A stretch of DNA of 31,171 nt from IMG/VR virus record IMGVR_UViG_3300044448_004553, positions 1 to 31,171 of that record; one strand, 5' to 3'. Position 1 is the stretch's first letter; each line of letters starts with the position of its first letter. Shown one piece after another: positions 1 through 31,171 of this stretch. The notes beneath the pieces are model-generated. The model was not told the origin of the DNA, searched no databases, and worked only from the letters and a program-made list of their open reading frames with translations. Origin of the DNA: a virus. Its lineage: Duplodnaviria > Caudoviricetes. The position numbers and the translations under genes were made by a program.

Positions 1-1
1 G

Positions 2-358
2 GATATTACATTTGTAGAACCTTCTGTTAGAAAAGTCATTAGTTCTATTTATATTACATATAAGTCAAATGGCGCTACTAATGTTGATATAGATGCAATT
101 ATTAAAAAAATTGGCGATGATGAAGAAACTGTTAATCACTTAGGTGGTTCTAGTGGGTATTCTTTACCTGATTCAAATAATTTCTGGAGAACAGAAAGAA
201 TTACTACTTATTATACAGGTTCTGCAGAAGCAAGTTTAAGAACAAAATTTAAAAATATAACAAGTATATCTTTAATATTTAAAGCAGCTGGGACAGTTCC
301 AAGTACATTTATAATAGACGATATTAGTTTTAGTTATAGAGAAAAGGGTATTAGATGA
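2..358 (+). CDS. C-terminal fragment of a podovirus tail nozzle/stabilization-like protein (5' truncated)
   Basis: Frame 2 is open from the window edge to TGA 356-358 (DITFVEPSVRKVISSIYITYK...FIIDDISFSYREKGIR). The beta-rich C-terminus resembles P22 gp10/T7 gp12-like proteins. ATGA overlap with the next gene. Confidence 0.6.
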   Translation, partial: DITFVEPSVRKVISSIYITYKSNGATNVDIDAIIKKIGDDEETVNHLGGSSGYSLPDSNNFWRTERITTYYTGSAEASLRTKFKNITSISLIFKAAGTVPSTFIIDDISFSYREKGIR

Positions 359-1398
359 GTTGGTTAGAAGAGCAATTTACAGAGGCAGATGCAGCCCAAA
401 ATAAAATAAAGGGTGTAGAAAGGAAAATAGCTAATAGATGGCATGATGAGTTTCCAAATGATGATGAGGGATCTGAAGGAGAAACACGTTATATATATTC
501 TAATGGCGTGCCTGCAATGGCTGTTAAAATGAACGGAGGATGGCATTTTCAAACATTGCAAACAATGGGTAAAGGCGGTGCATACAGAAGTGATAATGGT
601 GGCCTAAGTGCTGATATGTTGCAAAGCTTTATGCCTAATGATCCTGCTTATGATAGCCAGTGGAGGCAACTAGTACCAATACCAGAAGGTGATTTAATAG
701 GTTATTCACCTGGTGATGTAGTGACTGATCCAGGTACTATAGCAAATCAAGGAGCTGCAATGTTAAGCACTGGCCCAAGATGGGAATGTGTATACCCTGG
801 TTTTTTTCTATGCACTCATAATCTAGGCTTATCAAGGCCGCCTAAAATGATGAGTGCTTATATTTGTGACTCCGCTCCTTCAGAGGCAACATCTGTTGAT
901 ACTGCAGGACATAAAAATTGTTTAGTTGATCCTTATCCAGATTTACAAGATGCTATAAATGATGGATGTCGATCTATTGTAAATCAGCTTGTGGCAGGAA
1001 CTAGTTTTACTAGTTCTACAGACGCGGGAACTTGGCTTTATAGTGACGAATTGGGAAATCATACTGGAGGTATTGTTGATCATGGTGTTGTATTCTATAA
1101 TGGAGAATTTCTTACATCATGGCCTATATATGGTTTCACATTAGCTGAAGGATTGCAAAATAGAAGTATATTATGTACAGTTATGAGTTCTTCTTCTACC
1201 ACGCCTACTCTAGGAGGTTTGAATATGGGTCCTGGCGTGAGTAATGCAGGCGAGGTAGTCGCAACTATTATTGGTCCAAATCATATATTATTTTATCCTA
1301 GATGGGCTATATCCCCAGGTAGTCAGTATGCTAATGATGTTGATAATTATATGGGATTTATGAATCAAGAATGGCTGAGGTTATATATATGGAGATAA
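355..1398 (+). CDS. putative tail-associated virion protein, 347 aa
   Basis: Coupled to the upstream tail gene by ATGA overlap; Gly/Pro/Ser/Thr-rich; no family recognised. Confidence 0.5.
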   Translation: MSWLEEQFTEADAAQNKIKGVERKIANRWHDEFPNDDEGSEGETRYIYSNGVPAMAVKMNGGWHFQTLQTMGKGGAYRSDNGGLSADMLQSFMPNDPAYDSQWRQLVPIPEGDLIGYSPGDVVTDPGTIANQGAAMLSTGPRWECVYPGFFLCTHNLGLSRPPKMMSAYICDSAPSEATSVDTAGHKNCLVDPYPDLQDAINDGCRSIVNQLVAGTSFTSSTDAGTWLYSDELGNHTGGIVDHGVVFYNGEFLTSWPIYGFTLAEGLQNRSILCTVMSSSSTTPTLGGLNMGPGVSNAGEVVATIIGPNHILFYPRWAISPGSQYANDVDNYMGFMNQEWLRLYIWR

Positions 1399-1422
1399 AA
1401 TTTAAAATGAAAGGAAGTAAAA

Positions 1423-2211
1423 ATGGCAAGAGGTAGAGCGGCATTTCTTAAACGAGCTTCACAAGCTGATGAAGCTTTGGAAATGCAAAAACAAGCACAG
1501 AAAACAGGACTTTATGGTTCAATAGGAGGTTTATTAGGTTCTCTTATTTTAACTCCCTTTTTAGGACCAGGAGCTAGTTTATTAGCTAAGAGTCTTACTA
1601 GTGGTATAGGTAGCACATTAGGACAAATGGCAGGTCAAAAAGCTGCTGGTGGTGTTGATGAAGGCGGTTTATGGTATAAAGGTCAAAAAGAAAAGTTGAA
1701 TCAAAATATGCTTGATCAAGCAATTACAGGAGGTATGACAACTGCATTAACAGCAGGTGTCACTCCTTGGCTGAAAGGTGGGATGGAAGGTGGATTTAAA
1801 GGACTTGCACAAGGAAAAGATGTTGTAGATAAAACTACAGGAGAAGTTTTAAGAAAAGGATCATTTTTTGATTTTCAAAAACCTGGTTGGTTTAATAAAG
1901 CTAAGGATGTAGCTGCAGATAAAGTAGCGGATACAGCTTCCGCAGCTTCGGCAGCTCCAGTTCTCCCTAATGAAAGTATTGATGTAATTGGAGGAGAAAG
2001 TGTGGAAGTACTTGGTCCTGTTTCTCCTGGAGAAGGCGCAGTTGGTCCTACTGATACAGGAGGATATACAGGTCCTTCAGAAGTTGGTGGAGGAAGAACT
2101 GATGCAGGGGGATTTATTGGAGATGCTTTAAAAGGACAAGCTATAAATTATGGAACTAATTTATTAATGGATGCTTGGAAAAAAGATGACAAAGAATCAT
2201 ATTTTGGTTAG
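1423..2211 (+). CDS. putative DNA pilot/ejection (internal virion) protein, 262 aa
   Basis: Gly/Ala-rich hydrophobic helices (GLYGSIGGLLGSLILTPFLG; AITGGMTTALTAG), no Cys, located between the tail genes and the giant internal proteins. Confidence 0.55.
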   Translation: MARGRAAFLKRASQADEALEMQKQAQKTGLYGSIGGLLGSLILTPFLGPGASLLAKSLTSGIGSTLGQMAGQKAAGGVDEGGLWYKGQKEKLNQNMLDQAITGGMTTALTAGVTPWLKGGMEGGFKGLAQGKDVVDKTTGEVLRKGSFFDFQKPGWFNKAKDVAADKVADTASAASAAPVLPNESIDVIGGESVEVLGPVSPGEGAVGPTDTGGYTGPSEVGGGRTDAGGFIGDALKGQAINYGTNLLMDAWKKDDKESYFG

Positions 2212-2223
2212 AAAGGGAAAATT

Positions 2224-3195
2224 ATGCCATATGAAATAGACGATGATTTATTACAAGATATAGAGAGTGGAGCTGCAGATGCTTGGCAACAACATGGAAG
2301 CGGTTCAACTATAGACACAGAAGCTTTAAGTAATGAGGAATTAGCTTATTTATCTACAAATCCCGAATATTTATCTGCTATAATGGGTGATTTGGGTATA
2401 GATAATCCTGATGATTATACTCAATTTATTAGTGCTTACGATCCATGGAAAGAAGATATAGCAGGGAAAAAATGGACTTTAGGGAAAGATAAGTTAATGT
2501 CTGATACTAGAAAGGGGTTATTAGATGCACTTGGTGATCCTTTGCAAACAACAACATATGCAGCTAAATCAGGATTTGAAGGTATGGGTCAAGATCAAGG
2601 CGGATATCTTAAAACTTTACAAGATATCGATGTTCAAGGGGCTGAAAATAGGTTTAGGCAGGACTTGCAAGGGACAACACTAGCAAGAGATGAAGCTATA
2701 GAAGGAGCTCGTCAAGATTATTCTGATATGCTTTATCGTGATATAGGAGATATATATGCTCAGCAAGAACAAGCAAAAGCATGTTTTAGAGCTGGTACAA
2801 AAATTGAGACTCCTAATGGTAAAAAGAATATTGAAGATATTATAGCTGGAGATACTGTAAAAGCTTATGATGAAAAAAAGAAAAAATTTGTTTATAAAAA
2901 AGTATATGAAACACATATACATTTAAACAATAAAGATGGATTAGTAATAAATGGAGAATGCAAAACAACAGATAATCATCCATTTTATACTATTGATGGA
3001 GAATGGCTTTCAGCAGGTGAGTTAAAAATTGGTCATAAAATATTAGATAAAAATGGAAGCTTTAAAGAAATAAAAGTTATTGAAAAAGATAATAAGCCTT
3101 ACACTGTATATAATTTTGAAGTAAGAAATGTTCATACATATCTTGCAGACGGATATTTAGTTCACAATGGAGGTGGAGGTAAAGGCGGTAAATAA
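2224..3195 (+). CDS. acidic virion-module protein with C-terminal Hint (BIL-like) domain and GGGGKGGK tail, 323 aa
   Basis: Hint motifs: C187-FRAGTKI (block A), TTDNHPF (block B TxxH), VYNFEV..HTYLADG.LVHN315 (blocks F/G). The C+1 residue is Gly. Confidence 0.85.
   Translation: MPYEIDDDLLQDIESGAADAWQQHGSGSTIDTEALSNEELAYLSTNPEYLSAIMGDLGIDNPDDYTQFISAYDPWKEDIAGKKWTLGKDKLMSDTRKGLLDALGDPLQTTTYAAKSGFEGMGQDQGGYLKTLQDIDVQGAENRFRQDLQGTTLARDEAIEGARQDYSDMLYRDIGDIYAQQEQAKACFRAGTKIETPNGKKNIEDIIAGDTVKAYDEKKKKFVYKKVYETHIHLNNKDGLVINGECKTTDNHPFYTIDGEWLSAGELKIGHKILDKNGSFKEIKVIEKDNKPYTVYNFEVRNVHTYLADGYLVHNGGGGKGGK
2782..3168 (+). other. Hint domain, 129 aa, without endonuclease
   Basis: Runs from the Cys codon TGT at 2782 to His-Asn at 3163-3168; Lys-rich and AT-rich compared with the acidic N-terminal part. 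Confidence 0.88.
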
Positions 3196-3228
3196 ATATA
3201 ATTAGTGTGGTAACTAATAGGAGGCATT

Positions 3229-3816
3229 ATGATAAAATGTAAAAATGTTTTTTTAAAAACTTTAGAAAGAGAAGATTTACCTGATATTTATAAAATTATA
3301 TTGCAAGAAGATATGGGCAATGCTTTTTCTACAACATATCAGGAATTAACTTTAAGCAGTTTGGGGCCATATCTTCTCAGTGCTTGTCAAGGTACAACAA
3401 CGAAAGCCTTTACAGTGAGAAGGCATAGTAAAATCATAGGCTTTATATCATTAAAAGATATATGCCCTATAAAAAGAAGTGCAGAAATAGGAGAATTAGC
3501 AATAATTAAAAAGTATCAAAAACCTCATAAAGATGCAATTTTTAAAGCTTCATTTGCTTATGAAGTTGCAGGTACTATAGCAATATATGCTTTTGAGGTT
3601 CTAAATTTGCACAAATTATACGCTTATACTTTTGGGAATAATCCAGCTGTTGATAATATATATAAAGCAGGCAATTGGGTTATTGAAGGAAAATCAAGAG
3701 ATTATGTTTGTCGTAATGGAAAATGGATAGACCAAATATCTTGGGGTTTATTAAAAAAAGAATATGATGAATGTATTAATTATACAAAATTGAAAGAATT
3801 TATAAATTGGAAATAG
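3229..3816 (+). CDS. GNAT N-acetyltransferase, RimJ/RimL-like
   Basis: LKTLEREDL at the N-terminus; IIGFISL...SAEIG; YAFEVLNLHKLYA..FGNNPA..IYKAGNWVIEG..RDYV..NGKW.D...GLLK, all typical of the RimJ/RimL subfamily. GGAGG RBS. Confidence 0.88.
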   Translation: MIKCKNVFLKTLEREDLPDIYKIILQEDMGNAFSTTYQELTLSSLGPYLLSACQGTTTKAFTVRRHSKIIGFISLKDICPIKRSAEIGELAIIKKYQKPHKDAIFKASFAYEVAGTIAIYAFEVLNLHKLYAYTFGNNPAVDNIYKAGNWVIEGKSRDYVCRNGKWIDQISWGLLKKEYDECINYTKLKEFINWK

Positions 3817-3830
3817 AAAGAGAGAATTAA

Positions 3831-5372
3831 ATGGCTAACACTAACGTTATTATACAACAATCACCATTGGCAGATTTTTTAAATAAAGTGCCTGAGTTAA
3901 TATTTGAAGCTAAAACTTATGGGGATGAATTAAAATGGAAAGAAGAACAAAAAGAATTAGATAGAAAGCATGAATCAGATATGCAGCAATTAGCTTTTAA
4001 TCAAGGTTTAATAAGAGATATGTATGATACAAATCAAGAATTACAAAATTCTTTATCTGAGTTAGGGATAGTTGCTGTACAAGGAGAAAACTTAGCGGAT
4101 GAACAAAAAACACCAGGTTTTGAAAATTTAACAGGTTTAATTACTGGAAATGTTTCAAGTGATTTAGAGTCAGTAAATAAAGGCATAAATTATTTACAAT
4201 CTGAAAATAGTCAAATTAGAAGAAGTATTAGTTCTTATAATATGGGTAAAGGTTTATTTAATAGATTAGATATAAATGATGATGGTACTATAGATGCAGA
4301 AGAAAAAGCTAAATATGCAGAAGATTATGCAGGCTTAGATATAGATTACGATGCTTTCTCTCAAGGTATTTATGCATCTGAATTATCTCCTGAGAAGAAA
4401 GCTGCTATAGATTTAAGTAGAGAGGAATTACTATTAGCTAAAATACAAAATGAATATTTACCTGATAAATTAAAGAATGAGATAACATTACAAGGTAAAG
4501 AGATAGATATTAAAGGCATGGATCTAGCATTAAAAAATCAACAATTAAGTAATATGGAAGCTGACTATCAATTAGCTTTACAAAATATAGCTTTAACTGA
4601 GTTAAATATGGAAAAAATTGAATCAGATATATCTCTTGCTGAAAGCACTTTTGACTTAGCTCATTCAGACTCAGTGAAAAAATCTCTAGTTGAGCAAGAA
4701 GCAAGAGATAAAATTAATGCAAATGCAGTAGCAATGGGAATACTATCAGATACTTTTTTCTATAGAAAAGGAACTGTAACTTCCTTATTTGACCTAGTAG
4801 TTGCAGGTGAAGCGGATTTTATGACTGACAAAATGGAGATTTGGGCTGGAGAATATAATGATATTTATCAAGAATATGAAGCTTTCCTTGGACAAAATGG
4901 AAGTATAGAAGGTGATATGTTAGCAATATATAATGCTATTAGTATGGGATATAATAAAGAAGACGGATCATTTACAATGGTGCAACCATTTTTAGAAAGT
5001 ATGGATGAAATATATAATGAAATAGAAAATATAGAAAGTGGTAATCCTCTTTTGATGAAAAATAAAATGCATGAAGGTAATTATATAAGTGACTTTGATA
5101 TTATAAAAAGTAGTTTTGAATTAGAGCATGGTAGAAGTGTTTATGATCATCCTGAAGCTTTTATACAAAAAATTAAGAAAGAAATGCCTGAATTATCTGA
5201 AGCACAATTAATAGAAATTGGAAGATATATGCAGTTTCAATATTCAGGATTTGATATGGAAACTTTAGGTGAAAACAGAAGATTATTAGATAGTATACGA
5301 GCAACTAATGACCAATTAAGTAGAATTACTAATATACAATTAGAAGCTTATGATTTAGGAGAAACTAGATAA
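3831..5372 (+). CDS. putative internal virion/ejection protein with one EF-hand loop and a coiled coil, 513 aa
   Basis: Acidic, helical, no Cys. EF-hand loop DINDDGTIDAEE at aa 147-158; heptad-like region at about aa 190-290. Confidence 0.6.
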   Translation: MANTNVIIQQSPLADFLNKVPELIFEAKTYGDELKWKEEQKELDRKHESDMQQLAFNQGLIRDMYDTNQELQNSLSELGIVAVQGENLADEQKTPGFENLTGLITGNVSSDLESVNKGINYLQSENSQIRRSISSYNMGKGLFNRLDINDDGTIDAEEKAKYAEDYAGLDIDYDAFSQGIYASELSPEKKAAIDLSREELLLAKIQNEYLPDKLKNEITLQGKEIDIKGMDLALKNQQLSNMEADYQLALQNIALTELNMEKIESDISLAESTFDLAHSDSVKKSLVEQEARDKINANAVAMGILSDTFFYRKGTVTSLFDLVVAGEADFMTDKMEIWAGEYNDIYQEYEAFLGQNGSIEGDMLAIYNAISMGYNKEDGSFTMVQPFLESMDEIYNEIENIESGNPLLMKNKMHEGNYISDFDIIKSSFELEHGRSVYDHPEAFIQKIKKEMPELSEAQLIEIGRYMQFQYSGFDMETLGENRRLLDSIRATNDQLSRITNIQLEAYDLGETR

Positions 5373-5380
5373 GGAAAAAA

Positions 5381-8300
5381 ATGGCTAACGGTATATCATA
5401 TTACGAAATTAATCAAAAATATAGAGAAGAATGGAATAAGGGAAATAAAATTAGTTATGATCAGGCTCGTGATCTAATTAAACAAGACAGACTTGCTGCT
5501 ACTCAACCAGCTGCTATACAACCTACATCAGGAGAGCCTGAAGATCCTTTTACGTTAGGATTGACTACTTCTTTAAAATATCCTGGAGCAAGTTTAGAGC
5601 CTGGCTCTTCAGATGAAATCTTTCCTGAAGGCAAATATCATGATGCCAAGCCCGATGCATTGGGAGATTCTTTAATGGATGTTATAGGTGGAGCTCTTTG
5701 GGGTTTTGGTAAGGTTGGTACATTTGGAGCTACTGATTATTTAACCAGGAAAGCATTTGGAGATGAAGCTGTTGATGAAGTATTAGCAGATTGGCAAGAT
5801 AGTAAAGCTGGGAGAATTGCCTTAATGTTAGGTGAAGCTGGGGGTTTCTTAAGAGGAATAGGTCTTGTAAAAGGTGGTATGGCTAAAACTGCTAACATAG
5901 GTGCTTTAGGAAATACTACTAGAGGCTTACAAAGAAAAGCTGCTAAAAAATTAACTGAAGATATAAATCAAAATTTACTAAAAAATGTTAATAAAACAGG
6001 AGTAGATATAAAAGATGTAAATAGATTTATAATCAATAGTACAGATGATTTAGTTGGTTTTGGTAATAAATCAGGACTTGCTAGTCGATCTAAAGGTACT
6101 TGGGATTTTTTAAATCCATTTTCTCACTCTGTAAAACCTTATATGAACATGAGAAAGGGCAGTTCTTATATAGGGCAAGTGACAGGTCAGATGAGAGGTT
6201 CTATGCCTGGTAAATTAACTTCTTATTTAGGCAGTAAGGGAATTGCTGCTTCAACTGATGACATTGTAAGATTGTCTGATGATATAATTAATCAAGTAAC
6301 AAAAACACCTATAAACAATTTAGATGATATGATAGTTAATCGATGGGGCGGTAAATTCAGCCAAATTGCAGGTGGAGTTGCTCAAGAAGCCTTTGATATA
6401 GCAATGGTAGGTACTTTAATAGATGCTCATATGTATGCTAATGGAGAATTAGAGCCTGAGCCAGGGCAATCATATGCTGGATTATTTGCAAAGCAATTTT
6501 TGCATCATGCCTTAACAGGTGCAGCATTTGGAGGTATAAGAGTTATTCCTGGTGGAGCTTCAATGCCTATATATAAAAAAGTAGGCATGGCTTTAGATTT
6601 AAAAAATACAAATCAAGTTTTAAGTAAATTTGGTGGAAATATAAAGGGATTTAATAAGCATATAAGTAAAGTAACAGATCCAAAAGGTATGAGAGCTGTT
6701 CTCGAAACAACATTTAATCAAAATAGAAATTTTGTTATTTCACTACCTAATGGTCAAAAACTATTTCATGGATCAACAGCTTTAAAAAGTATCAAACCAG
6801 GCGATTTACCTACAATAAAAAAGGCTATAATTGGTCAAAATCAAAAATGGTTAAAGGAATTAAGAGGTGGATTAACAGCTAAAAATCCATTTAAAAATGA
6901 AATTGTTAAAGATTTATTTTTTAGTTCTCCTAGATGGCTAGGAGGAGCTGCTGTTATGAATTATGCAGCTTTAAATCAAGGTGTATTTGATTCAATGGAT
7001 CCTGATGAAGCAGGGGCTCATTTCTTATTGAGTACATGGATGTCAAAAAGAGGTAAACCATTAAGAGGAAAAGGTGTAGAAGGTAAAAAACCTGCATTTG
7101 ATTGGTCTAGTGGAGAAAGACCTTATTTTTACAATGAAGAATTAGTAGAAATGCATAAAAACATGGAGCATTTAGGGTATAATATGACTCATGTAAAAGA
7201 TCTTGTTAAAGGATATGAAAGAGGAATATATGATACTTATATTAATAAGCATATAGAAAGCAATGGAGATATTACAGAGGTAATAAAGGCTTTAGAAAGA
7301 AATAATATTATTTATAATAGAGAAGAGTATTTAAGTAAACATAATAATGAAGATTTAAGAGCATCTGGAAATGGTGATGTTATTACTTCTGAATTAAGTA
7401 AGCTAATAACTCCTGTTTCTGGTGTAATAAAAGCAAGAGGATATGATTTTAATCCTAATATGTTAAAAAAGAATATGGATTTAGCTATTAAAGATATCCA
7501 TCAATTAAAGTCAACTGTTTTATCAACAACCGATAATCCTATATCATTAAATAGTACAGAAAGAATTAAACAAAGTATTTTAAAATCTACTGAAAGTCAA
7601 TGGAATCAAATAGAATTAGATTTATTTAATAACTTTAAAGATATGGCAACTTTATTAACTGGTAATCCAAATTTTATTGATAAATCTGGAAGAATGTTAA
7701 ATAGAATTACTTTTGCTCCTGATAATATTGAATTAACGCAAAAACAAGCAAGAGCTGTAAGGCAATTTTTTGGATTACAACAAGAATTAGAACAATCAGG
7801 TTTAATTACTATTAGAGAAAAAAATCAAGGTAAACAATTTGGAACTAATGTTCAGGAACCATTTGAAAAAAATATTGAAGCTCTTGCAAATATACATGAT
7901 AATTTTTCTAGTTATCTAGGAAGAGAAGTTTATGGACAAAATTCTAATGAAAGAGTTGATCTTACAAGTCCAGAATTATGGCATTTCATAGGTCATAATG
8001 TATTTAATAAAAATGTTCGTGTTAATTATGATATATTGTTTAATAATAGAGAATCTTTACCTAAAGATGTAAATGATGCAACAGTAGATGACCTTACTAG
8101 TTTAATAGATAGAATGGTATCTCCTGATAAAAGTAATAAATCTGCCATAGTTAATGATGTTAGAAATTTAATAATGAATGAAAGTGGAGAGACTTATAAA
8201 CGATTAATTAATGAAGGTAATTTAGGGGAAATACATGATTTAACTAGTATGATGCATAATCTTTACAGTATTATGAAAACAGGAAAATCTCCTCAGGGCG

Positions 8301-11300
8301 GTAAAGCTCAATACTCCGTATCAGAAGCCATAGAATTAAAGGGTAAATTAATTGAATTAGGTATGCCCGATCCCTCAAGAAATAATGGCGAAGATTTTAG
8401 AATATGGACTGAAAAAATGCGTAATCATGGTATTAATGAGGCTATTGGAGGCTTAGATGTAAGTCCTGAAGTTTCTTATTCTATAAATAGATTAATGGAA
8501 GGTGGTTTAGTAGCAGTAAATAAAGGCAATCAAAGCTTAGGCGGAAGACTTGAAATGGCTAGAGAGATAAAAGCTGTAGATATAGAGCGCTTAAATCCTG
8601 ATATGTCTAGCAAAGAAATAGATCGAATGATAAAAGTATATGATGATATTGTAACTTCTATACCTAATAAAGCAGTAGCGAAAACAGACCGTATTGATAA
8701 ATTATTTTTAACAAATGAACAACTTGCAACATTAGAAGCTGTAGCAAAAACTATTAATATGAATAAACATATTAGTGATTCTAAAGATTTGCATGTTCCA
8801 GTTCAAGAGATAATTATGAATCTTCAAGAAGAAAGACAATTACTTGAATCTTCTATAAAAGATACACAAGGAATGGAAAAAACTGTTATAGATAGAATAA
8901 AGGCAAAAATAAAATTAGCATCACAGCAAGAAACGCTGCTAACAGATTGGGATAAAATGTATTGGGAAAATGTTATGGGAACTAGAGGAGATATAACTCG
9001 TTCTGCAGCATTTTATCATCATGTTAAAAATACAAAAATAGATGGTAAAACTATTTCTGAGTTATTTTTAGAAATGAATCAATCTAGAGAGAAACTAGAT
9101 ATGAAAACTTTTGATACTATTAGTGAAACTATTGATTTATTACAGCAAGAAATAGCTCAAAGATGGAGAAATAGACCAGAAGTATTTACTGATATTGAAA
9201 TACAAAGAGAAGAATCTCTTATCAGACACCAAGCCGAAGAACTTATGGGTAAATTAAATTCTGACAATAAAAATACTATAAGTCCTGATAACTTTTTTGT
9301 AGAATATGCAAAAACTGGTGAAGCTCCAATGATGGAAAAAGTTGTAAATCAAATTGTAGCTCAAGGAGGAAAAAGAAAAACCTATGAAAATGCCACAGAG
9401 GCTTTATATGATTTATACGAAATATCAAATACAGGTATTAAAAATACCAATTTTAGAGATGCTATATATGAAATCTCTGGATTAAAACAAGGCGATATAC
9501 CTAGTAATAAACTTAAAAATGATACACAAAGATTATTCAATTTATTTGAAAGACAATTTTCAGTTAATAAGATAACGTTAAATCTTGCTGGAGATAATAA
9601 ATCTTTAGATTATTCAGGTACTTTTGATAAAGGCACTATAAGTCATAGTAGATTTACAGATGTATTTACAGAAATATTTAAAACAGCTGACTTAAATTTA
9701 TTATCAGATCAAGTACTATTAAATAATAAGATAACTACATTAAGGGGTGAATCTACAGGAGATGTTGGTTTATTTGAAAAATTAGTAAATACATTAGCTC
9801 AAGATAGACTTATAATAACACAAAAAGCTGGAGCCACAAAAAATCAAAAATTAGCAAGAACAGGCACAGAAGTAGAGCCAAGTGGTGATAATTTCCTTAC
9901 TTTTGATATGACTAAGCAGGGTACAAAAGGTAAGCAGTATCTAATAGGAGTAGATGAAAATATAAATTTCTTAATGCCCCATACTGAGTTCCATTCTCTG
10001 GCAAAATCATTTAAAAAATGGTATGAAGTTCAAAAAAATGATCCCTATGTTTTAAATGCTATAAATAAGCATAGAGGAGCAGCTCAATTATTTGAAAGAT
10101 TAGGAGAATATTACAAATATATTGAAGGTTCATTACAGGATCGTAAATATAGTATTGATTTATTTAAAGTTCAATCAAAAAAAGTCCCTTCAAATAGATT
10201 GTTAACTAAAGCTTTACATGAAATGTTTAATGTAATGTATGGCGAAAGAATTGATGGAGATTGGTTGCAAAGTGCTTATGATGCAAATATGAGCCATAAA
10301 GACTTTAAATATAGGAGATTAGGGTCAAACCAAGGATATGCAAGAAATACTGATAAAAGACGTGATTTTACGCTTCAATTATGGGGAGGAGATAAATCAT
10401 ATATTGGAGATGTTGTTAGAAAATATTCTCCAATGTCTTTTTATAATAATTTAGTTATAAATGATGCTGGGACAATATCTGAAAAAGGTCAAGTTTCTAG
10501 TGATTATATTACTGATAATAGAACTGTAGCTGAAAGATCTATAAACGAACAATACAATAATAATAAGATTACAAAAGAGCAAAGAGATGGGATGTTAAGC
10601 AGATTATTTAATTCTCATTCTCTAAATGCTGAAGCAAATAATGGTGCTACTGTAGTAAGAAGAGAAAGATTAGATTTTATATTAATTAATGAAGGGAATT
10701 CTCAATTAATAGGTGAATCAGCAGGGCATAAACCTGTCGGAACTTCTAGTTTTAAGGATGCAAATGGAAATATACATGTCTTCTATAATAAAACACATTA
10801 TTTTTATGATAAAAAATTCGATACATTTTTTGCTAATAATCCTAATATTGAGCAAATTACACTTACCAGTGGAGCTAAAAAAGCTAAAATAATAAAAACT
10901 ACAGATCCAAATTTAATAAATAATTTATTAGCTATTACGCCTCCTAAAACATCAGAAGCTACTAATATAGTAGATTGGCTAAATAATAAAAATAATTTCA
11001 ATAATATGGATTTCATAGATGGTAAAAATGGTGTTGCAAGAATAGATGCAAATCAAGATCTTATTGGAACTGTATATGGTGAGGCTAAAGGCGCTAAAGT
11101 ATTAAAGCAACTAAGTAATTGGTCTGAATATCAAAAGGAAATATTTATATATGGTAGAGCAGATGCAATTAAGAATTTTAATACTGTTCGTTATAATTTA
11201 TATGATCCTAGTAGGCCGCACGAAGCTGGCGCTTGGGCAAGAGAGTACTTAAATGAAAAAACTAATAAAGGTAATGCTCATAATCCTGAAAATGAAAATA

Positions 11301-14300
11301 TCAGTTTAGCCCAATTATGGATTAGTGGAGGTGGAGTGCCTTATAGTAGGATTTCTAAAAATCTTTATGATAATATGGTTAAAAGCAGATTTATAGATGA
11401 TTCTGGGGTATTTGATGGTTTTACACATGCGGGAGGAGCACCTATATTAAGACCTGATTTTACAGGTAAACTAAATATACCAGTATATCAAAAAATAGGT
11501 GGACAAGAAGTACAGACAATATTAGGTGAAGCTAATGTAGGATTCGATTTTCTAGATAGAACAATAACACATACAGGTCAATTTGGCAAATCTGTTTTAA
11601 AAGAAAAGACTGCTAAAGGTACTATTAAGAAAAATAAAGCTGAAGAAATATCTTCTATAAGTGTAGCTGTAAATGTAAGAGATAATAGATTAGGCCATAG
11701 GGATATACAGATAGATTTAAAAAATGGTGAAATCTATGATCCATTTGGTATTGTTAAAGATTTGCCTGCATTTTATAAAGCAGCACCTAAAGGTTATAAT
11801 AAAACTATAGGAAATTTAATAGATGGTATACAATTAGGTAAAATAGTAAGATATAGAGATATAACTAGTTATCTTTTTCAAAGAGAAGGTACAACACCTG
11901 CAAATATAGTAGGAGTATTCAGCCCTGCTCCAAGAACAGGTCCACATGATTTGGTTGCTGCTAAAATTACTAATAGACCTATATCTAAAAAAGATGGTGG
12001 TGTAGTAGAATTAAATTCTTATGATCTTACGCTTAGAGCTCAAAGAGATTTTGATACTGATAAATTACCTTTTTATTTAGATTTACCATATAATGTTGTA
12101 AGAGAAGCATATAAATCAAATAGTTTAATTAAGGAAGCTATGCCTATAAATGAGGCTTTGAAAACTAAACCTTCGTATGATCCTTATAATGCTGAAGATT
12201 TTTGGATGCATAAAGGTAGAATAAAAGATGCTGGATTTTTAAGGGGCAAGGTTCAAAAACAACATCGTAAATTAGATTATGCTTGGCATATATTTAAAGA
12301 TATAGGTTCAATAAAATTTAATATAAATGGACAAAATGTTGAATTAGTATTTAATAAAAGTCAGAAGGGTTTACAAAGATTAACTAATGATTCACAATCT
12401 ATATTAGATCCATATAATGGTACTCCTGATGCAGTATTTAGTCCTGAATGGATAAATAATACTTTATTTGGTAATTCTGCTAAATTTGGAGATAGAAAAA
12501 GCACAGTAACAGCTAAAACAGATGAACCATTTTTTACAATGAAAGTGGGTAAAGACAATGCTTTAGTTAAGGAACCTATTTTAAAAGAAATTACTAATAA
12601 AATTTTAAACGATTACGGGAATTTATTAACTATTGAATCTGGTGTTTGGGAAGCTGGAGAAATGAAAACCCCTAGATATCAAGATATGCATACAATATAT
12701 AGGCAATTTCAAAACGATTATCATCCAAAAAGAATTAATTGGAATTTTTATAATTATTTAAAAGCTGCAAATGTTCAAGGTGTAGATCAAATATTTTTTC
12801 CAAAAGGCAAAAAAGATGCTAGTGGCAAAACTATTGAAATAAAAAATATATTTGGAAATTTATCTGAAGCTGTTAATAAACTACCTACTACATTTTTACA
12901 ATCGTTAGATGGTATAGCTAAACATGATATGCTAAAAGTAAATGAGATTGTTAATCCTCAAGGTGATTATTTTAATCAAGGTATTATGAAATGGTTAGGT
13001 AGATATAGAGGTGAAATATTAGAGTCTATAAGATTAGGTGATGATATTCCTGCCGTAATAGATAAAACTCCGATTATAGATGAATTATGGAATGGTTTTA
13101 GAAAAAATCTTAAAACAGAAGAAATGATGATTCAATTAAGTAATCTTGAATCTCAATTACATTCATTAGAAAGTATAATGCAAAGAAAAGTTGAACAAGG
13201 ATTAGGAGAAACTCCTGAATTTACAGTATTAGCAAATGATATAGCTATTAAAAGAAATGGTTTATTAGTTTTAAGAGATAAATTAATGGTTGAGAATTAT
13301 GGTGAAATGCCTGGAATGGAAAAAATCACAACTCAAGGAAAGAAAGAAAGAATTATAGGTGAAGCTGCAGGTGTAGTAAGAAATGAAAAAACTGGAAAAC
13401 TTATAGAGAAATATCCTCCAGGTTCTAAAAATATTGTAATTAAAGAAGGGGAAGTCTTTATTAAAAATGGAGTTCAATTAGTACCTGTAAGAAGCCATGA
13501 TATGTTAGATGCCGTAGCTTTTGCTAGAGCTACATTAGGATATTATGCTCATATAAAACCTGAACACAAAAATAGTTTTACAGAGATAGTTTCAAATACT
13601 AGAAAAGAAATTAACGAAAGTATGGCAGAAATTATGGACTTCAAGGGTTATAAAGATTGGAGCCGACATTATGCTAAAGTACAAGAATCTATAGATAGGG
13701 GTTTAAGAAGAATAGAGGAAATGGCAAATATAGATGCTCCTATGGATGGAGCTATTAGTCAGCCAACAAATGTAGGTAATTATCCTAAAGGCACTGAAAC
13801 TTATGGGAAAGATTTTTTAATGGCTTTATTAGTTCCAAAAGAAAAATATAAATCTGGAAATAATGTATATTATAATCCTACTAATAACGAATTTCTACCT
13901 GCAGTAGGCAATATTAATAAAACAGTAGTAGATGCTGTAATGCAAAGTTTAAAAAATTATAATTTATCTTCAAATTTTAATGGGTTTGTAATGGATTTAG
14001 CTAAAGTTCATGGGGCTAATTATAAAACTTTAACAGCAGGTGATGGATTTGATATGGCTGCAAGAAAATTATCTACAACTACTTTTGAAGGTGCTTTATT
14101 AAATAATGCTATTGAAAGAGTATTGCATGATCCGTTTGTGACTAAAAAAGAATATAAAACTTTAAAAGATAATATGCAATTAACTGAAGCTGTAGGTTCA
14201 CAATTTGCTGAGCTTTATAGACAGATTCTTCAAGAAGGAGCTATGACAGACCCTATTACAGCTTTTAGATTAAAGGAAAGATTAATAGAATCTTATGGGC

Positions 14301-14563
14301 AAGATGCTTATGATTCTGTATGGAAGAAATCTAGAGGATATATGGTATTTGATGGTATTACTACAAAACAATTTGGAGGTGGTACTGGTCAAGGTCAATT
14401 AATAGGAGAACTATTGTATCCTAAAGGACCAAGAGATATTATTAGAGCTCCTCAAGTTAGAAGAAAAAATAAAGATGGTGCTGAAGTATTAAGAGTAATA
14501 GATCAAATTGGTGGTCAAAATAATTTCTATATAAATAAAAATAATAAAGGGAGATGTAATTAA
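5381..14563 (+). CDS. giant virion protein containing a single-chain two-barrel (DPBB) RNA polymerase, crAss-like vRNAP type, 3060 aa
   Basis: Catalytic DxDxD as RDFDTDK (aa 2223-2227). Upstream PAPRTGPHDLV aligns with the RxP..P.D motif of cellular RdRP/beta'. Beta-like barrel motifs in the expected order: NNGATVV, HK1784P, NK1804, TSGAK1833K. Downstream SQSILD. The N-terminal ~600 aa is Gly-rich with hydrophobic helices. Confidence 0.8.
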   Translation: MANGISYYEINQKYREEWNKGNKISYDQARDLIKQDRLAATQPAAIQPTSGEPEDPFTLGLTTSLKYPGASLEPGSSDEIFPEGKYHDAKPDALGDSLMDVIGGALWGFGKVGTFGATDYLTRKAFGDEAVDEVLADWQDSKAGRIALMLGEAGGFLRGIGLVKGGMAKTANIGALGNTTRGLQRKAAKKLTEDINQNLLKNVNKTGVDIKDVNRFIINSTDDLVGFGNKSGLASRSKGTWDFLNPFSHSVKPYMNMRKGSSYIGQVTGQMRGSMPGKLTSYLGSKGIAASTDDIVRLSDDIINQVTKTPINNLDDMIVNRWGGKFSQIAGGVAQEAFDIAMVGTLIDAHMYANGELEPEPGQSYAGLFAKQFLHHALTGAAFGGIRVIPGGASMPIYKKVGMALDLKNTNQVLSKFGGNIKGFNKHISKVTDPKGMRAVLETTFNQNRNFVISLPNGQKLFHGSTALKSIKPGDLPTIKKAIIGQNQKWLKELRGGLTAKNPFKNEIVKDLFFSSPRWLGGAAVMNYAALNQGVFDSMDPDEAGAHFLLSTWMSKRGKPLRGKGVEGKKPAFDWSSGERPYFYNEELVEMHKNMEHLGYNMTHVKDLVKGYERGIYDTYINKHIESNGDITEVIKALERNNIIYNREEYLSKHNNEDLRASGNGDVITSELSKLITPVSGVIKARGYDFNPNMLKKNMDLAIKDIHQLKSTVLSTTDNPISLNSTERIKQSILKSTESQWNQIELDLFNNFKDMATLLTGNPNFIDKSGRMLNRITFAPDNIELTQKQARAVRQFFGLQQELEQSGLITIREKNQGKQFGTNVQEPFEKNIEALANIHDNFSSYLGREVYGQNSNERVDLTSPELWHFIGHNVFNKNVRVNYDILFNNRESLPKDVNDATVDDLTSLIDRMVSPDKSNKSAIVNDVRNLIMNESGETYKRLINEGNLGEIHDLTSMMHNLYSIMKTGKSPQGGKAQYSVSEAIELKGKLIELGMPDPSRNNGEDFRIWTEKMRNHGINEAIGGLDVSPEVSYSINRLMEGGLVAVNKGNQSLGGRLEMAREIKAVDIERLNPDMSSKEIDRMIKVYDDIVTSIPNKAVAKTDRIDKLFLTNEQLATLEAVAKTINMNKHISDSKDLHVPVQEIIMNLQEERQLLESSIKDTQGMEKTVIDRIKAKIKLASQQETLLTDWDKMYWENVMGTRGDITRSAAFYHHVKNTKIDGKTISELFLEMNQSREKLDMKTFDTISETIDLLQQEIAQRWRNRPEVFTDIEIQREESLIRHQAEELMGKLNSDNKNTISPDNFFVEYAKTGEAPMMEKVVNQIVAQGGKRKTYENATEALYDLYEISNTGIKNTNFRDAIYEISGLKQGDIPSNKLKNDTQRLFNLFERQFSVNKITLNLAGDNKSLDYSGTFDKGTISHSRFTDVFTEIFKTADLNLLSDQVLLNNKITTLRGESTGDVGLFEKLVNTLAQDRLIITQKAGATKNQKLARTGTEVEPSGDNFLTFDMTKQGTKGKQYLIGVDENINFLMPHTEFHSLAKSFKKWYEVQKNDPYVLNAINKHRGAAQLFERLGEYYKYIEGSLQDRKYSIDLFKVQSKKVPSNRLLTKALHEMFNVMYGERIDGDWLQSAYDANMSHKDFKYRRLGSNQGYARNTDKRRDFTLQLWGGDKSYIGDVVRKYSPMSFYNNLVINDAGTISEKGQVSSDYITDNRTVAERSINEQYNNNKITKEQRDGMLSRLFNSHSLNAEANNGATVVRRERLDFILINEGNSQLIGESAGHKPVGTSSFKDANGNIHVFYNKTHYFYDKKFDTFFANNPNIEQITLTSGAKKAKIIKTTDPNLINNLLAITPPKTSEATNIVDWLNNKNNFNNMDFIDGKNGVARIDANQDLIGTVYGEAKGAKVLKQLSNWSEYQKEIFIYGRADAIKNFNTVRYNLYDPSRPHEAGAWAREYLNEKTNKGNAHNPENENISLAQLWISGGGVPYSRISKNLYDNMVKSRFIDDSGVFDGFTHAGGAPILRPDFTGKLNIPVYQKIGGQEVQTILGEANVGFDFLDRTITHTGQFGKSVLKEKTAKGTIKKNKAEEISSISVAVNVRDNRLGHRDIQIDLKNGEIYDPFGIVKDLPAFYKAAPKGYNKTIGNLIDGIQLGKIVRYRDITSYLFQREGTTPANIVGVFSPAPRTGPHDLVAAKITNRPISKKDGGVVELNSYDLTLRAQRDFDTDKLPFYLDLPYNVVREAYKSNSLIKEAMPINEALKTKPSYDPYNAEDFWMHKGRIKDAGFLRGKVQKQHRKLDYAWHIFKDIGSIKFNINGQNVELVFNKSQKGLQRLTNDSQSILDPYNGTPDAVFSPEWINNTLFGNSAKFGDRKSTVTAKTDEPFFTMKVGKDNALVKEPILKEITNKILNDYGNLLTIESGVWEAGEMKTPRYQDMHTIYRQFQNDYHPKRINWNFYNYLKAANVQGVDQIFFPKGKKDASGKTIEIKNIFGNLSEAVNKLPTTFLQSLDGIAKHDMLKVNEIVNPQGDYFNQGIMKWLGRYRGEILESIRLGDDIPAVIDKTPIIDELWNGFRKNLKTEEMMIQLSNLESQLHSLESIMQRKVEQGLGETPEFTVLANDIAIKRNGLLVLRDKLMVENYGEMPGMEKITTQGKKERIIGEAAGVVRNEKTGKLIEKYPPGSKNIVIKEGEVFIKNGVQLVPVRSHDMLDAVAFARATLGYYAHIKPEHKNSFTEIVSNTRKEINESMAEIMDFKGYKDWSRHYAKVQESIDRGLRRIEEMANIDAPMDGAISQPTNVGNYPKGTETYGKDFLMALLVPKEKYKSGNNVYYNPTNNEFLPAVGNINKTVVDAVMQSLKNYNLSSNFNGFVMDLAKVHGANYKTLTAGDGFDMAARKLSTTTFEGALLNNAIERVLHDPFVTKKEYKTLKDNMQLTEAVGSQFAELYRQILQEGAMTDPITAFRLKERLIESYGQDAYDSVWKKSRGYMVFDGITTKQFGGGTGQGQLIGELLYPKGPRDIIRAPQVRRKNKDGAEVLRVIDQIGGQNNFYINKNNKGRCN

Positions 14564-17280
14564 TGCTGTGCAAAGATCCTAGTGAATTTACAAAAGGTAT
14601 GGATAAAATTAAACAACGTTGGTCTAATAGTCGAACTTTAAAAGAATGGAATTTAATAAATGATACAAAGTTTTTTAAAGAATTATTTTTTGATGCTACT
14701 AATAAAGACTTTGAACTTGGTGTTGAATTAAATTACAAGGATTTAAATAAATTTGACATTATGCTTGATTCTAAGATACAGCAATTAAAGTCACCTGGAG
14801 ATATGGCTTCTAAATTTAAAAAAATTATGTGGGTAGGATATGCTAAAGCTATGAAAAATCCTATAGTAAAGAGTTTTTTTCATACATTGTCAGATGCAAA
14901 TAACTTTCGTAATAGAGTTACAGCTCAAAATAATGATGAATTTAGAAATTTAATAGCTGATTTTAAAGATGCTATTGTATTATATGAGGGCGGCAATGAT
15001 ATATCTGGATTAAAAACAAAAATTACTAGAAAAGATCGATTTACTGAATTAACTGATATTTTAAATCAACATGAAAAGAATTATGCGCAACAAAAAATAT
15101 TTGAAGGTAAAGGTGAAGATTTGAATTCAAGTGATGCATATTATAAATTAGATAAATTCTTAAGTAAAGAGGGTGAAGGTGTTATGTTTCAAGATTTCTT
15201 GGAAGTTTTAGAAACAGGAACTACAAAAAGTTTAAGAGTAAAATATGCTAATGAATTAGAATATAGAAATAATTATATAAATAAATTAGATGTAGCTTCA
15301 TCCAGATGGAAAACTATTGTTGGTAACGCTAATAAAGACTTATCGAAATCAATTGATAATCTAATAGATATAGTTAATTTAAAATATGGAGAAAAAACAA
15401 ATGCAGCTGTTAGATTAATAGAGAGATATAAAGAAGTTAAATCGAATTTACAAAAAAGTAAAGATAAAGGATATGCTCCTCATTATGTATTAGATTTATT
15501 AAAGCAATCATTAGAAATGAGAGAAAAGTTAGATTTAAATACTGAATTATCTAAAAGTGAAATGGATGATTTATTTAATCAATTTGTCAAAGAAGTAGAT
15601 GGTATTAATACAACTTTAAGTGATAGGTTAAAATCTAGATCTGGCAGTGGTATTGAGACTGAATATTTTACAAGAAATCCTATGTTGTATGTAGATCAAT
15701 TTATAAAAGATGTTGGCAAATTTAATCATAGTTCTACTGTAGATAAAGCTTATTTATTAGGTATTAAAAAATTAAGTGAAGTAGCATTTTCAAATCCTGG
15801 AAAACAAACAGGCGAAGCAGCTGAATCTTATATGAAATATATGATGGAGATGTATAATGATGCTATAAAAGGGAGGGGCATTCAAGATTCTCCTGTAGCT
15901 AATAATATACATAGACTTTTATCTAGTATGCAATTTGTTAGTAAATTAGGCTGGAATTTTAAATCTCCTATTAAAAATTATAGTCAATCATTATTTACTT
16001 GGAAATGGTTTGGTCATACAGAAATGAAACATGCTATGAATGAATTTAAAAGTAATCCAAATGCTGAAAGATTATTGAATGATATGATGACTAAATATGG
16101 TTATAAATTTTTTGATTTAGGAACAGTTACTGAAGGTGCTATAACTGATATAAGTTTAGAAGGTTTTGGTGTTAGCTATAAAAACGGTTATTTAACAAGA
16201 CAGGATCAAATTAGTGTCTTAGACCATATGACTAAAGCTGGTGTTAAAGTTGCTGGAAAAAGTGCTATTTTCATGCAATGGGCTGAAAATTTTAATAGAA
16301 AGCATACTTTTAAAAGAGCTTTTGGCTCTAGATTAAGACAATTAAGACAGCAAAATCGATTTATAGAAAAAGATATAAATAATCCTGAAACGCAAACAGC
16401 AATGGGCAAGGAAGCAGGTAAATATGCAGCTAGAGTTACGGAATTATTACATTTTGTATATTCTCCTCATGGCAAGTCTGAATTATTGAAAAGTAAGGCT
16501 GGTAGTTTATTGTTCCAATTCCAACACTATACTAAATCAGCTATTAATTTAGAAGCTATGATATTTAAAGATGCATGGAAAGCATATAAAGCAGGTGAAA
16601 ATTTAAATAGTTATGAGTTTAAAAGAATGTATAGAAGTGTAGGCCTTGCTATGATTGCAAATGCAATAAGTATTCCTTTTGGAGTCAATGTTACCAGCTA
16701 TATAGGTAATGAAATTCTAAGTAAAATTGGAGACTTTACTCAATTTATAACAGGTAGTGAAGAAGAAAAGAAAAATGCTTTTTATGGCAGAGGACCTCTT
16801 GTTTCACAATCTGTTGTTTTATCAGATATGGTAGAAGTATTTAATTTAGGTTTATCAAAAGGATGGTATGATCTTCAAGTAGATCCTGATGGTATAGCTT
16901 CATTAATGACAGGTATTAGAGAATATGAGGATATGAGTGATGCAGATTTAAACAGAGAAATGTGGGGCAAATTAATGCCTAATGTTGAATTAGATAGATT
17001 TACTAGTAAAACATTACCTGCTTTTACTAAGAGTGGATTTCCAGGTGTATTAAGAGCTCAATTTGGTTTATATCCTGGTGAAACAGAACTTGGTATAGAT
17101 GTTAGAAAAACAAGAAAGAAAATTCTTGAAAGTGATACTATGCAGGGTGCATCTGAATTATATGAAAAGGCTTTTGGTACAGGTTTGATTAAAAAGAGTA
17201 AAAAGAAGGAAAAGAAATCTTTTATTAGAATGAACTCGGATGAGAGACGTAGAGCTCTACAATCTCTCTCCAAGTTTTAG
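14563..17280 (+). CDS. large internal virion/ejection protein, 905 aa
   Basis: TAATG coupling to the giant gene. LGWNxxSxxKNxxQ, WAENFNR and HFxY..K......G.LLFQFQHY motifs resemble helical regions of phage ejection/polyvalent proteins. Last gene of the + operon. Confidence 0.65.
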   Translation: MLCKDPSEFTKGMDKIKQRWSNSRTLKEWNLINDTKFFKELFFDATNKDFELGVELNYKDLNKFDIMLDSKIQQLKSPGDMASKFKKIMWVGYAKAMKNPIVKSFFHTLSDANNFRNRVTAQNNDEFRNLIADFKDAIVLYEGGNDISGLKTKITRKDRFTELTDILNQHEKNYAQQKIFEGKGEDLNSSDAYYKLDKFLSKEGEGVMFQDFLEVLETGTTKSLRVKYANELEYRNNYINKLDVASSRWKTIVGNANKDLSKSIDNLIDIVNLKYGEKTNAAVRLIERYKEVKSNLQKSKDKGYAPHYVLDLLKQSLEMREKLDLNTELSKSEMDDLFNQFVKEVDGINTTLSDRLKSRSGSGIETEYFTRNPMLYVDQFIKDVGKFNHSSTVDKAYLLGIKKLSEVAFSNPGKQTGEAAESYMKYMMEMYNDAIKGRGIQDSPVANNIHRLLSSMQFVSKLGWNFKSPIKNYSQSLFTWKWFGHTEMKHAMNEFKSNPNAERLLNDMMTKYGYKFFDLGTVTEGAITDISLEGFGVSYKNGYLTRQDQISVLDHMTKAGVKVAGKSAIFMQWAENFNRKHTFKRAFGSRLRQLRQQNRFIEKDINNPETQTAMGKEAGKYAARVTELLHFVYSPHGKSELLKSKAGSLLFQFQHYTKSAINLEAMIFKDAWKAYKAGENLNSYEFKRMYRSVGLAMIANAISIPFGVNVTSYIGNEILSKIGDFTQFITGSEEEKKNAFYGRGPLVSQSVVLSDMVEVFNLGLSKGWYDLQVDPDGIASLMTGIREYEDMSDADLNREMWGKLMPNVELDRFTSKTLPAFTKSGFPGVLRAQFGLYPGETELGIDVRKTRKKILESDTMQGASELYEKAFGTGLIKKSKKKEKKSFIRMNSDERRRALQSLSKF

Positions 17281-17287
17281 GGATGAA

Positions 17288-17482
17288 TTAATTTTTAGTA
17301 ATATACTTATCTAATTTTTCTGCTAAAGTTTCTTTAAGTTTATTTAAAGTATCTATTATTACCGTTAAATCCTTTAATAAATATATTATATCTTCTTCTT
17401 CTACTTTATGTTTCTGGATTCTATTCATTCTATGATTTATATCATTTATATACTGATTTAAAGCTTTTCCTATCATTACCAT
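17288..17482 (-). CDS. hypothetical protein, 64 aa
   Basis: Last ORF of the minus operon; overlaps the resolvase stop; helical. Confidence 0.55.
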   Translation of the reverse strand: MVMIGKALNQYINDINHRMNRIQKHKVEEEDIIYLLKDLTVIIDTLNKLKETLAEKLDKYITKN

Positions 17483-17787
17483 TCTCCCATTTGTTTTAAC
17501 ATTATATTAAGAAAATCCTTATATCGTATTACAACTAAAGTATCTTCTCTATCTTCTTTAATTAATGCTATATCACAGCTTTCAGGAGGTTTCATAAAAG
17601 ACGCAATCTTTTTACGCATTTTACACTGACCTTTGAACTCTCCTATTTTAACATCAACATCTTCAGCTTCTCCTAAAGACAATCCATTACTGGCATAAGC
17701 TCTAATTGCTGAAATTCCTACTTCTTTTGCTTGATTCACTACTAATCTTTCAAGGCGATTACCTCTTGCTTTGTTTTTGCTTGGCAT
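17476..17787 (-). CDS. Holliday junction resolvase, Hjc-like PD-(D/E)xK nuclease
   Basis: KARGNRLER...GISAIRAYAS...DVDV...QCK pattern; GGAGAG RBS. Confidence 0.75.
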   Translation of the reverse strand: MPSKNKARGNRLERLVVNQAKEVGISAIRAYASNGLSLGEAEDVDVKIGEFKGQCKMRKKIASFMKPPESCDIALIKEDREDTLVVIRYKDFLNIMLKQMGEW

Positions 17788-18022
17788 ATTTTTTTCTCTC
17801 CTTCTGTAGTTTTTTATGGAATCTATCTAAAGCCTCATCAGCTTCTTGAATAATATATTCTATACTATTGGAACTTTTTTCATTATATGTAGTAGAATTA
17901 TTATCCTTTTGATTTAGAAGATTTTTTAGCTCCTGATTTTCCTTTTGTAGATTTTGGTTCATCAATACTAATTTCTTCATTTCCTTTAATGCTCTCTTTA
18001 CTATTAGATTTTCTTGATTCAT
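17759..18022 (-). CDS. hypothetical coiled-coil protein, 87 aa
   Basis: GAGGA upstream of ATG; heptad LQKENQELKNLL; overlaps both neighbours. Confidence 0.55.
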   Translation of the reverse strand: MNQENLIVKRALKEMKKLVLMNQNLQKENQELKNLLNQKDNNSTTYNEKSSNSIEYIIQEADEALDRFHKKLQKERKKYAKQKQSKR

Positions 18023-18194
18023 TATCTTTTTCCTCTAGATATTTTTGAAATTCCTTTATATCATCTTTAAAGTCTATATAAAAGGCTATTAATTTATTAA
18101 CATAATCAACAGCTTGTTGTGTTTTAACTGATTCTCTTAATAAAAAGTCTAATCTTTTACCCACAACTTTCATTGTTAATTTCTTATTCGCCAT
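17901..18194 (-). CDS. hypothetical protein, 97 aa
   Basis: AGGAG RBS; helical N-terminus and a low-complexity K/S tail where it overlaps the next gene. Confidence 0.6.
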   Translation of the reverse strand: MANKKLTMKVVGKRLDFLLRESVKTQQAVDYVNKLIAFYIDFKDDIKEFQKYLEEKDNESRKSNSKESIKGNEEISIDEPKSTKGKSGAKKSSKSKG

Positions 18195-18390
18195 TTTTAT
18201 ACTCCTTTTGTAAACCTAATCTAGATAAAGCTAATTTTAATCCTGTTTCTAGATTCATTAATTTTTGCTCTATTATTAGTATTTTTTCTTGAACTTGTAT
18301 TACATCGTCAGTCTTTATTTTCTCTGCAACAACCATTAAATCTGTAACATCTAATGGATCTTTGGTTTTTTTGGTTTTCTTTTTATCCAC
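18184..18390 (-). CDS. hypothetical protein, 68 aa (GTG start)
   Basis: AAGGAGA RBS before GTG; tight operon packing. Confidence 0.6.
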   Translation of the reverse strand: MDKKKTKKTKDPLDVTDLMVVAEKIKTDDVIQVQEKILIIEQKLMNLETGLKLALSRLGLQKEYKNGE

Positions 18391-18405
18391 GTTATCTCCT
18401 TTTAT

Positions 18406-18681
18406 TTAAATATCGCAATGCCCATCTTTGCAATTAATCATTTGTGCTTTTAATAAACTTTCTTCAGTATAATAATTCGGATCTTCTGCATCTGCAGCTT
18501 TTTCCATTGAAGTTCTATTTAACTTACTTATTATTTTCAATACATAATCTAATGCTTCTAGCCAACCAGTTGCTAGTAAAATCTCTTTTTCTTCATCATT
18601 ATATTTATCTTTTAAATAATTTACAAATGATTCATACTCTTCTTTAGTTTCGTTTAGTTCTTTTATTACATCATTCGTCAT
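18406..18681 (-). CDS. hypothetical protein, 91 aa
   Basis: ATGA overlap with the upstream gene; acidic and helical. Confidence 0.6.
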   Translation of the reverse strand: MTNDVIKELNETKEEYESFVNYLKDKYNDEEKEILLATGWLEALDYVLKIISKLNRTSMEKAADAEDPNYYTEESLLKAQMINCKDGHCDI

Positions 18682-18908
18682 CCTGTCCTCATTTCTACTT
18701 TATTCCAATTTAATTTAGTTTCTAATTTTACCAGAAAATGCGCTTCACATTTAGAACATCTGAATTCTTCTGCTATATGTCCTGTAGATCTATCATATAT
18801 AGGATTTATTAGTTCCATTTCTTTTTCTGGGTTATTATATTTTTTATTACAATTTGGACAAGTCCATTTATTGTAATTTCTCAATTTATCTTCTGCAGAT
18901 ATTTTCAT
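18678..18908 (-). CDS. small zinc-ribbon protein, 76 aa
   Basis: CPNC...CSKC pairs; AAGGGA RBS. Confidence 0.7.
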   Translation of the reverse strand: MKISAEDKLRNYNKWTCPNCNKKYNNPEKEMELINPIYDRSTGHIAEEFRCSKCEAHFLVKLETKLNWNKVEMRTG

Positions 18909-18925
18909 ATTTATCCCTTTATTTT

Positions 18926-19019
18926 ATTAAAGGAGCCTCACATATTCCTTTGCCTTTCACTCTAGAGTAGTACACCCTTGCTAATTGGACTTACAGGACC
19001 AGTTATTGGCTCCTTTAAT
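18926..19019 (-). ncRNA. structured intergenic motif, copy 1 (GAGYC-AATAACTGGT...TATGTGA-GRCTC)
   Basis: Perfect 12-bp closing stem 18926-18937/19008-19019; the core sequence is shared with 22339-22386. Confidence 0.6.
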
Positions 19020-19044
19020 TTATCCGACTGTTATCCGCATTGCT

Positions 19045-19857
19045 TCAAGCGCAAATTGCGTTAATTAAACCATCTGTTATAATAGCATTTTGATTATACG
19101 ATGCAAGTGTTGGTTTCTCTTTATGCCACAATATATCTGTAGCAGAATTAAGTAAACCCCAACCATTACTAATATCGTGATAATCGCCACGAGGATCAGT
19201 AAATTTATCTACAATTTCACCCCATACACCTGTTGGTATATCTTTAAGATGATTGTGTCTAATATTGCTGATTTCTTCAATGTCTATAACACGTTGATTT
19301 AACTCTTTAATACCATTAATCATAGTATTTACACTATTATTATCTCCATCTTGAGTAATATTTATCATATGCACCATAGATTCTAATTGTTTATCCCAAT
19401 CTTCAGAACCAGGATTATGTCTAAATCTATAATTTTGTAAATATTGCTTACTCATCATTCCATTTGTGCATATCAATCTATAAAGCATTAATGAAAATCC
19501 AAATGATCTTGAACCATCATAACTATTCCAAAATTGAATACCTAGATTTATCTTATCTATATCCTCATCTTTAGCTGTATGATCAATAGTTGCTATGCTA
19601 TCTACTGCTTTATATGCTAACATAAAGTTCTTACCATTAAAGAACTCTTTATCTAATTCAAAATCTATATATGCGCTACCTAATAAGTCTTCTGCTATAT
19701 CTTTTACATCTTGGTTAGGCAATAATAAATAGTTTTGACCTACTACACCTGCTTCTTTCCATCCTTTTTCTTCGTCTAATCTTTGGACAGCATAAGCCGA
19801 TGATTGTATACCACTATAATCTAATGGTACTTTTCTTATTTCTTGATATGGATTCAT
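19045..19857 (-). CDS. DUF932/DUF945-like phage protein
   Basis: YLLLPN, FWNSYDGSRSF..MLYRLICTNGM and GWGLLNSATD motifs. Confidence 0.8.
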   Translation of the reverse strand: MNPYQEIRKVPLDYSGIQSSAYAVQRLDEEKGWKEAGVVGQNYLLLPNQDVKDIAEDLLGSAYIDFELDKEFFNGKNFMLAYKAVDSIATIDHTAKDEDIDKINLGIQFWNSYDGSRSFGFSLMLYRLICTNGMMSKQYLQNYRFRHNPGSEDWDKQLESMVHMINITQDGDNNSVNTMINGIKELNQRVIDIEEISNIRHNHLKDIPTGVWGEIVDKFTDPRGDYHDISNGWGLLNSATDILWHKEKPTLASYNQNAIITDGLINAICA

Positions 19858-19867
19858 CTTCTTCTCC

Positions 19868-20047
19868 TTATTTTAATCTTTCCCTATATATAGCTATTTT
19901 TCCTAATCTATTCTTTATATAGGTTTGTTTACCAGTTTTTCTTTCTATTATACTTCTTTGTTTTTTCGCCCATTCCATAATTGTAATTTTCATTCCATTT
20001 GTCCACATGTATTCATCTGGATTTAACCATTTAGTTATTCTTATCAT
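19868..20047 (-). CDS. hypothetical basic protein, 59 aa (not in ORF track)
   Basis: MIRITKWLNPDEYMWTNGMK...YRERLK; GGAGA RBS; ATGA overlap; fills the operon gap. Confidence 0.55.
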   Translation of the reverse strand: MIRITKWLNPDEYMWTNGMKITIMEWAKKQRSIIERKTGKQTYIKNRLGKIAIYRERLK

Positions 20048-20214
20048 AATATTAATTCTCCATCAAATTTTTCAATTGCTAGTTGAGCAAATTTACTTCT
20101 CCAGAATTTACAGCCTTTGTCTATAATATGAGGAGGCACTTCTTTAGGCTCATTGAACCATGAACATAAAGGAATACCTCCTGATTTATTTAAGCCGCAA
20201 TCCCAACAATTCAT
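20044..20214 (-). CDS. small Cys-containing protein, 56 aa (not in ORF track)
   Basis: MNCWDCG...LCSW...GCKFW...; ATGA overlaps at both ends. Confidence 0.6.
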   Translation of the reverse strand: MNCWDCGLNKSGGIPLCSWFNEPKEVPPHIIDKGCKFWRSKFAQLAIEKFDGELIL

Positions 20215-21944
20215 GATATCTTAACATTATTAACATTTAACATAACATCAAGATTTTCTTTTTCACGATTTGCAGTTGTTTGTATCTTTAGAGTTCTAAC
20301 TAATCCTTCTTCATCTTTATATGGATTAACAGATAATACTTTATTAGCATTATAAGCAATTCTAAAGGAACCTCTAGAACTTGTTATATCCATACCTTCA
20401 TGAAAAGCTTGTTTAGTAATCTCAGATACAGCAAATATCACTAAATTGTTTTGCACAGCAAGTTCACTTAAAGCTTGAGATACTTCCTCAACTTTCATAT
20501 TATTATCGTTCTTCTGTGTTTTAAACAATCCCATGTGATCTACTACAACTATTTCTGGCTTTCTAGGTAACATTGCTATTCTCTTATTTAATTCTTGAGG
20601 ATAACAACTACTATAATCTACAGTTAACCATTGAAAATCATCACTAATACCATTTTGATATTGCATATAATGATCTCTTAATTGTTGCTCATTCCATTCT
20701 TTTTCTATCATTACAAAACGAGACCATATTTGTCTTGGACTCATTTCCATTTCTAGAAAATAAGTTGTTCTTTTAAGAGAATTCACCCAATTCTGAAGAA
20801 GCATTGTTTTCATACTTTTAGGGGGAGCTTGTATGATAACTACCTCTCCAGGATATATTGGGAAATCCTTTCCATATAAACTACCTAAATTTATAGGTTC
20901 TGTTTCTCTTGTAAGAAACTCAACAAATTCTTTTTCCATGGTTTTTGCATCTTGAGTACTTTGTGACTTTTTAGCTTTATATAATCTACAAGTTGATTGA
21001 CAATGACTATCCATATGTATATCTGTGCATCCGTAGTTATAGCCATTCCCGCCATGACCTTCATAACAATCAGTTACTATTTTATTCATTTCATCTTTTG
21101 TAAATGGATGTTTATCTAAATCAACTCTTTTTCTCCAATCTTCCATAACTAATCTAACTACATGCTCTGGGTATCTCCATCTTAAGAAAGCTGCTATTCT
21201 AAGCGCTATTTGGTGTCTTGAACCTTGTGAAGTCCCTTGCATCATAGTTTGAATACATGGATACCAGACAGGATCTGGATTTTTACCTAAAGTTATTGCT
21301 TCAAATTCCTTATCACTTGCTTTAGGTTTTCTTTTTAATACATCAAATACAGGTTCACATTCTAATGATGTCCATTTAAGTGTATTCCTTTTAGTTTTAG
21401 CTAATTCCAATATATTTTCAATTGGTTTATGTAATTCCTCTAAGCTAATTGGAATTTTCCATAATTTAGATTTACTATTTAATGTATTTACTACTCTGAT
21501 AATTCTAGTTTTATCAGATACAGATGAATCGGCATATTTATATATTTCTGCTTCAGTAAGAATATCCTTTACTTTTAAATGTAAATCAGTACATGGTTTC
21601 CATCTGAAAGCTTTTCCAGGTATCCCTATATGAAATCCTGTGCCAGAGAAATATAATCTATAAGGAACACAATAATCATCTAATAATATTGTTAATCCTA
21701 TACATTTTTCTTTAGCATTTTCTGGATTACTGCCATCAACATCTAGAATAAATTCATCAGGCATATAAAGAATTCCATCATATCCTGATAAAGTTCCTTT
21801 TTCCTTAACAAATTTCTCTACATATTCATCATAATCCCATAAAGACATAAATGTATCTTGTGCCATTCCTGCCCATTTTTGCATATCATTAACGGGACCA
21901 AAATGATGTCTATTAGACAAGCCAAATGCATATTCTTTAATCAT
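20211..21944 (-). CDS. AEP primase-polymerase fused to a Cys-rich primase C-terminal domain and a RecA/SF4-like helicase
   Basis: AEP motifs FILDVDG, FSGTGFH and D..V.DKTRIIR; PCI...GSRH...YGC...HCQSTC; Walker A variant QAPPKSMKT and Walker B VVVDH. Confidence 0.82.
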   Translation of the reverse strand: MIKEYAFGLSNRHHFGPVNDMQKWAGMAQDTFMSLWDYDEYVEKFVKEKGTLSGYDGILYMPDEFILDVDGSNPENAKEKCIGLTILLDDYCVPYRLYFSGTGFHIGIPGKAFRWKPCTDLHLKVKDILTEAEIYKYADSSVSDKTRIIRVVNTLNSKSKLWKIPISLEELHKPIENILELAKTKRNTLKWTSLECEPVFDVLKRKPKASDKEFEAITLGKNPDPVWYPCIQTMMQGTSQGSRHQIALRIAAFLRWRYPEHVVRLVMEDWRKRVDLDKHPFTKDEMNKIVTDCYEGHGGNGYNYGCTDIHMDSHCQSTCRLYKAKKSQSTQDAKTMEKEFVEFLTRETEPINLGSLYGKDFPIYPGEVVIIQAPPKSMKTMLLQNWVNSLKRTTYFLEMEMSPRQIWSRFVMIEKEWNEQQLRDHYMQYQNGISDDFQWLTVDYSSCYPQELNKRIAMLPRKPEIVVVDHMGLFKTQKNDNNMKVEEVSQALSELAVQNNLVIFAVSEITKQAFHEGMDITSSRGSFRIAYNANKVLSVNPYKDEEGLVRTLKIQTTANREKENLDVMLNVNNVKIS

Positions 21945-21952
21945 ATTATCTC

Positions 21953-22201
21953 CTAATATTCAATTGATTGTAAAACCCATATTTGTTGTCTGTTTTTTCT
22001 ATCTAGTTTTCTAACTTTCAATATACCATCGGTTCTCATTCTTCTAAATTCTCTAGTATATGTTTCAGAGCTACCTAAGAATTTCCCAAAATCATGTCTT
22101 CCTATATAAGCTAATTCTTGTATATCTGATGTTTTAAATGTTGTTAATCCTGCTTCTGAAAGATTAACTAATTTCTTTGTTATATGATCTCTTACTGTCA
22201 T
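21953..22201 (-). CDS. putative winged-helix DNA-binding protein, 82 aa
   Basis: GGAGG RBS; FKTSDIQEL...SETYTREFRRMR.DG helices followed by a beta-hairpin. Confidence 0.55.
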   Translation of the reverse strand: MTVRDHITKKLVNLSEAGLTTFKTSDIQELAYIGRHDFGKFLGSSETYTREFRRMRTDGILKVRKLDRKNRQQIWVLQSIEY

Positions 22202-22317
22202 AATTTGCCTCCATTTGATTTATATCTTTGAATTAATAATCCAGCTCTAGGATAATCTTTATATTTAATAGCTTTTCTGATTTGATTTCTTAAAGCATTA
22301 AGTTTACCTTTTTTCAA
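22198..22317 (-). CDS. small basic protein, 39 aa (TTG start, not in ORF track)
   Basis: Strong AAGGAGG RBS before TTG; ATGA overlap with the next gene. Confidence 0.5.
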   Translation of the reverse strand: MKKGKLNALRNQIRKAIKYKDYPRAGLLIQRYKSNGGKL

Positions 22318-22338
22318 TTTATCCTCCTTTAAAAGTAA

Positions 22339-22386
22339 GGGAGTCTCACATAAAGATAATAAATTATCTACCAGTTATTGACTCCC
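22339..22386 (-). ncRNA. structured intergenic motif, copy 2 (minimal form)
   Basis: Minus strand reads GGGAGTC AATAACTGGT AGATAA-TTTA-TTATCT T TATGTGA GACTCCC. Confidence 0.6.
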
Positions 22387-22411
22387 CTCTCCTCCTACCA
22401 CGGATGAATTC

Positions 22412-22939
22412 TTACCAAGGCATATCTCCATCAGAAGTAGTTGTAGTTTGTTTTTTTTCTAAATATGTTTTACAAGCTTTTTCTACATTTGCTTTATAAA
22501 ACGAAACATCATCATTACTATATGATAAATGTTCACCTTTTTGAGCTATTGGTGCAAATCTATTAAAAGGATTACTGTATTCTTTACCATCATTACCTTT
22601 TTGCTTGTAAACAAATACATTTACTTTTTTACCAATAAGTCCTTCAGATTCATCATCATATTGAATAACTGGATTTTTACCACTTGCATCTTTTAATACA
22701 GATACGATGCCAGCATTAGCTACTTTAAACAATCTAGCAATAGCGAATTCTTCATTAGTATCCTTACTAAATGCAGAAAATACTCTTACTTTAAATTGCT
22801 CTGAATAATCTTTAAACCAAATATCAATAACTTTTTTATCATTCCATTCATTGTATTCAGCTTTACTTATTTCTAATTCATGCCATCCAGCAGCATATTG
22901 ACCATTGCCTTCTGACACACTCATTGTTTTTAACGCCAT
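22412..22939 (-). CDS. ssb: single-stranded DNA-binding protein (phage type)
   Basis: AGWHELEI...LIGKKVNV...GKEY OB-fold-like pattern; acidic aromatic C-terminus DGDMPW; adjacent to ERF. Confidence 0.7.
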   Translation of the reverse strand: MALKTMSVSEGNGQYAAGWHELEISKAEYNEWNDKKVIDIWFKDYSEQFKVRVFSAFSKDTNEEFAIARLFKVANAGIVSVLKDASGKNPVIQYDDESEGLIGKKVNVFVYKQKGNDGKEYSNPFNRFAPIAQKGEHLSYSNDDVSFYKANVEKACKTYLEKKQTTTTSDGDMPW

Positions 22940-22948
22940 TACGTCTCC

Positions 22949-23479
22949 TTATTTTCTTAAACTATTACCATCATCATCTTTTGTTACAGATATACCTAGA
23001 ATTGCTCCTAATCCATATCTTCTTCCATATGTACACATTTGACCTACTGCTTGCGCATCACCACTTTTACCCATTGGTATTCTAACTTCACTTTTTATCC
23101 ATTGACCTGATACATGGCATAATGTAGTAGTAACATAAAATCCATTTGTTTCAGTACAAAATCTATTACCTTGAGTAACAGCTAATCCATGTTTAGTAAT
23201 TACAGGTAATACAGATCTTAATAAATCATTGATATCAGCATAATTAGATTTATAAAATGGATTTACTTTCGACTGAACAACAGCTGACATATCCATTTGC
23301 GATTTGCATAATGCTTTAATTAATTCTGTTATGTCTAATGATTTCCAATTTGCGTCTAAATTAAAATTAGGTGTATTATTTCCCGTCATTGGATTTACAG
23401 TGGCTTGTCTTATTGTGTTCAAATTTGGAGACACCTGTCCCATTGGAGTTGTTGGAACTCCATTAACTTCTTTTTGCAT
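22949..23479 (-). CDS. erf: ERF-family single-strand annealing recombinase
   Basis: NPFYKSNYADI, HGLAVTQ, LCHVSGQW and QAVG..TYGRRYGL..LGI...DDDGN motifs. Confidence 0.9.
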   Translation of the reverse strand: MQKEVNGVPTTPMGQVSPNLNTIRQATVNPMTGNNTPNFNLDANWKSLDITELIKALCKSQMDMSAVVQSKVNPFYKSNYADINDLLRSVLPVITKHGLAVTQGNRFCTETNGFYVTTTLCHVSGQWIKSEVRIPMGKSGDAQAVGQMCTYGRRYGLGAILGISVTKDDDGNSLRK

Positions 23480-23488
23480 AATTGCTCC

Positions 23489-23635
23489 TTATTTTATAAG
23501 TTTTCTGGAAATTAATTCATCATATCTTTCTTCAAGTAATCTATAATCTTTACCTTCAGTTTTATATTTTAAAATTAATTTGAGATACATTTCGAGAACT
23601 ATATCCTCGTCTGTTTTTATTTCTGGATTATCCAT
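23489..23635 (-). CDS. hypothetical protein, 48 aa (not in ORF track)
   Basis: MDNPEIKTDEDIVLEMYLKL...RKLIK, lying between the promoter and erf. Confidence 0.5.
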   Translation of the reverse strand: MDNPEIKTDEDIVLEMYLKLILKYKTEGKDYRLLEERYDELISRKLIK

Positions 23636-23669
23636 CAGTGGCCTTGATTTTGTTAAAAAAACGTCTTAT

Positions 23670-23698
23670 AATTTACAAAAAATGGATAAATATTCCAA
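23670..23698 (-). promoter_or_regulatory. sigma70-like promoter for the replication/recombination operon
   Basis: TTGGAA-17 bp-TAAATT on the minus strand, ~35 nt upstream of the first ORF. Confidence 0.5.
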
Positions 23699-23707
23699 GT
23701 TATTTAA

Positions 23708-24001
23708 GGAGGTAGTAAATGATGCGAAGCTTATGATCATTCGTCTACCTGCAGGTTACGCACTACCTCCCTAAATGTATTAATGTAGTCAATGCAACTG
23801 TAACCCTAAATCGGCTGAGCTTATCCAGCTTAGTTAATACAGCGCCATAATTGGTTCTCTTAGTGATCAGGAATATCGTCCAAGGGACTTGCCCTTGAGG
23901 CTCACCAGTATCTCCGTGACTGACATGACTACATTAAATTATTGATGTAAACTGGTATCCGTGCCCCGCATGTTTAAACGGACATATGAGATCTCTGGGG
24001 C
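23708..24001. ncRNA. cluster of three stem-closed structured elements
   Basis: Inverted repeats 23708-16/23762-70 (9 bp), 23780-91/23926-37 (12 bp) and 23963-67/23997-24001; inner hairpin 23881-23897; GC-richer than the flanks. Confidence 0.5.
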
Positions 24002-24009
24002 TCCGCAAT

Positions 24010-24357
24010 TTACATCAAATTCATTTTCTTTATATTCTTCTTGGTACTTGCCATCCAAGGTTTTGGTTTGATTTCTTTAAGCCAATCTTGAACTGTAGGA
24101 ATAAAGCCCAAATCTTCTCTTATGTGTTGTTCTGCTATAGAACGTACTGGTATATTTTTACCGTCAGAGTTTGAGATTACTATTCCAAATTTCAATTCAC
24201 ACTCTTTAATACCTTGAGTATGATGTCTTAAAGCTCTATGTCTTATGTCTCCATAATGATCCTTAGATTCATCAAACCAAGCATGTATGTAATGATAATC
24301 ACCTACACGCCCTCCAAAATGCTTTACGCTTGATAAACAGTGATTTGATGCTTTCAT
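24010..24357 (-). CDS. DUF6915-like His-rich phage protein
   Basis: HxxSSVKHFGG..DY..IH.WFDESK...RHRALRHH..GI...IAEQH..ED.G.IPT..DWL (recalled family pattern). Confidence 0.75.
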   Translation of the reverse strand: MKASNHCLSSVKHFGGRVGDYHYIHAWFDESKDHYGDIRHRALRHHTQGIKECELKFGIVISNSDGKNIPVRSIAEQHIREDLGFIPTVQDWLKEIKPKPWMASTKKNIKKMNLM

Positions 24358-24965
24358 CTTTCATAAACCTCATCACCATACCAAGTTTCAGGTTGTTTTC
24401 CATCCATGAAGTATGTTTCATTCACTTTTACAGCTGCATATCTATTTTGCTCGCCTTCTACACGAAACTCTTCTTTCTCTAAATCCCATACAACTTCACC
24501 TTGTCCACCTTCATTGTTATACCAATCATAATCTACGAGTTCTGTAAGTTCCCAATGTAATTCAGAATTTAAGTTTTGATCAGGATGTTCTTTTCTAAAC
24601 ATTTCATATTGTTTTTCAAGTTCTTTTTGATTTCTGGTCATTCCTTTCCATTCATCGAAGTTTTCTACTTTATCATGATTCCAACGCTTAGATTCATACG
24701 TATCTGGCCAATTACCTCTATCATCTTTCTTTTCAAGATTGATTTCTTTTTTCCAGCCTTCTGCATGATAACAATCACCACTGTCACCAGCACCTTCATA
24801 CCATACTCGAATATATTTATATCCAATATCTCTTAAGAATGCTGCTAAATCCCTTAATGATTGAGCTTTAGATACTCTATGAGCTTTCCTTCTTTCCATC
24901 CAATCTATTACCCATTTTTCTGATCCAATTTCTGTTTCTAATGACTCTTTTGTTGCTTCTGCCAT
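24354..24965 (-). CDS. DUF6878-like phage protein (probable start MAEATK at 24965)
   Basis: V.YEGAGDSG and DWYNNEGGQG motifs; AGGAGA RBS before 24965; ATGA-coupled to the DUF6915-like gene. Confidence 0.7.
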   Translation of the reverse strand: MAEATKESLETEIGSEKWVIDWMERRKAHRVSKAQSLRDLAAFLRDIGYKYIRVWYEGAGDSGDCYHAEGWKKEINLEKKDDRGNWPDTYESKRWNHDKVENFDEWKGMTRNQKELEKQYEMFRKEHPDQNLNSELHWELTELVDYDWYNNEGGQGEVVWDLEKEEFRVEGEQNRYAAVKVNETYFMDGKQPETWYGDEVYER

Positions 24966-25028
24966 ATTTTTTCTCCTTAATTTGATTTTCAATAAAAACA
25001 TCTATTTTACTCTCAATCCAACCATCTA

Positions 25029-25325
25029 TCATGATATTGCCTTTCTTATCATTGAAAATGGAACATTATATGCTACCATTCCATCTATAGTTTTATCATA
25101 ACAGTCTACAACAGCCCGTGTTCTGTTGATTTTAATTACTTTACCTGATTCTATTTTAGCAGAACCTGATATTATTACTTTATCTCCTATTATTAATCCA
25201 GATTTAGTATCTCTGGCTAACTTTTTACTTCTAGTTTTAACCATTTCTCTTACTAGATCTAAATCATCTATACTATCTAAAGTATCAATTAATTTAAATA
25301 AATCAGTTTTTGTGTCTTGTCTCAT
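25029..25325 (-). CDS. hypothetical protein with SH3-like C-terminus, 98 aa
   Basis: IGDKV...GKVIKINRTRAVV...YNVPFSMI; AGGAGA RBS. Confidence 0.65.
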   Translation of the reverse strand: MRQDTKTDLFKLIDTLDSIDDLDLVREMVKTRSKKLARDTKSGLIIGDKVIISGSAKIESGKVIKINRTRAVVDCYDKTIDGMVAYNVPFSMIRKAIS

Positions 25326-25333
25326 GTTTTCTC

Positions 25334-25639
25334 CTAAAAGTTATCATTTTTATATTCTATCAGTTTTGGCATTTTATACTCTATTTGTTTAGGTTTTTCC
25401 CAATAATCCTTCCTATTCATGCCATATTTTTTAACAATCTCTTTAATTGCTAAAGCACTGGGTTTTCTTTGAGAATAAAAACTTTTTTCACTCCTATAAC
25501 CCATATATTCCCATACTTTTATATCATTTTTAAGAATAATATCAGTATCACCTATATTTGGTATCATATTTTCGTGAAAACCTAATTCAAAGCCACCATT
25601 TTCTAAAAAATCCATCATTTTATCTTTAATTTTACCCAT
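25334..25639 (-). CDS. hypothetical protein, 101 aa
   Basis: TAATG coupling with the upstream gene; GGAGG RBS. Confidence 0.65.
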   Translation of the reverse strand: MGKIKDKMMDFLENGGFELGFHENMIPNIGDTDIILKNDIKVWEYMGYRSEKSFYSQRKPSALAIKEIVKKYGMNRKDYWEKPKQIEYKMPKLIEYKNDNF

Positions 25640-25941
25640 TATTCATCCTCCACGCCTAATACTGGAAATGTCTCAGATTCTGTATCATTAATATATGACA
25701 TAGCTCCACCATCATTGCCTTCATCATCTCTCATAGGATATACCCATGTGCCATCATTTAATTGAAAACATAATGGTCTGGAATACCACATACATTCTTC
25801 AGCTTCTTGATTACTAAAGTATTCTACTTTAACTATTTTTTTACCTAATAATTTATCAGCTGCAAAATCAGTCCAGTACTCTGTTCTTTCTTTTACATTC
25901 ATTAAATCATACTTTTTACCATTTAATTCAGTTTTGCTCAT
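25639..25941 (-). CDS. hypothetical phage protein, 100 aa
   Basis: LLGKKIVKVEY...PMRDDEGNDGGA; AAGGAGA RBS. Confidence 0.7.
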   Translation of the reverse strand: MSKTELNGKKYDLMNVKERTEYWTDFAADKLLGKKIVKVEYFSNQEAEECMWYSRPLCFQLNDGTWVYPMRDDEGNDGGAMSYINDTESETFPVLGVEDE

Positions 25942-26077
25942 GTTTTCTCCTTATTAATTTCCATTGACCTGTTATAATTACTTTTTCAAACAATTCCATT
26001 GGCATGTCAGACCTTTTTAATTCTCCATCTTGCCATAAATCTTCGGCTGGAACTTCTTCCCATTTATCCAGATCCAT
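25928..26077 (-). CDS. hypothetical protein, 49 aa (not in ORF track)
   Basis: MDLDKWEEVPAEDLWQ...; AAGGAGA RBS. Confidence 0.55.
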   Translation of the reverse strand: MDLDKWEEVPAEDLWQDGELKRSDMPMELFEKVIITGQWKLIRRKHEQN

Positions 26078-26101
26078 AATGTCTCCTTAATTTAATTCTT
26101 T

Positions 26102-26620
26102 GGGACGAACCATCTGTTACTTTCGAGGCTGTTGAGTGGTCACGCATGTCGTCCCCGTGTATATTGATAAGAGCATGGTTATATTCAGCCAGAGTGATCC
26201 ATCAGTCTTATCTTACACATTATCCCTACCTCTTCATGCCTATGTTTCAGAGTTGGACTAAGTATTGGCATACTTTAAGAGGGCCCTGCAGTCGGCTTTT
26301 AAACTCTACTGTTACGTATGCCAGGCAATTTAAACTAGTGTGTGGTGTAGTAATGGAGGATATTTCCACACATATATATTTATGCTATAATTGTAGAAGA
26401 TTAATTGGTCTTACTACTGCTTGGTGTTAATTCCAAGACTATTATAGTTTATTACTACAATATTATTTAACATAGTTCTTAATATTTAAACCATGATTTG
26501 CACTCATAGCCTATTAATGTTCTATTGTTATTAATACATATCCTATTATATATACTACATAAGCCACTGACGCTGTGTATAGTCGACATCAACTGCCGTT
26601 CAACCAGTCTGTATATATAA
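26102..26620. ncRNA. array of five stem-closed structured elements
   Basis: Inverted repeats 26102-08/26149-55, 26166-72/26206-12, 26266-73/26316-23, 26346-54/26451-59 and 26546-55/26611-20; no RBS-led minus ORF. Confidence 0.5.
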
Positions 26621-26636
26621 CTAAAACCACAATGAT

Positions 26637-26789
26637 CTATTGCGGTAATTCTTTTCTTTCCAATCCATATGATGGCATATCTTGATAAATACGTGCATTA
26701 TCATTATTATCATATTGCCATACTAATTTCATTTTAGGGCAATAATATAATTTAGATCTACCCCAAGTTTTTTTGATTTGATTATCCAT
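26637..26789 (-). CDS. hypothetical protein, 50 aa (not in ORF track)
   Basis: MDNQIKKTWGRSKLYYCPK...MPSYGLERKELPQ; AGGAGG RBS. Confidence 0.6.
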   Translation of the reverse strand: MDNQIKKTWGRSKLYYCPKMKLVWQYDNNDNARIYQDMPSYGLERKELPQ

Positions 26790-26820
26790 TTGACTTCCTC
26801 CTGGATATTATTAGAATATT

Positions 26821-26982
26821 TTAGTAGTTTATTTGTGGTAAGGTATTATCAAGATATGTTTTTAGCCACCAACAATCTCCTGATACATTTTTAATGTAGG
26901 AATTTCTTTCTTCATTAGTTTTATAAAGAAGAGGTTCTTGATTCACTTCTTCTTCATAAGGCCATTCGTATTCTGTTTCCAT
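26821..26982 (-). CDS. hypothetical protein, 53 aa (not in ORF track)
   Basis: METEYEWPYEEE...PQINY; GGGAGA RBS. Confidence 0.5.
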   Translation of the reverse strand: METEYEWPYEEEVNQEPLLYKTNEERNSYIKNVSGDCWWLKTYLDNTLPQINY

Positions 26983-27056
26983 TATTCTCCCGTGGTTATT
27001 ATTAATAAATTATCATGTACTAGTAATATAAACCAAATACTTATTATATTACTGTA

Positions 27057-27215
27057 CTACCATTTACTTTCTTCAAGTCTGATCATTATAAAAGATGCTA
27101 TAATCCAAAAGAATAATAATACTGCTATTGGTTTATAGTTTAGATATCTATAATAATGGTTTAGTGTTAATATTGATAATACTATTGTTACGCTATGTAT
27201 TAAATATTTTGCCAT
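27057..27215 (-). CDS. small two-helix membrane protein, 52 aa (probable start 27215)
   Basis: AAGGAGA RBS before MAKYLIH; two hydrophobic segments. Confidence 0.5.
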   Translation of the reverse strand: MAKYLIHSVTIVLSILTLNHYYRYLNYKPIAVLLFFWIIASFIMIRLEESKW

Positions 27216-27231
27216 ATTGTCTCCTTTTAGT

Positions 27232-27531
27232 TTAGTAATACCATTCATTACAGCCTTCATATCCTTTGTCTAATTGATATCTAGCTTTTATATACATTTT
27301 CATCTCATCTTCTCCATGATGAGTTAATATTGCCCCTTCAATACTACTTACTTCTACATATTTACTTGGTATTTGTATACCTCTATGTTTAAGAGCATAA
27401 ATAGTATCACCTTCTTGTAATTCTTCTTCAATTTCAGACCAATGACGAAGATATATTTTCTTTACTTCTTCTTCAAAGAACCAAAACATAGCTCTTTTTA
27501 TCTTTCTTAAAATATAATATGGATATTGCAT
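27232..27531 (-). CDS. hypothetical protein, 99 aa
   Basis: AAGGAGA RBS; protein-like composition. Confidence 0.65.
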   Translation of the reverse strand: MQYPYYILRKIKRAMFWFFEEEVKKIYLRHWSEIEEELQEGDTIYALKHRGIQIPSKYVEVSSIEGAILTHHGEDEMKMYIKARYQLDKGYEGCNEWYY

Positions 27532-27566
27532 AATTATTCATCTCCTTGGTTATTTAAAATTTACAA

Positions 27567-28395
27567 GTTGAGATTATACTTGTTACACCAAGACTTTCAG
27601 ACTATGTTCCTTTTATTCGGTTTTGTCTTTATCCACATATGTTGCCATATGTACCCTGGTAAGCTCAGTAGTTATAGACTACCACTCTTATCGATTAAGT
27701 TATCTCAGCAGTTAATAATATCTATATGAATGTGCCCATCCATGTAGTATGTTCACTACAACACACATTAAGCTTGAGGCCAAATATGCTCTCTAGTTTT
27801 GCAAGAGATTTAAGTACTAGAACTTTTTGCTCTTAATCGCTATGGCTATTTTTCTATGTTTTCATATTTTAATGATAACTGGTCAATGTATTAAGTCGCT
27901 CATAGAATAGCTCACTATCCTTTTGGGTAGCAAATACTATACTTAATACTATCATTTATAATTGAGATATTACAAATCATGGTATGTCTGGTGTTGCCCT
28001 TTATTACTAAAGGATTAACCATAATACTGGAACACAGCCTTGCTCTCACACTTAGCTTATTATTCCTACTCCTTATCTTATTGTATGTTACCATACTCAC
28101 ATCAATTACCATCTTGATGATGCATATTCTCTTTGCCTTCGAGATTATACACATAGAAGCTTGTATCTATGAACCATCACTGGCGCTATACTATCTATCA
28201 ATAATAGTATTAACTTTGGGTATATTGCTATACTTATTCTAACGACATGATACTGCCGAATGTCCGAAGACAATTAATGAATTAGAGATAATAATATAAA
28301 GTATTTCAGCAACTTGATGTTTATCTACTATCTTATGTCGTCACATAATTAGTCTCTGCGATAAGAATTGCACTACTATCTCTAATAAATCTTAC
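27567..28395 (-). ncRNA. candidate large structured ncRNA (or ncRNA cluster) downstream of the tRNA
   Basis: Minus-strand GNRA and cUUCGg tetraloop hairpins, 7-10 bp stems and crossing pairings; no credible ORF. Confidence 0.55.
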
Positions 28396-28400
28396 TATTG

Positions 28401-28473
28401 TAGCGGAAACAGGAGTCGAACCTGATGTTTCTTGGTTATGAGCCAAGCGTTTAAACCGTTTTACTCTTCCGCT
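28401..28473 (-). tRNA. tRNA with CAT anticodon (Met-like), degenerate, no encoded CCA
   Basis: AGCGGAA/TTCCGCT acceptor stem; CTTGG-CTCATAA-CCAAG anticodon arm; CAGG-TTCGACT-CCTG T-arm; weak D-stem, G at position 8, T:T at 49:65. Confidence 0.75.
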
Positions 28474-28682
28474 ATAGACTTTCTTCTATCATAATGTCCA
28501 TCTTTACAAATCCTTGTAATTACTTTACGTGCTTGAACCCTTCCCATACCACGTATTCTCCAACAATTGACTACAACCCATTTAGGTGTCATATGTTTTA
28601 TAGTATTCCATAACTTAGATGGCTTATCCATTTTTATATTTAATAGTGTCTTTTGAGTGTAAATATCTGCTATTTTTCTCAT
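28461..28682 (-). CDS. hypothetical basic protein, 73 aa
   Basis: AAGGAGA RBS; its 3' end overlaps the tRNA 5' end. Confidence 0.6.
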   Translation of the reverse strand: MRKIADIYTQKTLLNIKMDKPSKLWNTIKHMTPKWVVVNCWRIRGMGRVQARKVITRICKDGHYDRRKSIAEE

Positions 28683-28829
28683 TCTTTTCTCCTTGTTATG
28701 TGTGGTATAAGTTGATATATATTTATCGTGTACAGGTGTGTGTATTGGAGTTAGTGTATGTAAACTCTGTGTTTTATAAGAAAACTGTCCTGTTTTGTAT
28801 AATAAATATAATATAAGTAATATATAAAT

Positions 28830-28852
28830 AATAAAAGGGGAAATAAATCCCC
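28830..28852 (-). terminator. intrinsic terminator after the first early gene
   Basis: Minus strand GGGGA-TTTATT-TCCCC followed by TTTTATT. Confidence 0.6.
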
Positions 28853-28873
28853 AATTATTATCTAATTCAATAA

Positions 28874-29194
28874 CTATCCAACTCTTTTATGAGTCCTATA
28901 GTTCTTTCTGTTATCAATCTCATCATTAATCATATTGATCTCTTGTTGAGTACGATTGATTTCAGTAACACCTCGCCTACCTTTAACTAATACAATGTTA
29001 GCTCCTCCTTTAATTAGCTCTAGTTTACGTTGCTCGCACGCTTGAAGAAATGGGTCAGCATATTGTACACCTTGTGGTGTTGCATCTGCTTCACTTGTCT
29101 TCTCATCATTACTAGGAAGTATTGACTTAAGGATTGCACCGACATGAGTAGTTACTGTGTCTGCTATGTATTGTTTATCTTTTACTGATAACAT
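28874..29194 (-). CDS. hypothetical protein, 106 aa, first gene of the early arm
   Basis: AGGAGA RBS; codon usage differs from the late genes; followed by a terminator. Confidence 0.7.
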   Translation of the reverse strand: MLSVKDKQYIADTVTTHVGAILKSILPSNDEKTSEADATPQGVQYADPFLQACEQRKLELIKGGANIVLVKGRRGVTEINRTQQEINMINDEIDNRKNYRTHKRVG

Positions 29195-29351
29195 TTATTC
29201 ATCTCCTAATTATTAAAACAATTAAAATTAATTAAATTAATTCAAATATAGAATCAAAAATAACGGAATCGTTAATTTGAAAAACCCCTGAATAGGGGGT
29301 GGGGTGTGTGTGTCTATGTGTATACCAAAATGACACAATTTTTAAAACCTC

Positions 29352-29380
29352 TTGTAAATTGCTTGACATTGAATTATATT
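29352..29380 (+). promoter_or_regulatory. sigma70-like promoter for the terminase/late operon
   Basis: TTGTAA (29352-57), 17-bp spacer, TATATT (29375-80). Confidence 0.55.
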
Positions 29381-29384
29381 AGGA

Positions 29385-29578
29385 TATCGGTAGTTAGACT
29401 TTTTTAGCTATCATCCAGTTAGTACCCTTGAAATAGTTCTGCTAATTGGATCAGAAGTTGGGTTGCTCTCCGAATAGGAAAAAGAGTTTGTCCCCAATAA
29501 CCGATAGAAATTGCTACAATATAAAGTTTAGATATGGGAGAAATTACTGGTCTATGTGGAAATTTGTAGTTAAACTTT
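29385..29578 (+). ncRNA. structured leader or standalone ncRNA upstream of the terminase operon
   Basis: Multi-stem junction with G-U pairs on the + strand (29413-24/29440-51), followed by crossing stems at 29513-29578. Confidence 0.5.
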
Positions 29579-29632
29579 TTAAAAATAGAACCCTTTCTAT
29601 TCAGGGACTCGTATATTCAACTGGAGATTATT

Positions 29633-29809
29633 ATGGCAATAAAAACATATGTATTAGAAGTAGTATTCGATGAAGAAACTGATGAATGTATCGTCTTAAA
29701 AGAATATGTTGAGCACGATGAAACAGTTTTAAATGTTGATGAACAAAAGATTAAAGTGGATAAAAAATTAGGTAAATTACTCGATAGTAGTATTATGGGT
29801 ATATCATAA
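29633..29809 (+). CDS. small acidic protein, 58 aa (not in ORF track)
   Basis: MAIKTYVLEVVFDEETDEC...IMGIS; GGAGA RBS. Confidence 0.65.
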   Translation: MAIKTYVLEVVFDEETDECIVLKEYVEHDETVLNVDEQKIKVDKKLGKLLDSSIMGIS

Positions 29810-29846
29810 ATTTTCCTACTACCCCTGGCGGGGATAGTAGAACGAT

Positions 29847-30596
29847 ATGAGAAATTATATAGTAAATAAAATACAACATGTTGTATTCGATGATTTAGAA
29901 GAAGTTCCTAAAGATTTGACCTTCCTTAAGGATTGGAGGGATGGTCACATAGGTGACTGGGTAGAGTCTGATGATGGATGTGTCATCCAGATACTCAGAC
30001 GTGGCAGAATGTTAAAACCTAAAGGCAAGGTCAAAACCATTGAGTACGTTGGTACTTGCACAGGCACATTTGTTGTATCCGATAAAAATAAAATGGATAC
30101 ATCGAAAAGAGTGAATATATACTCTATTGGTGGAAACATCGATAGAGAAGATCGTGTAAAGGAAAGAGATAGACTTAGCTCTAAGGAAGAGATGTTTGTA
30201 GTCTATATGGCTACGGGTCTATCTCCGCAGGAAGCGTATATGAAAGCGTTTCCTACGAACGAGCCTTCATATGCAAATATGAGAGCAAATCAATTAGTAA
30301 AAACACAAAGAATAAAAACAGCTATGAAAGAAGAATTAAAACCTATATTAGAAGAGCTGGGAATAAATGAGACTACAGTATTAAGAAATATAAATACTAT
30401 AGCTACATCAGCTCAAAAAGAAGATACAAGATTAAAGGCCTTATTTAAATTATCCGATATTATGGATTTAGAAGATAAAAGCAGGACAACAGTAACTCAA
30501 ATATCTGCTGCTGCATTTCAAGGATTTTCTAAGGATCAATTACAAGAGGCTGTAAGACCAAAACAGATAAATGGAGAAAAAGTAAATGGCAAATGA
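29847..30596 (+). CDS. terS: terminase small subunit with N-terminal extension
   Basis: LSSKEEMFV.Y.ATG....EAY.KAF......ANQLVK..RI HTH, then ETTVL..I..IA...DTRLKAL, typical of TerS; near the start of the late operon. Confidence 0.7.
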   Translation: MRNYIVNKIQHVVFDDLEEVPKDLTFLKDWRDGHIGDWVESDDGCVIQILRRGRMLKPKGKVKTIEYVGTCTGTFVVSDKNKMDTSKRVNIYSIGGNIDREDRVKERDRLSSKEEMFVVYMATGLSPQEAYMKAFPTNEPSYANMRANQLVKTQRIKTAMKEELKPILEELGINETTVLRNINTIATSAQKEDTRLKALFKLSDIMDLEDKSRTTVTQISAAAFQGFSKDQLQEAVRPKQINGEKVNGK

Positions 30597-31171
30597 AAAC
30601 TATTGGAGCCCAGAAGCAATAAAGGCTAGAACAGATGCATATAATGCACAAAGGGGAACTGCAGCAACACCTGTGGATATGGTTTCTCCTACTGCTAGCG
30701 CCCAAGGAGCTCCTACAAATGAATTTATAGAAATGACAAATCAATTACCTGCTGTTCAGAGGTATAATGAACAATTTAATGTGGCTCCTGATCAAAGGAC
30801 ATATTTAAGCCCTCAAGAGATAGTTCAAGTTACTAATGCACAAGCTGCTCAATTAGGAGATCAAAGGGCAGCTGCAATGGAAGGCAATATAATGGATTTA
30901 TTCCAAGCGCAGGATACTGCAAATATATTCGATACATCTAATGCTTTAAAAGTAACAGAGTCTATGGGTGTTGATCCAAAAACTATTGATTATGGCGGAG
31001 GCCCTGTAACAGATCCAAATAGAGTTGTAGATGCAAACTATATCCCTACAAATGTCGCAGAACACGCTTTACCTGGATTACCAGCAAAACAAGAAATAGT
31101 TTCTCCTTCAGCAGCAATGAGAGATACTAGTCCTTTAACACAAATATTTGGAGTTCCTACGGAAAATCTAG
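30586..31171 (+). CDS. hypothetical protein (3' truncated)
   Basis: ATG at 30586 with GGAGA RBS; open to the window end (MANENYWSPEAIK...); Ala/Pro/Gln-rich. Confidence 0.65.
   Translation, partial: MANENYWSPEAIKARTDAYNAQRGTAATPVDMVSPTASAQGAPTNEFIEMTNQLPAVQRYNEQFNVAPDQRTYLSPQEIVQVTNAQAAQLGDQRAAAMEGNIMDLFQAQDTANIFDTSNALKVTESMGVDPKTIDYGGGPVTDPNRVVDANYIPTNVAEHALPGLPAKQEIVSPSAAMRDTSPLTQIFGVPTENL

Follow-up and report, generated by a model that had tools for sequence, protein, structure and literature searches.

A compact, divergent GOLLD RNA gene in a marine phage genome

The sequence analysed here (referred to as the window), a linear virus record of 31,171 bases with an estimated completeness of 59%, carries on its minus strand a divergent, compact marine GOLLD, a known kind of giant RNA and not a new RNA class. 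Conservation and covariation span positions ~28275 to 27565, or ~710 nt, with a tRNA gene lying upstream. Taken together, the evidence makes it likely that this is a GOLLD gene of ~710 nt, whose RNA would be excised from a longer early transcript and is predicted to form a cage, with host translation as the favoured candidate for the target of its action.

Family assignment

Searched against Rfam in E-value mode, minus-strand positions 27565-27949 match model positions 1-416 of GOLLD (RF02032) with a score of 126.4 bits and an E-value of 2.8e-34, the alignment being full-length apart from the deletion of one hairpin. This score falls short of the RF02032 gathering cut-off of 150 bits, a curation threshold rather than a structural trait, and a standard Rfam scan therefore shows no GOLLD, with the tRNA alone reported for the whole window at the gathering threshold. 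Relatives were gathered by pattern scans of viral and metagenome contigs, and GOLLD was matched by all of those submitted to Rfam (17/17 and 20/20 loci), with 12 of the 20 above the cut-off. Close relatives L155 (171 bits) and L107 (166.9 bits) exceed the cut-off and share ~73% identity with the window along almost the entire core, and the sub-threshold score of the window thus represents drift within the GOLLD family; part of this GOLLD lineage sits below the Rfam cut-off.

An earlier sequence-only reading of this DNA had proposed a giant structured non-coding RNA of the GOLLD or ROOL kind, which the RF02032 match and the covariation described below bear out, but had matched it to no known family, where Rfam in E-value mode gives GOLLD itself. 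Of the families that it had suggested for a covariance model search, GOLLD was found, but ROOL, RNase P, tmRNA, and group I/II introns gave no Rfam match in positions 25900-28900 at E-values up to 10. Additionally, no tmRNA was found by ARAGORN. A blastn search of 50,697 phage records gave matches in 65, all of them covering less than 80% of the query, and among the 20 matches listed 19 correspond to the tRNA and one is a weak 56-base match at the 3′ end. A literature search turned up no publication describing GOLLD from this marine phage group.

Extent and coding potential

Similarity to relatives begins at ~28275, so that the conserved unit is ~710 nt rather than the ~830 nt first proposed. 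The four tetraloop hairpins named in the sequence-only reading are all present where it placed them, and a fifth, which it missed, lies at 28233-28220; against these five hairpins, 5000 dinucleotide shuffles of the 829 nt yield 0.18 on average and never as many as four. The region also folds more stably than its shuffles, with a z-score of −4.48 and 0/20 shuffles folding as well. Promoter-like sites number 18, below the shuffle mean of 25.3, and no promoter is claimed. Two ORFs inside the region, of 79 aa (minus strand) and 87 aa (plus strand), lack any Pfam match or convincing PHROG match, with their frames kept without internal stops in 2/30 and 4/30 rows respectively. The core has no conserved ORF, the feature that the sequence-only reading had named as speaking against an RNA, and is non-coding.

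Structure of the two domains

The features of the locus are as follows, with all P and B labels taken from a by-eye mapping on env-38, a marine GOLLD, and from PMC12286853 and PMC12990946.

27950..28275, minus strand: GOLLD 5′ domain, covarying (17 sequences, 77 pairs)
28272-28261, minus strand: short opening tetraloop hairpin of the 5′ domain, outside the counted pairs, its loop varying by eye
28228, 28091 and 28007, minus strand: GNRA-type loops of 5′ domain helices
28044..28048, minus strand: P10 loop, 5′ kissing-loop partner (B4 equivalent, label mapped by eye)
27963..27967, minus strand: P12 loop, 3′ kissing-loop partner (B4 equivalent)
27565..27949, minus strand: GOLLD 3′ domain, whole RF02032 model without one of the two P21 hairpins
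27840..27887, minus strand: variable A-rich linker J13/15, 48 nt here and 46-84 nt in 30 rows
27733..27736, minus strand: single P21 hairpin, its loop bearing a self-complementary GC dinucleotide that may make a symmetric kissing contact of the B8/B9 type
27569..27707, minus strand: 3′-terminal pseudoknot formed by 27707-27702 and loop L27 (27574-27569), 92.7% paired

Both domains characteristic of GOLLD are present, namely a variable but structured 5′ domain, whose correspondence to env-38 was established by eye, and a conserved 3′ domain with helices P13-P27. Counted on structures derived from the same alignments, in which related sequences inflate the counts and can beat shuffles without structure, the 77 pairs of the 5′ domain are 95.7% paired, with two-sided changes in 50/77, across the 17 closer sequences of a 30-row working alignment, and the 87 pairs of the 3′ domain are 94.5% paired, with two-sided changes in 52/87, across 16 sequences. 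In both domains the covariation is higher than in 500 shuffles and in slid controls; for the 5′ domain, 0/500 shuffles scored as high and the slid controls were 29-48% paired.

A search with the 5′ domain, using a sequence profile only, reaches few canonical GOLLD loci (L039, E-value 1.8e-6; L089, 1.5e-5; L076, 0.026) and most not at all, and homology of this domain to that of env-38 therefore rests on by-eye comparison. Approximately 38 distinct 5′ domain sequences of this GOLLD lineage are present among the fetched loci.

Within the 3′ domain, GC or CG lies in or beside loop L21 in 29/30 rows, judged by eye over an 8-base window that includes stem bases, with the remaining row holding a 4-base palindrome. 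By analogy with the contacts described in excerpts of PMC12286853, the P21 loop is a candidate for symmetric kissing of the B8/B9 type. The 3′-terminal pseudoknot shows two-sided changes in 0/6 pairs, and is therefore conserved rather than covarying.

Long-range contacts

The window holds equivalents of both the L10-L12 kissing loop (B4) and the L20-J13/15 contact (B7) of GOLLD. The B4 equivalent (28048-44/27967-63) is 94.1% paired, with two-sided changes in 4/5 pairs and A-U and G-C pairs switching in concert. In the B7 equivalent, positions 27854-27853 of J13/15 pair with loop L20 at 27777-27776, and are complementary in 19/19 scorable rows (of 30, the 11 unscorable rows being distant ones) through three combinations found in 10, 5, and 4 rows; a column-based count gives only 56%, because of a one-column shift. 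According to excerpts of PMC12286853, B4 and B7 are intermolecular bridges in the env-38 cage, and the window's lineage adds new covariation evidence on two contacts that join separate molecules in a solved cage.

Three of the five crossing stems that the sequence-only reading had drawn in the core were given by it with both strands, and these are complementary as it stated; 1/5 is kept by relatives. This stem, 27941-49/27888-96, corresponds to P13 and is 96.9% paired, with two-sided changes in 5/8 counted pairs across 16 aligned sequences. Across the same 16 sequences, stem 27901-07/27852-58 is 45-55% paired, stem 27950-56/27871-77 is 68% paired, and the crossing pair at 27792-27834, as interpreted here, is 80% and 65% paired, figures that the poorer alignment of the linker may lower somewhat; these four unsupported stems collide with helices that are 94-100% paired. 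Most of the proposed pseudoknots are accordingly rejected for poor pairing in relatives, the supported long-range pairs being different ones.

The tRNA gene and the variable insert

Two features lie upstream of the core.

28401-28473, minus strand: tRNA, anticodon CAU (tRNA-Met; Rfam RF00005, 50 bits)
28281..28386, minus strand: variable insert of ~106 nt with a 16-bp closing stem, outside the conserved GOLLD

The Rfam match confirms the tRNA that the sequence-only reading had placed before the region. It is called tRNA-Met by its CAU anticodon and could be initiator, elongator, or Ile2; it encodes no CCA end, and is missed by ARAGORN at default settings. The last codons of a 73-aa ORF (28461-28682) overlap the 5′ end of the tRNA gene, within its initial 13 bases (28461-28473). 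The tRNA lies ~125 nt upstream of the core, with the ~120 nt between them separate from GOLLD and holding no terminator-like site.

The closing stem of the insert includes G-U pairs (28386-28371/28296-28281) and scores above all 150 control windows. It contains the 10-bp stem 28281-90/28377-86 of the sequence-only reading, which is indeed complementary but closes a non-conserved insert; the remark in that reading that several adjacent RNAs might be present holds in the form of insert plus core. Relative L182, whose tRNA is the same, shares 98% and 97% identity with the window in the two GOLLD domains but 42% over 28395-28276, and on this sequence comparison the insert is swapped for another sequence in L182. 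The insert is absent from L006, L010, L015, L023, and L212, and in other relatives the tRNA lies within 6-25 nt of the core. Homologs of the insert were sought among the fetched loci, in 32 whole records, and by a 17-base scan of viral contigs, with none found except an identical contig; the best match in the 32 whole records was short and AT-rich (E-value 4.8e-4).

Unrelated sequences with long closing stems also follow tRNA-Met in other loci, above the local control in 6/21 and not in the remaining 15/21. In related phages, such units are 70-145 nt long, with closing stems of 11-16 bp, and lie directly behind tRNA-Met at the following positions.

L182:2125-2268, stem-closed unit
L161:1600-1680, stem-closed unit
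L276 after 2489, stem-closed unit
L279 after 601, stem-closed unit
L222 after 2523, stem-closed unit

Five related loci gave no Rfam match except tRNA. The L161 insert recurs at other positions in L209 (96%) and L154 (91%), which suggests a mobile unit. We tentatively propose that the slot behind tRNA-Met may be an array of exchangeable small-RNA cassettes with long terminal stems, excised from a single transcript, in which GOLLD would be one cargo and the 106-nt insert an uncatalogued small RNA. Should this be true, close relatives differing in nothing but cassette content would offer natural comparisons with and without GOLLD for the study of its function.

RNA-library contigs

Contigs from RNA runs were mapped on 24000-31000, the four runs (from four studies) being marine metatranscriptomes chosen for holding this DNA and represented by contigs rather than reads. 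Depth is confined to 4/30 bins, covering 27510-28445, and the listed pieces span 27611-28259. The missing contigs over the tRNA and insert are given no weight as evidence. Run X15 shows an untemplated T-run (27611) together with two adapter-like tails (28163 and 28259), which suggests minus-strand RNA. One contig of a relative bears a tail directly after its variant of the first hairpin, hinting at a 5′ end there; we take the tails in X15 and in this contig to be adapter. As contigs of runs selected for this DNA, these data are at most supportive of expression.

Comparison with known giant RNAs

The env-38 GOLLD is an 833-nt marine RNA that forms an RNA-only cage of 14 copies and has a Met-tRNA context, according to excerpts of PMC12286853. 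Like env-38, the window's RNA is phage-encoded, marine, and downstream of tRNA-Met, comprises the whole 3′ model, and has two domains and a variable linker, with B4 and B7 equivalents that covary in its own lineage. Comparison by eye with the env-38 sequence in the supplement of PMC12286853 places the env-38 start at approximately window position 28260, with hairpins in the same order, and shows loops for B1, B3, B6, B10, and, as a candidate, one of B8/B9. In contrast to env-38, however, the window's RNA is ~125-135 nt shorter, with shorter 5′ domain helices, lacks P11b-c (and so B5), has one P21 hairpin only, scores below the Rfam cut-off, and is parted from its tRNA by a 120-nt insert.

A closer likeness in size is found in the Streptococcus agalactiae GOLLD, a 700-nt dodecamer as reviewed in PMC12990946. 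Compared by description rather than by sequence, and from excerpts of that review, the two are of similar length, both lack P11b-c and one P21 hairpin, and both have the L10-L12 kissing loop, whereas the window keeps a P11a-type hairpin that the review gives as absent from the Streptococcus RNA and is carried by a marine phage. ROOL resembles the window's RNA in being large, phage-associated, near tRNAs, and, in the case of ROOL, cage-forming (excerpts of PMC12286853 and PMC5737381), but has an unrelated secondary structure, and Rfam shows no ROOL match in 25900-28900.

Alternative interpretations

The boundaries drawn above compete with a reading in which the whole 830 nt is a single GOLLD, lengthened by an additional 5′ domain and freed when the tRNA 3′ end is processed. 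The 16-bp closing stem of the insert, the lack of a terminator-like site in the tRNA-core interval, and the 833-nt length of env-38 behind a Met-tRNA (as given in excerpts of PMC12286853) are what such an RNA would look like; the replacement of the insert in L182 (42% identity against 97-98%) and its absence from L006, L010, L015, L023, and L212 are not, and furthermore the first hairpin of env-38 maps by eye to ~28260 and not to 28395, with the listed RNA pieces ending at 28244-28259 in 4/4 runs. We regard this reading as unlikely. Less plausible still, and improbable by a wide measure, is a new giant RNA class that shares merely a GOLLD-like 3′ domain. Whilst the window score lies below the Rfam cut-off and the sequence profile of the 5′ domain fails to reach most canonical GOLLD loci, the description of GOLLD itself in excerpts of PMC12286853 is of a 3′ region that is conserved and a 5′ region that varies, close relatives score above the cut-off, and the 5′ hairpin order and B4 kissing loop agree with env-38. 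That there is no RNA gene at all, but a small ORF or the chance folding of AT-rich DNA, has next to no likelihood: ORFs of 79 aa (minus strand) and 87 aa (plus strand) do lie inside the region, but their frames are kept in 2/30 and 4/30 rows, without a Pfam or convincing PHROG match, and covariation is extensive.

Phage context and distribution

Proteins encoded by the window include an ERF protein, a primase-helicase, and the small subunit of the terminase, and its GOLLD lies on the minus strand among small genes; with tRNA-Met ~125 nt upstream, it shares the phage or prophage setting of GOLLD, often close to tRNA genes. Runs holding the window are seawater, marine, or aquatic metagenomes (part of it present in 20/22 rows), and related records reach ~50-55 kb. 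The GOLLD motif is absent from GTDB genomes, and the primase-helicase has no relative in GTDB and just 26-30% partial matches in cultured phages, with no close cultured relative and no prophage relative found in these collections.

GOLLD is an accessory gene in this phage group, gained and lost. It occurs in 2/20 long records chosen by their primase-helicase and in 2/9 of those at least 90% complete, and is dispensable for the group given its absence from 7/9 near-complete related records. Among 11 fetched loci reaching the conserved element beside the terminase gene, GOLLD is present in one and tRNA-Met in six. With relaxed ARAGORN settings, the 36 distinct copies of GOLLD for which 300 nt or more of upstream sequence is available divide into 13 with a tRNA-shaped element within 170 nt, 21 with none, one with tRNA-Met 331 nt away, and one with an opposite-strand call only. 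As 21/36 copies are without a tRNA, tRNA 3′ processing cannot be the general release route, and is one route at most. One phage group is therefore known in which GOLLD can be dispensed with and frequently has no link to a tRNA.

Proposed maturation, assembly and function

The RNA would be transcribed with early genes and trimmed to ~710 nt. On balance, we lean towards host RNases setting the 5′ end at the first hairpin, with a tRNA or stem-closed insert serving as an optional cutting signal. By analogy with the solved GOLLDs, the kissing loops and tetraloop contacts that the RNA keeps are likely to join its copies into a hollow cage made of RNA only, and the cage would be dihedral and built through these retained bridges. 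The predicted particle would probably fall short of the env-38 14-mer in size and come nearer to the 12-mer of the 700-nt Streptococcus GOLLD, since P11b-c and one P21 hairpin are missing here as in the 12-mer-forming RNA. The window's RNA offers a naturally compact form in which to test how the loss of helices determines the size of the cage.

What such a cage might do is a matter for more tentative suggestion. It may bind ribosomes or shelter tRNA-like cargo, thereby aiding phage translation, a possible role favoured here because of the tRNA-Met context and the ribosome pull-down of GOLLD cited in excerpts of PMC12286853. Ranked close behind, and somewhat more doubtful, is a cage acting as a decoy or shield against host RNA-cutting defences, swapped with other small RNAs under defence pressure. 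The patchy presence of GOLLD (2/20 records) and the hypervariable slot behind tRNA-Met may resemble arms-race cargo; however, patchiness fits any accessory gene, and no defence nuclease or host has been identified.

Other elements in the window and related loci

Further non-coding elements were observed in the window. Positions 26080-26640 (minus strand) comprise 560 nt with no minus-strand ORF of at least 60 aa and no Rfam match, and are conserved in pieces in L154, L182, L172, L282, L294, L289, and L302. Two-sided changes occur in 15/29 predicted pairs of the 3′ part, 26080-26335 (6 sequences), and in 7/58 pairs of the 5′ part (4 close sequences), and the stretch is probably a chain of uncatalogued small RNAs. 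Positions 23640-24005 and 29200-29640 are intergenic and conserved in related phages, with the latter, which separates two divergent gene arms next to the gene for the terminase small subunit, likely to be regulatory.

In related loci, elements of ~80-90 nt that match only the ends of the tmRNA model (a tRNA-like domain without a coding part) lie just before or after GOLLD; the window has no such element.

L006:2819-2899, tmRNA-end element
L015:866-946, tmRNA-end element
L023:2297-2377, tmRNA-end element
L162:1801-1882, tmRNA-end element
L165:967-1047, tmRNA-end element
L194:7-98, tmRNA-end element
L174:262-339, tmRNA-end element

Two further recurring non-coding elements were recognised by eye, and Rfam gave no match to them in the loci that were scanned.

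L006, L015, L022 and L023: recurring elements upstream of tRNA-Met
L176, L194 and L206: recurring elements upstream of GOLLD

A pistol ribozyme (69.4 bits; L039:837-912, minus strand) lies just upstream of a GOLLD that weakly matches the 5′ domain of this lineage, and could make the GOLLD 5′ end there in place of a tRNA. Amongst the proteins of the window, a 3060-aa product (5381-14563, plus strand) is without a Pfam or PHROG match, and a 323-aa product (2224-3195, plus strand) carries a C-terminal pretoxin-type Hint domain (PF07591, E-value 1.7e-19).
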